A stretch of 64,000 nt of DNA from Candidatus Eiseniibacteriota bacterium (lineage in GTDB: Bacteria > Eisenbacteria > RBG-16-71-46 > JABDJR01), in contig CAWANH010000028.1 in the NCBI GenBank assembly GCA_963783375.1, forward strand, positions 1,920,001 to 1,984,000, given 5' to 3'. Positions 1-64,000 of this stretch are shown one piece after another; within the stretch, counting starts at the first letter, position 1, and each line of letters opens with the position of its first letter. A program made the position numbers and the translations under genes. A model generated the notes under the pieces. It worked only from the letters and a program-made list of their open reading frames with translations, was not told the origin of the DNA and searched no databases.

Positions 1-356
1 CGGATCGCGTCGAACTGGGTGGCCAGGTTGGCTCGCTCCGTCGCGTCCGCACTGCGGGCCGAGGAGATGAGACCCTTGGCCTGGTTCACCAGGGCGATGA
101 TGCCCTTCACGCCTTCGTCCGCCGTCTTCACGGTCTGGATGGCGTCGCCCATCGCGGTCTTGCGCGCCGACAGGTCGGAGGCCCGGCCGGTCAGGTTCTG
201 GGCGGTGAAGAATGCCTGCGGGTCGTCGATCGGGTTGTTGACCTTGCGACCGGTGGAGAGACGGACGTTGGTCCGGCTCATGAGGTCGGTCACCGACTGC
301 AGGTTCACCAGGTTCGAGCGAATCGCTGACGACAGGGTGATGTCGTTGAGAGCCAT
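1..356 (-). CDS. fliC: Flagellin, N-terminal part (runs off the left edge)
   Basis: Manual translation from ATG at 356: MALNDITLSSAIRSNLVNLQSVTDLMSRTNVRLSTGRKVNNPIDDPQAFFTAQNL..., with the flagellin N-terminal RLSTG.KVN...DD motif; AAAGGGGG RBS upstream. Not in the ORF track because it is open at the edge. Confidence 0.9.
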   Translation of the reverse strand, partial: MALNDITLSSAIRSNLVNLQSVTDLMSRTNVRLSTGRKVNNPIDDPQAFFTAQNLTGRASDLSARKTAMGDAIQTVKTADEGVKGIIALVNQAKGLISSARSADATERANLATQFDAI

Positions 357-434
357 GTGGGAAGTCCCCCTTTCTAGGGATGGATGCCTTCCCCGGCCTT
401 CTGCCGGGGCCCCGCCATTCGGCAGGCGCTCCAA

Positions 435-461
435 GTCTCGGAGGGGGGTCCGGGAACTTGA
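435..461 (-). promoter_or_regulatory. Putative sigma28 (FliA) promoter for flagellin
   Basis: Minus strand TCAA-N15-TCCGAGAC vs consensus TAAA-N15-GCCGATAA; near-identical element upstream of motA. Confidence 0.65.
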
Positions 462-570
462 GACCCCCGGCTCTCCGGTGCTTCGGGGTTGAATGGGAAT
501 GGAGCGTGGCAGGATCGGGCTTCCCGGCTTCTTTCTAAGTCATTGTGTTGTAATGAATTACAATTTGCAC

Positions 571-597
571 TAAAGGAACGGAAGGAATTTCCGATAA
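571..597 (+). promoter_or_regulatory. Putative sigma28 promoter for flgL
   Basis: TAAA-N15-TCCGATAA, one mismatch to consensus, about 70 bp upstream of the flgL ATG. Confidence 0.6.
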
Positions 598-637
598 CCG
601 CTCCGCAGGTTGAATTCAGCCACGGCAACTCTTGCCG
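579..637. promoter_or_regulatory. Two 15-bp palindromic boxes (putative enhancer/UAS)
   Basis: CGGAAG-GAA-TTTCCG (579-593) and CGGCAA-CTC-TTGCCG (623-637), 44 bp apart. Confidence 0.5.
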
Positions 638-668
638 GGGGGCTCGGTTCAGCCAGGGGGGGCACAGT

Positions 669-1532
669 ATGCGGATCACTGATCAGACCCTGTTTCGAAA
701 TGCGCTGGCCGGACTGACCGGAAACCTGGCCGCGCTCCGCCGGGCCGGCGACCAGGCGACCAGCGGGACCCGGCTCCAGCGACTTTCCGACGGACCGGAC
801 GAGGCCCGGACGGTCATGGGGCTTCGTTCCCGGCTCCGGAGCCTGGATCGCTACCGGGGAGCGGCGGCAGGGGCCGACGTCCGGCTCTCGGCCGAGGACG
901 CGGTGCTCGACTCCGTCGACCGGCTCCTGGGGCAGGCGAAGGATCTGGCCGCGACCGCGGCCAACGTCCCTGACGATGCCGTTCGCGCCACCGCGCTCCA
1001 GGAGATCCGCTTCATCCGCGACCAGGTCGTCTCCCTGGGGAACACCCAGGTCTCCGGCACCTACATCTTCTCCGGCGGAGCGGGGCAGGCCCCCGCCTTC
1101 AACCCGGACGGGTCCTACGCGGGGGATTCGAACGCCCCGGTTATGGATCTCTGGGGCGGATCCCAGGTGACGGTGAACCACACCGGGGATCAGGCCCTCT
1201 CCGGCGCGCTCGACGCCCTGGACGGTCTGGAGCGGAGCGCGGAGGCCGGGGACTCCGAGGGCCTCCAGACCTCCCTCAAGAGCCTGGACCACGCGGTCCG
1301 GGGCCTTCGCGCGGTTCGCGCCCAGACCGGGAGCCGCATGCGGTCGCTCGAGGAGTCCCTCCAGGCCATCAATACCCGGGACTCCGTCCTCAAGGACCAG
1401 GAGCAGGAGCTGGCGGGGGCCGACCCCACCGAGTCCCTGCTCAAGATGTCCGAGGCCAAGACCGCCCTGGACCGCGCCTACGAAGCCGTGTCCAAGGTCC
1501 TGAACACCAACCTTCTCCAGTTCCTGCGATGA
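669..1532 (+). CDS. flgL: Flagellar hook-associated protein 3
   Basis: MRITDQ start, ATSG.R..RLSD.P, GN....G.YIFSG motifs, C-terminal NLLQFLR; start reassigned from 489 to ATG 669. Confidence 0.85.
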
Positions 1533-2935
1533 CGGCCCGTGAACCGGTGGAATCCGGACCCGATGCCGCGCCCCCAAGGACAAACCGGAATTGCGATAGG
1601 GAGAGCCGTTTGATGCCCAGCATGCCTCGTCCCGACGGAGAGCTGAACGAATCCCGGCGGCCGGAAGTCACTCCCGGCCGGGCCGGACGGCACACGACCG
1701 GCCCGCTCGACGGAGCGATGAGAGCCGCCCTCGCCGTCTGCGACGGCGAGCCCTCGCAGGTTCCGGACGGGAATGCCGGGTTGGCCTACATCGTCGGTCG
1801 ATCGGATGGGCTCCGCCGCGTGGTCGACACGATCCGAAAGGTGGCCCCCACCGACGCCACCGTCCTGGTCCTGGGAGAGTCGGGAACCGGGAAGGAGCTG
1901 GTGGTACGGGCCATCCATGAGCTGAGCCCGCGGGCGGACGGGCCATTCGTGGCCATCAACTGCGCCGCGCTGCCCGAAAACCTCATCGAGAGCACCCTGT
2001 TCGGACACGAGCGGGGTGCGTTCACCGGGGCTCATTCCCGGTTCATCGGGGCATTCGAGCGCGCCCACGGCGGAACCCTGTTCCTGGACGAGATATCCGA
2101 GCTCCGCCTTGACCTTCAGGCCAAGCTCCTCCGGGCGATCCAGGAGAGGCAGTTCGAGCGGGTCGGAGGGGACCGCCCGGTCAGCATAGACGTCAGGGTG
2201 GTGGCGACCTCCAACCGCGATCTCGCCACGGAAGTGCGGGAGGGTCGTTTCCGCAAGGACCTCTACTACCGCCTCGGCGTGGTGCCGATCCAGCTTCCGC
2301 CGCTCCGGCAACGGCCCGAAGACATCCCCGCCCTGGTCAGCCATTTCGCCGATCGCTACGCGCGGGGCCTCGGAATCGCGGTGCCGGAGATCCCCGCCGG
2401 CGCCCTCAGCGCCCTCGTGGGCGCGCCCTGGCCCGGCAACGTCCGGGAACTCGAGCACGCGGTGGAACGGGCGCTCATTCTCTGCCCCGGCGGTCCCCTG
2501 GACCCCGAGGCCTTCTTCCTGGAGTCGATTCTGGAACCGGTCCGGGAGATCGAGGTGGGGACGGCAGGAGACGCCGACCCCCGGACCGACCCGCGCCCTG
2601 AACGCGAGGTCCCCGGTCCGGAGCTTCCGAGCCTCTGCCTCAAGGATCTGGAACAGCTCGCCATCGACGCCGCTCTTCGAACCACCGGCGGGAACCGCAC
2701 CCAGGCGGCCGGGCTCTTGGGCATCAGCGACCGCACCCTGAGGAACAAGCTCCGGGAGCGCCGCGAAGCGGCGGCGTCTTCGGACGCGGAGCGGATGGAC
2801 TTGCCGCCGGACGCGGAAGCTTCTTCCGCCGGCCCGGCCGCAGATTCCCGGCCGAGAAGCAAGACCGCGGTCATGCGGGTGTTCGCCCTCGCCGACGGAT
2901 CCGAGAACCTCTTTCCCCGCAACGCCTTCGCCTGA
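1529..2935 (+). CDS. Sigma54-dependent enhancer-binding protein (FleQ/FlrA-like) without receiver domain
   Basis: GESGTGKE Walker [21 protein letters not shown], Fis-type [24 protein letters not shown]; true start uncertain (1529, 1613 or 1718). Confidence 0.9.
2792..2828. promoter_or_regulatory. Two palindromic boxes (putative UAS for flgB) inside the EBP 3' end
   Basis: CGGATG-GAC-TTGCCG (2792-2806) and CGGAAG-CTT-CTTCCG (2814-2828), 22 bp apart. Confidence 0.5.
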
Positions 2936-2966
2936 TTCCTCCCCGCGCCCGCGTTCCACCCGGTTT

Positions 2967-2983
2967 TGGGCACACCGCTTGCT
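2967..2983 (+). promoter_or_regulatory. Sigma54 -24/-12 promoter of the flgB operon
   Basis: GGCAC-ACCGC-TTGC, exact GG-N10-GC spacing. Confidence 0.8.
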
Positions 2984-3044
2984 TGAAGCCCAGTGGAACG
3001 AACCTGCGCCGTTCGTCACGAACGGAAGCGAAGGGGGAGAAACC

Positions 3045-3329
3045 ATGATCCGAGCGCTCTTCGGTTCATCCACGACACCGTACATCCTGCGCCGGGGCCT
3101 CGACGCCGCCATGGGCACCCATCGGGCCATCGCCCGCCGGGTGGCCGGGGAGGTTTCGGCCAGCGATCAGGCGACCGCGAACAACCCTGCGGGAGCCCCG
3201 GCCGATCCGTCGAACCTCGGCGACGACATGGCCGCGCTGGCCGACGTGCAGATGCGCTACGAGGCCGAGGCCCAGCTCCTCCACCTCGCCTATCAGAACC
3301 TCCGCATCTCGATCCGGACCAATGGCTGA
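3045..3329 (+). CDS. flgB: Flagellar basal-body rod protein FlgB (short, divergent)
   Basis: L..GLDAA...HRAIA N-terminus, DMAALAD.Q.RYEA C-terminus, position before flgC, GGGGAG RBS. Confidence 0.7.
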   Translation: MIRALFGSSTTPYILRRGLDAAMGTHRAIARRVAGEVSASDQATANNPAGAPADPSNLGDDMAALADVQMRYEAEAQLLHLAYQNLRISIRTNG

Positions 3330-3747
3330 TCCGGTGAACCCGGCGGCGGGGACCAAGGCGACGGAGCGGCTCATGCCGTCCCTGGCGGTGAGCGCCCGGG
3401 GCATGACCGTCCAGCAGAGCTTTCTCGAGATCATCGCCCGGAACATCGCCAACGCCGAGACCACCCGGCTTCCCGGCGGCGGGCCCTATCGCCGGCAGGT
3501 CGCCTCGGCGACCGGGAACCCGGCCACCGGCGCTCCCTCGCTCACGGTAGCCGAGGACTCCACTCCGGGACGCCTGGTCTACGACCCCGGTCATCCCGAC
3601 GCCAACGCGGAGGGGTTCGTGGAGTATCCCAACGTGGACACCCAGACCGAGCTCGTGGACCTCATGCTGGTCCGCCGGATGTACGAGGCCAACGCCACCG
3701 TGTTCCAGGCCGCCAAACGCATGCTCAAGCGGGCCATGGAGATCTGA
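3322..3747 (+). CDS. flgC: Flagellar basal-body rod protein FlgC
   Basis: IARNIANAETTR, YDPGHPDA, PNVD, YEAN motifs. Confidence 0.95.
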   Translation: MADPVNPAAGTKATERLMPSLAVSARGMTVQQSFLEIIARNIANAETTRLPGGGPYRRQVASATGNPATGAPSLTVAEDSTPGRLVYDPGHPDANAEGFVEYPNVDTQTELVDLMLVRRMYEANATVFQAAKRMLKRAMEI

Positions 3748-3748
3748 G

Positions 3749-4030
3749 GTGGAGATGAACCCCGCCTCGCCGCTTCCCTCCCGGCCGCCGCTCGCCCGCG
3801 GCGTCGAGCCGGCCCCGGCCTCCGGGGGCCGCGCCCCGGTCCGGCCGGTGGAGGAGCCGCCCGAGGCCCCGGCGACGGGGAACGCCGGCTTCCTGGACCT
3901 TCTCACTCCCGAGGAGCGGGAGTTCTTCGAACGACAGAGCGCGGTGGGTCCGCTGACCTACCGCCCGGATGGGAAGCCGGCCGAGCTTCCCCCCGTCCGC
4001 ACCGGTCAGCGCATCGACTTCAGGGGGTAG
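3749..4030 (+). CDS. Small Pro-rich hypothetical protein in the flagellar operon
   Basis: Tightly coupled between flgC and fliE; ends GQRIDFRG. Confidence 0.6.
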   Translation: MEMNPASPLPSRPPLARGVEPAPASGGRAPVRPVEEPPEAPATGNAGFLDLLTPEEREFFERQSAVGPLTYRPDGKPAELPPVRTGQRIDFRG

Positions 4031-4033
4031 ACG

Positions 4034-4336
4034 ATGGCCAATCCGATCCAGGGCGTCGTGGCCAAGCCGGTGTTCCGGCTCACGAACCCGGAGATCCCCA
4101 ATCCCACGGCCAAGGACGGCCCCTCGTTCGGCGACCTGTTCAAGCAGGCGATGAACGAAGCCTCCGGACTCCAGGAGGAGTCCCAGCAGATGATCGCCGC
4201 CTTCGTCAAGGGGGAGCCGGTGGAGCTTCACCAGGTGATGGCCGCGGCCCAGGAGGCGTCGCTCTCCGTCGAACTCCTGGTGGAGATCCGAAACAAGCTC
4301 ACCGAGGCCTACCGCTCGGTCATGAACATGCAGTAA
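4034..4336 (+). CDS. fliE: Flagellar hook-basal body protein FliE
   Basis: LHQVMAA.QEASLS...EIRNKL.EAY.SVMNMQ. Confidence 0.95.
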   Translation: MANPIQGVVAKPVFRLTNPEIPNPTAKDGPSFGDLFKQAMNEASGLQEESQQMIAAFVKGEPVELHQVMAAAQEASLSVELLVEIRNKLTEAYRSVMNMQ

Positions 4337-4351
4337 ACACGGGGGAGAATC

Positions 4352-5794
4352 TTGAGCGGTCTTTTCTCGGCTTGGAATCAGATCCTGGAACGCACCGGCG
4401 GGAATCGGCGCCTGGTCCTGGCCGGGGCCGCGGTGGTGGCCGTGGTCCTGGTGTGGGGCGTGGCCCACTGGGCGTCGGAGCCGGTCTACGTGACCCTCTA
4501 CAAGGATCTCGAGTTCGCGGACGTGGCCCGGATCGGGAAGATCCTAGACGACGCCGGCGTGCCCCACCGGCTGGGCCCGGAAGGGAAGGAGGTCCTGGTC
4601 CCGGTTTCCGAGGCCCCTCACGCCCGGGTCGCGGTCGCCGAGGACGGCCACCCGGTGGGAGGGCGTCCCGGGCTGGAACTCTTCGACAAGCCGTCCTGGG
4701 GCATGACCGATTTCGCCCAGCGAGTGACCTATCAGCGCGCCCTGGAAGGGGAGTTGGCCCGCACCATCCTGGCCATCCGGGGGATCGAACGGGCCCAGGT
4801 GCACCTGGCGCTCCCCGCGCCCAGCCTCCTCCGGGGGAGCGACCAGAACGCCCGGGCCTCGGTGGTGCTCACCCTCGACCCCGGAACCACGCTTGCCCCC
4901 GAAGCGGTGCAGGGAGTGGTGTACGTGGTGAGCAACAGCGTGGAGCAGCTTTCCCCGGAGAACGTGGCGGTGATGGACAACGGCGGCCGCCTGCTCTCGG
5001 TGCCCGCCTCCGCCGAGAGCCAGGGCGGCCACAGCGGCCGCCAGATGGAATTGCAGCGCTCGGTGGAGGAGGCGCTGGCGGCCAAGATCCAGAATCTCCT
5101 GGAGCCGATCCTGGGACCGGACCGGGTCCGGGCCCAGGTGACCGCCGAACTCAGCTTCGAGAAGGTCGACCGCACCATCGAGACCGTGGGGCCGGCGGCC
5201 GCCCTGGCCGGAACGGCGGCCGGCGCCGGCTCGACCGGAGCCGCGGCCGCGTCCCCCGACCAGACCAGCTCCCGCGAATACCAGCGACGCGAAGGCTCGG
5301 TGGGCGGGCTCACCCGTCTCACCGCGGCGGTCCTGGTGGACCAGGCGGCGCTCACCACCGGGGGAGAAGGCGGCGCCAAACCCGGGATCGACCTGGACAA
5401 GATCGAGGCCATGGTGGGCGACGCCATCGGGATCGACAAGGAGCGGGGAGATCGTCTGAGCGTGATGGCCGTCCCCTTCGAGGCCGCGGCGGTCCCCGCC
5501 GACCAAGGCGGGGTGGCCGCCTCGGGTTCGGGAGGCGTCAACCTGGTGAGCCTGGCCGAACGATCGGTCCGCCCCCTGGTGGGGCTCATCGCCGTGGTGA
5601 TGATCGGGCTCCTCGCCCTGAAGTCGCTGCGGCTTCCCGCCCCCGCCGTCCCCTCGGGGGCGCGGTCCGCCGGAACCCCTACCCTGGCCGCGCCGGAGCC
5701 CCGGCCCGGCGTGGAGCCGGCTCGTGAATCATCCACCGCCGCACCCGCGGAGCCCAATCTCCAGGTGGTTCGCGGTTGGTTGAACGAAGGCTGA
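4352..5794 (+). CDS. fliF: Flagellar MS-ring protein FliF
   Basis: GLELFDK..WGMTDF.Q.V.YQRALEGELARTI, A.VHLALP, ASVVL; two TM segments. Confidence 0.95.
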   Translation: MSGLFSAWNQILERTGGNRRLVLAGAAVVAVVLVWGVAHWASEPVYVTLYKDLEFADVARIGKILDDAGVPHRLGPEGKEVLVPVSEAPHARVAVAEDGHPVGGRPGLELFDKPSWGMTDFAQRVTYQRALEGELARTILAIRGIERAQVHLALPAPSLLRGSDQNARASVVLTLDPGTTLAPEAVQGVVYVVSNSVEQLSPENVAVMDNGGRLLSVPASAESQGGHSGRQMELQRSVEEALAAKIQNLLEPILGPDRVRAQVTAELSFEKVDRTIETVGPAAALAGTAAGAGSTGAAAASPDQTSSREYQRREGSVGGLTRLTAAVLVDQAALTTGGEGGAKPGIDLDKIEAMVGDAIGIDKERGDRLSVMAVPFEAAAVPADQGGVAASGSGGVNLVSLAERSVRPLVGLIAVVMIGLLALKSLRLPAPAVPSGARSAGTPTLAAPEPRPGVEPARESSTAAPAEPNLQVVRGWLNEG

Positions 5795-5807
5795 AAGGAA
5801 CCCCACG

Positions 5808-6827
5808 ATGACCGCCACCGCCACCCCATCCCCCGCCACCGGCGCCCAGAAGACGGCGATTCTCTGTCTGGCCATGGGGCCCGAGGACGGGTCCCGCATC
5901 CTGAAGCAGCTCAGCCCGGCCGAGCTGGAGTCGGTGGTACGGGAGATCGCGTCCATGCCCACCGTGGACGACGGGTTGGTGCGCAGCGTGCTCCAGGAAT
6001 ACAAGAAGGCGGCGGGAGCCGGTGACCACAGCGTGGCCGGCGGGTTCGACGCCGCCCGAAACCTCCTCGACGGCGTCGTCGGCCCGAAGGAGGCCGGCGC
6101 GGTGCTGGAGAGAGTCCGCGACCGGATGGCCGGGGAGAAGCTCACTCGGTTGGAGCGGCAGGAGCCCCGGGTCCTGGCCGGCATCCTCGCCGAGGAGCAC
6201 CCCCAGACCGCGGCGGTGACCCTGGCCCATTTCGATCTGAAGCGCGCCTCGAAGGTGCTCGACCTGCTCCCCGCGGATCTCGCCTCCGACGTGCTCCTCA
6301 GGATGGCGCGGCTCGACCGCATCGCTCCCGACCTCCTCACCCTGGTGGCCGAGGGGATCGAGGCCAAGGCGCGGGCGGCGACCCTGGACGAGACGACCAC
6401 CCCCGGCGACCCCGCTCGGGTGGCCCGGCTCCTGAACCTGACCGGTGGCGGACGGGACGAAGAGATCCTGGAGACGATGCGCCGGCACGACGACGACCTA
6501 GCCGGCCGGATCAAGGCCCTGATGTTCGTGTTCGAGGACCTCATCCTGGTCGAGGCGAAGGGGGTCCAGCGGATCCTCCGGGAGGTGGATCAGAAGGACC
6601 TGGCCCTGGCCCTCAAGGGGGCGAGCGAGGAGATCTCCAAGCACCTGATGTCGAACATGTCCGAGCGCGCGGCCGCCGCTCTCCGGGAGGAGATCGACCT
6701 CCTGGGGACGGTGCGGGTGAAGGACGTGGAGGAGGCCCAGGCGCGGATCCTGGAGGGGGTGCGGGAGCTGGAGACCGAGGGTGAAGTGGTGATCCGGCGG
6801 GCGGGAGACGGTGATGAATACGTCTAG
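5808..6827 (+). CDS. fliG: Flagellar motor switch protein FliG
   Basis: EHPQT, MFVFEDL, NMSERAA, DVEEAQ motifs. Confidence 0.95.
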   Translation: MTATATPSPATGAQKTAILCLAMGPEDGSRILKQLSPAELESVVREIASMPTVDDGLVRSVLQEYKKAAGAGDHSVAGGFDAARNLLDGVVGPKEAGAVLERVRDRMAGEKLTRLERQEPRVLAGILAEEHPQTAAVTLAHFDLKRASKVLDLLPADLASDVLLRMARLDRIAPDLLTLVAEGIEAKARAATLDETTTPGDPARVARLLNLTGGGRDEEILETMRRHDDDLAGRIKALMFVFEDLILVEAKGVQRILREVDQKDLALALKGASEEISKHLMSNMSERAAAALREEIDLLGTVRVKDVEEAQARILEGVRELETEGEVVIRRAGDGDEYV

Positions 6828-7485
6828 CGACGCCCTCGCCGCGTGGCGGCCTCCCTCCTTCGGGTTCGGACCGGACGATGCGGGCGGGGCGGATCCGACC
6901 GCGTCCGGCGCCCAAAGCCCCGCCCCGTGGGCGGTGCCCGAGCTGGGAACGACGCCGGAGCGCGACGAGGCCTCGGCCGGCGCCGCCGCGCCGCGGATCG
7001 ATCCCGACGAGGCCTTCGCCCGCGGATACGCCGAAGGAACGGCGGCGGGAGAGGCTCGAGGCCGGGAGGAGCTCATGGCCGCGGCCGAGTCCTTGCGGGG
7101 CGCGGCCCAGGCCCTGGTCTCCTCCCGGGGCCGCATTCTCCACGATCTGGAAGCGAACCTGAGCGCGCTGGCCATGGCCGCGGCGCGAAGAATCGTGCAG
7201 AAGGAAGTCGAAGCCGATCCCTCCCTGGTCCGCTCCCTGGTGGCGCGGGGGTTGGATCTGGTGAAGCCCGACACCACCGTCGAGGTGAAGCTCCACCCCG
7301 CGGATCTGGAGGCGGCGCGGGAGGGAATCCGGGCCCTGGCCGACGACCAGTCCCTGGACCTGAGCCTGACCCCCGATCCCGGGATCGCCCGCGGGGGCTT
7401 CGTCCTTCAGACCCCGAGCCGGATGGTGGACGGCCGCCTGGAAGAAGGTCTCCGCACCCTTTACGAACGGTTGGCATATGAGTGA
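6811..7485 (+). CDS. fliH: Flagellar assembly protein FliH
   Basis: GxxxG repeats (ARGYAEGTAAGEARG), LHPADL, RGG...T..VDGRL; precedes fliI. Confidence 0.85.
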   Translation: MMNTSSDALAAWRPPSFGFGPDDAGGADPTASGAQSPAPWAVPELGTTPERDEASAGAAAPRIDPDEAFARGYAEGTAAGEARGREELMAAAESLRGAAQALVSSRGRILHDLEANLSALAMAAARRIVQKEVEADPSLVRSLVARGLDLVKPDTTVEVKLHPADLEAAREGIRALADDQSLDLSLTPDPGIARGGFVLQTPSRMVDGRLEEGLRTLYERLAYE

Positions 7486-8833
7486 CCCCACGGTGACCAC
7501 CTGGTTGGATGAGGCCCTGGCCCGGATCGCCGACGCGCGGGTCATGAACGTGCGCGGCAAGGTGACCCGGGTGGTGGGACAGATCATCCAGGCCACCCCG
7601 CTTCCGGTGGCGGTGGGGGAGGTGTGCCGCATCGTCTCCGACGATCGCGCGGACATCCACGCCCAGGTGGTGGGTTTTCACGCCAACGGCATCCTGCTCA
7701 TGCCTCTGGGTGAGACCGGCGGGATCCTCAGCGGGACCACCGTCGTTCCCCTGGGGCGGGAGTTCTACGCCCAGGTCGGGGAAGGCCTGGTCGGACGGGT
7801 GCTCGACGGTCTCGGCCGTCCCATCGACGGCAAGGGTCCGATCGGGCGCACCGAACACCACGTGCTCTCCGGCCGCCGCCCCAATCCCCTGGAACGCGCC
7901 CGCATCCACGACCCGCTGGGGACCGGGGTGCGGGCCATCGACGGACTCCTCACCATCGGGACCGGGCAGCGGGTGGGGATCATGGCGGGAAGCGGGGTGG
8001 GAAAGAGCGTGCTCCTGGGCATGATCGCCCGGAACACCTCGGCCGACATCAACGTCATCGCGCTCCTGGGGGAGCGGGGGCGCGAGGTGCGCGAGTTCAT
8101 CGAGCGCGACCTCGGTCCCGAAGGGCTCAGCCGTTCGGTGGTGATCGCCGCCACCAGCGACGAGGCCGCCCTGGTTCGCGCCACCGGGGCACTCGTAGCC
8201 ACCACCATCGCCGAGTACTTCCGCGACACCGGGCGAAACGTCCTCATGATGATGGACTCCATCACCCGGGTGGCCATGGCCTGGCGCGAGGTGGGTCTGG
8301 CCGCCGGGGAGCCCCCCACCACCAAGGGCTATCCGCCCTCGGTGTTCGCGGCGCTCCCCAGGCTTCTCGAGCGCGCGGGCACCGCGCGGGAGGGGAGCAT
8401 CACCGGGCTCTACACCGTTCTGGTCGAGGGGGACGACTTCACCGAGCCGGTGGCCGACGCCGCCCGCTCCATTCTCGACGGGCACATCGTGCTCTCGCGC
8501 GCCCTGGCCAACGCCCGCCACTTCCCGGCGGTGGACGCGCTCCAGAGCGTGAGCCGGGTCCGGGACGACGTGATTTCCGGCGAGCACCGGGAGGCCGCCG
8601 ACCTGGTGCTCCGGCTGATCGCCACCTACCGCTCCCACGAGGACCTGATCGCGGTGGGCGCCTACAAGCAGGGGAGCGATCCCGACGTGGACGCGGCCAT
8701 TCACTTCCGCGAGCCTCTCCGCGCCTTCCTCTGCCAGGACGGGGCGGACCGCGGGGAACTCGGCGGGACGGTGGAGCGGATCCGGGCCCTGGCCGCCCGC
8801 ATCCGGGCCCATGGGAAAGGAACCGAGTCATGA
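7478..8833 (+). CDS. fliI: Flagellar export ATPase FliI
   Basis: AGSGVGKS, GERGREVREF, GEPPTTKGYPPS, ILDGHIVLSR. Confidence 0.97.
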   Translation: MSDPTVTTWLDEALARIADARVMNVRGKVTRVVGQIIQATPLPVAVGEVCRIVSDDRADIHAQVVGFHANGILLMPLGETGGILSGTTVVPLGREFYAQVGEGLVGRVLDGLGRPIDGKGPIGRTEHHVLSGRRPNPLERARIHDPLGTGVRAIDGLLTIGTGQRVGIMAGSGVGKSVLLGMIARNTSADINVIALLGERGREVREFIERDLGPEGLSRSVVIAATSDEAALVRATGALVATTIAEYFRDTGRNVLMMMDSITRVAMAWREVGLAAGEPPTTKGYPPSVFAALPRLLERAGTAREGSITGLYTVLVEGDDFTEPVADAARSILDGHIVLSRALANARHFPAVDALQSVSRVRDDVISGEHREAADLVLRLIATYRSHEDLIAVGAYKQGSDPDVDAAIHFREPLRAFLCQDGADRGELGGTVERIRALAARIRAHGKGTES

Positions 8834-9279
8834 GTTCGTTCGCGTTCCGGCTGGAGAAGATCCTGAGGCTCCGGTCCCTCGAGGAAACCGAGAAGGCGCG
8901 GGCCCTAGGGCAGGCGCTGGCCGAGGCCGAGGCCCTGCGCCGGGAGCGCGAGGAGGCCGACGCCCGGGTGGAGCGCTGTCGCAACCAGATGGGCGCCCGC
9001 GCGAGCGAACCGCGGGCGGCGGGACTACTCCACAACTTCCATCTCACGGTGGGGGCGGCCGAGGACGTGGCCCGCGAGGCCGAGGCGCGGCAGGAGGCCT
9101 CGGAGGAAGAGGTCGAGGACGCCCGCGAGGAATTCGGCGCCGCCCGCAAGGACCGGCGCGCCCTGGAAAACCTGGAAGATCGCGCACGGGGGGCCTGGAA
9201 GGTCGACCGCTCGCGCGACGAGCAGAAGGAATGCGACGGGGTCGCGCGCCAGCGCTGGCTCCTGGGAGGTGAATCATGA
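8830..9279 (+). CDS. fliJ: Flagellar export protein FliJ
   Basis: F.FRLEKILRLR N-terminus, coiled coil, EQKECD; follows fliI. Confidence 0.85.
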   Translation: MSSFAFRLEKILRLRSLEETEKARALGQALAEAEALRREREEADARVERCRNQMGARASEPRAAGLLHNFHLTVGAAEDVAREAEARQEASEEEVEDAREEFGAARKDRRALENLEDRARGAWKVDRSRDEQKECDGVARQRWLLGGES

Positions 9280-9776
9280 AGAAGGTGATCCTCATCGCCG
9301 CGGCGGCGTTCCTGCTCTCCACCGCGGGGGGAGTGGGGGGGCGCATGCTTCTGGCCCCGTCCCGGGGAGGCGAGGCGGCCCCGGCGGAAGCCGCCGATGA
9401 CGGACCCCCGAAGCTCCCGAAGGAGGCGGTGAAAGCGGCGATCGCCGAGGCCTCGGAGAGCGCGCCCGCCGGCCACCCGGAAGCGGCGACGCCGGTGGAG
9501 TCGTCGAAGCCGTCCCCCCCGAAAGCGGCCCCGGCCCACGCGGCCCGGAGCGCCGATCCGGCGGGGATGGAGTTTCAGGAGATGGCCCGCATCCTCTCGA
9601 GCATGAATCCCGACGAGGCGGCGATCTTCATCTCCCACCTCGACGCGTCCCAGGGGCTGGGCATCCTCCGCTCGATGACCGTGCGGGATGCGGTGGTCAT
9701 TCTGGGCCGGCTTCCCGACAACCGCGCCGATGCGCTTCGCAAGCGTCTTCTCGACTTCACCGCGGAGGGCCGATGA
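9276..9776 (+). CDS. MotE/MgtE_N-like flagellar protein
   Basis: N-terminal TM, then ARILSSMNPDEAA...IL.SM...A..IL helical repeats; usual slot between fliJ and fliK. Confidence 0.65.
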   Translation: MKKVILIAAAAFLLSTAGGVGGRMLLAPSRGGEAAPAEAADDGPPKLPKEAVKAAIAEASESAPAGHPEAATPVESSKPSPPKAAPAHAARSADPAGMEFQEMARILSSMNPDEAAIFISHLDASQGLGILRSMTVRDAVVILGRLPDNRADALRKRLLDFTAEGR

Positions 9777-10786
9777 GCATGATCAGCGGTTTCGGCGGCG
9801 CCGCCGCCGGTGCGTCTTCGGAGCCGACGGCCGCGACGGATCGTGGCGAGGACCGGGCCCGCTTCGGGCTCGCCCTGTGGCTGGCCTTGACCGCCCCCCT
9901 CTCCGACGCCCTGTTCGGGCTCGGCGGCGCGTCCGCGCCGGGAGGGGGGAGCGGACGGAGCTCCGCGGATGGGTTCGCGTCCCGCTCCGCACCCGGCGAT
10001 TCCTTCAGCTCCCGCGACCGTTCCGGGATCGGCGCCGGTCCGCCCCGGTCGCCCGACCCTCCGGGGTCGGACGGTGGTGCGCGGGAACGGGGGGATCCGG
10101 GGCGGAGCGCGGATCGGGTGGAACGATCGGAGCGGGCCGGGACTCCCGGCTCGTCCTCCGAGCCCGGGTCGCCGCCTCCGTCCGCAACGACCGCCGCCGG
10201 GCGGGACGGACGATCGGGAGCGGCCGCCGCGGCCGCGGTCTCCGGTCGGACGGGGACCGCCTCGGCGGAGCCGGCCGGCCGGATCACCGTGGTCGGGAGC
10301 GTCCGGGGCATCGGGGCCCGGACCGGCGCGCCGGCCAAGGCCGTCGGAGCGGCGCCCGGGGAGGCCGGGGAAGCTGCCGTCGCCCGCGCCCAGAAGCTGG
10401 CCGGGAAGGCCGGTCGCTCTTCCGGTTTCGTGCTGGTTCCCTTCCAGGACGAGGCGGGAGCCGAAGGGCGGGTCCGGCTCTCGGTCCGGGGGAGCGCCCT
10501 CAACGCCACCATTCTTTCCTCCGACCGCGACACGGTCGAGCGCCTGGGGCGGCGGCTCGGCGATCTCCATCGCGCGCTCGCCGCCCGGGGATTCACCGCG
10601 GCTCAGCTGAGCGTGCGGGAGAGTCGCACCCCGGCCTCGGCTCCCGGCCGGCCCGCGCCCCAGGACGATCCGGGGCGCTCGGGCCGGAACCATCCCGAGC
10701 GGGACCCCCATCAGCAGGGCGACCACCGGTCGTCCGAGGATTCCGTCCGCTTCACCTTCGACACAAGGCAGGTGCATCGTGATTGA
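9773..10786 (+). CDS. fliK: Flagellar hook-length control protein FliK
   Basis: Low-complexity body, C-terminal GRVRLSVRG...L.R.LAARG domain; precedes flgD. Confidence 0.7.
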   Translation: MSMISGFGGAAAGASSEPTAATDRGEDRARFGLALWLALTAPLSDALFGLGGASAPGGGSGRSSADGFASRSAPGDSFSSRDRSGIGAGPPRSPDPPGSDGGARERGDPGRSADRVERSERAGTPGSSSEPGSPPPSATTAAGRDGRSGAAAAAAVSGRTGTASAEPAGRITVVGSVRGIGARTGAPAKAVGAAPGEAGEAAVARAQKLAGKAGRSSGFVLVPFQDEAGAEGRVRLSVRGSALNATILSSDRDTVERLGRRLGDLHRALAARGFTAAQLSVRESRTPASAPGRPAPQDDPGRSGRNHPERDPHQQGDHRSSEDSVRFTFDTRQVHRD

Positions 10787-11450
10787 CTCCACCACGTCCA
10801 CGCGCCCCGTCACCGGCGGGGCCACCGGCGCCGGCTCTCCGGGGGCCATGGGCCGCGACGATTTCATGAACCTTCTCGTCACCCAGCTCCGGCACCAGGA
10901 CCCCATGAATCCCCTGCAGCCGTCGGAGTTCGCATCCCAGCTCGCCAGCTTCACCAGCGTGGACAAGCTGGGGCAGCTCAACGACGGGATGGCCCAGCAG
11001 CTCGCGAGCCTCCAGCTCGCCACGGTGATGAGCCAGACCAGTTTCAGCGCCTCCCTCATCGGCCGGTCGATCCTGGCCGAGGGGAACCGGGTGGAAGTTC
11101 CCGAGGACGGGAAGGGAAAGGTGACGGTGGACGTGGGCGACGGCGGTGGAAAGGGAGTGCTCAAGGTCTTCGACTCTTCCGGGAAGGAAGTCGGGAGCCG
11201 CGAGATCGATTCGCTCGCCGCCGGCCGGCAGACCATCGACCTCCCCGGCGATCTCTCCGCGGGGACCTATACCTACAGCCTGGAGGTGACCGACCCCGAC
11301 GGCGGAGCGGTCTCCGTCCACACCTATCTCAACGGCACGGTGGACCGCGTCCTCTTCGAGGACGGGAGGATCGTGCTCAAGGTCGGCGACATGAGCGTCG
11401 ACCTCGAGGCCCTGGCCGAGATCGGCTCGGGAACCGCGAACGAGTCCTAG
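10779..11450 (+). CDS. flgD: Flagellar hook capping protein FlgD
   Basis: DDFMNLLVTQLRHQDPMNP, FASQLA. Confidence 0.95.
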   Translation: MIDSTTSTRPVTGGATGAGSPGAMGRDDFMNLLVTQLRHQDPMNPLQPSEFASQLASFTSVDKLGQLNDGMAQQLASLQLATVMSQTSFSASLIGRSILAEGNRVEVPEDGKGKVTVDVGDGGGKGVLKVFDSSGKEVGSREIDSLAAGRQTIDLPGDLSAGTYTYSLEVTDPDGGAVSVHTYLNGTVDRVLFEDGRIVLKVGDMSVDLEALAEIGSGTANES

Positions 11451-11477
11451 CATCCTGCCCAGGAAGGAACACTGATC

Positions 11478-12719
11478 ATGCTACGCGCACTCTTGTCCGG
11501 AATGTCGGGGCTCAAGAGCCACCAGCTCCGCATGGACGTCATCGGCGACAACATCGCCAACGCGAACACCGTGGGGTTCAAGGCCTCGCGGGTCACCTTC
11601 GAGAACGGCTTCGCCCAGCTCCTGGCCGCGGCCACCGCGGGCGACGCGGGCTCGGGGGGCACCGCGCCCCGCCAGGTGGGAAGCGGAGTCCGGGTGGGGG
11701 CGGTGGATCCCCGCTTCACCCAGGGCTCGCTGGAAGCCACCGGGCGGCCGCTCGACCTGGCCATCCAGGGGGACGCGTTCTTCGTGCTCGGGGACGGCGG
11801 GAAGACGGCGTACAGCCGGGCGGGGAACTTCGGCGTGGACGGCGCGGGACGGCTCGTCCTGGGGGGGACGGGCTACGTGCTCCAGGGGATGGCCGCCGAC
11901 GCCTCGGGGAACGTGACCGGCCCCGCGGGGGATCTCGTCCTTCCCCTCGACCAGCCGTCGCCTCCGCGAAAGACGACCCAGATCACCGTGACCGGGAACC
12001 TAGACGCGTCGGCCGAAGCCGGCGCTACCCATACCATGAACGTGACGGTCTACGACGGTGCAGGGCGTCCCTACGATCTCACCCTCACCTTCACCGCCCA
12101 GGGAGACGGCAGCTGGACCTGGGACGCCAAGGGGGACGAGGGGAGCGGGGTGGACGTCACGGGGGGGACGGTGACATTCGACCCCGACGGCGCCATGACC
12201 GACCTCACCTACCCCGGCGGGGCCAAGGGCCTCAGCCTGAGTCCCCCCGGCGGCGGAGAGGTCACCTTCGAACTCGTGGCCGGGGGGAGCGGCGGCCAGG
12301 GCTTCACCTCCACCGCCGGGAACTCCACCGCGGCGGTGAGCGCCCAGGACGGACGCCAGGCCGGAGCGTTGACCAACCTCACCATCGGAAACGACGGCAC
12401 CATCCAGGGGATCTACGACAACGGCGAAACCCGGAGCCTGGGCCGGATCGCGCTGGCCACCTTCGCCAACCCTGCGGGGCTGGCCCGGGAGGGCGGGAAC
12501 GTCTTCTCGGCCTCGGCGGACTCGGGGGCGGCGGTGGTGGGAGCCCCCGGCGAGGTCTCGGGGTCGGCGGTGATCTCGGGGGCCCTCGAAGGGTCCAACG
12601 TGGACATCTCCCAGGAGTTCACCGACATGATCGTCACCCAGCGGGGGTTTCAGGCCAGCGCACGGGTGGTGACCATCGCCGACCAGCTTCTCGGCGAGCT
12701 GATCAACCTGCGGCGGTAG
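11478..12719 (+). CDS. flgE: Flagellar hook protein FlgE
   Basis: SGL...Q.RMDVIGDNIAN.NTVGFK, DLAIQGD.FF, LEGSNVDISQEFTDMI.TQRGFQA. Confidence 0.95.
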   Translation: MLRALLSGMSGLKSHQLRMDVIGDNIANANTVGFKASRVTFENGFAQLLAAATAGDAGSGGTAPRQVGSGVRVGAVDPRFTQGSLEATGRPLDLAIQGDAFFVLGDGGKTAYSRAGNFGVDGAGRLVLGGTGYVLQGMAADASGNVTGPAGDLVLPLDQPSPPRKTTQITVTGNLDASAEAGATHTMNVTVYDGAGRPYDLTLTFTAQGDGSWTWDAKGDEGSGVDVTGGTVTFDPDGAMTDLTYPGGAKGLSLSPPGGGEVTFELVAGGSGGQGFTSTAGNSTAAVSAQDGRQAGALTNLTIGNDGTIQGIYDNGETRSLGRIALATFANPAGLAREGGNVFSASADSGAAVVGAPGEVSGSAVISGALEGSNVDISQEFTDMIVTQRGFQASARVVTIADQLLGELINLRR

Positions 12720-12762
12720 CCGCTCCGTCCCGGGAGGCCGTCCGGAAAAGGGCGGCTTCCGG

Positions 12763-12798
12763 GGTGGATGATTTCCGCCCCCCCGGCAAATCCTTCCG
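12763..12798. promoter_or_regulatory. Palindromic box plus phased half site (putative UAS for fliL)
   Basis: CGGCAA-ATC-CTTCCG (12784-12798) and a half site ending TTTCCG 21 bp earlier. Confidence 0.5.
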
Positions 12799-12947
12799 GC
12801 GGACCGGCGGCCTCAGGCCGCCGGCCGCCCCACGCCGTCCCCTGCGGCTCCACCCGGACCCGCCGCGGCCGTTCTAATCCATTACCAAACAACAGGTTAA
12901 ATAAAGCTTGCCCCGGGCCGTGGTCTTCGCCCCTCCGAGGGCGCCGA

Positions 12948-12963
12948 TGGCATGCCGGTTGCT
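12948..12963 (+). promoter_or_regulatory. Sigma54 promoter of the fliL operon
   Basis: TGGCATGCCGGTTGCT, GG-N10-GC; AT-rich IHF-like tract at about 12872-12906. Confidence 0.8.
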
Positions 12964-13007
12964 TTTTGCGACGCGGATTGCAGGTTCCCGAACCAAGGAG
13001 TCGTGGC

Positions 13008-13532
13008 ATGGCCGAGTTGGAAGTGGTCACAGAGGATGCTCCCGCCGAGACGCCGCCCGCCGCGGGCCCCGCGCGCGTGGTGAAGATGGCCATCGTGGCC
13101 GGCGCGGTGGCGCTGGGTCTGGCCGCGGGCGCGCTCGGAGTGGCGCCGCGGCTTCTCTCCGGCACGCCCGCTTCGTCCGAATCGGCGTCCGCGGACAAGA
13201 GTGCAAAGAAAAAGGCGGGCAAGACCGGTGAAGCGGAGGTCGTCGAGCTCAAGAGCCTGGTCACCAACCCCGCCGGCGCGGAAGGGCAGCACTTCATCAT
13301 GGCCACGGTGGCCCTGAAGACCCACGACCGCGAGGCCGCGGCCTACCTCCAGAACAACGAGACCCTGGTGAAGGACGCGGTGGTGGGCACCCTCTCCTCA
13401 TTGAGCATGGATGATCTGAGCCGCCCGGACGCCCGGGAGCGAATCAAGACCCTGATCGCCGGACGGGCCGGCGAGCTGGTGGATCACCCGGACGCGTTCA
13501 TCGTCTACCTTCCCGAGTTCGTGGTTCAGTGA
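13008..13532 (+). CDS. fliL: Flagellar basal body-associated protein FliL
   Basis: AAGGAG RBS, single TM, LVTNPA, VYLPEFVVQ C-terminus. Confidence 0.9.
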   Translation: MAELEVVTEDAPAETPPAAGPARVVKMAIVAGAVALGLAAGALGVAPRLLSGTPASSESASADKSAKKKAGKTGEAEVVELKSLVTNPAGAEGQHFIMATVALKTHDREAAAYLQNNETLVKDAVVGTLSSLSMDDLSRPDARERIKTLIAGRAGELVDHPDAFIVYLPEFVVQ

Positions 13533-14527
13533 TGGCGCGCCACGAGATCCTGGATCAAAAAGGGGTGGACGCGCTCTTCGGGCTCGGGATCGTCGAGGAT
13601 CCCGCCTCGGTCGAAGCGCGCCCCTACGACTTCCTCCGTCCCGCCCGCCTGGGACGGGAGGCCCGTCGAGCCCTCGACGGGGTCCATCAGGCACTCGTCG
13701 AATCCCTGGTGAAGTCGCTCTCTCTCCTCCTCAAGACTCCGGTGGAGCTGGAGTCGATGGGGAGCGAGAACGTGTCCTTCGTCGAGCTGGCGACGTCCCT
13801 GGGTGATCCCGCCGCCACCTGGACCTTTCCCGCCGGCGGGGCCCTCGGGCTCGTGGACTTCGATGTCGAAGCCGGCCTGGCCATGATCGATCGGCTTCTG
13901 GGTGGCCCGGATCACACGGGAACCGCGGGGCGCCGGCTCACCGCGATCGAACAGGGGATCCTTCGCCGTCCCACGGAACGGGTGCTCGCCGCCCTCGGAG
14001 TCGCCTGGGGCGACCGGTTGACGGTGGGTGATTCCCTCCTGGCCTTCTCTTCCCGTCCGGCCCAGTCCCGGATCGCGGGGCCGGAGGACCGGTTCCTGAC
14101 CACCCTCTTTCGGATCCGGGCGGGGATGACCGAGGGCACGCTGACCGTGGCCCTGCCCTACGTCGCGGTGGAGGAGGCCCTGGACCAGGACACCGAGACG
14201 GCGCCGGTCCCGGTGGCGGAGACGAAGCCGGCGGCGGATCCGGGGGCCATCTTCGCCTCGGATCTCAAGGCCGCCCGCGTCGCGGTGAAGGTGAGGTTGC
14301 CCGCCTTCGGTCTCGCGATCGGGGATCTCTCGAAGCTCGACGCGGGACAGGTCCTGGACACCCTCCACGGCCCGGAGGCTCCGGTGGTGATTCTCGTCAA
14401 CGGCCGCCCCCTGTTTCGGGGAGCGGTGGGAAGCGTTCGCGGCCGGGTGGGCATCCGGATCGTGGACACCGTCGAACCGTCGGCCCCGCGGGGGCCGGTC
14501 GCCTTGAAGCAAGGGAGAGTGCTGTGA
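13529..14527 (+). CDS. fliM: Flagellar motor switch protein FliM
   Basis: EILDQ..VDAL CheY-binding peptide, YDF.RP, IDRLLGG, RRLTAIE, C-terminal SpoA domain. Confidence 0.9.
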   Translation: MMARHEILDQKGVDALFGLGIVEDPASVEARPYDFLRPARLGREARRALDGVHQALVESLVKSLSLLLKTPVELESMGSENVSFVELATSLGDPAATWTFPAGGALGLVDFDVEAGLAMIDRLLGGPDHTGTAGRRLTAIEQGILRRPTERVLAALGVAWGDRLTVGDSLLAFSSRPAQSRIAGPEDRFLTTLFRIRAGMTEGTLTVALPYVAVEEALDQDTETAPVPVAETKPAADPGAIFASDLKAARVAVKVRLPAFGLAIGDLSKLDAGQVLDTLHGPEAPVVILVNGRPLFRGAVGSVRGRVGIRIVDTVEPSAPRGPVALKQGRVL

Positions 14528-14877
14528 CCGCTGAACCGATGTCTTCCACGCCGGAACCGCTGGAGCCCGAAGCCGCCGCATCGCAGGGCGGGGAGGTTGC
14601 GGGGGGCGTTTCGGCCCGGACCCTGAACCTGGACGCGCTCCTCGACGTGTCCATGCCGGTGAGCGTCGAGATCGGCCGGACCGACATGACGTTGAGCGAC
14701 GTCGCCGCGCTCCGGACGGGATCGATCTTCCCCCTCGATCGCCTGGTCGGCGAGCCGGTGGACGTGCTGGTGGGGGAACGCAAGCTGGCCGAAGCCGAGG
14801 TCGTCGTGGTGGGAGACCATCTCGGCGTTCGGATCGTGAGGGTCACCGCGGGCCCCGCCGCCGGAGGAACCCTGTGA
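14524..14877 (+). CDS. fliN: Flagellar motor switch protein FliN
   Basis: LLDV...VSVEIGRT, GEPVDVLV, EVVVV....GVRI. Confidence 0.92.
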   Translation: MTAEPMSSTPEPLEPEAAASQGGEVAGGVSARTLNLDALLDVSMPVSVEIGRTDMTLSDVAALRTGSIFPLDRLVGEPVDVLVGERKLAEAEVVVVGDHLGVRIVRVTAGPAAGGTL

Positions 14878-16007
14878 TCGGATCCGGCGTTCCCGGCGCG
14901 CTTGCCGCGCTGGGGGTGACCCTGGCCCTGCTCTTTCTGGCCGTCCAGCTCCTGAAACGCTTTCAGGGGACGTCCCCTCGCGGAGCGGCCGGGCACGTCC
15001 CGCTCCGGCTTCTGAAGCGGACCCCGTTGGGTCCCCGCCAGGGAGTGGGGCTCCTCCAGGTGGGGAACCGCGTGATCGTGGTCTCCATGGGTGAGAGCGG
15101 ATCCCGGTACCTGACCGAGCTCGAAGGGGAGGATCTGGTCGGAGTGCTCGAGGACTCGAAGCCGGAGGCGGGCAAGGGAACGGCGCGGGGACGGGGGCTT
15201 CTCGGAAAGCTACTTCCCGTGGTCGCGGTCATGGTCCTGGGAGCGGCCCTGGCCGCGGGCCCGGTCCTGGCCCAGAGCCCGCCGCCCGAGCCGGCTCCGG
15301 CCGCGCCGACCGTGGACGCCCTGACCGGGCTCGGTCCGCCGGTGAACGTGAGCGTAGGCCAGGGGAGCGACCAGGTCCGGTTCTCCGGCGCGGTGGGGGT
15401 GGTGGTGTTCATCGGAGCGCTCACCCTGCTTCCGGCGATCCTCCTCCTCATGACCAGCTTCACCCGGATCCTGGTGGTCCTCCAGTTCCTGCGTCCGGCC
15501 ATGGGCACCCAGAACACGCCGCCGGTGCAGCTTCTGGTTGCGCTCTCCCTCCTCCTCACCGGGTTGGTGATGGGGCCGGTGCTGCAGAAGGTCAACACCG
15601 CCGCGGTGCAACCCTACATGCGGGGCGAGATGGACCAGGCCGGGGCGCTCAGCGCCGGCATCCAGCCCTTCCGGGAATTCATGCTGGCCAACACCGGCCA
15701 GAAGGATCTCCTGCTCTTCACCCAGCTCGCCCATCTCGACGACGTGGCCTCGCCCGAGGACGTTCCCACCCTCACCCTGGCCTCGGCCTTCGTGACCAGC
15801 GAGCTTCGGACCGCGTTCCAGATGGGTTTCATGATCTTCATCCCGTTCATCGTGGTGGACCTCATCGTGGCCTCGGTGCTCATGAGCCTGGGGATGTTCA
15901 TGCTCCCCCCCATGATGGTCTCCCTGCCCTTCAAACTTCTCCTCTTCGTGCTCGCCGACGGGTGGACCCTGGTGGTCAAGAACCTCGTCATGAGCTTCGG
16001 GTCATGA
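14874..16007 (+). CDS. fliP: FliO-FliP fusion protein
   Basis: N-terminal about 90 aa FliO-like (TM + TPLGPRQGVGLLQVG), in frame with FliP (MTSFTRI, ELRTAFQMGF, LPFKLLLFVLADGW). Confidence 0.88.
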   Translation: MIGSGVPGALAALGVTLALLFLAVQLLKRFQGTSPRGAAGHVPLRLLKRTPLGPRQGVGLLQVGNRVIVVSMGESGSRYLTELEGEDLVGVLEDSKPEAGKGTARGRGLLGKLLPVVAVMVLGAALAAGPVLAQSPPPEPAPAAPTVDALTGLGPPVNVSVGQGSDQVRFSGAVGVVVFIGALTLLPAILLLMTSFTRILVVLQFLRPAMGTQNTPPVQLLVALSLLLTGLVMGPVLQKVNTAAVQPYMRGEMDQAGALSAGIQPFREFMLANTGQKDLLLFTQLAHLDDVASPEDVPTLTLASAFVTSELRTAFQMGFMIFIPFIVVDLIVASVLMSLGMFMLPPMMVSLPFKLLLFVLADGWTLVVKNLVMSFGS

Positions 16008-16010
16008 GCC

Positions 16011-16283
16011 ATGTCCGCTGATGCCGCCGTCGAAATCGTCCGCCGGGCCATCATGATGGCGGTCACCGTCTCGGCCCCGCTTCTCCTGGTGTCCCTGGCC
16101 GTGGGGGTGGTGGTGAGCCTCGTTCAGGCGGTCACCCAGATCCAGGAGCAGACCCTGACCTTCATTCCCAAGATCCTGGCGGTGGGGATCGTCTTTCTTC
16201 TCATGCTGCCCTGGATCCTGGACCGGCTGATCGGCTATCTCGCCGGATCGATCGCCACCTTGGGGAGCCTCGCCTTCCGATGA
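16011..16283 (+). CDS. fliQ: Flagellar export protein FliQ
   Basis: QAVTQIQEQTLTFIPK. Confidence 0.97.
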   Translation: MSADAAVEIVRRAIMMAVTVSAPLLLVSLAVGVVVSLVQAVTQIQEQTLTFIPKILAVGIVFLLMLPWILDRLIGYLAGSIATLGSLAFR

Positions 16284-17068
16284 GCGGCACGATGATCGAC
16301 GCTCTCACCCCGGCGAACCTCCCCGTCTTCGCCTTCGTCCTCACCCGGGTGAGCGGGCTCATGACCGCGGCGCCCCTGTGGTCGATGAACGGCATACCCC
16401 GACAGATCCGGGTGGCGGTGACCGTGCTCCTCAGCCTGGTTCTCCTCCCCCTGGTTCCACAGACCCAGACTCCCGATTCCCTCGCCCTCCTCCCGGTGGG
16501 GATGGCGGTGGAGTTCCTGCTGGGGCTCACCATCGGCCTTACCGCGGCGGTGCTGGTGCACGGGGCGGCGATGGCCGGCGAGGTGCTCTCGCTCCAGATG
16601 GGGCTCTCCCTGGGACCGGCGATCGCGCCGATGACCGATGTGAACGTCCCCGGCGTGGGCCAGTTCACGAGCTTCCTCTCCCTCATGGTCTACATCGCGG
16701 TGGGGGGGCATCTGATGCTGATCCGGGGGGTGGCCGAGAGCCTGCAGAGCCTTCCCCCCGGAGCCACCGGGATCCTCGGAGGGGCCTCGGTAGGGGCCGC
16801 CCTGCTGGGGACGGTCTACACCACCGCCCTGGCCACCGCCGCCCCGGCCATGGTGGCGCTCCTCGCGGTGAACGTGGCGGTGGGGATCACCAGCCGGGCG
16901 GTTCCCCAGCTCCCGGCCATCCTCGTCCTCTTCCCGGTCACCATCGGAGTCGGCCTTTTCGTATTCGGACTTTCCGTCCCCGCCCTGGGCTCGGTGACCA
17001 CGGGTTGGATGTCGGAACTCACCCAACGGGTGGCCGGCGCGCTTCACGCGCTGGCCCCGGCGCACTGA
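16280..17068 (+). CDS. fliR: Flagellar export protein FliR
   Basis: R..GL...AP, AGE....QMGL, GGHL, RAVPQL motifs. Confidence 0.93.
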   Translation: MSGTMIDALTPANLPVFAFVLTRVSGLMTAAPLWSMNGIPRQIRVAVTVLLSLVLLPLVPQTQTPDSLALLPVGMAVEFLLGLTIGLTAAVLVHGAAMAGEVLSLQMGLSLGPAIAPMTDVNVPGVGQFTSFLSLMVYIAVGGHLMLIRGVAESLQSLPPGATGILGGASVGAALLGTVYTTALATAAPAMVALLAVNVAVGITSRAVPQLPAILVLFPVTIGVGLFVFGLSVPALGSVTTGWMSELTQRVAGALHALAPAH

Positions 17069-17078
17069 GGCAAGCGGC

Positions 17079-18191
17079 ATGGCGGACGATCCCCAGAGCG
17101 GTCAGGAACGGACCGAGGAGCCCACCGCAAAGCGGCGGGCCCACGCCCGCGAAGAGGGAAAGGTGGCTCGGAGCGCCGAGCTCTCCTCGGCGGTGGTGGT
17201 GCTCGCCTCCGCGGCCGCCCTGGCTTCGGTGGGGGGGAAGGCCTTCGGCGATTTCCCGCGCCGACTCCTCGAGGAGTGCTGGGGCGCGATGTCCTCCGGC
17301 CAGCTGGGGCCGGGAGGGGCGGCCGGCCTCCTTCGCATGGCGGTCGGCGGCTTCCTCACCACTTTCTTCGTCTTCGCCGGCGTGGTGACCACGATGGTGG
17401 TCCTGGTGAACGTGCTTCAGGCCCGCGGGGTCATGAGCTTGCAGCCGGTCTCGCCCAAGCTCTCCCATCTGAACCCGCTCCAGGGGGTCAAGCGGCTGTT
17501 CAGTCCGGAGGCGCTCTTCACCGGGTTCAAGGCGGTCCTGAAACTCGCGGCCATCGGGTTCGTGACCTGGTTCGTGGTGGGGCGGACCCTCACCGACCTC
17601 CTGGCCCTGGCCGGCGCCGGCCCCGGTCTGGTCGTGGCCACCGTGCGGCACGTATTGCTCCGGCTGGCCGTGGTGCTGGGCACCGCCTACCTGGCCCTGG
17701 CCGCGATCGACTACGCCTGGCAGCGCTTCCGGATGGAGAAGAGCCTTCGCATGAGCCTCCAGGAAGTGCAGCACGAGCGGAAGGACAGCGAGGGGAATCC
17801 CCAGGTCAAGGCCCGGGTCCAGGCCCTGGCCCGAAGCTTCGCCCGGCGTCGCATGCTCCACCAGGTGCCGAACGCGGACGTGGTGGTGGCCAACCCCACC
17901 CACATCGCGGTGGCCTTGAAATACGACACCTCGGTCTCCGCGGCGCCGGTGGTCCTGGCCATGGGCCAGCGCAAGCTCGCCGAACGGATCAAGCGGATCG
18001 CTCGCAAGGCCGACGTCCCGGTGGTGGAGAACCGCGAGGTGGCCCGCGCCCTCCTCGCCACCGCCAAGGTGGGCCAGCCCATTCCACCCGCCCTCTACGC
18101 GGCGGTGGCCGAGATCCTGGCCTTCGTCTACCGCCGGAGATACGGCGGGCGTCTTCCCAGCACTGAACTCGTTCCCGGGAGGGTCTCGTGA
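17079..18191 (+). CDS. flhB: Flagellar export protein FlhB
   Basis: RTEEPT.KR...AREEG, EGNPQVK, NPTH autocleavage site. Confidence 0.97.
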   Translation: MADDPQSGQERTEEPTAKRRAHAREEGKVARSAELSSAVVVLASAAALASVGGKAFGDFPRRLLEECWGAMSSGQLGPGGAAGLLRMAVGGFLTTFFVFAGVVTTMVVLVNVLQARGVMSLQPVSPKLSHLNPLQGVKRLFSPEALFTGFKAVLKLAAIGFVTWFVVGRTLTDLLALAGAGPGLVVATVRHVLLRLAVVLGTAYLALAAIDYAWQRFRMEKSLRMSLQEVQHERKDSEGNPQVKARVQALARSFARRRMLHQVPNADVVVANPTHIAVALKYDTSVSAAPVVLAMGQRKLAERIKRIARKADVPVVENREVARALLATAKVGQPIPPALYAAVAEILAFVYRRRYGGRLPSTELVPGRVS

Positions 18192-20374
18192 GCTCCGTGG
18201 ACAGCACCGCCGGCGTGGCCGGTCTCCGGCCGGCGGCCGGCGAGGCCTCCTCCGCCCCCTCTTCCCGTCACGTGGCCTCCGGGTCCGGCGCGGGCCGGGG
18301 CGCGATGAAACCCCGGTCGGCGTTCCGTTTCGGTTCCTCGGGAGAGGCCTGGCTGGCCATCGGGGTGGTGGCGGTGGTCGGGCTCCTGGTGGTCCCGCTT
18401 CCCCCCTTCGCCCTCGACGTCTTCCTGGCCCTGAGCTTCGGCCTGGCGGTGGTGGTGCTCCTGGTGGTGGTCTCCGCCCAGGATCCCCTGGAGTTCAGCA
18501 TCTTCCCCAGCCTCCTGCTCCTTTTGACCCTCTTCCGGCTGGGGCTCAACGTGAGCAGCACCCGGCTCATCCTCTCCACCGCCAGCGCGGGCCAGGTGAT
18601 CTCCGCCTTCGGGAACTTCGTGATCGGCGGCAACCTGGTGGTGGGGCTGGTCATCTTCCTCATCCTGGTGGTGATCAACTTCGTGGTCATCACCAAGGGG
18701 GCGGGCCGGATCGCCGAGGTCGCGGCGCGCTTCACCCTGGATGCCATGCCGGGCCGGCAGATGAGCATCGACGCCGACCTCGGCGCCGGGCTCATCGACG
18801 AGAACGAAGCCCGCCGCCGCCGGGAGGAGATCAACCGCTACGCCGACTTCTACGGGGCCATGGACGGGGCGGCCAAGTTCGTCCGCGGGGACGCGGTGGC
18901 CGGGCTCATCATCACCGGCATCAACCTGGTGGGCGGCTTCGTGATCGGGATGACCCAGCGCGGGATGTCGGCCTCCGGGTCGCTCTCCACCTTCAGCACC
19001 CTCACCGTGGGCGACGGCCTGGTCACCCAGATCCCCGCCCTGGTGGTCAGCACCGCGGCGGGCATCCTGGTCACCTACGGTTCCTCCCGGGTGGCCATGG
19101 GCCCGTCCATCGGGCGCCAGCTCACCCGGAGCGTGACCGCCATCATGACCGCGGCGGGGATCCTGGCTCTTTTCGCGGTGGTGCCCGGGCTTCCCCCGGT
19201 GCCGTTCCTGTTCCTGGCCGCGGTGACCTTCCTGATCGGATTCACGGTCCGGCGCCGGCGGGGTCGGGCGGCGGTCGAGGCCTCGGAGGAGGCGGGCGTC
19301 GAGGCGGGGACCGCCGCCGGGCCCGCTCTCCAGGAGCTTCTGACCGTGGAGCCCCTGGAGCTGGAGGTCGGGTACGGGCTCATCCCGCTGGTGGACGAGA
19401 GCCGCGGCGGGGACCTGCTCCGCCGGGTGGGCATTCTCCGGAAACAGCTCGCGGTGGAGCTGGGGATCGTCGTGCCTCCGGTGCGGGTGCGCGACAACAT
19501 CCAGCTCGGCGCCCAGGAATACGCGGTGAAGGTGCGGGGGATCCGGGTGGCCGGATCCGATCTCCGGCCGGGCATGTTGATGGCCCTGGACACCCGCGGG
19601 GACGCGGCGCCGATGGCCGGGACCGCGGCGAAAGACCCGAGCTTCGGTCTCCCCGCGGTGTGGATCCAGCCCCATCAGCGCCCGGCGGCGGAAGCGGCGG
19701 GCTACACCGTGGTCGATCCGCCCACCGTGCTCACCACCCACCTCATGGAGACCATCCGCGCCCACGCTGCCGAACTCCTGAGCCGCCAGGACGCGCGGGA
19801 GCTTCTGGACGGTCTCAAGGAAACCCATCCGTCCCTGGTGGAGGACGTGGTGCCGGCCAAGGTGTCGCTCGGAACCTTCCACCGGGTGCTCCAACGGCTG
19901 GTGCGCGAGGGGATCCCGGTTCGCGACCTGATCACCATTCTCGAGACCCTCTCCGACGCCGCCGAACAGACCAAGGACCCCGAGCTCCTCACCGAGCATG
20001 CCCGGCGCGCGCTCTCGATGGTCATCGCCCAGATGCTCCAGGACCCCGACGGCACCATCCGCGCGATCGCGGTGGGGTCCCGCCTCGAGGTCGCGCTCAT
20101 GCAGACCCTGAGCCCCAGCAAGCAGGAGGGGGGGCGCCGCGGGCTCGATCCCGGCCAGCTCACCCTCGCCCTGGAGGAACTGGGCCGGATCGCCGCCGGG
20201 AACGCGGGCGGCGGCGCGACCCTACCCCTCATCACCCCGCCCGCTCTGCGGATCGGGATCCGCCGGTTCCTGGAACCCAGCTTTCCCCGTCTGCCGGTGA
20301 TCTCCCTGGCCGAGGTCCCGCCGCAGACTCCGATTCAAACCGTCAGCCTGTGGGAGCTTCCCGATGCAGCATGA
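18188..20374 (+). CDS. flhA: Flagellar export protein FlhA
   Basis: RIAEVAARFTLDAMPGRQMSIDADL, FYGAMDGAAKFVRGDA; start may be ATG 18305. Confidence 0.97.
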   Translation: MSSVDSTAGVAGLRPAAGEASSAPSSRHVASGSGAGRGAMKPRSAFRFGSSGEAWLAIGVVAVVGLLVVPLPPFALDVFLALSFGLAVVVLLVVVSAQDPLEFSIFPSLLLLLTLFRLGLNVSSTRLILSTASAGQVISAFGNFVIGGNLVVGLVIFLILVVINFVVITKGAGRIAEVAARFTLDAMPGRQMSIDADLGAGLIDENEARRRREEINRYADFYGAMDGAAKFVRGDAVAGLIITGINLVGGFVIGMTQRGMSASGSLSTFSTLTVGDGLVTQIPALVVSTAAGILVTYGSSRVAMGPSIGRQLTRSVTAIMTAAGILALFAVVPGLPPVPFLFLAAVTFLIGFTVRRRRGRAAVEASEEAGVEAGTAAGPALQELLTVEPLELEVGYGLIPLVDESRGGDLLRRVGILRKQLAVELGIVVPPVRVRDNIQLGAQEYAVKVRGIRVAGSDLRPGMLMALDTRGDAAPMAGTAAKDPSFGLPAVWIQPHQRPAAEAAGYTVVDPPTVLTTHLMETIRAHAAELLSRQDARELLDGLKETHPSLVEDVVPAKVSLGTFHRVLQRLVREGIPVRDLITILETLSDAAEQTKDPELLTEHARRALSMVIAQMLQDPDGTIRAIAVGSRLEVALMQTLSPSKQEGGRRGLDPGQLTLALEELGRIAAGNAGGGATLPLITPPALRIGIRRFLEPSFPRLPVISLAEVPPQTPIQTVSLWELPDAA

Positions 20375-21359
20375 AACCTTTCGCGGCGCCCGTGTTCCCG
20401 AACTCTTCTCCCAGGCCCGGTCCGCGCTGGGACCGGATGCGGTGATTCTCTCGGTGCGGCGCCTGGACGGCGCCGACTTCGAGGTGGCCGCCGCGGACCC
20501 CGAAGCGGCGGCGGCCATCCGCGCCCGGGCGGCGGTCCGGGCCAAGGCCCTCCGGAGGCAATCGCCGGTCGAGATCGACACCGTCGGCGGGTGGGGGGTG
20601 GATCCGGGTGAGATCGCGGGCGGCTTCCGTCTTCCCGCGGCCGCTGCGCCCGCCTCTCCCGAGGCTGCACTGCCCGCGGCGGGTGGGGTCCCGCCCCGGG
20701 TCGCGAACCAGGTCCCGCGGACGCCGCCCGTTCCCTCGGCGAAGGGTCGTCCGCTGGTGATCGCCCTGGTGGGTCCCACCGGCGCGGGAAAGACCACCAC
20801 CGCGGCCAAGCTCAGCCGGAACGCCGCCGCCTTCGCCGGACGCCGGGTCGGGGTACTCACCCTCGATGGCTTCCGCGCCCGCGCGCTGGATCAGCTTCGG
20901 AGCTATCCCGGCCTCTCCGCCTTTTCCATGGCCGCGGCGTTCACTCGCGCGGACATTCGTCCGGCCCTCAAGCAGATGAAGGGGATGGATGTGGTGCTGG
21001 TGGACACCCCGGGGCGCGGTCCCCGCGGCCACGAGGACGCGGTGCGGATCCGGGAGTGCCTGTGGGCGCTCCGGCCGGACGAGGTGCACTTCGTCCTCCC
21101 GGCCGGACTCTCCACCGCCGCCGGACTCCGCGCCTTCGGTGAAGCGCGGAGCTTCTCGCCGACCCATCTGTTGCCGACCAAACTCGACGAGTATCCGGAG
21201 GACGTGGCGATCCTGTCCCTGGCGCGGCGCCTCGGGCTGGCGACGCGATGGGCCGCGGACGGGCAGCGCGTCCCGGGGGACCTTCGCGCCTTCTCCCTCC
21301 CCGAGCCGAGGGGCGAGCGTCCACTGCGACATGAAACCCTGAGCGTGGCGGGAGTGTGA
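20364..21359 (+). CDS. flhF: Flagellar SRP-family GTPase FlhF
   Basis: LGPDAVILS N-terminus, GPTGAGKTTT, DTPGR, TKLDE, GQRVPGDL. Confidence 0.92.
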   Translation: MQHETFRGARVPELFSQARSALGPDAVILSVRRLDGADFEVAAADPEAAAAIRARAAVRAKALRRQSPVEIDTVGGWGVDPGEIAGGFRLPAAAAPASPEAALPAAGGVPPRVANQVPRTPPVPSAKGRPLVIALVGPTGAGKTTTAAKLSRNAAAFAGRRVGVLTLDGFRARALDQLRSYPGLSAFSMAAAFTRADIRPALKQMKGMDVVLVDTPGRGPRGHEDAVRIRECLWALRPDEVHFVLPAGLSTAAGLRAFGEARSFSPTHLLPTKLDEYPEDVAILSLARRLGLATRWAADGQRVPGDLRAFSLPEPRGERPLRHETLSVAGV

Positions 21360-22231
21360 TGTCCGGTCCTTCCGAATCCACCTTCATCCCGGAGCCGGAG
21401 CGATCCGGACCGCCGCCGGGAGCGGCACCGGCGCCGCGGGTCGTCTCCACCGCGGGGGCGACTCCACGGGACCGGGCCGGAGACGAGCTCTGGACCCGGT
21501 ACCGCCGGGACGGGGACCTTCGCGCCCGGGACCAGCTCCTGGAGCGCCACCTGGGTCTCGTTCACCGGGCGGCGCGGGAGGTCGTGCGTCACGCGCCGGC
21601 CTCGCTCGAGCTGGACGATCTGGTGGGAGCGGGGACGGTGGGTCTGGTCCAGGCCCTGGAAGCCTTCGACCCCGGTCGCGGCTTCGCGTTCAGCACCTTC
21701 GCCATGCCCCGCATCCGGGGGGCGATCCTCGACGAGGTGCGCGGTTGGGACTGGGTGCCCCGCTCGGTCCGCGAGCGGAACCGTCGCATCAAGAAGGCCG
21801 CCGACGGTCTCCGGCGCATGCTGGGCCGGGAACCCGAACCGGCCGAGGTGGCCGCCGCCCTGGGCATCGACGTCGAGACCTACCAGCGGCAGGCCGCCGA
21901 TCTTCGGGACCCGGTCCTGGTCGCCTTCGATCCCGGCCCCGACGAAGCCGGTGAGGGGGGCGGTCTGGCCGAAGTGCTCCCCGACGAATCGGCTCCCGAC
22001 CAGACCGCGGTGCTCGAGCGGTCCGAGACCATGGAGGGTCTGGCCGAGGCCTTCGCCTCGCTCTCCGAGCGGGATCGCCTGGTGCTGACCTTGTCCTACT
22101 ACGAACGGCTCACCCTGCAGGAGATCGGGGAGGTCCTCCACGTGACCGAGTCCCGGGTCTCCCAGATCCGGACCCGCGCCCACAAGCGGCTCCTGGAGCG
22201 GATGGAACCACCCCTCGACCGGGCGGCGTAG
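21356..22231 (+). CDS. fliA: RNA polymerase sigma28 factor FliA
   Basis: RIRGAILDE.R..DWVPRS, L.YYE.LTL.EIGEVL.VTESRVSQI. Confidence 0.95.
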   Translation: MMSGPSESTFIPEPERSGPPPGAAPAPRVVSTAGATPRDRAGDELWTRYRRDGDLRARDQLLERHLGLVHRAAREVVRHAPASLELDDLVGAGTVGLVQALEAFDPGRGFAFSTFAMPRIRGAILDEVRGWDWVPRSVRERNRRIKKAADGLRRMLGREPEPAEVAAALGIDVETYQRQAADLRDPVLVAFDPGPDEAGEGGGLAEVLPDESAPDQTAVLERSETMEGLAEAFASLSERDRLVLTLSYYERLTLQEIGEVLHVTESRVSQIRTRAHKRLLERMEPPLDRAA

Positions 22232-22469
22232 CTCCGGACCTCTGTCGACGCCGCGCTTTGGCGGAGCGCCCGGGTGCCCGACGAGGAGGCGGGCGACATG
22301 GGGAGGCGATCCCCGGGCCGTTCCGCGCTCTCGGGTGCTGGAGCTTCGCGCGCGGGGCCGCCTCGACGCATCCTCCCTCGCGGCCTGCCTGGAGGCGCCT
22401 GCCCGCAATCGCTTTGGTTTCGACCCTCCCGAGGGACCCGATCTCGAGATCAGATCGCGGACCCAGGTA

Positions 22470-22515
22470 TTGGCAATCGGCCACATGTTGTGGCAATATG
22501 GCCACGTCTTGTAAC
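22470..22515 (+). promoter_or_regulatory. Promoter with tandem inverted-repeat operators for the wHTH gene
   Basis: GCCAC-ATGTT-GTGGC (22480-22494) and GCCAC-GTCTT-GTAAC (22501-22515), 21 bp apart, overlapping TTGGCA...CAATAT. Confidence 0.5.
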
Positions 22516-22530
22516 CATTGGAGCCTGTCC

Positions 22531-22869
22531 ATGATCCCTGCACTCGAAGCCCTGTTTGGCAGCCGGTCTGCAGCACAAACCTTGTTGTTCTTGCAGAACT
22601 ACGGTGAGGGACATGCCCGCCGGATAGCCGCCACATTCGATGTGTCCCACACGGCCATCCAACGGCAGCTGCAGCGCCTGGAAGCCGAGGGCATCCTCGT
22701 CAGCCGTATGGTCGGTAACACCCGGGTTTTCACGTGGAATCCACGCAGCGCCACAGTCAAGGAATTGCGCAAGTTTCTTGAGACCGAGTTGGACCGTCTC
22801 CCTGACGACCTGACAAAGCAGTACTTCCGGCAACGCCAGCGCCCACGCCGTAGCGGCAAAGCGCAATAA
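22531..22869 (+). CDS. Winged helix-turn-helix protein (ArsR-like; putative antitoxin/regulator)
   Basis: LEALFGS, IQRQLQRLE.EGILVSR.VG.TRVF.WNP; GGAG RBS. Confidence 0.75.
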   Translation: MIPALEALFGSRSAAQTLLFLQNYGEGHARRIAATFDVSHTAIQRQLQRLEAEGILVSRMVGNTRVFTWNPRSATVKELRKFLETELDRLPDDLTKQYFRQRQRPRRSGKAQ

Positions 22870-22872
22870 CCC

Positions 22873-23421
22873 ATGGGAATCAACGCGGGCACCACAGCCG
22901 TGGAGTTGGCCGCATTGGTCAGTCAGGCCTTGGAGGCTGCCGGCATCCAAGCAACGTTGTCAGGCGGCGGTGCAGTCTCCATGTACACCGACAATGAATA
23001 CAAGTCTGAGGACCTCGATTTCGTCACCGCCGAACGACGTGACCGGCTATCCGCCGCACTGGAGCCCCTTGGGTTCACCCTGGCCAGTGATCGGCGCCAT
23101 TTCACGCACCCAGGCACCGGACTGTTTCTGGAGTTCCCGCCTGCCCCCCTCGAGTTTGGCAGCCGGGTTGTGCAGCACGACGACATTCCCAGGATGAATA
23201 CGCCATGGGGACCGCTACGCGTCATCAGCCCGACGCTCTGCGTAATGGATCGTCTGGCCGCTTACTGGCACTGGAATGATCGCCAGTCCTGGGATCAGGC
23301 CGTGTTGGTGGCCAGACATCAGGACGTGGACTACGCGGAACTCGTCGCGTACGCGACGGATGAAAATGCCGACCCTCACGATATCGACAAGCTGCGCGAG
23401 CAGGCACGCCGACGACCTTAG
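22873..23421 (+). CDS. Putative nucleotidyltransferase-fold protein (AbiEii-like)
   Basis: LSGGGAVSMY....KSEDLDFV matches the GG..A...S.D.D NTase signature. Confidence 0.6.
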   Translation: MGINAGTTAVELAALVSQALEAAGIQATLSGGGAVSMYTDNEYKSEDLDFVTAERRDRLSAALEPLGFTLASDRRHFTHPGTGLFLEFPPAPLEFGSRVVQHDDIPRMNTPWGPLRVISPTLCVMDRLAAYWHWNDRQSWDQAVLVARHQDVDYAELVAYATDENADPHDIDKLREQARRRP

Positions 23422-23449
23422 TCACCTCAAGTCAACGTCGCCTTCCCCT

Positions 23450-23995
23450 TCATCGCAACTCGACATTGCCTCTGAGGTACGCCAATACCTGGCGAGCGCG
23501 CTCGTGAGGGCCCCCCGCCACCTCGATCGCGGGCACACCGAAGGCCCACCGGTCATCCAGGACGATGTCCAGAAGTTCCTGGTGTACGCGCCGCCTCAGA
23601 CGCACGTGGTCCAACTCGGACTCGGCCACGCGTTCCGGCTCTTCGATCGGGACGAATATGATGAGATCAAGCAGCTGCATGACATCGTGCAGCCCGGGCA
23701 ACCAGCGATCGACGTCGAACCCTTCCGGCTCGCCGTGTGCGATCAGGTAGGCCAGCATGTCCAACGGGCAACGGTCAAAAATGCAGTCTCCCTCGCTCTC
23801 AAAGATCGACTGGACCGAGCGCTCGAGTTGCAGTTCGAATTCCTCGATGCCGGGCATCTCCGCAAATGGGTGCCCCTCATCCTCGAGCAGATAGTACGGC
23901 TCATCGACCCGGCTGAACGCCGGAAGCGAACCGGCGAGTTCACCGACCAAGGTCGTCTTTCCGGTGCGATGTGCTCCTGAAACGGCGATTCTCAT
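23450..23995 (-). CDS. AAA_28/NadR-like P-loop ATPase/kinase
   Basis: MRIAVSGAHRTGKTTL Walker A, FDRCPLD.LAY. Confidence 0.8.
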   Translation of the reverse strand: MRIAVSGAHRTGKTTLVGELAGSLPAFSRVDEPYYLLEDEGHPFAEMPGIEEFELQLERSVQSIFESEGDCIFDRCPLDMLAYLIAHGEPEGFDVDRWLPGLHDVMQLLDLIIFVPIEEPERVAESELDHVRLRRRVHQELLDIVLDDRWAFGVPAIEVAGGPHERARQVLAYLRGNVELR

Positions 23996-24015
23996 GACCT
24001 GACCCTCGACCATCG

Positions 24016-24063
24016 GCCCAACATGGTGTTGAGCCTGCCAGGCCGACCCGTCACGGCCCTTGC
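24016..24063 (-). mobile_element. 3' half of an integron attC-like site
   Basis: Minus strand GCAAGGGCCGTGACGGGTCGGCCTGGCAGGCTCAACACCATGTTGGGC ends in a GTTRRRY core 20 nt before the ATPase ATG; no complementary 5' arm found. Confidence 0.45.
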
Positions 24064-24277
24064 TGCGGCGCCGCCCGCGACAAACTGGCTCCTAGGTTGA
24101 CCTGGGTGCCAACTACCCGGTTCGGGACAAGCGCCCGCCCACTTTTCACCACGAGCGATCTGGTTGTGCTCGCGCGCCCCCGGGCGCGCATGGTCCATGA
24201 TAGATGATGCACAGGATTGGCCCACACACGTTCATCCGTCGAGCGTCCGGCCGACCGGGGATGGTGCCTCCCTTGGT

Positions 24278-24365
24278 CGCGGACCCGACGTTCCCCCGGG
24301 TGAATGCGAGGTTCCCCCGGGTGTACCCGGGTACACCACGTTCGCGATAGATTCCTTATCGCGAC
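24278..24365. repeat. Degenerate single copy of the palindromic element found at 48.7-49.2 kb
   Basis: CGCGGACCCGACGTTCCCCCGGGTGAA vs CGCGGACCCGAAGTTCACCCGGGTGAA; palindrome GGTGTACCCGGGTACACC; GTTCGCGATA-N7-TATCGCGAC. Confidence 0.75.
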
Positions 24366-24477
24366 GCCTCGGGCGGAGCGGCCCGAAGGCCGCGCTCCAC
24401 CAAGGCTGACCGAACCCCCCGGGGCTATCTCCTCGCGACCCCGGCCGCGCCAAGGCGACCGCACCCTCCGTCCCATC

Positions 24478-24513
24478 CGGAAATCCCTTCCGCCCGGCCG
24501 GAACTTTCGGTTC
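24478..24513. promoter_or_regulatory. Palindromic box plus phased half site (putative UAS for flgF)
   Basis: CGGAAA-TCC-CTTCCG (24478-24492); CGGAAC half site 21 bp later. Confidence 0.5.
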
Positions 24514-24609
24514 ACACCGCCCCGAATCGCTCGGCGCCCTCGAAACAACGACCCCGATAACCCGCGGGTACACAGCGACTTCTGGGGATTCCTCGCCCGT
24601 CGATGGAAG

Positions 24610-24625
24610 CGGCACGCGCCTTGCG
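24610..24625 (+). promoter_or_regulatory. Sigma54 promoter of the flgF operon
   Basis: CGGCACGCGCCTTGC, GG-N10-GC. Confidence 0.8.
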
Positions 24626-24737
24626 TATCGGCCCGGTGGTGCGCCCCCGGCCCGGCGCGGCATCGACCGCGCCGCCGGATCGCCGCGGCGGGAGCCGCGG
24701 CCTCGGACCGGCGCGCAGAAGAACACGGAGGAACCCG

Positions 24738-25427
24738 GTGCTGAACGGAATCGCCGACACTGCCCGCACGCTGTCCTACTACCTCCGCCGCCAGGAGGCG
24801 GCGGCCGAGAACGTGGCCCAGGCCAGCACCCAGGGATACAAGGCGGTGCGGGTGGCCGCCCAGGCCGCTCCCGGCACCGGTGCCCCGGAGGCGGTGAGCT
24901 GGACGGACTGGAAACAGGGCGCCCTCCGGGAGACCGGACGGCCTCTCGACCTGGCCTTCGAAGGGGATGGCTTTCTCGTGGTTCAGACGCCGGGGGGGGA
25001 GCGTCTGAGCCGCGGGGGAGCGCTCGGCCTCGACGCCGGAGGGCGCCTCACCGATGCCGACGGACGCCCGGTTCTGGGCCAGGGGGGACCGGTCTTCCTC
25101 CACGGCGGTTCGGTGGAGATCGGAAACGACGGGACGGTTCGGGTGGACGGCCAGGAAGCCGCGCGCCTCCGGATCGAGACGGTATCCGATCTCTCGACCC
25201 TCACCCGCCTGGACGGAGGGATCTACCGGCCATCGGGCAAGACCGCTCCGGCGCTCCCGGGACAGGCCGAGCTCCGGCAGGGCCGGCTCGAAGACTCCAA
25301 CGTCGACCCCGTTCTTTCCATGGTGGACCTGATCGGCATTCACCGCGCCTTCTCGGCCAACGCCCAGGCGCTCAAGGTGGTGGACCGCGTGCTCGGGATC
25401 GCGGCCACCGAAGTCGGGGACGCCTAG
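24738..25427 (+). CDS. flgF: Flagellar basal-body rod protein FlgF
   Basis: GGAGG RBS with GTG start; ENVA.AST.GYK, TGRPLDLA.EGDGF, LEDSNV. Confidence 0.9.
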   Translation: MLNGIADTARTLSYYLRRQEAAAENVAQASTQGYKAVRVAAQAAPGTGAPEAVSWTDWKQGALRETGRPLDLAFEGDGFLVVQTPGGERLSRGGALGLDAGGRLTDADGRPVLGQGGPVFLHGGSVEIGNDGTVRVDGQEAARLRIETVSDLSTLTRLDGGIYRPSGKTAPALPGQAELRQGRLEDSNVDPVLSMVDLIGIHRAFSANAQALKVVDRVLGIAATEVGDA

Positions 25428-25450
25428 CCGGCGCCCCGGGGAGATCACGC

Positions 25451-26239
25451 ATGAACGCCAGCCTTCGCACCTCGGCCAGCGGGATGATGGCCCAGCAGAC
25501 GATGATCGACGTCATCGCCAACAACCTCGCCAACGTCAACACCACCGGGTTCAAGCGAAGCCGGGTCTCCTTCCAGGACGTCTTCTACGAGCTGGTGAAG
25601 GGACCCCGCCCCTCCGGCGACCTTTCCGGGGGCACCCTGGGGCCGCTCCAGGTGGGACGCGGGGTGCGGGTGGCCGCGGTGGACCGGATCCACTCCCAGG
25701 GACCCATGGAGGGCACCGACCGGCCGCTCGACCTGGCCATCGAAGGGGACGGCTTCTTCCAGGTTCGCCGTCCGGACTACACGACCGCCTACACCCGGGA
25801 CGGAAGCTTCACCCTCTCCGAGAACGGCGCCCTGGTCACCGAGGACGGAAACGAGGTGCTCCCCGGGATCCTGGTGCCCCAGGACGCCACCGGGGTCAGC
25901 ATTTCCCCCTCGGGAGTGGTGAGCGCCACCGTGCAGGGGGCCACCGATGCGGTGGAGCTGGGCCGGATCGAGCTGGCGCGGTTCATCAACCCCAGCGGAC
26001 TTTTCGCCGTCGGCCAGAACCAATACCTGGAAACTCCCGCCTCGGGCGAACCCATGATCGGCTCGCCGGACGAGCAGGGCTTCGGTCGCATCCAGCAGGG
26101 GTCCTTGGAGACCAGCAACGTGGAGATCGTCCAGGAGATGACCGACATGATCGCGGCCCAGCGCGCCTACGAGATCAACGCGCGGGCCATCCAGAGCGCC
26201 GACCAGATGATGCAGACCACCGGCGACCTCCTGCGATAG
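25451..26239 (+). CDS. flgG: Flagellar distal rod protein FlgG
   Basis: SGM.AQQ..IDVIANNLANVNTTGFK, LETSNV, AQRAYEIN. Confidence 0.97.
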   Translation: MNASLRTSASGMMAQQTMIDVIANNLANVNTTGFKRSRVSFQDVFYELVKGPRPSGDLSGGTLGPLQVGRGVRVAAVDRIHSQGPMEGTDRPLDLAIEGDGFFQVRRPDYTTAYTRDGSFTLSENGALVTEDGNEVLPGILVPQDATGVSISPSGVVSATVQGATDAVELGRIELARFINPSGLFAVGQNQYLETPASGEPMIGSPDEQGFGRIQQGSLETSNVEIVQEMTDMIAAQRAYEINARAIQSADQMMQTTGDLLR

Positions 26240-26248
26240 GAACCGGCC

Positions 26249-26992
26249 ATGAAGACACCCGACATTCCGCGTCGTCCCCGGTTCGCGGTTCTGGCCGCGG
26301 TGGCCACCGCGTTCCTGGTGCGGGCGGCCGCGGCCGGCCCGGCGCCGGCTACCGCCTCCTCCGAGGCCTCGGCGCCGGTGGCCAGGGCGGTGGAGGAAGG
26401 CGTGACCGCGCGAATCGCCAGGAACTGGAACGTGGATCCCGCCGTCTTGCGTCTGAAGTGGGGTCGCGCCCCCTCCGGCGCGAAGGCTCCCGACGCCGCG
26501 CTGGTCCGGATCACCGGACAGGGCCGGGACGGGTGGATGGCCGCGGTGGTGGCGTCTCCGGACGGAGCGCCGGCGGCGGTTCCGGTGCGGGCGGGACGCC
26601 TCGACACGGTGTGGACCGCGGCCCGGACCCTGGCCGCGGGATCGCGTCTCGCCGAAGGGGACGCGCAACCCGAGACCCGGGTGCTCTGGGGGCCTCCACG
26701 GGGAGGCGCCCGGGAACGGCCCGCGCCCGGATGGGAGGTCCGCCGGAACCTGGCCCTGGGCGAGATGTTGATCGAGCCGGCGGTGGAGCCTCCTGCGCTC
26801 ATCGATCCCGGCGAGGCGGTGCAGCTCATCTGGTCGCGGGGAACCGTTCGGTTGTCCCTCACCGGCCGGGCCCTGAATCGGGCGCGGAGCGGTGAGGCGG
26901 TGCGGGTGCGGATCCCGGGGCGCGAGCGCCCCCTGACTGCGACCGCGGTGGAAGCGGGGGTCGCGGAGATCGACCCGGGAGGATCCCGATGA
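26249..26992 (+). CDS. flgA: P-ring formation chaperone FlgA
   Basis: Signal peptide, SAF-like domain, GRAL....GE.VRVR C-terminus; between flgG and flgH. Confidence 0.8.
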   Translation: MKTPDIPRRPRFAVLAAVATAFLVRAAAAGPAPATASSEASAPVARAVEEGVTARIARNWNVDPAVLRLKWGRAPSGAKAPDAALVRITGQGRDGWMAAVVASPDGAPAAVPVRAGRLDTVWTAARTLAAGSRLAEGDAQPETRVLWGPPRGGARERPAPGWEVRRNLALGEMLIEPAVEPPALIDPGEAVQLIWSRGTVRLSLTGRALNRARSGEAVRVRIPGRERPLTATAVEAGVAEIDPGGSR

Positions 26993-27648
26993 TGAAACGA
27001 GTTTCCTGGTTCCTGACCGCCGGGCTCACGCCGATCCTGGCCGCCGCGCTGGCGCTTCCCGCCGGCGTGGCGCTCTCCGCCGGAGCGGCCCGGGCCGCCG
27101 ACGATCCGCCCGCCGCCGTCTCGAACCCCGCGCCTCCCGCCCGGGGCGATCGGGCGGCGTGGCTGTCGGATCGCCTCGGTCTCCGCGAAGGGGACATCGT
27201 GACCGTGATCATCGACGAGCAGACGAGCGCCCACGAGCAGGTCTCCCAGACCGGGACCGACCAGCACAACGTCTCCGCCAATCTCAGCGCCACCTCCGAC
27301 GGCGAGTCGGCCATGGGCAACACCGGGTTCGGCTCCAAGTGGTCGGCGGACTCCCGCGAGGGGGGCCAGGCCGACCGGAAGGGCGGCCTCTCCGGGGTGT
27401 TGAGCGCCCAGGTTCTCGACGTGGACACGCGGGGGGTGGCCCGGATCGAGGGGCACAAGACGGTGACCATCGACGGGCGGGCCCAGGAGATCACCCTGAC
27501 CGGGAGGGTCCGGACCGAGGACCTCTCCTCCAACAACGTGGTCCTCTCCAGCCGCCTCGCCGACGCCTCCATCAGCTACAAGGGCAAGAAGATGAGCGCC
27601 AAGAAGGGCATCATCGGAAAGATCGTGTCGATACTATGGCCATTCTGA
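26989..27648 (+). CDS. flgH: Flagellar L-ring protein FlgH
   Basis: SDR....GDIVTVIIDE, IEG.K.V.I, G.VR.ED...N.V.S..LADA.ISY.G, WPF end. Confidence 0.92.
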   Translation: MMKRVSWFLTAGLTPILAAALALPAGVALSAGAARAADDPPAAVSNPAPPARGDRAAWLSDRLGLREGDIVTVIIDEQTSAHEQVSQTGTDQHNVSANLSATSDGESAMGNTGFGSKWSADSREGGQADRKGGLSGVLSAQVLDVDTRGVARIEGHKTVTIDGRAQEITLTGRVRTEDLSSNNVVLSSRLADASISYKGKKMSAKKGIIGKIVSILWPF

Positions 27649-28679
27649 AACGACTTTTCCCGCTGGTATTGCTGATCGCCATGATCCCGGCGCCCCGGAG
27701 CGCCCGGGCCGAGTCCCTGGCGCGGATCGGAGACCTCACCCGTCACGAGGGGGACGTTCCCCGCCGGCTGGTGGGCTACGGCCTGGTGGTCGGCCTGGAC
27801 GGAACCGGGGACCGGAGCTTCGGAGGGATCTCCTCCCAGAACGCCACCGTGCATTCGGTGGTGAACCTCCTCCGGCGGTTCAACGTGGAGGTGCCGGCCG
27901 AATACCTCCGGCTCAGGAACGTGGCCGCGGTGCTCGTCACCGCCGAGGTCTCGCCGTATCTCCGGACCGGGGGACGGTTCGAAGTCCAGGTCTCCGCCCT
28001 GGGGGACGCGGTCTCCCTGGAGGGCGGGGTGCTCTGGATGGCGCCGCTGGTGACCGATCCCGGCCGGCCTCCCGAGGCCACCGCCCAGGGGCCGGTGATG
28101 GTGACCGCGGCGGATCGCACCATAGGGCCCTACCTCCGCCCCACCAACTCCGGGCGGATCCCCGAAGGGGGGATCCTGGAGACCGACCCGCCTCCGGTGG
28201 CCGGCGCGGACGCCCGTCTTTACCTGCGCCGGCCCGACCGGGTCTCGGCGCGGCGAATCGCCGAGACCATCAACCAGGCTCTGGGGGACGGGACCGCGGC
28301 GGTCGAGGATCCCGGCTCCATCAAGCTCGAGCTCAAACCGGAGAACTCCGGGGAGATGCTCGCCGCCATCGATACCCTCTCCGTCCGGGCCTCGGCTCCG
28401 GCCCGGGTCGTCATCCACGCCCGGGACGGGCTGGTGGTGGCCGGGGGAGAGGTCCGGGTGGGAATCGCGGTGGTGAGCACCCAGGGGATCACCCTCCAGA
28501 TCGGGGGGGAAGCGCCGCAATACGACACCCGGGGCCTGGTCTACATGGATCCCGAGGCCCTGGTGCAGGACGTGGCCGCCGGCCTCCACGCGGTGGGGGC
28601 GCGTCCGGCGGAGATCGCCGCGGTCTTCGAGGCGCTCCGCGACGCCGGGGCCCTCGACGCCGAGGTGGTGGTCCGATGA
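27636..28679 (+). CDS. flgI: Flagellar P-ring protein FlgI
   Basis: LVGYGLVVGLDGTGD, NVAAVLVTA, GDA.SL.GG.L, AGAL.AE. Confidence 0.95.
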   Translation: MAILKRLFPLVLLIAMIPAPRSARAESLARIGDLTRHEGDVPRRLVGYGLVVGLDGTGDRSFGGISSQNATVHSVVNLLRRFNVEVPAEYLRLRNVAAVLVTAEVSPYLRTGGRFEVQVSALGDAVSLEGGVLWMAPLVTDPGRPPEATAQGPVMVTAADRTIGPYLRPTNSGRIPEGGILETDPPPVAGADARLYLRRPDRVSARRIAETINQALGDGTAAVEDPGSIKLELKPENSGEMLAAIDTLSVRASAPARVVIHARDGLVVAGGEVRVGIAVVSTQGITLQIGGEAPQYDTRGLVYMDPEALVQDVAAGLHAVGARPAEIAAVFEALRDAGALDAEVVVR

Positions 28680-28966
28680 GCGTCAACGGCCTGGGGAGCC
28701 CGCCTCCGCCCGACGCCGCCGGGAAGCCGGCCCGCGAGCTTCGCTGGGCCTGCCACGAGATGGAGGGGGTGTTCCTCCGCCAGCTCTTCCAGGCAATGCG
28801 GGACACCGTGCCGAAGAACGACGTCCTCGGGAGTTCCCCGGGAGAAGACACCTTCACCGCGCTTCTCGACGACCGGCTGGCCGCCGACGCCGCGCAGAAA
28901 ATGGACCGGGGCCTCGGAGAGGCGCTCTATCGCCAGCTCTCGCGGCGACTCGGCCTGGAGAAATGA
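28676..28966 (+). CDS. flgJ: Single-domain rod-binding FlgJ (no muramidase)
   Basis: LR.AC.E.EG.FL.QL...MR.TVP, GL.EALYRQL. Confidence 0.85.
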   Translation: MSVNGLGSPPPPDAAGKPARELRWACHEMEGVFLRQLFQAMRDTVPKNDVLGSSPGEDTFTALLDDRLAADAAQKMDRGLGEALYRQLSRRLGLEK

Positions 28967-29502
28967 TGGCGCGCGCCCCCCGATTTGAACCGACCCCCCC
29001 GCCGGCCGAGGCTCCCCTGGACGTGCAGGCGCTGGCTCGGTCCCTGGACCAGGAGGCCGCTCTCCTGGCCGAGCTGATCGAGACCCTTGTCGGGCAGCGG
29101 GGAGCGGTGGCTTCGGGCGACCTCGAACAGGTCTTCGCCGGGAGCGAACGGGTCACCGGAACCCTTCTGAAGCTCGACCGGGCCCGGACCGGACGGCGGG
29201 AACTCCTGGCCCGCGGGACCGGGGACCCGGCCCTTCCACTCGCCGACCTCGAGCAGCGGCTCGGCCGGCCGCTCCCCGAGGCGGCGGTGCGGGCCCGGAA
29301 ACATCTCCGCGACGCGGCGGGCCGGGCCGAGCGCGAGCTGGCCATCAACCGGGCGGTGCTCCGTCGGGCCCAGGATGCCGGCGAGGCCCAGTTCCACGCG
29401 CTCCTCACCTGGCTCGAGCGCGAAACCCCCCTCTATGGACCCACTTCCGGGACGCCTCGCGGGAACGAACGCGGGGCCCTGGTGGTGGACAAGGTGGTGT
29501 GA
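28963..29502 (+). CDS. flgN: Flagellar export chaperone FlgN
   Basis: Helical, Q..A...GD, N..VL motif; directly before flgK. Confidence 0.7.
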   Translation: MMARAPRFEPTPPPAEAPLDVQALARSLDQEAALLAELIETLVGQRGAVASGDLEQVFAGSERVTGTLLKLDRARTGRRELLARGTGDPALPLADLEQRLGRPLPEAAVRARKHLRDAAGRAERELAINRAVLRRAQDAGEAQFHALLTWLERETPLYGPTSGTPRGNERGALVVDKVV

Positions 29503-29503
29503 C

Positions 29504-30838
29504 ATGTCGTTTTCCAGCGTGCTCAACATCGCCCGTTCCGCGCTCTTCGTCCAGCAACGGGCGATGAGCCTCACCGCCGGCAACATCGCCAACGCCCAGA
29601 CCCCCGGATACACCCGGCGTCGCCTGGTGCTGGAGGCGGCCGGGTTCGGGGGATTCGGCTCCGGAGTCCGCGCCGCCGAGATGACCCGGACCCGCGATCC
29701 CTTCCTGGACGCCTCCTATCGGCGGGAGGTGGGGTTCCTGGGGACGGCGCAGTCCAACAACTACTTCCTGACCCAGGTGGAGGGGGCGATGAACGAACCG
29801 TCGGACGGCGGCGTCTCCGCGGCCCTCGATTCCTTCTTCAACGCCTTCGGGACCCTGGCCGGCGATCCGGCGAACCCGGTAAGCCGGGAAGAGGTCCGCG
29901 CGTCCGGAGACCGGCTTGCCCAGCGCATCCGGCGCCTCGCCCTGTCGATCACCGACGCCCAGAACCAGGCCAAGGCCAGTCTGAGCTCGGAGATCGCCGA
30001 CGTGAACGCGACCGCGCAGCGGATCGCCGACATGAACCAGCGCATCCAGGCCGCGGGGGGGAGCGCCGGCGCCTCGGCCGACCTTCTCGATCAGCGGGAT
30101 CAGCTGGTGGACCGCCTGGCCGGGATGCTGCCGGTCCAGGTCACCCAGGCCGGGGACGGATCCATCACCGTGAACACCGGCGGCGTGACGCTGGTGACCG
30201 GGGGAAACGTGCAGGCCCTGGAGGTCAAGAGCCTCGGCGCGGGGGGGACCGGCATCGGACCCAAGTCGGGGGGCGCGTTGCTCAGCCCGGAATCGGGGAG
30301 CATCAAGGCCCTGACCGAGCTCACCGCCACGACGCTTCCCGGCTACCTCGACAAGCTCGATTCCCTGGCCCGAGAGGTGGTGACCCGGGTGAATGCGCTC
30401 CACGAGTCCGGGACCACCGCCGACGGTCGGACCGGGGTGGACTTCTTCGACCCGAACGGCGTCACCGCCGCCACCATCAATCTCTCCGCCGACGTTACCG
30501 CCTCCACCGACGCCGTGCTCGAGGAGGGGGATCCCTTGCGGGCCATCGGTTCCCTGGCCGGCGGCTCCATCGACGGCTTGGGCGGAGCCACCTTCAGCGA
30601 CTTCTACTCCGCCTTTGCGGCCAACGTGGGGCGGTCGGTCCGCGACGCCCAGATTGACGAGGCGGCCTGCCGGTCCCTCACCGCGGAGGCCGATTCCCGC
30701 CGGGCTTCGGTGGAGGGGGTGTCGGTGGACGAGGAGATGGTGAACCTCATCGGCCAGCAGGAGGCCTACCAGGCTGCGGCGCGCCTGGTGGGGGTGGCCG
30801 ATCAGATGATCCAGGAGATCCTGTCGATCACCGGCTAG
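29504..30838 (+). CDS. flgK: Flagellar hook-associated protein FlgK
   Basis: NIANA.TPGYTR, DLLDQRD.L, GVSVDEEMVNL...Q.AYQAAAR. Confidence 0.95.
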   Translation: MSFSSVLNIARSALFVQQRAMSLTAGNIANAQTPGYTRRRLVLEAAGFGGFGSGVRAAEMTRTRDPFLDASYRREVGFLGTAQSNNYFLTQVEGAMNEPSDGGVSAALDSFFNAFGTLAGDPANPVSREEVRASGDRLAQRIRRLALSITDAQNQAKASLSSEIADVNATAQRIADMNQRIQAAGGSAGASADLLDQRDQLVDRLAGMLPVQVTQAGDGSITVNTGGVTLVTGGNVQALEVKSLGAGGTGIGPKSGGALLSPESGSIKALTELTATTLPGYLDKLDSLAREVVTRVNALHESGTTADGRTGVDFFDPNGVTAATINLSADVTASTDAVLEEGDPLRAIGSLAGGSIDGLGGATFSDFYSAFAANVGRSVRDAQIDEAACRSLTAEADSRRASVEGVSVDEEMVNLIGQQEAYQAAARLVGVADQMIQEILSITG

Positions 30839-31814
30839 ACGCTTCCTTCGCACCCGCGCCGGCGGGATCCACGACCGCGCCCTGGAGAGAGCCCTCCGGC
30901 CCCGGCGACGTTGTCGAATCCACCGCCGCCCCGTGCAGGCCGGCCCCCGCGCCCGGCGCGCCCGCCGAGTCCCCGGCGGCGCCGTGGAGCTCGCCGTCCG
31001 CGGCTCCGGTGTCCACCGAGTCCGCGGCCGCGGCGTCGGGATCCTGGTCGTTCAGGAGCATCATGATGGTGACGCGGCGATTCCGGGGGGAGAACGGGTC
31101 GTCGGGGAGCTTGGGCTCCCGATCCGCGAAAGCGCGGACCTGGACGATCTGCTTCGGATGCAGGCCGTGCTCGGTGAGGATCCGGCGGGCCACGTTGGCC
31201 CGGTCGGCGCTCAGCTCCCAGTTCGTGTACCCGTTGGTGCTCGGATAGGCGTAGGCGTCGGTGTGCCCCTCGACCCGGACCGGAAGATCGAGGGCGGAAA
31301 GCTCACGGCCGAGCAGGGCCAGGACGGCCTGGCCGGCCTGGCTGGGAGTAGCTGCGCCCTTCTGGAAGAGGAAGCCGCTCTCGTCCTCTATCAGCTCGAT
31401 CCGCAGGCCCTCATCGGTGAGGGTGACCTCGATGTGATCGCCCAGCTTGGCGAGGTCCGGGGTCTCCCGGAGCTTCTTCTCGATGTTCTTCGCCATGCTT
31501 TTCAACCGGTCGCGCCGGAGCTCCAACACGTCCAGGTTGTTCATGGCCTTCCGCACGGTCTGGGACTGGGCGCCGTCCCCGGGGAGAATGGAGCTTCCGA
31601 ACTCGTCGGCCCGGCCCAGCGGGTCCTGGAAGTAGCCGGCGATGGCCGACTTGATGTCGGTGCTCTGGTTGACCAGCCACAGGACGAGGAAGAGACAGAA
31701 CATGGCGGTCATGAAATCGGCCAGGGCGACCTTCCAGGCTCCGCCGTGGTGGGCCTCCGCCCGCCGCCGCTTGCGGATGATGATCTGGACCGGCTCGTCA
31801 CGCTTCTTCTTCAT
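30828..31814 (-). CDS. motB: Flagellar motor stator protein MotB
   Basis: HHGGAWKVALADFMTAM, OmpA domain EGHTDA, NWELSADRA, NRRV. Confidence 0.95.
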   Translation of the reverse strand: MKKKRDEPVQIIIRKRRRAEAHHGGAWKVALADFMTAMFCLFLVLWLVNQSTDIKSAIAGYFQDPLGRADEFGSSILPGDGAQSQTVRKAMNNLDVLELRRDRLKSMAKNIEKKLRETPDLAKLGDHIEVTLTDEGLRIELIEDESGFLFQKGAATPSQAGQAVLALLGRELSALDLPVRVEGHTDAYAYPSTNGYTNWELSADRANVARRILTEHGLHPKQIVQVRAFADREPKLPDDPFSPRNRRVTIMMLLNDQDPDAAAADSVDTGAADGELHGAAGDSAGAPGAGAGLHGAAVDSTTSPGPEGSLQGAVVDPAGAGAKEASSR

Positions 31815-31831
31815 CTACCCCTCCCCGGCGG

Positions 31832-32728
31832 TCACGCGGCCTGGGCCAGGGTCTCGGAGGAAGCGGCCGGCCGGCGCTTGAGCTCCTGCATCGCCGCCTC
31901 CATCTCCGCGAAGTCGGGCCTCACCTCCGCCACGATCGAGCGCCGGGCGAACTCCACCGAGATCATGGGGGAAGCTCCCTTGGCCACCGCGGTGACCGCG
32001 GCCTTGATGAAGTAGTAGAAGCGGACCTCGGCCGCCTTGCGGTTCTCCAGGGCATTGGCCAGGGGTCCGGCGAAGCCGTAGGCCAGGAGCACGCCCAGGA
32101 AGGTCCCGGTGAGGGCGGCGGCCACGTGCTCCCCGACCCGCTCGATGGGTCCGTTGATGGCCCCCATGGTGACCACGATCCCCAGCACCGCGGCCACGAT
32201 GCCGATCCCGGGAAGGGCGTCGCTTACCCGCTGCAGAACCTTCACCCCCATGCCTTCCTCCTCCTCGCGCACCTCGATGTCGGTCTCCATCATCATGTCC
32301 AGGTCGTGGGGGGAGACGCTTCCCATGAGCACGAGCCGCAGGGAGTCGCAGAGGAACTCCACCGCGGCAAAGTGGGCCAGAACATCGGCATAGCGCTGGA
32401 AGAGGGCGCTTTCCCGGGGTTTCTCGATGTGGGACTCGATGGCCACCAGGCCGTCTCGCTGGGCGGTCTGGAAGAGCTCGAAGAGGAGCTTCAGGGCGTC
32501 GAGGTAGAGGCGCCGGTTGAACGGAGCGGGGCGGATGAGTCCGGGGAGGTCGCGGAGCAGGGCGCGCAGGGTGGGGTTGGGGGTCGAGATGAGGACGGTC
32601 CCCACCGCGGTCCCGCCCACCACCATGAACTCGGAGATGTGAAAGAGGGCGGGGATCTTCCCCCCGGCAATGGAAAAGCCGCCGAGCACCGAGACGACGA
32701 CGACCAACAACCCGAACAAGGCGATCAT
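31832..32728 (-). CDS. motA: Flagellar motor stator protein MotA
   Basis: DALPGIGIVAAVLGIV.TM, ALTGTFLGVLLAYG, VEFARR. Confidence 0.95.
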   Translation of the reverse strand: MIALFGLLVVVVSVLGGFSIAGGKIPALFHISEFMVVGGTAVGTVLISTPNPTLRALLRDLPGLIRPAPFNRRLYLDALKLLFELFQTAQRDGLVAIESHIEKPRESALFQRYADVLAHFAAVEFLCDSLRLVLMGSVSPHDLDMMMETDIEVREEEEGMGVKVLQRVSDALPGIGIVAAVLGIVVTMGAINGPIERVGEHVAAALTGTFLGVLLAYGFAGPLANALENRKAAEVRFYYFIKAAVTAVAKGASPMISVEFARRSIVAEVRPDFAEMEAAMQELKRRPAASSETLAQAA

Positions 32729-32780
32729 GAGCGGTCCCCCAGAGATCCCAGGATGCTTCGCAGATGTGCGTCCAACTTCA

Positions 32781-32807
32781 GTGTCGGAGGGGAGGGGGGG
32801 AACTTGA
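32781..32807 (-). promoter_or_regulatory. Putative sigma28 promoter of motAB
   Basis: Minus strand TCAA-N15-TCCGACAC; shares CTCAAGTTCCC...CCCTCCGA.ACT with the flagellin promoter. Confidence 0.7.
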
Positions 32808-32897
32808 GGGGGCCGGGGCGCATTGCAGATTGCAACGCGCCCCGGCCGGAAGGGGATCAGTCGGTGTAGCGGCCCCCGGCCTCCGACCCCACACGAA

Positions 32898-32924
32898 CGG
32901 GGCGGCCCGTCTCCGGACCGCCCC
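32898..32924 (-). terminator. GC hairpin downstream of the anti-sigma gene
   Basis: GGGGCGGTCCG-GAGA-CGGGCCGCCCC stem with only a weak U tail. Confidence 0.45.
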
Positions 32925-32950
32925 GCGAAACACCACCGGCCTGAGCCGGA

Positions 32951-34072
32951 TCAGTTGTCCTTGGTGTACTGCTTCTTGAGCTTGCCCCAGGAGGTGGGTT
33001 CGGTGGCGGTGGGGGCGGCGCCGGCGGGGGCGCCGGCCGAGAGCACCTCGACCTGCCCGTCCTGGACGCTCACCGAGAGACCGTCCATCCCCTGGGCGGC
33101 CAGGGCCTCCTGGATCCGGGCGGCCAGCTCGGAGTCGCCCAGCGATCCCGGATCGTCGATGGTCACCGTCCCGCTCTTTCCCGCGTCGGTGACGTCGAGG
33201 ATCAGGTGCTCGCCGGCGTCGTCCTGGGTTCTCCGCATGCGGATCTCGGCCCGGTGGAGGTCCCCGCCCAGGGGCTTCCCGTCCGAGGTGAGCTGGACCT
33301 CGACCGGTTGGTCGGGGATCGGGGTGGAGCCGTCGCTCTCCGCCTTGACCTGGATCTCCATCTTCCCGGGTTCGTCCATGGTGACCGAGACCTGGGCGTT
33401 GGGGATCCCCGCCGCCGCCAGTTCCTGGGCGATCTCCGCTTCGATCTCCGACGCGCTCTTTCCGTCCACGCTCACCTGGATCACGTTGTCCAGCATCATG
33501 GCGTAGACGTTCCCCGAGGTCTTCTCGCGGATGGGGTCGACCGAAGCGCGGGCGGTGTACCCCTTGTCGGTGAGGGTGTGCACGAAGGCGCGGGTGATCG
33601 CCTTGGCCGGGGCTCCGTCCTTCGCGGGCACGGTGGTGCTGAGGCTGTAGGTCATGGCGTCGTCGCCGTTTCGAGCCTCCACCCGCACCGCGCCGGCGTC
33701 GAGCGCCCCCTTGAACTGGTGCACGATCCCGTCCAGGGTGCTTCGGGTGACCCCCGCCCCGGCCAGTTCCAGGGTCACCTTCTGTCCCACCGTGTGCTGG
33801 TAGGAAACCGGAATCACCAGGAGCGCGGCGGCGATCAGGGCCACCGCGGCGGGAACGGCCACTCGCGGCCGGCCTTTGAACCATCCAAGAAACGCCATCG
33901 GAATCTCCTCCCTCGGCCGCCCCGGACGCGAATCCGGGAGGCCCTCGACGATGTGATCGAGGGACGTCATGTCCCGGCGGGACGTCGCCCGCAGGGCCTC
34001 GAGATCCCGGTCGATCCGCGCGTCCGGGGATCCGGTCTTCGATTCGCGGCCGGGATCGGGAACGTTACTCAT
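32951..34072 (-). CDS. Putative membrane anti-sigma factor with C-terminal WGxLK motif
   Basis: Overlaps the ECF sigma stop; short cytoplasmic N-terminus, one TM, large extracytoplasmic part ending ATEPTSWGKLKKQY. Confidence 0.65.
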   Translation of the reverse strand: MSNVPDPGRESKTGSPDARIDRDLEALRATSRRDMTSLDHIVEGLPDSRPGRPREEIPMAFLGWFKGRPRVAVPAAVALIAAALLVIPVSYQHTVGQKVTLELAGAGVTRSTLDGIVHQFKGALDAGAVRVEARNGDDAMTYSLSTTVPAKDGAPAKAITRAFVHTLTDKGYTARASVDPIREKTSGNVYAMMLDNVIQVSVDGKSASEIEAEIAQELAAAGIPNAQVSVTMDEPGKMEIQVKAESDGSTPIPDQPVEVQLTSDGKPLGGDLHRAEIRMRRTQDDAGEHLILDVTDAGKSGTVTIDDPGSLGDSELAARIQEALAAQGMDGLSVSVQDGQVEVLSAGAPAGAAPTATEPTSWGKLKKQYTKDN

Positions 34073-34739
34073 GACTCCCTCCTGTTCGAGATGGACCTTC
34101 GTTGACGGAGGAGTAGACCGGGGCCAGGGCCTCGGCGGGGGAGAGGGCGATCCGGTGGGATTCCCGTCCCCCCCGCCTCGGGCCCCGGCCCGAGGGGGCC
34201 GCCGCGCTCGTGAACCCCAGGGTCCGGTAGTGGCGCCGGAGCCGTTCCCGGGCCCGAAGGACCCGCGACTTGACCGCCGCGACCGAGGCCTTCTGCAAGG
34301 CCGCGATCTCTTCCATCGAGAATCCCTCGAGTTCGTACAACACCAGCGCCTCCCGTTGCCCGGCGGAGAGTCGCGCCAGAGCGCGCGCCGCCCGCCGGGC
34401 GGAGTCGAATTCCTCCGCGTGGAGCCGGCCGTCCTCGCCCGCCGGATCCCGGTCCTTCGGAGGGGCGTCGGCGAGCGGGATCAACCGCTTCCAGAACGCC
34501 CTCCGGCACCGGGAACGGTGGACGGAGAGGAGAACGGCGAAGAACCAGGACCGGAAGCGGCCCTCCTCGCGGAGGGTGTGGAGCTTTCGCCAGGCCCGCA
34601 GGACCGCTTCCTGGTAGAGGTCGTCCCCCTCGCCGTTGTGACGGCTCAGGTTCCGCGCGGTCGATAGCGCCTGTTCGTGAATCGGCTCCAGGAGACGGAG
34701 GATCCGCTCCCACCGCCGTTCCGCTTCGTAGTCCTTCAT
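34065..34739 (-). CDS. ECF RNA polymerase sigma factor
   Basis: DDLYQEA.LRAW, FRSW, L...QREAL.L.ELEG.S.EEIA, VKSR..RAR. Confidence 0.92.
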   Translation of the reverse strand: MKDYEAERRWERILRLLEPIHEQALSTARNLSRHNGEGDDLYQEAVLRAWRKLHTLREEGRFRSWFFAVLLSVHRSRCRRAFWKRLIPLADAPPKDRDPAGEDGRLHAEEFDSARRAARALARLSAGQREALVLYELEGFSMEEIAALQKASVAAVKSRVLRARERLRRHYRTLGFTSAAAPSGRGPRRGGRESHRIALSPAEALAPVYSSVNEGPSRTGGSHE

Positions 34740-34917
34740 GCACCCTCCGGAAGGTGTCGGGCCGTTCCGGCCTTCGGGGGGGAGACGCCTCGAAGGGCCG
34801 GGGAGGATGCAGGAGAGTTTAGGGAATTCCCGGGGCGGACCCCGGGCAAAAATACAGGGGAGACCCTACCCGATGAGGTGGGGGGGGGAGGGGGCGGAGA
34901 CCGCTCGCCGCCCCGAC

Positions 34918-35688
34918 TCAGTGCAGCCGGAAGGTGACCGGGATCTGGACCCAGAGTTCCACCGGCTTGTGCTGGATGAGCGCCGGCTTGAACACCGCGG
35001 TCTTGGCCGCCCGGATGGCCGCGTCCTGGAGCGGGATCGGCCCGTCGATGACCCGGACGTCGGTGACCTTTCCGTCCTTTCCCACCAGGACCCACAGGAG
35101 CACCGCGCCCTCGACCCCGGCCTCCCGGGCCACCTCGGGGTAGACCGGCTGGTCCATCCGGAGTCGCACCGGCTGCTCGTCCACCGCCACGAAGTCGCCG
35201 GGGGCGGGGGTGGCGTCGCCCTCTCCGTTGCCCGGGCCGGACACCACCAGCGAATCGCCGGTGCCCGCGCCCAGGTCCTCCATGGACACCGGGGCCACGG
35301 ATTCCGACATCTCGGTCTGGGTGGCGATGGTGGGGGCCTTGGCCTTGACCTCGGGAACCGGTTCGGGGACGCCGATCGAGGGCGGGGCCACCGCCTGGGC
35401 GATGGCGAGCTGGGGCACGCTGGGCTTGGAGATGGAGGGCGGGACCCCCAGCTCGGTGTAGCGGACCATGTGGACCTGGCGGGTCACCGGCGCTTCCGGT
35501 TTTCCGCGACCGGCCAGGAACCAGGCGCCGAAGGCGATCAGCCCCACCGCCAGGGCGATCGCGTTGGCCCAGAGGAGCCACTTCACGAACTCGCGCTGGA
35601 GCGGGTGGCGCTCCCCGGTCAAAGGGAGGCTCGGGGCTCCGGTCAGGGTGAAGGCCCAGGGTGTGTGGGCGTTCGGTTGCGCGCTCAT
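34918..35688 (-). CDS. tonB: Energy transducer TonB
   Basis: TM, Pro-rich linker, YPE.AR.AG.EG.V...VLVGKDG.V C-domain. Confidence 0.92.
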   Translation of the reverse strand: MSAQPNAHTPWAFTLTGAPSLPLTGERHPLQREFVKWLLWANAIALAVGLIAFGAWFLAGRGKPEAPVTRQVHMVRYTELGVPPSISKPSVPQLAIAQAVAPPSIGVPEPVPEVKAKAPTIATQTEMSESVAPVSMEDLGAGTGDSLVVSGPGNGEGDATPAPGDFVAVDEQPVRLRMDQPVYPEVAREAGVEGAVLLWVLVGKDGKVTDVRVIDGPIPLQDAAIRAAKTAVFKPALIQHKPVELWVQIPVTFRLH

Positions 35689-36203
35689 TTCCCCCCTCCG
35701 GATTTCGCCTTCTCCAGGGTCTTCAAATCGGCGTCGTCCATGGGGACCACGCTGAACCGGTCGAGCTTGGCGTCTTCCATGATGTCCATCATGTTCACCA
35801 TGTCGTCGTAGCGGGCCAGACGGTGGATCTTGGCCAGGACGATGAGATCGGGGTTGGCCATGAGATCCGCCTCGAACACCGACTCCAGGCTGTCCCAGGC
35901 CACCGGGGTGAAGGCGGCGGTCCCGAGCCTCATGAGCACCGAGTCGTCCTGGTCCACCAGCAACGTCATCACGTTCTTTTCCGGCACCTCGACCTTGGCC
36001 CCGGGCTCGGGCATGTTGATCTCCATGGCCAGGGGCCGCCGGAACACCGTGGTCACCATGAAGAAGATGAGGAGCAGGAACGCGATGTCCACCATGGGGG
36101 TCATGTCGATCCGGATCCCGGTCCGGCGCCGCTTGCGGGCGCCGAAGATGCCTTCGGCGGGGATCCTGCGGCTGTCCGGGGCCGCCTGTTCCGTTCCGGC
36201 CAT
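35685..36203 (-). CDS. exbD: Biopolymer transporter ExbD
   Basis: IDMTPMVDIAFLLLIFF. Confidence 0.92.
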   Translation of the reverse strand: MAGTEQAAPDSRRIPAEGIFGARKRRRTGIRIDMTPMVDIAFLLLIFFMVTTVFRRPLAMEINMPEPGAKVEVPEKNVMTLLVDQDDSVLMRLGTAAFTPVAWDSLESVFEADLMANPDLIVLAKIHRLARYDDMVNMMDIMEDAKLDRFSVVPMDDADLKTLEKAKSGGGK

Positions 36204-36218
36204 CGTGGCTCCTCCGGT

Positions 36219-36644
36219 CTACTCGGAAGTCTTACGTTTGAGATCGGTCATCAGGTTGAATCGCAGGGTCTTGGCCTGGACGAGGGCGTCCATGAGATCC
36301 GCCACCGTGCCGAAGTCCGCGTTCTTGTCGCCCTTCACCACCACCACCGCGTTGGGGTTCCTGGCCCGCCAGTTCACGATGGCGTCCACCAGGTCGTCCT
36401 TCGCCACCTCCCGGACGTCGAGCCCCGCCGCCCCCGAGATGAAGGTCCGTCCCTCCGGCCCCACGGTGAGGATGATGGTGTCGGTGTCGGGGATGTGGAC
36501 CTCGGAGCGGGAGGCGGGAAGGGTCACCGCCACCGGCTCCGGCGGCTTGAACTGGGTGGTGGACATGAAGAAGATGAGGAGCAGGAAGGCGACGTCGACC
36601 ATCGGGGTCATGTCGATCCGCACGCCCAGCCGGTGCTTGGCCAT
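36219..36644 (-). CDS. exbD: Biopolymer transporter ExbD
   Basis: IDMTPMVDVAFLLLIFFM.TT.F, KGDK.A.FG. Confidence 0.92.
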   Translation of the reverse strand: MAKHRLGVRIDMTPMVDVAFLLLIFFMSTTQFKPPEPVAVTLPASRSEVHIPDTDTIILTVGPEGRTFISGAAGLDVREVAKDDLVDAIVNWRARNPNAVVVVKGDKNADFGTVADLMDALVQAKTLRFNLMTDLKRKTSE

Positions 36645-36647
36645 CCT

Positions 36648-37361
36648 CTAGGCCTCCTGCTGCTCCAGGAGCTGGAGCACGGTGTAGCTCGACTCCTCCA
36701 TGGAATTGGTGAAGTTGTCCACCCGGGTGGTGAAGTAGTTGTAGAGCACGATGGCGATGATGGCGGTGGTGAGGCCGAGGGCGGTGTTCACCAGGGCCTC
36801 GGAGATCCCCACCGCGAGCTGGGTGGCGTCGGGGGCTCCGGCCCGGGCCATGGCGTGAAACGCCCGGATCATCCCGATCGTGGTTCCCAGAAGCCCCAGC
36901 ATGGTGGCGATGGAGGCGATGGTGGAGAGCGCGCTCAGGTTCCGCTCCAGGAGCGGGCTCTCCAGGGCGCTGGCCACCGCGATGCTCTTCCGCGTCTCCT
37001 CCAGGAGCTCCTTCTTCTCGATGCCCTTCTGGCGGAGGTTCTGATAGCGCTCCAGCCCCGCCCCGATCACGTTGGCCAGGCTCCCGCCCTGCTTCTTGCA
37101 GGCCTCGATGGCGTCGGCCACGTTGCCGCCGTCCAGAGCCGCCTTCACGTTCCGGAGGAACCCGTTCACGCTTCCCCGCCCGCCGGCCCTCCAGAGCACC
37201 AGGGTCCGCTCCAGGGCGAAGGTGAGCCCGAGGAAGAGGAAGGTAAGGCCGAGGATGAGGAGCGGGCCGCCGCGCCTCAGGTAGTCGGGGAGATGGTCCC
37301 AGATGTACCACGACACCACCAGGGAGATGATGATGATGGGGATGAGGATGTAGCTCTTCAC
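36648..37361 (-). CDS. exbB: MotA/TolQ/ExbB proton channel
   Basis: LGLLGT..GMI.AF, GISEAL.NTA.G. Confidence 0.93.
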   Translation of the reverse strand: MKSYILIPIIIISLVVSWYIWDHLPDYLRRGGPLLILGLTFLFLGLTFALERTLVLWRAGGRGSVNGFLRNVKAALDGGNVADAIEACKKQGGSLANVIGAGLERYQNLRQKGIEKKELLEETRKSIAVASALESPLLERNLSALSTIASIATMLGLLGTTIGMIRAFHAMARAGAPDATQLAVGISEALVNTALGLTTAIIAIVLYNYFTTRVDNFTNSMEESSYTVLQLLEQQEA

Positions 37362-37399
37362 GTCGGTCCTCCTGGATGTTCACCCGCCGGGGTGGGGGA

Positions 37400-39252
37400 T
37401 CAGCCGCCCCCGCTCCTGGCCTTCTGCAAAAGCTCCCAGCCCTTGACCAGGGTGGGGTTCCTTGGGTCGATGGCCCGTGCCTTCTCGAACGCCGATTCGG
37501 CTCCGTCCCAGTTCTGTAGGCCGAGATAGGCGTTTCCGAGCCCGGCCCAGGCGTCGGCGTTACCGGGTTCGGCCTCGGCGGCGGCCTTGTAGGTCCGCGC
37601 CGCGTTCTTGAAGTCGCTCCGCCGAATGTAGCAGTAACCCAGGCCTCGGAGCGCGCGCGCATTGTGCGGTTCGGACGCGAGGGCCAGCTTGTACTCCTTT
37701 TCCGCCGCGCCGGTGGAGTCGCTCATCACCAGGGCCTGTCCGAGGAGCACCCGCCCGATGGTGAGGCTGTCGTCGAGGGCCAGGGCCGCGCGGAAGGGGG
37801 CGACGGCCTCGCGGTACTTCCCCGCCTGAAGATAGGCCACCCCGAGGTTCAGCCGGTAGAGCGCCGAGGTCGAATCCAGGGCCGCCGCGCGCTCCAGGTG
37901 GATCGCGGCGGAGTCGGGGCGGCCGGCGGCGAGCTCGAGGAGCCCCGCGCGATAGCGCACCTCGGCCGAGGCGGGGTCGAGCCGCATCGCCCGGTCGAGC
38001 CGCTTGCGCGCCGCGTCGTAGTCCTTCTGGCCGGCGAGGTAGTCGGCCAGGGCGAGAAGATCCTGGGGATCGTCGAGCACGCTGTCCGGGAGCGAGGCGA
38101 AGATCCCGCGGCCTGGGCCTTTCCCGCCGCGTCGGAACCACGGAGGCCGGCCCGGGCCAGGGTGAGCCGGACCTCGGTCCGGGTGCTGTCCAGGGCCATC
38201 GCCGCCCGCGCGGCCTCCAGGGCCTGGTCGTAGCTCCCCACCGCCAGGAGGGCGTCGGCCAGGCCGATCTGGGCGTCCACGTCGCCGGGCACCCGCTTCA
38301 CGTAGGCGAGGTAGGCCGCCGCCGCCTTCCCGTTCTGCCCCGCCCGCCGGTAGAGATCGGCCAGGTCCCCGAGCGCGGGGGTGTAGGTGGAATCGACCCC
38401 GAGCGCCTTCATGTACGTGTCGCGGGCGTCGTTGTATCGCTCGAGATCCTCGTAGAGCTTTCCGAGGCTGGTGAGGAGCGGGGCGGTGGGCTCCGCCCCC
38501 GGCGCGGCCAGGGCCTTCTCGTAGGCGTCGACCGCGAGGCTGGGGATCTTCCGCTCCTGGTACACCCGGGCCAGCGCCTCCGCGTAGAGCGGCTCGGCGG
38601 GGTCCAGGCTCTGGGCGATCAGGGCCTCCTTCTCCGCCCCGGTGAGGTCGCCGGTCCCGAGGTCCAGGAGCGCCATCCCGTAGTGGTAGAGATCTTCGCC
38701 CTCGTCCCGGCCGTGCAGCTTGGCGCCCCGGGCGAGAAGGTCCCTGGCCCGGCTCCAATCCTTGTCGGCCATGGCCAGCCGGGCCTTTCCGTAGACCGCT
38801 TCCCAGAGGTCGTGCTTCTCGGCCAGGGCCCGGTCGATCTCCTCCGAGGCCTCGGCGTTCCGTCCCATCCGCAAGAGGAGGAGCCCCAACCCGGCGCGGG
38901 CTTCGGGATAGGCCGCGCTCCCCGCCGACACCCGGTCGTGGATCGCCGCCCGGAAGAGGGAGTCCGCCCGGGCGTAGAGTCCCCGGTGGACCGCGACTTC
39001 GGCCAGGCCGTAGTGGGCCTTGTCCGCCTGGTAGCCGGCGGCCAGGGCCTCGTCGAACCTGGCCGCCGCCTGGTCCAGGTCGCGGCTCTCCAGGGCCTTC
39101 ATCCCCAGCCGGATCGGGTCCACGTCGAAGGTGTAGCGGGGCTGGGCGAGGGCCGGCAGGGGAGCGAGCACCAGGGCCAGCATCACCCAGGGCCACGCGC
39201 CCGCCGCTTTCCGCCGACGGGGCCGAACCGGGTTCCGCGCGGGAGCGATCAT
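37400..39252 (-). CDS. Exported TPR-repeat protein, apparently frameshifted near 38105
   Basis: ORF 37849..39252 gives signal peptide and TPRs up to ..GKAQAA; TPRs continue in the frame of ORF 37400..39304 from GIFASLP; junction at a GGG run. Confidence 0.8.
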
Positions 39253-39260
39253 GCCTTCTC

Positions 39261-40220
39261 CTAGCCCGACTTTCCGACCGGGCCGGTGGTGAGGATGACT
39301 TCACGGAGGGGGCGCCGGGCGGGGAGCGCGCCGTCGCGCTCCACCTGCCGCTGGCCCCGGGCGCTCACCAGGTAGCTCAGGAACATGTTGCCGCTGATGC
39401 TACCGGAGGCGGGACAGGAGGCGTAGAGGTAATGGAAGAGGGGGTACTCGCCGTACCCGATCGCCTCGTAGGTGGGAAGGGCGGCCCGGGTGGTGTCGGT
39501 CCCGACCGCCACCGGCGCCACTCCCAGGGAATCGAGGTTCCCGGGGAGGGAGAGGGAGCTTCCGAGCCCCAGGGCCCGGGGCTCGGCGGCCACCGCCCGG
39601 AGCACCTGGGCCTCGTCGGCCAGGAACACCACCCCGGGGGTCTGCCGGATCGAATCCCCGGCGGCCAGGCCCACCCGCCCCCGAAACGCGGTCCAGAGAC
39701 CGGTGTTGGGGTCGGGAACGTAGAGCCGGTCGAAGGAGGGGGGAAAGGCCCCGTCGGCCAGCGCGCGCAGGGTCGACACATCCAGGCTCTCCACCGGCGC
39801 GGCGGGGTTCTCGAGCACCACCACCGCTCCCAGAGCCACCGGAAACCACAGGGCGGTGTCGCCGCGCGCGGTTTTGAAGAGCCCCTGCTCGTCGGGAGCG
39901 GGGGGCCGGCTCAGAAACGCGACGTCGGCCCGCCGGTTGGCCAGGTCCTCCAGGGCCCGGGCGGTCCCGCCCCCGGTCATTTCGATTCCCAGATCGGGGT
40001 AGTCCCGGCGGTAGTGGGCGAGGAGACGGGGGATGAGCCGGGGAGCGAGATCGAGACCGGCGACGGAAAGCGTTTTCATCGCGCTTTCGCGGGGGTTCAG
40101 GCGTTCGGCCAGGTTCCCCCAGTGCACGCCCCCGCGGGCGAGGATGAGCGCGATCACCACCAGCACGTAGATGATCACCCGGCCGTGGAGCGAGAAGATC
40201 CGTATCCGCGGACCCGCCAA
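39261..40220 (-). CDS. PstS-like (PBP2) substrate-binding protein with N-terminal anchor
   Basis: GGGT..AL..L....ADVAFLSR, PT.E.I..G.YPL, F..Y..S..GQR.V...G.LP. Confidence 0.8.
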   Translation of the reverse strand: MAGPRIRIFSLHGRVIIYVLVVIALILARGGVHWGNLAERLNPRESAMKTLSVAGLDLAPRLIPRLLAHYRRDYPDLGIEMTGGGTARALEDLANRRADVAFLSRPPAPDEQGLFKTARGDTALWFPVALGAVVVLENPAAPVESLDVSTLRALADGAFPPSFDRLYVPDPNTGLWTAFRGRVGLAAGDSIRQTPGVVFLADEAQVLRAVAAEPRALGLGSSLSLPGNLDSLGVAPVAVGTDTTRAALPTYEAIGYGEYPLFHYLYASCPASGSISGNMFLSYLVSARGQRQVERDGALPARRPLREVILTTGPVGKSG

Positions 40221-40476
40221 CGATTCGACTCCTTAGGTTGTCTTCCCCTCCGGCCCGGCCGAGCCGTGGTGCGCGCCGAGGGTACCGCGATCCCCGGCCG
40301 AGCCGGCCCCGTCCGGTCCCCATCATACCCAGCCCTCCGGCGGCCCGAAACAGTTTCCTGGGCCGGTTCTTCGGGGGTGGGGCCATGCGATCGCACTTTC
40401 GGGCTCCGGCCCCATGGCCTAAGATGAGCCCCGATTCGCGATCCAGTTCCGGCGCTTCACGAAGGGCGGTGCCTTC

Positions 40477-41994
40477 ATGCAAGTCGACCGATCCGGCCAT
40501 CTTTTTCGCGCTCCGGTTCGAACGCGAACGGCCTCGATCTTCCTGGCCGCGGCGGTGTGCGTCGTCCTGGCCGGGGCCTGCTCCTCCCCGGCTCGTGATA
40601 CCCCGCCCGTGGCCGCGGATTCCGCGGTCGCGGTCGCCGGCGCCCCGCCAACGAATTCCGGCGATGAAACCGCTTTCCTCGACACCCTGGAGGCCCGCAC
40701 CTTCCGCTGGTTCTGGGACCTGAGCGATCCCCGGACCGGGCTCACCCCCGATCGCCGGCCGACCCGTTCCTTCCAGAGCATCAGCGCCACCGGCTTCGCG
40801 CTCACCGCCTACCCCATCGGGGTGGAGCGCGGCTACGTGAGCCGGGAACGGGCGGTGGAGCGGGTGCTCACCACCCTGCGCTTCCTCCGGGACGCCCCCC
40901 AGGGAACCGCCGCCTCGGGCACCATCGGCTACCGGGGCTTCTTTTACCACTTCCTGGAGCCGGAGACCGGAACCCGGTTCAAGGACGTCGAACTCTCCAC
41001 CGTGGATACCGCGCTGCTCCTGGCCGGGGCGCTCTTCTGCGAGAGCTACTTCGACCGGCCCGGTGGGGGCGAGCCGGAGATCCGGGCCCTGGCCGATACC
41101 CTCTACGCCCGGGCGGACTGGCAATGGGCCCAGGTCCGGCCCCCGGCCATCGGCCACGGCTGGGACCCCGACAAGGGGTTTCTTCCCTATGACTGGCGGG
41201 GGATGAACGAGGCCATGCTGGTCTATCTCCTGGCCCTCGGCTCGCCGACCCATCCCGTGGACCCCGCGGCCTGGGAGGAGTGGACCTCGACCTACCGATG
41301 GGGCACGTTCCACGATCAGAGCTACATCGGCTTCGGCCCCCTCTTCGGCTATCACTACACCCACGTGTGGTTCGATTTCCGGGGCATCGCCGACGCCGCC
41401 ATGCGGGAGAAGGGGATCGACTACTTCGAGAACGCCCGACGCGCCACCCTGGCCCAGCGCGCCTACGCGGTCGAGAATCCCGGAGGGTGGGCGGGCTACG
41501 GGCCCGACCTCTGGGGGCTCACCGCCTGCGACGGTCCCCTGGACGGCACGGTGACCGTGGACGGCCGGGCTCGGGAGTTCCATACCTACTGGGGGCGGGG
41601 AGCGTCGTTCCTGGGGGTCCGGGACGACGGGACGGTGGCCCCCACCGCCGCCGGGGGTTCCATCGTCTACGCCCCCGACCTGGTGATCCCCACGCTGATG
41701 GCGGTCAAGGCCGCCTACGGCGACCGGGTCTTCAACACCTACGGGTTCGTGGACGCCCTCAACCCGACGTTGAAGTCCGAGGTCGACGTGCAGATGGGGA
41801 CCGTGGTTCCCGGCCTGGGGTGGTTCGACACCGACCAGCTGGGGATCGACCAGGGCCCGATCCTGGCCATGGCCGAGAACTACCGGACCGGGCTGGTGTG
41901 GAGGGTCATGCGGCGGAATCCCTACGTGATCCGGGGGCTCATGCGGGCGGGGTTCACCGGCGGTTGGCTGGACTCGGTCGAGGCGGCTCGATGA
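40477..41994 (+). CDS. Endo-beta-1,2-glucanase-like lipoprotein (GH144/glucoamylase-like)
   Basis: LAGAC lipobox; GFFYHF, WGLTACDGP, GIDQGPIL.M.ENYRTG.VW motifs. Confidence 0.85.
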   Translation: MQVDRSGHLFRAPVRTRTASIFLAAAVCVVLAGACSSPARDTPPVAADSAVAVAGAPPTNSGDETAFLDTLEARTFRWFWDLSDPRTGLTPDRRPTRSFQSISATGFALTAYPIGVERGYVSRERAVERVLTTLRFLRDAPQGTAASGTIGYRGFFYHFLEPETGTRFKDVELSTVDTALLLAGALFCESYFDRPGGGEPEIRALADTLYARADWQWAQVRPPAIGHGWDPDKGFLPYDWRGMNEAMLVYLLALGSPTHPVDPAAWEEWTSTYRWGTFHDQSYIGFGPLFGYHYTHVWFDFRGIADAAMREKGIDYFENARRATLAQRAYAVENPGGWAGYGPDLWGLTACDGPLDGTVTVDGRAREFHTYWGRGASFLGVRDDGTVAPTAAGGSIVYAPDLVIPTLMAVKAAYGDRVFNTYGFVDALNPTLKSEVDVQMGTVVPGLGWFDTDQLGIDQGPILAMAENYRTGLVWRVMRRNPYVIRGLMRAGFTGGWLDSVEAAR

Positions 41995-43319
41995 CCCACG
42001 GCGGGTCGAGCGTCCGGCGCTTCGACCGGAAGCTCATGCTCCTGGTCCTGGCCGCGCTCCTCACCGGGTGCGCGGGGCGGGGAGGCGAGCAAACCACCCT
42101 GCGCTTCTGGGCCATGGGCCGCGAGGGGGAGGTGGTGGAGAGCCTCGTCCGCGACTTCGAGCGCGAGAACCCCGGGATCCGGGTGGACGTCCAGCAGATC
42201 CCCTGGTCGGCGGCCCACGAGAAACTCCTGACCTCGATCGTGGGGCGCTCCACCCCCGACGTGGCCCAGCTCGGAAACACCTGGATCGCCGAGTTCTCCG
42301 CGCTTCGCGCGCTCCTCCCCCTCGACTCGCGCCTGGCCGCCTCGGCGGCGATGGATTCCTCCTCCTACTTCCACGGTATCTGGGACACCAACGTGGTGGG
42401 GGCGACGACCTACGGGGTGCCGTGGTACGTGGATACGCGCCTCCTCTTCTACCGGAAGGACCTGTTCGCCCGGGCCGGCTACGACTCGATCCCCGGGACC
42501 TGGGACGGCTGGCGCGAGGCCCTCGAGGCGGTGAAACGCGAGGTGGGCTCCGATCGCTACGCCATCTTCCTTCCCACCAACGAGTGGAACACCCCGGTCA
42601 TCCTGGGGCTTCAGGCCGGCTCGCCGCTCCTCGTGGACGACGACACCCGGGGCGCCTTCTCCCGGCCCGCCTTCAAGCGCGCCTTCCACTTCTACCTGGA
42701 TCTCTTCCGGGAGGAGCTGGCCCCGCCGGTCACCGGGAACGAGATCGCCAACATGTACCAGGAGTTCGCCCGCGGGTACTTCTCGATGGTGGTGACCGGC
42801 CCTTGGAACCTGGGGGAGTTCGCGCGGCGCCTGCCCCCCGAGCTGAAGGATGAATGGGGCACCTCTCCCTTTCCCGGACCCGAGGGTCCGGGGTCGGGGG
42901 TGAGCCTGGCCGGGGGGTCGAGCCTGGTGGTGTTCCGGGGCACCGAGCATCCCGACGCGGCCTGGCGGCTGCTGGAGTTCCTCTCCCGGCCCGAGGTGCA
43001 GGTGCGCTTCTACGGCCTCACCGGCGATCTTCCGGCGCGAAAGGAGGCGTGGGAAGACACGAGCCTCAGCGCCGATCCCAACCTCGCCGCGTTCCGGGTC
43101 CAGCTCGAGCGCACCGTGCCCACCCCCAAGGTCCCCGAGTGGGAGCTCATCGCCACCCGCCTCCTGGAACAGGCGGAAGCCGCGGTGCGGGGCGCGGTGG
43201 AGCCGGACTCGGCCCTGGTCAAGCTCGACCGGGAGGTGAACCGGATCCTCGAGAAGCGCCGCTGGCTCCTGGAGCACGGGCGGCTCCACGCCTACGAGTC
43301 CGCGGAGGCCGGCCGATGA
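41991..43319 (+). CDS. Sugar ABC transporter substrate-binding lipoprotein
   Basis: LTGC lipobox, FWAMGREGE, PDV.QLGNTW, PWYVDTR.LFYRKD. Confidence 0.92.
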   Translation: MTHGGSSVRRFDRKLMLLVLAALLTGCAGRGGEQTTLRFWAMGREGEVVESLVRDFERENPGIRVDVQQIPWSAAHEKLLTSIVGRSTPDVAQLGNTWIAEFSALRALLPLDSRLAASAAMDSSSYFHGIWDTNVVGATTYGVPWYVDTRLLFYRKDLFARAGYDSIPGTWDGWREALEAVKREVGSDRYAIFLPTNEWNTPVILGLQAGSPLLVDDDTRGAFSRPAFKRAFHFYLDLFREELAPPVTGNEIANMYQEFARGYFSMVVTGPWNLGEFARRLPPELKDEWGTSPFPGPEGPGSGVSLAGGSSLVVFRGTEHPDAAWRLLEFLSRPEVQVRFYGLTGDLPARKEAWEDTSLSADPNLAAFRVQLERTVPTPKVPEWELIATRLLEQAEAAVRGAVEPDSALVKLDREVNRILEKRRWLLEHGRLHAYESAEAGR

Positions 43320-44211
43320 GCACCGTCCTCGCCCGCCGCCAGGCCCGCTCCGCCGTCCTCTTTCTCGCCCCCGCCCTGGGGCTGATCGCCGTCTTCTTCG
43401 TGATCCCGGTGGCGGCGGGGTTGCTCCTGAGCCTCACCGACTTCGACATCTACTCCATCGGAAACCCCTCCACCGCCCGGTTCGTGGGGCTCCTGAACTA
43501 CGTCCACGTGCTCCAGGACCCCGACTTCTGGGGGGCGCTCCGGAATACGCTGTACTTCGTCCTGGTCGGGGGGCCGCTCTCGGTCCTGGTTTCGCTCGTC
43601 GCCGCGCTCCTGTTGAACGACCGCCTGGTGCGCTTCCGGAGCCTCTTCCGCACCATCTACTTCGCCCCCGTGGTCACCACCCTGGTGGCGGTGGCCATCG
43701 TCTGGCGCTACATGTACAACCCCCGCTACGGGCTCCTGAACCAGGGCCTGGAGGCATTCGGGTTCCATCCCATCGACTGGCTGGGGGATCCCCACTGGGC
43801 CATGCCCGCGATCATCCTGCTCGCGATCTGGAAGAACTTCGGCTACAACATGCTGATCTTCTTCGCCGGCCTCCAGACCATTTCCGAGTCCCTCTACGAG
43901 GCGGCCTCGATCGACGGGGCCGGCTCCTGGCGCCGGTTCCGCCACATCACCCTTCCCGGCCTCGCCCCCACCTTCCTGTTCGTGGGGGTGACCACCATGA
44001 TCGGCTACTTCCAGCTCTTCGCCGAACCCTACGTCATGACCCAGGGAGGGCCGCTCCGGAGCACCACCAGCATCGTGCTCCTCATGTACGAGCAGGGCTT
44101 CCGCTGGTGGCGGATGGGCTACGCGTCGACCATCGCGGTGGTGCTGCTCCTGATCACCCTGATCGGAACCCTGATCCAGATGCGATTCCACCGAGGGGGG
44201 GAGAGAGGTGA
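43316..44211 (+). CDS. Sugar ABC transporter permease (stop lost by an apparent 1-bp deletion near 44200)
   Basis: EAA motif LYEAASIDGA; one extra G in the run at 44195-44201 would give ..RGGGER-TGA overlapping the next GTG. Confidence 0.85.
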
Positions 44212-45035
44212 CCCTTTCCCGCCCGGCGCGCTCGGCGCTCCTGCACGCGGCCCTGATCGTGGGGGCCGCCGTCACCCTCGCCCCCCTGGTCTGGATGGTC
44301 TCGGCATCCTTCATGCCCACCGGCGAGGCCAACTCCATCCCGGTACGCTTCCTCCCCAGCCGGCCGACCCTGGAGCACTACCGCGATCTCTTCACCCGGC
44401 TGAACCTGGCCCGGGTGTTCCTGAACAGCACCATCATCACCGTCACCGCCACCCTGGTCTCGGTGCTGGTGAACGCCCTGGCCGGCTACGCCTTCGCCAA
44501 GCTCCGTTTCCGGGGGCGGGACCCCCTGTTCAAGAGCCTGGCCCTGGCCCTGGTGGTCCCGGCCCAGGTGGCCATGCTGCCCCTCTTCCTGCTCCTCCGG
44601 CAGATGGGCTTCGTGAACACCTACGTCGGGGTCATGATCCCGTACTTCGCCAGCGTGTTCGGGATCTTCCTCATCCGCCAGTACGCCCTGAGCATTCCCG
44701 ACGAGCTCCTGGACGCGGCGCGGGTGGACGGGGCCAGCGAGGCCCGCGTCTTCTGGACCATCGCGGTCCCGGTGATCTCGCCGATCCTCATCACCCTGGC
44801 CGCCTTCACCTTCCTGAGCGCGTGGAACGACTTCATGTGGCCGCTCATCATCCTGAGCGACAGCCAGAACTACACCCTTCCCGTGGCCCTGGCCAACCTG
44901 GTGGGGGAGCACGTCCAGGACACCGAGCTCATGATGGCCGGCTCGGTGCTCACCGTCCTTCCCGCCCTCGGCGTGTTCCTGGTCTTCCAGCGGGCCTACG
45001 TCCGCGGGGTCATGGCGGGGAGCTTGAAGGAGTGA
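44208..45035 (+). CDS. Sugar ABC transporter permease
   Basis: AGYAFAKL.F.GR, ELLDAARVDGA, WNDF.WPL. Confidence 0.93.
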   Translation: MTLSRPARSALLHAALIVGAAVTLAPLVWMVSASFMPTGEANSIPVRFLPSRPTLEHYRDLFTRLNLARVFLNSTIITVTATLVSVLVNALAGYAFAKLRFRGRDPLFKSLALALVVPAQVAMLPLFLLLRQMGFVNTYVGVMIPYFASVFGIFLIRQYALSIPDELLDAARVDGASEARVFWTIAVPVISPILITLAAFTFLSAWNDFMWPLIILSDSQNYTLPVALANLVGEHVQDTELMMAGSVLTVLPALGVFLVFQRAYVRGVMAGSLKE

Positions 45036-48000
45036 TGCGCATGAGCTTCCGGTTCGGTTCGGCCCGGGGGGGACTGGGGGCGGCGGCGGGCGCCGCCGTG
45101 CTGCTCCTGACCGCCCTGCTCCCGGTCCGAGGCCTCGACGCGGCGGACACCGCGCCCCCGGTGCGGGTGGACGCCTTCGACGACGTGAGCGCCTGGTCCG
45201 CCCATCCCGCCGACGGGGTGAAGCTCGACATCGGTTCCGACGCGGGCTACGACGGCCGGGCCATGCGGCTGGACTTCCAGTTCCTGGGTGGCGGCGGCTA
45301 CGCGGTGGCGCGGCGAAAGGTGGACCTGGACCTCCCCGCCAACTACGCCTTCACCTTCCGGATCCGGGGCGACGCCCCCCCCGAGAACCTGGAGTTCAAG
45401 CTGATCGACGACACCGGAGAGAACGTGTGGTGGTTCGTTCGGCGGGACTTCACCTTCCCCGCGGAATGGACCACCTTGAAGACCCGGAAGCGCCAGATCC
45501 GGTTCGCCTGGGGGCCGGCCGGAGGGGGGGAGATCCACCACGTGGCCGCCCTGGAGATCGTGGTGACCGCGGGGAGCGGAGGGAAGGGAACGGTGTGGGT
45601 GGACGACCTCCGGCTCCGCCCGCTTCCGCCGCCGGACGCCAACCCGCCCGCCCCGGTGGCGAGCGCCTCGTCCGAGGCCGGCGGCCACCGGGCGCGCGCC
45701 GCCGCCGACGGCGACCCGGCCAGCTACTGGGCCGGCCGCGATTCGGATCGCGCGCCCTGGCTGATGCTCGACCTCGGGGAATCGCGCGAGTTCGGCGGGC
45801 TCGTCGTGGACTGGCTCCCCGGTCGCGCCCCCGCCGGCTACGTGGTGGAAGCGGCGGACGAGGACGGGAACTGGAAGACCCTGGCCGCGGTCGACAGCAC
45901 GAACGGCGGCCGCGACTACCTGTACCTCCCGGATTCGGAGTCGGACCGGGTGCGGATCCGGGCCACCGGTGGAGTGCCCGCGGACGGGGTGGCGGTCTCG
46001 GAGCTCGTGCTGGAGCCGGTGGCATTCTCGGCCGGCCGCGAGGTGTTCTTCGAGGCCATCGCCGCCGACGCCCCGCCGGGGATCTATCCCCGCGGTTTCT
46101 CCGGACAGCAGGTCTACTGGACGGTGGTGGGCCAGGACGGGGACCGGCGCGAGGTGCTGGTGAACGAGGACGGCGCGGTGGGGGCCGGCCCGGGTTCCTT
46201 CTCCCTCGAGCCCTTCGTTTTCACCGGCGGGAAGCTCACCACCTGGGCTGACGCCGGGGAGGACCAGAGCCTGATCCTGGGCGCCCTCCCCCTCCCCAGC
46301 GTCCGCCGGCGGATCGGGGACCTGCTCCTCGACGCCACGTTCTTCGCCGCCGGAGACACCGGCGCCTCCTCGGTGGTGGCGCGTTACCGGCTCCAGAACC
46401 GGGGCTCGGCGCGCTCCACCGGCACCCTGTACCTGGCGCTCCGTCCCTTCCAGGTGAACCCGCCCAGCCAGACCCTCAACAACCCGGGGGGATGCGCGCG
46501 GGTGGCTTCGATCGCGCGGGAGGGGCGGACGGTTCGGGTGAACGGCGACCGCGAGGTGATCTCGCTCACCGGGCCGGGCGGCTTCGGGGCGGCTTCGTTC
46601 GTCGAGGGCGGCGTGGTGGCGGATTACCTGGCCCACGATCGTCTGCCCGCCCGAATCGCGGTGCGCGACTCCTTCGAGGCCGCCTCGGCCGCTCTCGCCT
46701 ACCCCTTCGACCTCGGCCCGGGAGGGGCGCGCGAGGTGGACGTGGTGATCCCGCTCCATCCCGATTCCCCCCTCCCACCGGAAGGAAACGACGGCGACGG
46801 GGTCCGGTGGGTGCGGCAGAATTTCGACGCGGTCCGGGGGAACTGGTCGGCGGCCACCGACCGGGTGACCCTCAAGCTCCCCGACCCGACCTCGGCGGTG
46901 ACGGCCACGGTACGCGCCCAGCTCGGCTACATCCTGGTGAACCGCGCCGGCCCGGCCATCCGCCCCGGGGCGCGGGCCTACCGGCGGTCGTGGATCCGGG
47001 ACGGTTCCCTCACCTCCACCGCGCTCCTTCGCCTCGGCCACGCCGGGGAAGCGAAAGAGTTCCTCACCTGGTACGCGGCTCACCAGTACCCGAACGGCAA
47101 GATCCCCTGCGTGGTGGACGCGCGGGGGGCGGACCCCGTCCCCGAGCACGACTCGAGCGGCGAGTTCATCTACCTGGTCGCCGAGATCGAGCGGTACACC
47201 GGCGACCGGGCCCTGGCCGATTCGCTCTATCCCCGGGTCCTGGCCGCGGCGGCGTACCTGGACTCCCTCCGTCACGTGGACATGACGCCGGAGTACCGGG
47301 AGGGGGAGAAGCGGGCGTTCTACGGGATCCTCCCCCCGTCGATCAGCCACGAGGGCTACTCGGCCAAGCCGATGCACAGCTACTGGGACGACTTCTGGGC
47401 GCTTCGGGGGTTCGAAGACGCGGCCTACCTGGCCGGGCGGTTGGGGCACGAGGCCGACCGGAAGCGGCTGACCGCGATCCACGACGAGTTCCAGAAGGAC
47501 ATCCTGGCCTCGATCGCGGCGGCCATGGAGCGGCACGGAATCGATTACATCCCCGGCTGCGCGGATCTCGGGGACTTCGACGCGACCTCGACCACCATCG
47601 CGCTCTCGCCGGTGGACGCCCTGAACGTCCTCCCGCGGGACGCGGTGGACGCCACGTTTGAACGGTATTGGAAGTTCTTCACCGACCGCCGGGACGGAGC
47701 GGCGTGGGACGCGTTCACCCCGTACGAATTGCGGAACGTGGGGGCGTTCGTGCGGCTGGGCTGGCGGGAGCGGGCGGGGGAACTGCTGGACTGGTTCCTC
47801 AGGTACCAGCGTCCCGCGGGCTGGCGCCAGTGGGCCGAGGTGGTGGCGCACGACGAGCGGAAGCCCCGGTTCATCGGGGACATGCCCCACACCTGGGTAG
47901 GCTCGGACTACATCCGCTCGGTGCTCGACATGCTGGCCTACGAGCGGGGGGCGGACAGCACCCTGGTGCTGGGGGCGGGGGTCCAGGCGGCCTGGATCGA

Positions 48001-48313
48001 GGGCTCCGGGCTCCTGGTGCGCGGACTGGAAACGCCGTTCGGAAAGCTCAGCTACCTCATGAAGCACGACGGGAACGAGGTCACGGTACGGATCGACAAG
48101 GGGCTCCGGATCCCGCCGGGGGGGATCGTGGTGGCTCCGCCGGCGCCCGCGGGGGCGGCGGGGGTGTCGGGGGCGGAGGGCGCGGAGGGCGCGGAGGGCG
48201 CTGCCCCGCCCGCGTTCAAGGAGGCCTACGTGAACGCGAAGGCGGCGGCCTTGAGCCCCGAGGGGACGGTGGTGGTGCGCGAGGTACCGGCCACGGTGCA
48301 GTTCCGGTACTGA
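45035..48313 (+). CDS. Secreted discoidin (F5/8)-domain protein with six-hairpin glycosidase-like C-terminus
   Basis: Signal peptide, CBM-like N domain, ASAS...A.DGD..S.W F5/8 motif, Y.RSWIRDG, SISHEGY, HSYWDDFW, GDMPHTW. Confidence 0.78.
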   Translation: MRMSFRFGSARGGLGAAAGAAVLLLTALLPVRGLDAADTAPPVRVDAFDDVSAWSAHPADGVKLDIGSDAGYDGRAMRLDFQFLGGGGYAVARRKVDLDLPANYAFTFRIRGDAPPENLEFKLIDDTGENVWWFVRRDFTFPAEWTTLKTRKRQIRFAWGPAGGGEIHHVAALEIVVTAGSGGKGTVWVDDLRLRPLPPPDANPPAPVASASSEAGGHRARAAADGDPASYWAGRDSDRAPWLMLDLGESREFGGLVVDWLPGRAPAGYVVEAADEDGNWKTLAAVDSTNGGRDYLYLPDSESDRVRIRATGGVPADGVAVSELVLEPVAFSAGREVFFEAIAADAPPGIYPRGFSGQQVYWTVVGQDGDRREVLVNEDGAVGAGPGSFSLEPFVFTGGKLTTWADAGEDQSLILGALPLPSVRRRIGDLLLDATFFAAGDTGASSVVARYRLQNRGSARSTGTLYLALRPFQVNPPSQTLNNPGGCARVASIAREGRTVRVNGDREVISLTGPGGFGAASFVEGGVVADYLAHDRLPARIAVRDSFEAASAALAYPFDLGPGGAREVDVVIPLHPDSPLPPEGNDGDGVRWVRQNFDAVRGNWSAATDRVTLKLPDPTSAVTATVRAQLGYILVNRAGPAIRPGARAYRRSWIRDGSLTSTALLRLGHAGEAKEFLTWYAAHQYPNGKIPCVVDARGADPVPEHDSSGEFIYLVAEIERYTGDRALADSLYPRVLAAAAYLDSLRHVDMTPEYREGEKRAFYGILPPSISHEGYSAKPMHSYWDDFWALRGFEDAAYLAGRLGHEADRKRLTAIHDEFQKDILASIAAAMERHGIDYIPGCADLGDFDATSTTIALSPVDALNVLPRDAVDATFERYWKFFTDRRDGAAWDAFTPYELRNVGAFVRLGWRERAGELLDWFLRYQRPAGWRQWAEVVAHDERKPRFIGDMPHTWVGSDYIRSVLDMLAYERGADSTLVLGAGVQAAWIEGSGLLVRGLETPFGKLSYLMKHDGNEVTVRIDKGLRIPPGGIVVAPPAPAGAAGVSGAEGAEGAEGAAPPAFKEAYVNAKAAALSPEGTVVVREVPATVQFRY

Positions 48314-48661
48314 TCCGGAGACGGGGCCCGTGCTCGTCGGTTGCAGGCAGGCGTTGTTCCTCGGGGGAGCTCCGGGCGCGGCCGTCGGACGGGTGCACCT
48401 CCCGCTTCTCGGGCCCGTTCCCTCGAAACGTCCCCCGAACGTTTCTTCGGTCACTCCGCCGGCGCGAGGGGGCCCCGTCACCGCCTCGCCTTCGGCTCGC
48501 CGGAGCCGCCCATCGCGCCGCCGAGCCTCTCGTCGCGCGAGGTGCACGCCGTCCTCGGCCGCGACCACGTCCCTCCCGGCGCGCTGTGGCGACTCGCTCC
48601 CGTTCACATGCCGTCTTGGCCCCGTGGATACCAGAATCCCGAAGGACGTAGTCATGACAAG

Positions 48662-49246
48662 GTTCGCGATAGAGACTTCAGTGCGACCCCGGGAACGAAC
48701 CGGTCCATCCCGCGGGCGCGGACCCGAAGTTCACCCGGGTGAACTCGTGCTTCCCCGGGGAAGCAATGTTCGCGATAAAGGTGTCGCCAAGAGAGGCCCG
48801 CGCGCGTTCAGCCGTCGAGCGCGTGACCGGCCCGAGCCGGTCCATCCCGCGGACGCGGACCCGAAGTTCACCCGGGTGTACTTGTGCTTCCCCGGGGAAG
48901 CAATGTTCGCGATAAAGGTGTCGCCAAGAGAGGCCCGCGCGCGTTCATCTGTCGAGCGCGTGACCGGCCCGAGCCGGCCCATCCCGCGGGCGCGGACCCG
49001 AAGTTCACCCGGGTGAACACGCGCTTCCCCGGGGAGGCAATGTTCGCGATAAAGGTGTCGCCAAGAGAGGCCCGCGCGCGTTCATCTGTCGAGCGCGTGA
49101 CCGGCCCGAGCCGGCCCGTCCCCGGACGCGGACACGCAGCACACCAGGGCGTACCCTGAGTTCACCCGGGTTTACTCCTGCTTCCCCGGGGAAGCAATGT
49201 TCGCAATAAAGTCTTTAGTGCGAACAAAATTCACCCGGGTGAACTT
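48662..49246. repeat. 137-bp tandem repeat (3 copies plus a degenerate fourth) rich in palindromes, bracketed by inverted-repeat sites
   Basis: Units start at 48700, 48837, 48974 and 49111; each has GTTCACCCGGGTGAAC, TGCTTCCCCGGGGAAGCA and GTTCGCGATA with minor variants; full inverted sites at 48662-48687 and 49199-49225. Confidence 0.92.
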
Positions 49247-49255
49247 CGCCGCACC

Positions 49256-49561
49256 TCACCCCGCCTTGCGCAGAACCTGGACCTCGGCGACGAGACGTTC
49301 GCCCAATCGGTCCTTCTCCGTCTCGAGGTCGAAACGGACCTGCAGGTTGAGCCAGAAGCGGTCCGTGGTGCCGAAGTACCGGGCCAGCCGGAGGGCGGTG
49401 TCGGCGTTGATGCCGCGGGTGCCGTGGACAATATCATTGATCCGCCGCGGCGGTACGGAGATGTCCTTGGCCAGGCGGTACTTGCTGATTTCCAGTGGAT
49501 GGAGAAACTCCTCCAGAAGAATCTCTCCGGGGTGCGTCGGTGGGAGCTTTCTTGCCGGCAT
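49256..49561 (-). CDS. higA: HigA-family addiction module antitoxin
   Basis: HPGEIL.EEFL.PL.IS.Y.LA, ADTALRLARYFGT...FWLNLQ..FDL. Confidence 0.95.
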   Translation of the reverse strand: MPARKLPPTHPGEILLEEFLHPLEISKYRLAKDISVPPRRINDIVHGTRGINADTALRLARYFGTTDRFWLNLQVRFDLETEKDRLGERLVAEVQVLRKAG

Positions 49562-49563
49562 GA

Positions 49564-49659
49564 TCAACCCCGGTGATGGTCAACGATCTCCACGTCGTGG
49601 GCGTCTCCGCCCGCCCAACGGAAACAGACACGCCATTGATCGTTGATCCGGATGCTGTA
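49564..49659 (-). pseudogene. higB: C-terminal fragment of HigB (RelE/ParE) toxin
   Basis: YSIRINDQWRVCFRW..GDA.DVEIVDHH*; no start codon, only about 24 nt from the GH1 stop. Confidence 0.85.
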
Positions 49660-49682
49660 GCGCGTTTTCCGGGCGCCCGTGC

Positions 49683-51068
49683 CTACTCGTCCAGCGCCGC
49701 GCCGTGGGTCGCGATGACCCGCCGGTAGAAGTCCGCGCTCGACTTCAACGTCCGCTCCCCGGTGGCGTGGTTCACGTGGATCAGGCCGAAGCGCATGGAG
49801 GTGCCGAGCGCCCACTCCACGTTGTCGAGGAGCGACCAGGCGAAGTAGCCGCGGACGTCGGCGCCCTGCCGGATGGCCTCGTGGAGGGCGCGCAGGTGGC
49901 TCCGGAGATACGCCGTGCGGCGGGGATCGTCGACCCGGCCCCCCGCCGCCACCGGCGGGTCCGGAAACGCCGCCCCGTTCTCGGTGATGTAGAGGGGGCG
50001 GTCGCCGTAGCGCTCCTTCACCCACAGGAGGACGTCGGTGAAGCTCGGGGGGTATACCTCCCAGCCGATGTCGGTGACCTCGATCCCGGGCTGGCGGACC
50101 GGTCGCGCGGGAACCGGCCGGGTCGTCGGGTCGTGAGCCACCACCGCGCGGGTGTAGTAGTTCACCCCCAGGAAGTCCACCGGCTCGCCGATCAGCGCGA
50201 AGTCCTCGGGGGAGTAATCGACCCAGGCCTCGCCGTAGATCCCGGGCAGCTCCTCCGGGTTCCTCCCCAGGAACACCGGGTCCAGGAACTGCCGGTTCAT
50301 GTAGGCGTCGGCGAGCGCGGTGGCCCGAAGGTCCTCCGGCGACTCCGAAGCCGGGAGCTTGGGCTCCAGGTTCACCACCAGGCCGATCCGCCCTGACGAT
50401 TCCGACCGGAACGCCTGGACCGCGGCGCCGTGGGCGCGGAGGAGATTCCGGGCGGCCCGCGCCGCCTCGAAGAGACTCCGGTGGCCCGGGGCGTGGACGC
50501 CGTGGAGGTAGCCGGCGTCGACCACCACCCAGGGCTCGTTCAGGGTCATCCACCCCTTCACCCGGTCGCCCAGGGCCCGTGCCACGGTCAGGGTGTAGTC
50601 GGCGAACCACGAGGCGACGTCGGGATTGAGCCAGCCTCCGCGATCGTCCAGCGCCGCGGGGAGGTCCCAGTGGTAGAGGGTCGCCCAGGGCTCGATCCCC
50701 CGCTCGAGGAGCCCGTCCACCAGCCGGTCGTAGAAACCCAATCCGGCGAGGTTGACCGCGCCGCGGCCCTCCGGGAACACCCGGGCCCAGGCGATCGAGA
50801 ACCGGTAGGCGTCGAGGCCGAGCCCGCCCATGAGCGCCACGTCTTCCGGCCAGCGGTGGTAGTGGTCGCAGGCGCGGTCGCCGGTCTCGCCGTTTCGGGT
50901 CATGCCGGGGGTGTGGGAGAAGCGGTGCCAGATGCTGGGGCCGGCCCCGTCGGCCAGGGGGGAGCCCTCGATCTGATAGGCCGAGGTGGCCGCCCCCCAG
51001 AGAAACCCTTCGGGGAAGCGGCCCGCCGCCGCTCCGGCCGAACCGGGATCGTTTGCTTCCGGGCCCAC
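49683..51068 (-). CDS. Beta-glucosidase GH1
   Basis: FLWGAATSAYQIEG, TLNEP, ITENG catalytic motifs. Confidence 0.95.
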   Translation of the reverse strand: MGPEANDPGSAGAAAGRFPEGFLWGAATSAYQIEGSPLADGAGPSIWHRFSHTPGMTRNGETGDRACDHYHRWPEDVALMGGLGLDAYRFSIAWARVFPEGRGAVNLAGLGFYDRLVDGLLERGIEPWATLYHWDLPAALDDRGGWLNPDVASWFADYTLTVARALGDRVKGWMTLNEPWVVVDAGYLHGVHAPGHRSLFEAARAARNLLRAHGAAVQAFRSESSGRIGLVVNLEPKLPASESPEDLRATALADAYMNRQFLDPVFLGRNPEELPGIYGEAWVDYSPEDFALIGEPVDFLGVNYYTRAVVAHDPTTRPVPARPVRQPGIEVTDIGWEVYPPSFTDVLLWVKERYGDRPLYITENGAAFPDPPVAAGGRVDDPRRTAYLRSHLRALHEAIRQGADVRGYFAWSLLDNVEWALGTSMRFGLIHVNHATGERTLKSSADFYRRVIATHGAALDE

Positions 51069-51072
51069 GCGC

Positions 51073-54000
51073 CTATCCTCCCGCCGCCGACGGGCCGAGA
51101 ACGATCTCCACCCGGTGCAGGCCGCCGTCCCGGACGAGCGGCACGCGGGCCGCGCCACCACGGATTGGCGCCTCGACCCCGTCCATCTCCGCCGAGACCA
51201 CTCCGCCGTCCGCACCGCCGGAACGGCTCACCGAAACCTCGTAGCGGGTTTCGTCCCCCGGGAGCCGGAACGCGGCCTCGAACCCCGGCCAGTCCCCGGG
51301 GATGCAAGGGGACGCCACCAGGGTGTTTCCGTCCTCGACCCGGAGCCCGAGCACCGATTCCAGGGCCACCCTGAGCATCCAGCCCGACGACCCGGTGTAC
51401 CAGGTCCAACCGCCGCGCCCCACGTGGGGCGGTGCGCCGTAGACGTCGGCTGCGATCACGTAGGGCTCCACCCGGTAGCGCTCAACCGCCTCCGGGGTGA
51501 GGGCGTGGTTCACCGGGTTCAGGAGATCCAGGAACCGGGCGGCGCGGTCGCTTCGCCCCAGCTCCGCCTCGGCCCGGACCACCCAGAGGGCGGCATGGGT
51601 GTACTGGCCACCGTTTTCCCGCACCCCGGGAATATATCCCTTGATATAACCCGGATCCTTCGGGGTGCGGTCGAAGGGCGGGGCGAGGAGGCGGATCAGG
51701 CCGTCGTCCTCCGAGATCAGCTCCCGCTCCACCGCGTCCATGGCCCGGTCCGCCCGCTCCGGGGGGGCCTCGCCGGAGATCACCGCCCAGGCCTGGGCCA
51801 GGGCGTCGATCCGGCACTCGTCGTTCTCCCGGGAGCCCAGGGGTTCGCCGTCGTCGTAGTAGGCCCGCCGGTACCACCCACCGTCCCAGCCCGCGCTCTC
51901 CAGGGCCGCGGCGACCTGCTCCCGGTAGGCGCGGTAGCGCTCGACCCGCGCGGCGTCCCGGCGATCCTCGCAGAAGGGAAGAAAGTCGCCCAGCACCCGG
52001 TGGAGGAAGAACCCCATCCACACGCTCTCCCCCCGCCCTTCGCGCCCCACCCGGTTCATGCCGTCGTTCCAGTCGCCGGTGCCGAAGAGGGGAAGGCCGT
52101 GGGGGCCGCGGGTGAGCGCCCGGTCCAGGGCGCGGCAGCCGTGTTCGTACACGTCGGCGGTCTCCCCCGAGAGCTCCGGGCGAAGGTAGGCTTCGTCCTC
52201 TCCGGGGGCCAGGGTCCGCGCGGTGAGAAAAGGAGCCGGCTCGTCCAGGAGGCTGCGGTCCCCGGTGGTTCGGACGTAATGGGCGGTGAGATAGGGGAGC
52301 CAGACCAGGTCGTCGGCGAAACGGGTGCGGATGCCGCGGCTCCGGGGGGGATGCCACCAGTGAAGGACGTCGCCCTCCACGAACTGGTGCGCGGCCCCGA
52401 GGAGCACCTGGTCGCGAAGCAACTCCGGCCACCACGGGGTGAGGGCGCCGGCGTCCTGGAGCTGGTCCCGGAAGCCGAAGGCCCCGCCGGACTGATAGAA
52501 GGCGGTCCTCCCGCGGATCCGGCAGGCCAGGGTCTGGTAGGCGAGCCATCCGTTCACCATCAGGTCCAGGGCCGGGGAGGGGGTTTCGATCCGGACCCGG
52601 GAGAGTCCCTCGCGCCAGAAGGCGCGGACCCGGTCCAGCTCCGCCCGCGCGGTCCCGATGTCGCCGAAGCGTTCGAGGAGCGCCCGCGTCTCGGCAGCAT
52701 CGCGCCCCTCACCGAGGAGAAAAGCGACCTCGATCTCCGCGTCCGGGGCGAGGTCCAGGCTGAGCTTCCGGGCGAAGCAGGGGTCGAGTCCCGCGCCGGT
52801 CCGCGGTTCCAGATCGCCGCCCACCACCGCGGCGGGCCGGGCGGGATCCCCGCCGGAGCCGAGGAACGCCCGGCGGTCGCCGCTCGCTCGTTCCTCGCGA
52901 ACCGGAGCCGAGGCCGCCGCCGCGTCGAACGCCACCGCGTCCGCCCACGGACCGGCGGCGGGGTTCCGGGCCAGGAGAGCGCGGGAATCCGGGTCGCTTT
53001 CGGTGATCACGAACCGCGCGGTCACCGCGGGCAGCCCGCCCAGGACCAGGCGGCGGTAGGCGAAGAGCGACAAGCGCCGGGGGCGTCCGCTCCGGTTGGC
53101 GATCCGGACCAGGGTGATCTTGACCGGGGCCTCGGCGGCGACGAACACCGAGGTCCGGTGCGCGAGCCCGGCGTGGGAGAGCGAGAAGCGCGACCCCCCG
53201 AACCCGTGCCGGACCTCGTAGGCCGCGGGAGCCGGCGCCGGACCGGGGAGGGGCGACCAGAAGGCCCCGGTATCCTCGTCGCGAACGTAGAACGCCTCGT
53301 CGTGGGGATCGAGGAGCGGATCGTTGGACCAGGGGGTGAGCCGGTGCTCGCGGCTGTTGCCGCTCCAGGTGGTCCCGGCGCCGGTTTCGCTCACCAGGGC
53401 GCCGAAGCGGTCGTTGGCCAGGACGTTGATCCAGGGAAGGGGAGGGAGCCTGAGGGTTCCGTCGTCCCGGGGGGTGAGACGGATCACGTACTCGTCCCCG
53501 TGGGAGCTGAACCCGCCGGTGCCGTTCCAGAAGCGAAGGGCCTCGGGGGATTCCGCCGGGCCGCCGGCTTCCCTCGGGCCGCCGCCTCCCGTCGGGCCGT
53601 CTGCTTCCGCCGGGCCCCCGGCGGGCGGGTCGCCGAACCTGCCGGCGATCTTCGCCGAGTCTCCGGCCGCCGCTTCGGTCCCGTATCCCGGCTCCGCCTT
53701 CAACCGCTCCAACCCCGGCCACGACGCATCCACGATCGCGGCCGCCGCTCGCCGGAGGAGCGCCAGCCGATCGGGAGAGAGCTCTCCGGCCGGGAACCGG
53801 TGAATGCCGACCGGGTCGCCGGGGGCGGGAACCGTCGAGGCCTCGGAGGAGACGATCACCAGATCGATGGGGAGGCCGAGAGCCGCCCAGTACCGGCGGG
53901 CTCGCACCATCTCCTCCACGCGGTCCCCCCGAACCAGGACGAACCGCGCTTGGGGAGAGAGGCCGAATGCGCTGAGAGTGTCCAGATCGAGCGGCCCCGG

Positions 54001-54990
54001 CGGCGACTCGCCCTGTCCGGCGCGGAGCCCGGGATCGCCGGCAAGGTTCCTCGCGGCCAGGGCCTCGAAGCGGTGAGCCTCGGTCGCGGTGAGTCCGCAG
54101 GCCGCGAACCGATCCTCCTCCGCCCGGGCCGCCGCCTCCAGTTCGTCCTCGAACGTCCCGAGCGCATCCACCAGGTCCAGGGTACGGTCGCGATCCTCGG
54201 CCGCACCGAGAAGATAGACCACGGCGCCGGTCCCGCCGGGGGGAAGGTCCACGGAGACCCGAAGGCTCACGATGGGATCGAGCACGCTCCCGGTGGTCCC
54301 GGAGAGCGGCCCCTCGGACACCAGCGCCTCCGGGGCGCGAAGGCTCCGCCCCCGTCCCACGAACCGGACCCGGTCGGTCTCGTGTTCCACCGTCCCCCCG
54401 CCGGCCACCGCGTGGACCAGCCAGGGGTGCCGTTCCCCGTTCTCCCGCGGCCGGCGGCGGACCACCAGCGCCCGGCGATCGGGGACCGCCTCGGTCTGAA
54501 GGAAGAGCTTGGAGAACGCGGGATGGGCGGCATGGGCCGCGGGGAGGTTGAGGACGACTTCGGCGTAGCTCGTGAGCTCGATCCGGCGGGGCCGGCGCGA
54601 GCGATTGGTCAACGTCACCCGCCGGAGTTCGGCGCTCCGGTTCGCTGAGACCAGGACCTCGAGCCGGCAGTCGATCCCGTCGCCGTTCCGGGTGATCTCG
54701 TAGCCCCCGGGAATGCGCCGGGCCCGGTAGCCTTCGGGCGCCCGCCCGGGGGGCCGGAAGCCCGCCGGCCACACCGCTCCCGAGTCCAGATCGCGGAGGT
54801 ACACCATGAGGCCGCCGGCGCCCCCGACCGGGTCCGCGTCTCCGGCGGTCAGGGCCCGGTCCCCGTAGGCCGAGAAACCGGTTCCAGCCGGGGTGAGGAG
54901 CACCCGGTAATCGCCGTTTCCGAGGATGCCCGGAGCCGGGGCCGGTTCTGCCGGGGTCCACGTTCCGGGGAATGAAGCACCACCGTCCAT
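51073..54990 (-). CDS. GH94 glycoside phosphorylase resembling the C-terminal domain of cyclic beta-1,2-glucan synthase
   Basis: Two GH94 N-terminal beta-sandwiches (ELTSYAEVVL..HPAFSKLF; PWINVLAN..FG), FYQSGGAFGFRDQLQD, GDWNDGMN, RENGGQYTHAA. Confidence 0.9.
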   Translation of the reverse strand: MDGGASFPGTWTPAEPAPAPGILGNGDYRVLLTPAGTGFSAYGDRALTAGDADPVGGAGGLMVYLRDLDSGAVWPAGFRPPGRAPEGYRARRIPGGYEITRNGDGIDCRLEVLVSANRSAELRRVTLTNRSRRPRRIELTSYAEVVLNLPAAHAAHPAFSKLFLQTEAVPDRRALVVRRRPRENGERHPWLVHAVAGGGTVEHETDRVRFVGRGRSLRAPEALVSEGPLSGTTGSVLDPIVSLRVSVDLPPGGTGAVVYLLGAAEDRDRTLDLVDALGTFEDELEAAARAEEDRFAACGLTATEAHRFEALAARNLAGDPGLRAGQGESPPGPLDLDTLSAFGLSPQARFVLVRGDRVEEMVRARRYWAALGLPIDLVIVSSEASTVPAPGDPVGIHRFPAGELSPDRLALLRRAAAAIVDASWPGLERLKAEPGYGTEAAAGDSAKIAGRFGDPPAGGPAEADGPTGGGGPREAGGPAESPEALRFWNGTGGFSSHGDEYVIRLTPRDDGTLRLPPLPWINVLANDRFGALVSETGAGTTWSGNSREHRLTPWSNDPLLDPHDEAFYVRDEDTGAFWSPLPGPAPAPAAYEVRHGFGGSRFSLSHAGLAHRTSVFVAAEAPVKITLVRIANRSGRPRRLSLFAYRRLVLGGLPAVTARFVITESDPDSRALLARNPAAGPWADAVAFDAAAASAPVREERASGDRRAFLGSGGDPARPAAVVGGDLEPRTGAGLDPCFARKLSLDLAPDAEIEVAFLLGEGRDAAETRALLERFGDIGTARAELDRVRAFWREGLSRVRIETPSPALDLMVNGWLAYQTLACRIRGRTAFYQSGGAFGFRDQLQDAGALTPWWPELLRDQVLLGAAHQFVEGDVLHWWHPPRSRGIRTRFADDLVWLPYLTAHYVRTTGDRSLLDEPAPFLTARTLAPGEDEAYLRPELSGETADVYEHGCRALDRALTRGPHGLPLFGTGDWNDGMNRVGREGRGESVWMGFFLHRVLGDFLPFCEDRRDAARVERYRAYREQVAAALESAGWDGGWYRRAYYDDGEPLGSRENDECRIDALAQAWAVISGEAPPERADRAMDAVERELISEDDGLIRLLAPPFDRTPKDPGYIKGYIPGVRENGGQYTHAALWVVRAEAELGRSDRAARFLDLLNPVNHALTPEAVERYRVEPYVIAADVYGAPPHVGRGGWTWYTGSSGWMLRVALESVLGLRVEDGNTLVASPCIPGDWPGFEAAFRLPGDETRYEVSVSRSGGADGGVVSAEMDGVEAPIRGGAARVPLVRDGGLHRVEIVLGPSAAGG

Positions 54991-55133
54991 GCGTGGCAAC
55001 TGTACTCGGGCGGGAGACGGTTTGGAAGCGCCATGACCCGGGAACCGGGAACCCGGCCCGTCCCGGAGGCTCCCGCGGACTCCGCTTCCGCTCTCGAGCC
55101 GGCGCCCTTTTCTCCCCCGGACCGATCCCGCCC

Positions 55134-55169
55134 TTGACAGCGAGGTGGTGTCTATGTAACCGTTTACAT
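55134..55169 (+). promoter_or_regulatory. Sigma70 -35 box and LacI-family operator
   Basis: TTGACA at 55134; near-palindrome ATGTAACCGTTTACAT at 55154-55169 between divergent GH94 and LacI genes. Confidence 0.8.
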
Positions 55170-55259
55170 CGTCTCGCAACGTCCTGCCGACTGTGCGTCC
55201 CGACCGGGGCGCATCCGGAGTATCCGGGGGGGGGCCCGGCTCCAGAACGAGGAGTCGTC

Positions 55260-56504
55260 GTGGTAACGATCCGGGATGTGGCCCGGGCCGCTGGCGTGTC
55301 CATCGCCACCGTGTCCCGCGTCCTGAACGGCAGTTCCAAGGTCAACGCCGACACCCGCCGCCGTGTCCATGAGGCGGCGGCCAAGTTGGACTATTGGCCG
55401 AACGGCGCCGCCCGGAGCCTCACCTCCAGCCGGACCCACACCCTGGGCATTCTCCTCCCCGACCTCTTCGGGGAATTCTTCTCCGAGGTCATCCGCGGCA
55501 TCGACCACGCCGCGCGGCGGGAGAAGCTCCAGGTCCTGGTCTCGGGCTCCCACGCCGACACCGAGGCCATGCTCACCGCCGCGCGATCCATGCGCGGCCG
55601 CATCGACGGGCTCATCGCCATGGCCCCCGAAAAGGGTTCCGGCGAAGCCATCGAGCGCATCGCCCGGCAGTTTCCGCTCGTCCTCATGAGCCCCCGGGTC
55701 GCGCTCCCCGGGGTGAGTTCGATCTCCATCGCCAACTACGAAGGGGCCTACGCCCTGGTGGACCATCTCCTGGGGATCGGGCACACGGAGATCGCCATGC
55801 TGAAGGGCCCGCCGGGGAACGTGGACGCCGAGGAGCGTCTCCGGGGCTACCGGGAAGCGATGCATCGGCCCGATCTCGGCTCCCGCGCCGACCTGGAGAT
55901 CGCGGGCGACTTTACCGAGTCCTCGGGATATCAGGCCGCCTTCGAAATACTCCGGCGCCGTCCCCACCCCACCGCCCTCTTCGCCGCCAACGACAACATG
56001 GCCCTTGGATTTCTGAGCGCGATGAGCGACCTCGGGGTCGAAGTTCCTCACGAGATGGCGGTTACCGGTTTCGACGACATTGCCATCGCCCAGTACCTGA
56101 AACCCCCGCTCACCACGGTCCGGGTGGACGCCTACGCCTTTGGCGAGCGCGCGGTCGAACTGTGGAGCGCCGCCACCAGGGTCGAATCCCCCAAAACCGA
56201 ACTTCGGGAGGTCATCCCTGCTACTCTGGTGGTGCGGGACTCGTGCGGGAGCGGAAACGCGGAATCGAGAGGGGGAAACGGGCGCCGGGGATCGTCGGCG
56301 AAGTCCGCCCTGGTCCGAAACGGCGGCCGGGGGATGGAGGCGACCTCCGTTCGCAAACGCTCGGTGCTGCTTCGCTCGGATGGTCGTCGCGTCGACGGGA
56401 ACCGGGATGCGGCCGGGCGGGCCGGAGGCCTCGAGGCCGCGGCCCAGGACGCCCTCACCCCGGTCAAGGCCCGGACCAACCGGCGGCGCGGAAACGGAGA
56501 CTGA
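55260..56504 (+). CDS. LacI-family transcriptional regulator
   Basis: TIRDVARAAGVSIATVSRVLN, ARSL, ND.MA.G, GFDD, PPLTTV. Confidence 0.95.
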   Translation: MVTIRDVARAAGVSIATVSRVLNGSSKVNADTRRRVHEAAAKLDYWPNGAARSLTSSRTHTLGILLPDLFGEFFSEVIRGIDHAARREKLQVLVSGSHADTEAMLTAARSMRGRIDGLIAMAPEKGSGEAIERIARQFPLVLMSPRVALPGVSSISIANYEGAYALVDHLLGIGHTEIAMLKGPPGNVDAEERLRGYREAMHRPDLGSRADLEIAGDFTESSGYQAAFEILRRRPHPTALFAANDNMALGFLSAMSDLGVEVPHEMAVTGFDDIAIAQYLKPPLTTVRVDAYAFGERAVELWSAATRVESPKTELREVIPATLVVRDSCGSGNAESRGGNGRRGSSAKSALVRNGGRGMEATSVRKRSVLLRSDGRRVDGNRDAAGRAGGLEAAAQDALTPVKARTNRRRGNGD

Positions 56505-56578
56505 TTGGACATGAACCCGGCAGGATCGCTCGCGTCATTGCACCATGAAGGAACGCCTATCAAGCAGGAGATCCAACC

Positions 56579-58471
56579 ATGAAGCGCGGACTGATACCCA
56601 TCATGCTCTTCGCCCTGGCGGTGGCCGGAACGGCCCCCGCCTTCGCCCAAGCTCCGCGACAGGACATCATTTGGGCCAGGCAAACCACCTCTGCCATCAC
56701 CCTGGACGGTAAGCTCGACGAAGCGGACTGGGCCAAGGCGGAGTCCACCATCGTGGTCTTCGGGACGGACAACGGCGTCCCGGGAAGCGGTTGGAAGATC
56801 GAGGGAGGCACCCTCCCCAACGACACCACCTACGCGGTGCTCAAGCTACTGGTCAAGGACAACCAGCTCTATCTGGGAGCGCAGATAAAGGACCGGTCGA
56901 TCGGTGGGTCCAAGGACTTCAACCGCTTCGACGGCCTCCTCATGAACATCCCGGACCACTCGATCGCCACCGCCCCCAAGCCGCCGACGGAGTACCTGTA
57001 CTCCTGGTGGTATCCCAATGAGGACAGCACCGGCGCGCCGGGCCAGCTCCCGAGCTTCAAGGGATCCTGGGCCCCGGACAGCGTGGGCGCCCCACGGGAC
57101 TCCACCCAGATCGCCAACTGGGACGCCGTCACCATCGTGCACGGCCTCTCCAATTCCGACGCGGTTCCCGACACCGGCTACACCGTGGAAATGCGCTTCA
57201 ACCTCACCCCCATGGGCTACGACGTCATGCAGCCCGGCGGGGGCATCATCGAGTGGAGCGTTTCCGTCTACGACTGCGACTGGCTGTGGCCGCTCGACGT
57301 GTTCCACCTGAGCTACAACCGGGTGTGGTGGCAGAACCCGTGGGGAAACACCTACTGGTACGATCTCGTCCACGTCTTCTCGCGTCCGAGCGTGACGGTG
57401 AACTCCGGAGCGGTGCCCTACGTGGGACCGGAATACTACGTCCCGGACGGAAACGCCTATGCCGCGCCCACCGTCGACGGCCAGCTGGACGAACCCATCT
57501 GGAGCCAGATCCAGGGCTTCGACATCCGGTACGACGACGACCCCCTGCGCCAGACCTATCCGGGCATCGGACCCTACCGGTCCGGCCAGTACCAGGCCCC
57601 GGTGAACGGCCGCACCGACGCGGTGCTCGATCCGGGCGACGCCACGGTCAAGATGTTCTTCCAGGACAGCACGCTCTACATGGGCTTCGACGTGCGGGAC
57701 CAGGCGGTGCAGTACGTCTCCAACTTCGATCGTTGGGACGGCATCCTCCTCACCTTGAACGACCGGACGCTCCGGAATGCGGACAACGTGCTTTTGCCCC
57801 GCCGGCTGTCGTTCCAGGTGGGGGCGAGCGGGAACGCCGTGCCCTCGGACTATCTGGCCACCCTGGTGAACGAGGGAGGCGCGGAGGTGGCGATACACCT
57901 CAACGCGGGGACCACGGTTGACACGCTGGGGGCGTCGGCGGACAACGGGTACACCGCGGAACTCAAGATCCACCTCACGCGATTGGGCTATCCCCCCGAC
58001 CTGGGGGACGGCTCCCTGTTCATCGGGATGTGCCTGCTCGACGGCGACACGTTCAACTCCCTCAGCATCGCCACCGGAACCCGGACCTGGTGGTTCCGGC
58101 AGTACGAAGGCGACTGCTGCGCGGCCTGGGCCTACCTGGCCTCGGGCACGTCGGTCACCGGGGTGGAGAACCCTCCCATTCCGGTCACCCAGCGCTATAC
58201 CCTGATGGGCAGCTTCCCGAACCCGGCTTCCCGCACCACGATCCAGTATTCGCTGGGCGCGCCGAGTGAGGTGAACCTGGAGATCTTCGATGTCTCCGGC
58301 CGCCTGGTCACCAGCCGGGACCTGGGCGTCCAGGAGGCGGGCGTGCGGAACGCGGCTTATGACGGGAGCGGACGGGCCGCGGGCGTGTACCTGTACCGCC
58401 TCAAGGTTTCCGATCCCGCCACCGGATCGTTGCGGGCCGTGCTTCACGGCCGCATGGTCCTCACCCGGTAA
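56579..58471 (+). CDS. Secreted protein with two CBM9/DOMON-like domains and a T9SS type A/FlgD-like C-terminal domain
   Basis: Signal peptide; repeated I.LDG.LDE..W and GYT.E motifs; FPNP..T.IQYSL...LEIFDVSGRLV...AGVYLYRL. Confidence 0.75.
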   Translation: MKRGLIPIMLFALAVAGTAPAFAQAPRQDIIWARQTTSAITLDGKLDEADWAKAESTIVVFGTDNGVPGSGWKIEGGTLPNDTTYAVLKLLVKDNQLYLGAQIKDRSIGGSKDFNRFDGLLMNIPDHSIATAPKPPTEYLYSWWYPNEDSTGAPGQLPSFKGSWAPDSVGAPRDSTQIANWDAVTIVHGLSNSDAVPDTGYTVEMRFNLTPMGYDVMQPGGGIIEWSVSVYDCDWLWPLDVFHLSYNRVWWQNPWGNTYWYDLVHVFSRPSVTVNSGAVPYVGPEYYVPDGNAYAAPTVDGQLDEPIWSQIQGFDIRYDDDPLRQTYPGIGPYRSGQYQAPVNGRTDAVLDPGDATVKMFFQDSTLYMGFDVRDQAVQYVSNFDRWDGILLTLNDRTLRNADNVLLPRRLSFQVGASGNAVPSDYLATLVNEGGAEVAIHLNAGTTVDTLGASADNGYTAELKIHLTRLGYPPDLGDGSLFIGMCLLDGDTFNSLSIATGTRTWWFRQYEGDCCAAWAYLASGTSVTGVENPPIPVTQRYTLMGSFPNPASRTTIQYSLGAPSEVNLEIFDVSGRLVTSRDLGVQEAGVRNAAYDGSGRAAGVYLYRLKVSDPATGSLRAVLHGRMVLTR

Positions 58472-58554
58472 CCCCCCCGGCGGATCGGGCGGGACGAGGC
58501 CTCCGCGCCCCGCCCCGTCCGGTCGCCGGGATTCATCGAAGCAAAGGAGACGCG

Positions 58555-61221
58555 GTGGCAGGCCACAGGAGCCGGACGGCGGTGGGGATGGCCGTCCTCG
58601 GAATCGGGATGCTGTGCGTGGTGGCGGCGGCCATGGCGGGCACCACCGGCAAGATCGCCGGGACGGTGACCGACCAGGACGGGAAACCGGTGGTGGCGGC
58701 GACGATCAAGGTCGTCGACCAGCCGATGGGCGCCTACGCGGATCAGAACGGCCAGTTCACGATCCTGAACGTTTCGCCGGGGACCTACGAGGTGAGCATC
58801 GGCCGCCTGGGTTACCGGACCACGGTGGTCAACAACGTCGCGGTGTCGGCGGACAACACCACCCGCCTCGACGTGACCATCAAGGAGGCGGCGGTGAAGA
58901 CCGAGGAGGTCGTGGTCACCGCAAAGCGGCCCATGGTGGACGTGAACCTCACCAGCACCCGGGCCACCCTCTCCAGCAAGGAGATCGAGAACCTCCCGGT
59001 CCAGGAGCTCGAAGACGTGGTGAACCTCCAGGCCGGTGTGGTGAACGGCCATTTCCGCGGCGGCCGAATCGGCGAGGTGCAGTACCAGGTGGACGGCGTG
59101 AGCGTGAACAACGCCTTCAACAACACCTCGGCGGTGCGGGTGGATCGCTCCCTGCTCCAGGAGGTCCAGGTGATCAGCGGGACCTTCGACGCGGAGTACG
59201 GCCAGGCCATGAGCGGGGTGGTCAACGCCGTGCTCAAGACGGGGACCAGCAAGTTCCAGTGGGGCGGGGAGGCCTTCACCGGCGGCTACGTCTACCCCGG
59301 GGACGGCAGCGCCCGCCTCATGTCGGACAAGGTGCATCCCTTCGCCCTCCAGAACTACCAGATCAACCTGAGCGGACCCCTTCCCCTCGGGAAGACCGTG
59401 TATCTCCTGAGCGGCCGGCGCTCCCTCTCCGACAGCTGGGTGTACGGTGAGCGGCGGTTCGTCCCCACCGACTCCTCGGACTTCGAGAACAAGGTGTTCA
59501 ATCCCACCGGGGATCGGAAGCGCGTCCCCCTGGGCTACTCCCGGGAATGGTCGGGGGTGGTGAAGATCACCAACACCTCCATCGCCAACACCAAGCTCAA
59601 CTACCAGGCGCTCCTGAACCGCGTGGACGGACGCCAGGACGATTGGGCCTATCGCCTGAATCCCGACGGTCTCTCCAAGCAGTGGACGTTCGCCATCTCC
59701 CACGGCCTGGACATCAACCACACCCTGGGGAAGGCGTCCTTCGTGAACCTGGCCTTCCGGCAGAACTACCTGCACTACAAGGACCGCGTCTACGACAACG
59801 TCTACGACGCGCGGTACGACTCGGCCGGGGCGCCGACCGGCGACCCGACCTACGATATGGGGGCCTTCGTGCAGGGGGTCTCGTTCACGCGCTTCGAGCA
59901 GGAGACCAACACGCGATTGTTCGACGGCTCCCTGGTGAGCCAGGTGACCCCCGAGCACCAGGTGAAGGCCGGGCTGGAGCTGCAGTTCCCCAAGGTCCGC
60001 TTTGGATCTCCGGGTTCCCTCACCTACACCACGGTCAACGGCGTTCTGACCCTGGTCCGGCACGAGAACGACCCGCCCGACTATCCGGGGGTGGAGGAGT
60101 ACAATCCGGTCTTCGGAGCCACCTACCTCCAGGACCAGATGGAGCTGAAGGATCTCACGGTGCGGGCAGGGGTCCGCCTCGAGTACTTCGACGCGCGCTC
60201 CACCGTCCCCAGCGACCTGGCCAACCCGGCCAACGCCATCGCCGGGGCGCCGGAGTCGCACCAGAAGGGCACCACCGTCAAGACCAGCCTGGCCCCGCGA
60301 TTGGGGGTGGCCTATCCCATCACCGATCGGGCGGCCATCCATTTCGCCTACGGGCACTTCTACCAGTTCCCGGCCATCGGACAGATCTTCTCGAATTCGG
60401 ACTACCGGGTGCTGGCCAACATCCAGGCCGGGGGGATCAGCTACGGGGTGCTGGGGAATCCGGACGTGAAGCCCGAGAGAACGGTGCAGTACGAGTTCGG
60501 GTACAAGCACGCGCTGACCGAGGACCTGGGGCTGGACGTCACCGCGTTCTACAAGGACGTTCGGGATCTCCTGGGGGTGGAGTTCGTCTCGACCTACAAC
60601 GGGGCCGAGTACGCGCGGCTGGCCAACGCCGACTTCGGAAACGTGGTGGGGCTCACCCTCTCCCTGGACGATCGCAAGCTCGGGCCGGTCTCGTTCACCA
60701 TGGACTACACCTGGCAGCTCGCGACCGGGAACTCCAGCGACCCCCGGGAGACCGCGACCCGGGCGGCGGCGGGGGAGGACCCCCGGCCGCGGATCGTTCC
60801 GTTCAACTGGGACCAGCGGCATACCTTCAACATGACGGTGTCCATGAACCGGTCCGGCGACTACACCGCCAGCGCGGTGCTCCGGTTGGCCAGCGGCCAG
60901 CCGTACACCCCGGTCATCACCTCCGGTTTCGGGCACGGACTCGAAGACAACTCCGGGCGGAAGCCGGCGGGAATGCTCCTGGATTTCCGGGGGGAGAAGT
61001 TCCTGGGATTCGGCCACCCCCAGGTCAGCGTGTTCGGACGGGTGTTCAACGCCTTCGACACCCGGTACTTCAACAACTCGGTCTTCCCCAGCACGGGGAG
61101 CCCGTACTACTCGCGATTCCCCAGATCGGACGAGAACGCCCTCGCCAATCCCACGCGCTTCTACGAACCGAGGCGATTCGAGATGGGGATCACGGTGAGG
61201 CCGGGAGGCGGGAACTCATGA
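58555..61221 (+). CDS. TonB-dependent receptor with carboxypeptidase-regulatory-like N domain
   Basis: AGTTGKIAG.V.D, HFRGGR..EV.Y.VDG, SG.F.AEYG.A.SGVVN, GNPD.KPE.T..YE.G, C-terminal PRR..MG. Confidence 0.9.
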   Translation: MAGHRSRTAVGMAVLGIGMLCVVAAAMAGTTGKIAGTVTDQDGKPVVAATIKVVDQPMGAYADQNGQFTILNVSPGTYEVSIGRLGYRTTVVNNVAVSADNTTRLDVTIKEAAVKTEEVVVTAKRPMVDVNLTSTRATLSSKEIENLPVQELEDVVNLQAGVVNGHFRGGRIGEVQYQVDGVSVNNAFNNTSAVRVDRSLLQEVQVISGTFDAEYGQAMSGVVNAVLKTGTSKFQWGGEAFTGGYVYPGDGSARLMSDKVHPFALQNYQINLSGPLPLGKTVYLLSGRRSLSDSWVYGERRFVPTDSSDFENKVFNPTGDRKRVPLGYSREWSGVVKITNTSIANTKLNYQALLNRVDGRQDDWAYRLNPDGLSKQWTFAISHGLDINHTLGKASFVNLAFRQNYLHYKDRVYDNVYDARYDSAGAPTGDPTYDMGAFVQGVSFTRFEQETNTRLFDGSLVSQVTPEHQVKAGLELQFPKVRFGSPGSLTYTTVNGVLTLVRHENDPPDYPGVEEYNPVFGATYLQDQMELKDLTVRAGVRLEYFDARSTVPSDLANPANAIAGAPESHQKGTTVKTSLAPRLGVAYPITDRAAIHFAYGHFYQFPAIGQIFSNSDYRVLANIQAGGISYGVLGNPDVKPERTVQYEFGYKHALTEDLGLDVTAFYKDVRDLLGVEFVSTYNGAEYARLANADFGNVVGLTLSLDDRKLGPVSFTMDYTWQLATGNSSDPRETATRAAAGEDPRPRIVPFNWDQRHTFNMTVSMNRSGDYTASAVLRLASGQPYTPVITSGFGHGLEDNSGRKPAGMLLDFRGEKFLGFGHPQVSVFGRVFNAFDTRYFNNSVFPSTGSPYYSRFPRSDENALANPTRFYEPRRFEMGITVRPGGGNS

Positions 61222-61274
61222 CCGGCGGGGAACGGAGGAGGTTTCGTGAGGCGAAGGAGATCGGTGTGGCGCGC

Positions 61275-64000
61275 ATGATCAGGGTGCGGAGGCTCGCGCT
61301 GGCCGCGGTCGCTCTCGCCGCCCTGGCCTGGCTGGGGATCGCCTGGGCCGGCGTGCCGACCCCGGTGCCCAAGAACCAGCGGGGGCGTCTGGACGCGGAG
61401 CGGTCCGGCACCCACGACGCGGCGAACATCCGGACCTTGTTCTGGAACTACGGCATGGTGGGAGACTATCCCCCCGATCCCGGAAACGTGGATCTGAGCG
61501 TGTTCCATTCCGTCGAGGTGCCCAAGGGCAGCGGCATGGACTACTCGGATGGGATCACCCCCTTCGTGCTGGCCAAGATCAAGCAGCGGAACGGACTCGA
61601 CGCCTACATCATGGAGACGGGGTTCCGCGAGCGCCAGGCCACCAGCCCCTACTACAACCGGATCATGCGGTTCGAGCCGCGGCCGGGCTACTTCCAGGCC
61701 GACCCCAGCATCAACAAGGGCCGCTCCCCGGCCATCAGCAACGATCCCCGGACCTGGCCCGACTTCTGGCCGGACAAGCTCGACCAGGCCGACGACCCGG
61801 GGTGGAAGGGGAGCTGGGACGGCTACTTCGGGAAGGTCCCTAACGCCGACCAGGAAAGCTACATGGTGATGGACGACGACTTCTACGACGCCTGGGACTT
61901 CCGCCCGGACAGCCGGGACTCCACCCGCCGGGGGCTGGGGCTCAGGATCGAAGTCCGCGGGTTCCAGTGGGCGAACCCCCAGGCCCAGAACGTGATCTTC
62001 TGGCACTACGACATCACCAACGAGGGGACCACCGACTACGACGACAACATCGTCTTCGGCCTCTACATGGACTCCGGGGTGGGCGGGTCCGCTCTCTCCT
62101 GCGACGGGATCTACGAGTCGGACGACGACAACGCCTATTTCGACCGCACCATCAACGACCAGATCCTGAACCTGGTCTACACCTGGGACAACCACGGGAC
62201 CGGGGTGGACCTGACCAGCAACTGCGCCCGCACCGGGTACCTGGGCTACGCCTATCTGGAGACCCCGGGGAACGCCACCGACGGTATCGACAACGACAAC
62301 GACGGGATCACCGACGAGGTCCGCGACGGCGGCCCCGGGGACGTGATCGAGGGGAAGGACGCCATCCGGGCCTACGTCGAGAGCCACTACAACATGGTCA
62401 AGTTCGTGGCCACCTACGGACCGCTGGAGAATCGCCCGCCGTATCGGGCCGGGCGCTGGTGGACCGGCGACGAGGACATGAACTGGAACCAGGAAATCGA
62501 CGACGTGGGGGCGGACGGGGCGCGGGAGACCGGGGACCTCGGGGAAGGGGACGGGATCCCCACCGAGGGCGAGCCGAACTTCGACCGCACCGATCTCAAC
62601 GAGTCGGACCAGATCGGGCTCACCGGTTTCAAGCTGAACCGGATCAAGGCCGGCCAGGGAAACCCCAACACCGATGTGGACGGGATCGTCTTCTACACCG
62701 ACAAGGCCAACTGGCCCCAACGGCTCTACGAGCAGTTCACCGATCCCGATTCGTCCAAGCGATACGATCCTCCGCTGACCACCAACTACAACATCGGCTT
62801 CCTGTTCGCCTCGGGTCCCTTCGTCCTGAAGGCGGGAAAGACCGAGCGGTTCAGCTTGGCCCTGGCCTACGGGGGGGATCTGAACGAGCTGAAGCGCACG
62901 GTCAAGGTGGTCCAGCAGATCTACAACGCGAACTACCGGTTCGCGGTTCCCCCCGAGCTCCCGACCCTCACCGCCGAGTCGGGCGACGGCTACGTGCAGC
63001 TCTCCTGGGACGACGTGGCCGAGCGCGGGGCGGATCCGGTCACCGGCCAGTACGATTTCGAGGGGTACCGGATCTACCGATCCACGGATCCCGAGTTCCG
63101 GGATCCCCGGGTGATCACCAACGCCACCGGAACCGGGCCGGTCGGAAACGGTCGTCCGATCGCCCAGTGGGACCTGGTGGACGGGAAGAACGGATTCTCC
63201 AACATCACGGTGGAGGGGGTCGCCTACTACCTGGGGAACGACTCCGGGATCATTCACCACTGGACCGACACCACCGCGACCAACGGCCAGCAGTACTACT
63301 ACGCGGTTACCGCCTACGACTTCGGCTCGGATTCGCTGGCCTTCTACCCCTCGGAGAACTCGATCGCGGTGTCGCGGACCCCCCGGGGCGGCACCATTCT
63401 CCCCAAGAACGTGGTCTCGGTGCGACCCGAGCCGAAGGTCCTGGGATACGTGCCCGCCTCCACCGACGACGTCCAGCACGTCGCCGGCGACGGCACGGGC
63501 GCGGTGGCGATCCATGTGGTGAACTCCAACCTGGTTCCCGACGGCCATCTCATGAAGCTCGGGTTCACCTCGCCGTCCCCGGACAGCATCCGGGCCCGGA
63601 CCTACTCCCTGGTGGACAGCACCACCCACCAGACGGTGATCAAGATCGGGGAGGATCTGGAGGGACTGGGGATCGGTCCGGTGGGCGCGGGGCTCCTGCC
63701 GGTGGTCCAGACCCAGCAGATACCGGCGGTGGATCCCTCACGGACCGGCTTCGCGGAGGGGAGCCCCACCAACGCCGGGCTCCTGGTGAGCTACAAATCC
63801 GGCCTCTCCCCCGATTTCCGGCGTCCCGGCTACCCGGACGACTTCACCGTCACGTTCCACGACGAGGTGGTGGACACCTCCCTGGTGGTCTTCCCGTTCA
63901 AGGTCGGTCAACCGGCGAAGTTCAACGTGGTCATCCACGCTCCCGAGGGCGACCGGCGCGCGGACTTCATCTTCTACGATCCGGACAAGGATGGGACCCT
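61275..64000 (+). CDS. Very large secreted hypothetical protein (runs off the right edge)
   Basis: Manual translation: MIRVRRLALAAVALAALAWLGIAWAGVPTPVPKNQRGRLDAERSGTHDAANIRTLFWNYG...; DGIDNDNDG and DDVGADG acidic motifs; FN3-like FEGYRIYRS and YYYAVTAYD. Confidence 0.85.
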   Translation, partial: MIRVRRLALAAVALAALAWLGIAWAGVPTPVPKNQRGRLDAERSGTHDAANIRTLFWNYGMVGDYPPDPGNVDLSVFHSVEVPKGSGMDYSDGITPFVLAKIKQRNGLDAYIMETGFRERQATSPYYNRIMRFEPRPGYFQADPSINKGRSPAISNDPRTWPDFWPDKLDQADDPGWKGSWDGYFGKVPNADQESYMVMDDDFYDAWDFRPDSRDSTRRGLGLRIEVRGFQWANPQAQNVIFWHYDITNEGTTDYDDNIVFGLYMDSGVGGSALSCDGIYESDDDNAYFDRTINDQILNLVYTWDNHGTGVDLTSNCARTGYLGYAYLETPGNATDGIDNDNDGITDEVRDGGPGDVIEGKDAIRAYVESHYNMVKFVATYGPLENRPPYRAGRWWTGDEDMNWNQEIDDVGADGARETGDLGEGDGIPTEGEPNFDRTDLNESDQIGLTGFKLNRIKAGQGNPNTDVDGIVFYTDKANWPQRLYEQFTDPDSSKRYDPPLTTNYNIGFLFASGPFVLKAGKTERFSLALAYGGDLNELKRTVKVVQQIYNANYRFAVPPELPTLTAESGDGYVQLSWDDVAERGADPVTGQYDFEGYRIYRSTDPEFRDPRVITNATGTGPVGNGRPIAQWDLVDGKNGFSNITVEGVAYYLGNDSGIIHHWTDTTATNGQQYYYAVTAYDFGSDSLAFYPSENSIAVSRTPRGGTILPKNVVSVRPEPKVLGYVPASTDDVQHVAGDGTGAVAIHVVNSNLVPDGHLMKLGFTSPSPDSIRARTYSLVDSTTHQTVIKIGEDLEGLGIGPVGAGLLPVVQTQQIPAVDPSRTGFAEGSPTNAGLLVSYKSGLSPDFRRPGYPDDFTVTFHDEVVDTSLVVFPFKVGQPAKFNVVIHAPEGDRRADFIFYDPDKDGT

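Follow-up and report, generated by a model that had tools for sequence, protein, structure and literature searches.

Between the flagellar genes fliA and flgF of Candidatus Eiseniibacteriota bacterium, a small gene islet is followed by a palindromic DNA element, which raises the question of whether this element brought the islet there or has a history of its own. The window, that is, the whole stretch of 64,000 nucleotides that was analysed, holds the element at 24.3 kb and related units at 48.7 kb (Table 1). The original prediction regarded it as a boundary element shared by the only two foreign-looking islands of the window, both with TA-like genes, and as a member of a dispersed site family that may deliver toxin-antitoxin (TA) or defence cassettes in the manner of pdif modules. 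The letters, positions, 18-bp palindrome and dyad that it described are confirmed in the sequence (CGCGGACCCGACGTTCCCCCGGGTGAA is present at 24279-24304 by a sequence check), and so is the low GC content of the islet, 62.6% over 22232-24218 compared to 69.0% for the genome. Regarding the gene identities, the wHTH and AAA_28 assignments stand, while that of the nucleotidyltransferase (NTase) is weak, its Pfam matches lying below cut-off. Just 5' of the wHTH gene, window positions 22470-22512 contain short direct and inverted repeats that are kept in the relative G003 and that we take to resemble a type IV TA operator.

Table 1. Features of the two repeat-bearing loci (window coordinates; strand given where the feature has one).
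Feature	Position	Strand	Basis or remark
fliA, left flank of the islet	21356..22231	+	annotation
wHTH gene, antitoxin-like	22531..22869	+	PDC-M05A match, E 4e-10
Nucleotidyltransferase-like gene	22873..23421	+	Pfam below cut-off: DUF2204 E 0.07, AbiEii E 0.08
AAA_28 ATPase gene of the islet	23450..24013	-	domain match
Degenerate integron attC-like site, right edge of the islet	24018..24108	+	profile match E 0.0014; IntI in genome
Full repeat unit: spacer module, 2-3 CCCGGG palindromes, dyad	24211..24365	+	homology; orthologous unit in G002
Imperfect 16-bp CCCGGG-centred palindrome, GTTCACCCGGGTGAAC type	24290..24305	.	sequence
Perfect 18-bp CCCGGG-centred palindrome; candidate DUF222-like HNH protein binding site	24320..24337	.	
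Dyad GTTCGCGATA-N7-TATCGCGAC (GTTCGCRATA-N7-TAKYGCGA)	24340..24365	+	always 3 nt behind palindrome
flgF-like gene, right flank	24738..25427	+	start codon taken from sequence
Second array of the repeat family: dyad, three 137-bp units, final unit and palindrome	48662..49243	+	
higA antitoxin	49256..49561	-	TIGR02607 above cut-off
higB remnant, C-terminal third only, abuts GH1 stop codon	49564..49682	-	

The 88 bp at 24278..24365 are the right half of a longer unit, since homology to the 48.7-kb units begins at about 24211 (75% over 103 nt, E 8e-13). The modules follow the same order at both loci, as had been claimed, but the palindrome slot and the two-armed dyads differ: at 48.7 kb, GCTTCCCCGGGGAAGC takes the place of the GGTGTAC palindrome of the 24.3-kb unit, and only the first and last dyads are two-armed. 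Rfam and tRNA scans returned no match on the 24.3-kb element. Integron attC core sites have the form RYYYAAC ... GTTRRRY, and neither the attC pattern nor the attC profile matched the 88-bp element. The DNA closest to the AAA gene of the islet is instead the degenerate attC-like site at 24018-24108, the top non-training match of a profile built on three attC-like sites of the same genome. As for the 48.7-kb locus, the higB remnant (49564-49682) is common to the relative G002, and the type II TA loci next to arrays (this one and L043:6960-7060) both combine an intact antitoxin gene with a toxin gene whose front part is missing. Besides, a separate hairpin module of about 110 bp occurs in many arrays (window 48370-48480; L034:4400-5480; L107, L109), alone elsewhere in the source genome, and 3' of nuclease genes in G003; compared to G002, the 24.3-kb unit has lost this module through a deletion between short repeats.

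The repeat is by no means confined to the two islands. Its core unit, a 16-bp CCCGGG-centred palindrome followed by three bases and GTTCGCRATAA, was counted 79 times in 22 intergenic arrays of the source genome (G000), with no match to the reversed-pattern control, and CCCGGG palindrome sites taken alone number 127 (control 0). A dispersed site family therefore exists, whereas a boundary element peculiar to islands is not confirmed, in view of this copy number, of the presence of the element on one side only of each island, and of the attC-like site lying nearer to the AAA gene. The arrays are mosaics of few modules situated between core genes, and their spacers recur within and between arrays, on which ground a CRISPR array was rejected. 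Most units are one-armed; the two-armed dyad matches have inverted 10-bp arms around a 7-bp centre that is constant in 22/22. Neighbouring genes are mostly housekeeping ones (sdh/suf, pyrD, argR, pcnB, malic enzyme, dinB), with slightly lower codon scores (P 0.014) and 9% versus 5% of atypical genes. Co-occurrence of the element with low-GC islets, which the prediction implied, was not found in any of nine settings, 0 to 10 of the 22 arrays lying near low-GC DNA against an equal or higher background.

Several single observations were made in the course of this census. Both dinB-like genes (L035:2293-3801 and L042:2573-3841) lie directly 5' of an array. A gene for a 1100-aa transglycosylase/transpeptidase ends with three palindromes that follow one another every 30 bp and are translated in frame (C28:72501-72576, L033). 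A lone perfect 31-bp version of the dyad, at L046:3900-3935 (about C28:1664900), borders a low-GC stretch that contains a sigma-54 activator gene. Rfam found no family on seven array loci except an unrelated TPP riboswitch (L044:8161-8272, above the Rfam gathering score).

If the dyad were a tyrosine-recombinase site moving TA or defence modules as pdif sites do, its anatomy and its breakpoints should reflect it. A pdif or dif module, in the accessible text of PMC6449649, is a 28-bp site made of an 11-bp XerC arm, a 6-bp centre and an 11-bp XerD arm. The inverted 10-bp arms and constant 7-bp centre of the dyad recall such a site, and its left arm is loosely like a XerC arm, but it has no XerD arm, and its ATAA and TTAT are 5 bp apart, compared to 6 bp in dif. 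The true dif-like site of G000 lies elsewhere, at C29:498436-498466 (C29:498445), at the GC-skew maximum and within 16 kb of xerC and xerD. Most units have a single arm, and the cargo is not flanked on both sides: both window islands and the locus L043 have a site on one side only.

The breakpoints point the same way. In G002, which shows 92% identity, flgF is immediately preceded by at least three units, the last of them 80% identical and in place. Homology between G000 and G002 continues through the 7-bp spacer and stops about 130 bp to its left, so that the island edge does not fall within the spacer, the place that the prediction had proposed to check. The NTase and ATPase genes were not found in G002, where a contig break separates fliA from the array; their absence is thus unproven, and the persistence of the element without the island in a relative is borne out only as far as this gap allows. 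In more distant genomes (G018, G024, G025), fliA and flgF are joined by a gap about 1.8 kb shorter and without the unit pattern. In two of three same-genus genomes, G001 and G003, no DNA match to the flagellar genes fliA, flgF or flgG was obtained. The short contigs assembled from six DNA sequencing runs contained no joint skipping the 24.3-kb island, and the joints seen at 48.7 kb derive from other arrays. In addition, homologues of the island genes occur without the element: the wHTH/NTase pair at other sites in G003 (72% identical) and on contig C10, an ATPase homologue in G001, and a second higBA. The missing XerD arm, the wrong centre, the dif site found elsewhere and the edge outside the spacer together argue that, as judged from sequence, the element is not a pdif-type cassette-delivery site. 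The proposed delivery of TA or defence cassettes thus finds no backing in these unpaired sites, in the G002 unit, in the element-free TA homologues or in the low-GC comparison, and the recombinase-site reading, already disfavoured by the breakpoints, appears highly improbable.

What remains of the link with TA genes is a matter of proximity. In G000, three of the seven TA-like loci found have an array less than 3 kb away, compared to 2.8% of genes (P 7e-4), which partly supports the claimed association and would suit a recombinase site; without the two discovery loci, however, the count falls to 1/5 (P 0.13), and the census is a partial one, covering the HTH_3, PIN and ParE families and a local tblastn only. 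Other cargoes are varied. Locus L043 carries a 3.1-kb insert, absent from G001, G002 and G003, with an HTH gene and a truncated toxin gene that is presumably RelE-like; G002 retains the array there, in a comparison that runs across a 100-N gap. Among metagenome relatives, a 545-bp integron-like cassette lies within one array, at a site vacant in G000 (L297), and an element with a group II intron RT has one end next to a dyad (L302). The modules on either side of the L297 cassette could be taken as paired recombinase sites, but the cassette bears attC-like ends of its own. In G001, an IS fragment, which we take to be IS110-like, interrupts a palindrome. Such varied cargoes with machinery of their own argue for a landing place and not a delivery site, and the arrays are thus likely to be passive landing places for other mobile DNA.

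The islet at 24.3 kb may be a case in point. Insertion of cassettes outside integrons by the attG route is described in the available part of bioRxiv 2022.09.11.507474; G000 likewise encodes a resident IntI and has orphan attC-like sites, one of them at the islet edge, whereas the junctions here have no GWT target and the likeness concerns the cargo, not the repeat. The array 5' of flgF would have come first, and the wHTH/NTase/AAA islet would have arrived later, to its left and by another route, possibly via the resident integron integrase. At C28:633686-656000 (L027), G000 has an integron integrase gene (TIGR02249 above cut-off), followed on its strand by a cassette region that is low in GC and contains long attC-like sites; orphan sites of this type also occur at C3:72457-72591, adjoining a ParE gene, and at window 24018-24108.

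How far the repeat itself extends is informative about its nature. The exact unit occurs in 2 of 31 genomes, with 54 and 15 copies, and the dyad in 2 of 206 genomes from this phylum; sister genomes differ in copy number, and the unit is absent at the orthologous sites of G001 and G003. The first pattern run on metagenomes gave no match. Among 14 metagenome matches to the dyad, all four high-GC ones pair with CCCGGG palindromes; the ten others, being coding or low-GC, were taken as chance, and so were the viral-contig matches (1 and 4). The narrow taxonomic range is that of REP/BIME sequences. REPs also favour convergent gaps (PMC3733652, in its accessible part), and the arrays share the REP/BIME bias to unidirectional and convergent gaps: convergent-gene gaps hold 9 of the 22 arrays compared to 13.7% of all gaps (P 0.0016), the gene calls coming from our own codon model, under which 8/22 would still give P 0.007.

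This convergent bias, together with the likeness of the palindrome to the Noc site and the symmetric arm changes among palindrome variants, could also be expected of host-serving sites (binding sites for nucleoid proteins or regulators, or RNA hairpins downstream of genes) that slippage has multiplied and that have no mobiliser of their own. Nevertheless, sites serving the host sit poorly with a presence in only 2 of 206 genomes, with empty orthologous sites in G001 and G003 and with a copy number that varies between sisters, and a single strand of the repeat folds no more than moderately better than shuffles (z -1.9), which makes this explanation quite unlikely.

In REPtrons, the role of mobiliser falls to RAYT (PMC3733652, as far as accessible). 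Short intergenic palindromes, species restriction, mosaics, convergent bias and a candidate nuclease gene beside the repeats make the two systems alike; here, however, no RAYT was found, the units lack the GTAG/CGTC tag, and a loopless 16-bp palindrome comes with a second dyad. If an HUH transposase, since lost or missing from the assembly, had spread the repeats, and if the nuclease genes were mere passengers landing among them, the REP-like placement and the mosaic arrays would be accounted for, and other mobile elements land at the repeat too. Against it, no Y1 HUH transposase/RAYT (PF01797) match was obtained in G000, which is 97% complete, and no terminal GTAG or CGTC tag was seen when the unit listing was inspected by eye.

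The alternative partner is a multi-copy DUF222-like HNH nuclease. Five copies are present in G000, and 2 of the 22 arrays adjoin its genes (P 0.003), the other 20 having no adjoining nuclease gene. G001 and G003 lack one of the two genes, together with its unit, at the orthologous locus. The other gene is shared, but G001 has a single palindrome upstream of it, compared to six units in G000. In one of the four high-GC metagenome matches, a dyad and a palindrome stand 5' of a gene for such a nuclease; the corresponding site in G000 is empty. Family members carry HNH in 23/24 cases, HTH_ParB in 7/24 and DUF222 in 3/24, and relatives of this partner come from records of Ca. Eisenbacteria and Krumholzibacteria. 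The top matches of the predicted model (pLDDT 82) are Noc/ParB DNA-binding domains (TM 0.72 over the target, rmsd 2.5), with weak Foldseek E values of 0.03-0.06 and none at 0.001, and no CTPase domain is seen. The N-terminus is thus predicted to adopt a ParB/Noc-like DNA-binding fold. The Noc site shares the CCCGGG core, according to the accessible text of PMC7383237.

Nuclease and palindrome are associated across the class. A near-perfect 16-bp palindrome lies just 5' of the zinc-site codons (the 'linker') in 63/116 nuclease loci, compared to 6/113 N-terminal control windows; the C-terminal control window has 22/116, largely through one subfamily that keeps its palindrome there, which makes the N-terminal window the cleaner control. 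Ten loci duplicating existing ones had been removed before this count, and two loci without a C-terminal match earlier still. Such palindromes, at a fixed place within the nuclease coding sequences but in differing reading frames and in many genomes, speak against nuclease genes being passengers. Besides, palindromes picked at the nuclease loci of a given genome are scattered through it (25 in G004, 10 in G021, 7 in G003, 17 in G000, 7 in G002) and nearly absent from others; of 18 other palindrome loci checked, only one encodes the nuclease. On the other side, the strict CCCGGG linker palindrome is found in 0/5 of the G000 nuclease genes, as the lost transposase would allow; the dominant array palindrome gives only half-matches there, in the tail of one gene, the G001 nuclease genes are mostly without a linker palindrome, and none of the nuclease genes examined was seen to contain the dyad. 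A code relating recognition helices to sites gave a suggestive table but was rejected, near-identical helices going with different palindromes (L259 versus L216); the clustering relied on a quick tree and on the 65/116 loci with a palindrome call, and kinship alone may explain it. Overall, the model and the placement of the palindromes make it likely that the palindrome is a binding site of the DUF222-like HNH nuclease, and a vanished HUH transposase seems unlikely.

Taken together, these data are best explained by a young, lineage-specific REP/BIME-like family whose palindrome is likely bound by the HNH nuclease, which would seed new copies, the arrays probably collecting mobile DNA; a probability of roughly 0.55 is given to this reading. 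A nuclease dimer would bind the 16-bp palindrome and its HNH domain would nick or cut nearby, repair or unequal recombination might then copy units and expand arrays, and the arrays may recruit other mobile DNA. A broader proposal, put forward tentatively, is that DUF222-like HNH proteins form a second class of REP mobilisers, in which a ParB/Noc-like reader joined to a nuclease would carry its own site and distribute palindrome-plus-dyad units over the chromosome; its nicks at these units might create hotspots to which TA genes, integron cassettes, introns and IS elements are drawn.

The nuclease-based REP/BIME-like reading differs from each known system in some respect. The proposed partner is not a RAYT but an HNH nuclease, for which recognition of double-stranded DNA is predicted. 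DUF222-HNH/REP13E12 genes, in the accessible parts of PMC10589994 and PMC3592412, share the multi-copy helical domain, zinc site and HNH, whereas here they are tied to a dispersed palindrome family and its arrays, and most members fall outside the DUF222 model; the papers searched gave no mechanism for these genes. ParB-parS and Noc-NBS (PMC7383237, in part) offer 16-bp palindromes with CCCGGG or CACGTG cores and a similar predicted fold; here an HNH is attached, the model has no CTPase domain, a site lies inside the gene, and sites extend beyond the origin region. Acinetobacter pdif/dif modules, in the text available of PMC6449649, are likewise dispersed dyads sometimes near TA genes, but the present dyads lack a XerD arm and the right centre length, are unpaired, form tandem arrays and have breakpoints outside the spacer. 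In the open-access literature, as far as its texts were available, no description was found of DUF222/REP13E12 HNH proteins with palindromes or of Eisenbacteria repeats.

What is new here is the palindrome-plus-dyad unit, its arrays, and its filled and empty sites. To our knowledge, many REP-like families are without a known mobiliser, and we know of no mode of spread for DUF222-HNH genes. CGTC REPs, for instance, have no known mobiliser in the accessible text of PMC3733652. Here both the protein and the 16-bp site are defined, and sister genomes offer filled as well as empty loci, so that the link between protein and site becomes directly testable. Should foreign DNA be drawn to nicked arrays, the landing places of accessory genes would be set in part by selfish repeats.

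What the first reader, a model, noticed from the sequence alone, without database searches (positions are those of the whole stretch)
48662..49246. Palindrome-stacked 137-bp repeat array bracketed by tyrosine-recombinase-like sites, next to a TA remnant
Seen: three near-identical 137-bp units plus a degenerate fourth. Each stacks two CCCGGG/CCGG-centred palindromes (GTTCACCCGGGTGAAC, TGCTTCCCCGGGGAAGCA) followed by the half site GTTCGCGATA. Full inverted sites with about 10-bp arms and a 7-bp spacer close the array (GTTCGCGATA-GAGACTT-CAGTGCGAC at 48662; GTTCGCAATA-AAGTCTT-TAGTGCGAAC at 49199), and higA ends 10 bp beyond it. Known: 10-13-bp inverted arms around a 6-8-bp spacer is the geometry of tyrosine-recombinase core sites (dif, loxP). 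Inference: a non-coding recombination or capture element whose repeats were amplified by recombination at the core. It is not CRISPR (no unique spacers) and does not look like a classical REP or IS end.
Basis: partly seen in the sequence, partly recalled or inferred. Interest (0 to 1): 0.75.

Follow-up and report, generated by a model that had tools for sequence, protein, structure and literature searches.

The report
Palindrome arrays tied to selfish nuclease
This is one of about two dozen gene-free repeat arrays lying between genes in this bacterium, built from short palindromes that also frame a multi-copy DNA-cutting gene whose protein likely binds them and likely drives their spread.

Summary
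The array is real: three 137-bp units plus a longer fourth. It is not unique and not a tyrosine-recombinase element. It is one of 24 clusters of a genome-wide intergenic family whose unit is a 16-bp CCCGGG-centred dyad, 3 bp and a 13-bp tail. The 'full site' at 49199 is two units meeting tail to tail, with a self-complementary spacer. No RAYT was found, and none of 5 tyrosine recombinases lies near an array. Instead, all 5 copies of a DUF222-like/HNH nuclease gene carry the dyad in their leader (52 of 3754 genes do). These genes sit at different sites in related genomes. In most relatives tested, the dyad variant beside the nuclease gene is the one expanded genome-wide (one outside-family prediction passed, one failed). 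The nuclease's front domain is predicted to resemble the ParB/Noc DNA-binding domain (weak Z of 7), and the dyads resemble parS/NBS. Best reading: REP/BIME-like passenger repeats of a ParB-like HNH selfish element. Binding and cutting are untested, and a recognition-helix covariation test was negative. This scan noted the nuclease-palindrome link before on other DNA; new here is the orphan-array side across several genomes.

The parts
48362..48517 (+). Second repeat module of the same system (long imperfect hairpin); 17 loci in the genome, 10 within 1 kb of a tailed array
   Evidence: also beside HNH genes of G003
48662..48687 (.).
   Evidence: same form as the junctions listed (this copy was too degenerate to be listed there)
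48696..48832 (+). Unit 1 (137 bp): dyad at 48729-48744, dyad at 48748-48765, tail at 48768-48780, linker
48833..48969 (+). Unit 2 (137 bp, about 95% identical to unit 1)
48970..49106 (+). Unit 3 (137 bp, about 94% identical to unit 1)
49107..49211 (+). Unit 4 (20 bp longer, diverged linker) with dyads at 49160-49175 and 49179-49196 and tail at 49199-49211
49199..49246 (.). Inverted dimer: tail of unit 4 joined to the tail of a minus-strand unit whose dyad lies at 49229-49244; a 27-bp near-perfect palindrome with a one-base centre
   Evidence: DNA fold z -7.9 for 49140-49255
49256..49561 (-). higA antitoxin gene, apparently intact; a neighbour, absent from this site in G001, G003 and G004
49564..49680 (-). 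3' remnant of higB, abutting the stop of the beta-glucosidase gene; also present in G002
45035..48313 (+). Flanking host gene (F5/8 carbohydrate-binding domain protein), convergent on the array
49683..51068 (-). Flanking host gene (glycoside hydrolase family 1), convergent on the array; abuts the other flanking gene in G001 and G004 (empty site)

Best explanation
The array is a gene-free member of a genome-wide intergenic repeat family whose 16-bp palindromes are likely the binding sites of a multi-copy, likely selfish nuclease encoded elsewhere in the genome, which is predicted to join a ParB/Noc-like DNA-binding domain to an HNH cutting domain. Shown: the family, its unit, its position between genes, the empty site in relatives, the same dyads in the leaders, linkers and 3' ends of the nuclease genes, and genome-by-genome matching of dyad variant. 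Predicted: the ParB-like fold and a dimer-forming middle domain. Inferred: a dimer binds the dyad as double-stranded DNA and the HNH domain nicks or cuts nearby. Repair of such breaks from other copies would move both the gene cassette and gene-free modules to new gaps, and would build tandem and inverted mosaics such as this one. The 13-bp tail is likely a frozen piece of the cassette's leader or a second contact site. The higBA remnant is likely a bystander.
For: Family: 24 clusters with 87 core matches, 0 in simulation; 85 intergenic tailed units plus 2 chance-like in-gene hits. Link to the nuclease: 5 of 5 HNH genes have a family dyad within 350 bp upstream against 52 of 3754 genes, allowing 2 mismatches to four half-sites taken from the arrays (3 of 5 vs 21 at 1 mismatch; 1 of 5 vs 8 at 0; two of the five genes are near-identical). 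In those two genes the leader dyad and the in-gene linker dyad are the same 17-mer. The G002 gene carries the array's first palindrome in its linker and groups with two G000 genes (SH-aLRT 96). Mobility: matches in 9 of 41 genomes, up to 13 per genome; many sites of G001, G003 and G004 are syntenic gaps without the gene in G000, and one G000 site is empty in G001 and G003; eight G001 copies start and stop aligning at dyads. Variant matching: TCACCCGGGTGA 70 in G004, 31 in G000, 23 in G002, 1 in G006; RTACCCGGGTAY 45 in G003, 1 in G006; TGCACCCGGGTRC 37 strand hits in G001, 0 in G004 and G006. In each case the abundant variant is one found in or beside that genome's genes. Outside the family, the dyad read from G020's genes has 15 sites in G020 (9 away from the fetched gene loci), 8 in G006 and 0-1 in the other 39 genomes. 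In-gene linker palindromes beat codon shuffles at p<=0.05 in 21 of 59 genes, with different DNA and peptide sequences. Fold: the N-domain matches ParB, Spo0J, KorB and Noc DNA-binding domains (VIA Z 7.3, rmsd 2.9, 99 aligned to 6s6h; Foldseek 6y93 Noc-NBS TM 0.77 on target, E 0.14). parS is TGTTTCAC-GTGAAACA and NBS is TATTTCCC-GGGAAATA (PMC7383237, passages). The middle domain is modelled as a homodimer: score 0.63, best of 3 controls 0.00; mark reached by 20 of 30 solved pairs and 1 of 23 single chains; runs agree in at least 91% of contacts, pLDDT at least 74. Only 40 of 87 dyads are perfect over 12 bp; many pair two different half-sites, which suits double-strand half-site recognition better than a hairpin.
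Against: No binding or cutting was tested. The fold match is below the tool's caution level (Z under 8), no Foldseek hit reached E 0.001, and profile comparison with the genome's own ParB gave probability 0.07%. The predicted recognition helix does not predict the palindrome once the rest of the protein is held constant (partial r 0.015, 40 loci); a peak of 0.51 in the next helix was found after the fact and may be one clade. So matching may be simple co-inheritance. G015's palindrome is not expanded (2 sites, as in G020). G013's five genes show no consistent palindrome. G007 has 10 copies of one dyad but no gene match (75% complete). The linker palindrome did not beat the downstream control window (Wilcoxon p 0.083). 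Only 1 of 21 G000 gaps orthologous to occupied sites in relatives holds a family dyad, so homing into old dyads is not shown. The tail is confined to G000 and G002 among 8 family genomes and is missing beside in-gene dyads.
Confidence: 0.6

Rival explanations
1. The dyads are the nuclease cassette's ends or operators, but the enzyme does not spread them: the arrays are footprints of lost cassettes, later amplified and homogenised by host slippage and gene conversion.
For: Tandem arrays with different tails flank the genes themselves. One G003 gap where G000 has the gene holds a dyad and no gene. The tail resembles the leader of two G000 genes (11 of 12 bases, read). REP13E12 loci are gene-conversion hotspots in M. 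tuberculosis (PMC13061034, passages).
Against: It needs more than 20 independent cassette losses in one lineage with no gene remnants: tblastn found only 5 full-length loci plus three short HNH-only hits. The same long linker module recurs at several distant loci, which suggests gene-free modules are copied.
Confidence: 0.22
2. Classical REP/BIME repeats made by a HUH (RAYT) or Ssn single-strand nuclease that is lost or unassembled; the HNH cassettes merely insert into them.
For: Oriented unit of about 32 bp, extragenic, with dimers and tandem mosaics, as described for REPs (PMC3733652, PMC3116915, passages). The terminal dimer folds well as single-stranded DNA (z -7.9). Convergent gaps are over-represented (9 of 24 clusters vs 279 of 2230 gaps).
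Against: No PF01797 match in a 97% complete genome. The two GIY-YIG matches lie in long ORFs, one over 400 kb from an array and one on a contig with none. No GTAG or CGTC tag. It does not explain dyads inside the HNH coding linker or variant matching across genomes. The full 137-bp unit folds only weakly (z -1.7 and -1.3).
Confidence: 0.1
3. Binding sites of a host protein (a chromosomal ParB/Noc-like organiser or a regulator), with the HNH link secondary.
For: The dyads resemble NBS in length and centre.
Against: The genome has one HTH_ParB match, with three canonical parS sites beside it; there is no NBS match within 2 mismatches. The variant turns over within one genus.
Confidence: 0.05
4. 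Tyrosine-recombinase core sites that amplified the array and captured the TA fragment.
For: Arms of about 10 bp around 7 bp at 48662 and 49199. The array and higBA remnant are both absent from this site in G001, G003 and G004.
Against: The spacer is self-complementary in the best copies, and the spacing is fixed to the dyad. Most tails occur singly. No recombinase lies within 33 kb of an array. The full palindrome has only 2 unrelated hits in the genome-contig collection.
Confidence: 0.03

Closest known systems
REP / BIME / REPIN repeats with RAYT transposases (PMC3733652, PMC3116915; passages read)
   Same: Short oriented palindromic units outside genes, inverted dimers, tandem mosaics with flanking DNA, fast lineage-specific turnover, and a candidate enzyme gene framed by the same repeats.
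   Different: No RAYT found and no GTAG/CGTC tag. The dyad has no loop and mixes half-sites. The candidate enzyme is a multi-copy HNH nuclease with a predicted double-strand DNA-binding domain, and it carries the palindrome inside its own coding linker.
REP13E12 / DUF222-HNH genes of Mycobacterium tuberculosis (PMC13157036, PMC13061034; passages read)
   Same: Multi-copy genes; 5 of 120 listed homologs of the partner protein carry PF02720 with PF01844. They are described as lacking a defined function and as recombination hotspots.
   Different: The array itself has no such gene, and the partner protein P0001 does not hit PF02720. I found no paper linking this family to palindromes or orphan arrays.
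ParB-parS and Noc-NBS (PMC7383237; passages read)
   Same: 16-bp dyads centred on CG; a predicted similar DNA-binding fold, with an AR motif aligning to ParB's G201-R204 helix (weak).
   Different: No CTPase domain; fused to an HNH nuclease. The sites differ from both consensuses, lie in tandem arrays and change between species. The host's own ParB and parS are separate.
Ssn (SsnA) nucleases with NTS repeats of Neisseria (PMC11893778; passages read)
   Same: A non-transposase nuclease gene flanked by its own repeat family, which also occurs as orphan clusters; each homolog has its own repeat variant.
   Different: Ssn is a small single-domain GIY-YIG enzyme acting on single-stranded hairpins. 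Here the partner is a 450-560 aa multi-domain HNH protein.

Membership tests
REP/BIME with RAYT | 20-40 bp palindromic units, extragenic, in many copies | tested here: met
   85 intergenic 32-bp units; 103 of 106 dyads outside predicted genes
REP/BIME with RAYT | Dimers and tandem mosaic clusters | tested here: met
REP/BIME with RAYT | Terminal GTAG or CGTC tag | tested here: not met
   flanks of all 87 listed units
REP/BIME with RAYT | Y1 (RAYT) transposase gene flanked by the repeats | tested here: not met
   no PF01797 match in the 97% complete genome; an unassembled copy cannot be excluded
Tyrosine-recombinase core site (dif/loxP type) | Inverted arms around an asymmetric 6-8 bp spacer (definition recalled) | tested here: not met
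   spacer AAG-T-CTT is self-complementary at 49199 and at the perfect copy on C28; the other 14 listed junctions vary around that form
Tyrosine-recombinase core site (dif/loxP type) | Cognate recombinase gene nearby, or position at element ends | tested here: not met
   5 recombinases, nearest array 33 kb away
Tyrosine-recombinase core site (dif/loxP type) | Recombination between sites | not testable with these tools
   needs an assay
REP13E12 / DUF222-HNH (partner gene) | C-terminal HNH domain with catalytic and zinc residues | tested here: met
   PF01844 E 5e-9; HH...N...CxxCH present in all 5 copies; one copy is interrupted
REP13E12 / DUF222-HNH (partner gene) | DUF222 (PF02720) domain | tested here: inconclusive
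   no hit in P0001; precomputed on 5 of 120 listed homologs
REP13E12 / DUF222-HNH (partner gene) | Multi-copy dispersed genes | tested here: met
REP13E12 / DUF222-HNH (the array itself) | Contains the gene | tested here: not met
   no tblastn match at the array
parS / NBS | Match to the parS or NBS consensus | tested here: not met
   parS within 2 mismatches only at 3 sites by parB; NBS none
parS / NBS | Bound by a ParB-type helix-turn-helix domain | tested here: inconclusive
   predicted fold only, Z 7.3; helix covariation negative
Ssn / NTS | Single-domain GIY-YIG gene flanked by the repeats | tested here: not met
   2 matches, both in long ORFs far from arrays
CRISPR or known structured RNA | Unique spacers, or an Rfam family match | tested here: not met
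   units 94-95% identical; no Rfam match at E<=1

The most novel reading that the evidence does not exclude
The DUF222-like/HNH family is a large class of natural protein-guided site-specific nucleases: ParB-derived DNA-binding domains, each with its own 16-bp palindrome written into its own gene. They act as a third kind of 'REP engine', beside RAYT and Ssn, that copies its own cassette and seeds whole families of non-autonomous palindrome arrays, this array being one product.
Probability: 0.4. Interest if true: 0.8.

Novelty: new variant of a known kind. Interest (0 to 1): 0.6.

Why it matters
REP-like repeats with no RAYT lack a known maker, and the DUF222-HNH (13E12) genes have no defined function in the papers read. 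This locus joins the two: it gives matched protein-site pairs in several related genomes, so specificity can be tested directly by cross-swapping. If the reading holds, it explains a class of orphan palindrome arrays and points to a natural library of nucleases with different 16-bp targets.

Tried and rejected
Rfam: no match. RAYT, tyrosine recombinase and GIY-YIG as partners: rejected. Promoter and terminator scans over 48250-49750: none. The tail palindrome as a widespread site: 2 unrelated hits in genome contigs; dyad plus tail gave 1 in-gene, chance-like hit in viral contigs. A loose dyad pattern across 41 genomes was only weakly informative: median ratio to control 5.8 in 9 gene-bearing vs 2.6 in 32 other genomes, but the highest ratio was in a genome without the gene, and kin are not independent. 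The first linker-palindrome test used a faulty anchor and was redone. Of 120 loci in hand, 59 were scored; the rest lacked the anchor, were duplicates or ended too near. The covariation test used 40 of 73 N-domains. A single-sequence model of the N-domain was poor (pLDDT 56) and was not searched. The sequence search of PDB found only HNH-domain matches. No RNA holder was listed, which says nothing about expression. No contig spans the array. SOS control of the G000 genes: no shared box seen by eye in the leaders or upstream of recA and a lexA-like gene. Gene positions come from my own simple caller, so intergenic counts are approximate. Paper supplements were not read.

Full report
Observation. 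The window shows three 137-bp units at 48696, 48833 and 48970, 94-95% alike, and a fourth core 157 bp later. Each has two CCCGGG-centred palindromes and the tail GTTCGCRATAAAG. The inverted sites at 48662 and 49199 exist. higA ends at 49256, and a 3' piece of higB precedes it. Contigs of run X1 carry both junctions without differences, but none spans the array and X1 may be the source sample.

It is one member of a family. A degenerate core pattern matches 87 places in 24 clusters of the 4.7-Mb genome, and none in an order-5 Markov simulation; one single-copy cluster looks like chance. The unit is a 16-bp dyad, 3 bp and a 13-bp tail: 85 such units lie between genes, and 68 of 87 tails sit exactly 11 nt from a CCGG centre. 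Of 106 family dyads, 103 are outside my predicted genes. Half-sites are mixed and matched (GCTTCCCC, TTGCACCC, GTGTACCC, GTTCACCC); only 40 of 87 are perfect over 12 bp. A second hairpin module (window about 48362-48517) occurs at 17 loci, 10 of them within 1 kb of a tailed array. The tailed unit is abundant only in G000 and its closest relative G002 among 8 family genomes. At this locus the flanking genes abut in G001 and G004, G003 has about 115 bp with one degenerate dyad, and G002 has the higB remnant with both contigs ending at the site. The array and TA remnant are therefore lineage-specific additions.

The recombinase reading fails. The site at 49199 is the tail of unit 4 joined to the tail of a minus-strand unit whose dyad lies at 49229-49244. 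Its 7-bp spacer is self-complementary, unlike the directional spacers of dif and loxP (recalled). Sixteen such junctions were listed, nearly all preceded by a dyad. The five tyrosine recombinases are at least 33 kb from any array. No RAYT was found, and neither GIY-YIG match is near an array.

The partner gene. Two arrays lie directly upstream of paralogous HNH genes. The genome has five. All five carry a dyad within 350 bp upstream against 52 of 3754 genes at 2 mismatches; the figures are 3 of 5 against 21 at one mismatch and 1 of 5 against 8 at none; two of the five are near-identical. Dyads also lie in the coding linker and at 3' ends. Five of 120 listed homologs carry DUF222, although P0001 itself does not. 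One homolog is labelled Candidatus Eisenbacteria; I did not test the taxonomy. The family has matches in 9 of 41 related genomes, up to 13 per genome, mostly at sites that lack the gene in G000. Eight G001 copies begin and end their alignment at dyads.

Variant matching. The dyad in or beside a genome's HNH genes is one that is abundant in that genome. TCACCCGGGTGA: G004 70, G000 31, G002 23, G007 10, G001 5, G003 5, G006 1, G005 0. RTACCCGGGTAY: G003 45, G002 13, G001 10, G004 4, G006 1. TGCACCCGGGTRC: G001 37 strand hits, G002 12, G003 2, G004 0, G006 0. TTCCCCGGGGAA: G000 35, G003 17, G006 10, others 0-6. G003 has its own tandem arrays with other tails. As a forward test, the dyad read from G020's genes had 15 sites there, 9 away from the fetched gene loci, against 8 in G006 (whose genes share it) and 0-1 in 39 others. 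The same test failed for G015, and G013's genes show no consistent palindrome. In 21 of 59 genes the linker palindrome beat codon shuffles, with both arms changing together between clades. It did not significantly beat a downstream window, because some clades carry it there.

Protein anatomy. The model from a 41-sequence alignment has a confident N-domain (about residues 10-140), a small middle domain and a zinc-finger/HNH domain, joined by disordered linkers. The N-domain's best matches are the DNA-binding domains of ParB, Spo0J, KorB and Noc (Z 7.3, rmsd 2.9, 99 residues). These scores are under the tool's caution level, and sequence profiles give no support. The parS and NBS consensuses are 16-bp dyads centred on CG, NBS on CCCGGG (PMC7383237, passages). 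The host's own ParB has separate canonical parS sites. The middle domain is modelled as a homodimer (0.63 vs best control 0.00; 20 of 30 pairs and 1 of 23 single chains reach the mark; contacts agree at least 91%, pLDDT at least 74). Palindrome distance follows the N-domain more than the HNH domain (0.42 vs 0.25), but the predicted recognition helix adds nothing once the rest is held constant (0.015). Co-evolution is thus not shown beyond co-inheritance.

Mechanism. Most likely a dimer binds the dyad in double-stranded DNA and the tethered HNH domain nicks nearby; small zinc-ribbon HNH domains act as nickases and can be aimed by a fused binding domain (PMC3592412, passages). Break repair from other copies would then move cassettes and gene-free modules and build tandem and inverted mosaics. 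All of this is inference. Against simple homing, only 1 of 21 orthologous empty gaps in G000 holds a family dyad. The main rival is that the arrays are passive footprints amplified by the host.

Comparison and novelty. It works like REP/BIME/REPIN-RAYT (PMC3733652, PMC3116915, passages) and like NTS-Ssn (PMC11893778, passages) but fails their enzyme and tag tests. The partner belongs with or near the REP13E12 genes, described as recombination hotspots without defined function (PMC13061034, PMC13157036, passages). Searches found no paper joining this family to palindromes; the library lacks most subscription journals. Earlier unchecked notes of this scan reached the ParB-like nuclease-plus-palindrome reading on other genomes (e1-6588857, e1-1497834, e1-4901721, e1-5228946). 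I read them after the fold result, and they are not independent support. What this locus adds is the orphan-array family and its genome-by-genome matching. Verdict: new variant of a known kind, interest 0.6.

Noticed in passing
G000:C28:219857 and C28:1317464: Two of three dinB-like genes have an array directly downstream (57 and 124 bp). Noticed after the fact; may be chance or a DNA-damage link.
   Followed up: no
L001:4903-4935 (G000:C28:1664902-1664934): A perfect stand-alone tail-to-tail palindrome without a dyad, at the edge of a lower-GC stretch.
   Followed up: partly
L023:2451-2858 (G000:C28:1943450-1943857): A second array lies about 470 bp from an apparently 5'-truncated AAA_28-like gene (profile 66-164 of 164, weak), echoing the truncated higB here.
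   Followed up: partly
G000:C29:1192528: One dyad carries tails on both sides at the same 3-bp spacing, the fully symmetric form of the unit.
   Followed up: no
L216 (G015:C35, 71 bp before the profile match): The single G015 HNH gene has a palindrome like the Gram-positive SOS box (consensus recalled) over its promoter.
   Followed up: no
G000:C28:767465-770217: parB with three canonical parS sites, marking the likely origin region.
   Followed up: partly
L146 and L148 (G001): An insertion sequence with a transposase-like ORF sits in the dyad cluster just behind two G001 HNH genes.
   Followed up: no
G000:C28:196600-200100; L149; L164: One intergenic site holds an HNH gene in G000, G001 and G003, each with its own dyad variant: an old shared site where gene and palindrome diverged together.
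   Followed up: partly
G000 whole genome: GCCGAGGCCTCGGC (47 copies) and TCCGAGGCCTCGGA (12) are the other abundant palindromes, mostly inside genes, resembling the HIP-type AGGCCT motif; TTGGACCGGTCCAA has 7 copies, all intergenic, possibly a regulator site.
   Followed up: no
L021:4300-4500 region (P0001 residues about 170-235): The disordered linker of the HNH protein holds a five-fold 14-residue tandem repeat, showing local duplication inside the gene too.
   Followed up: no
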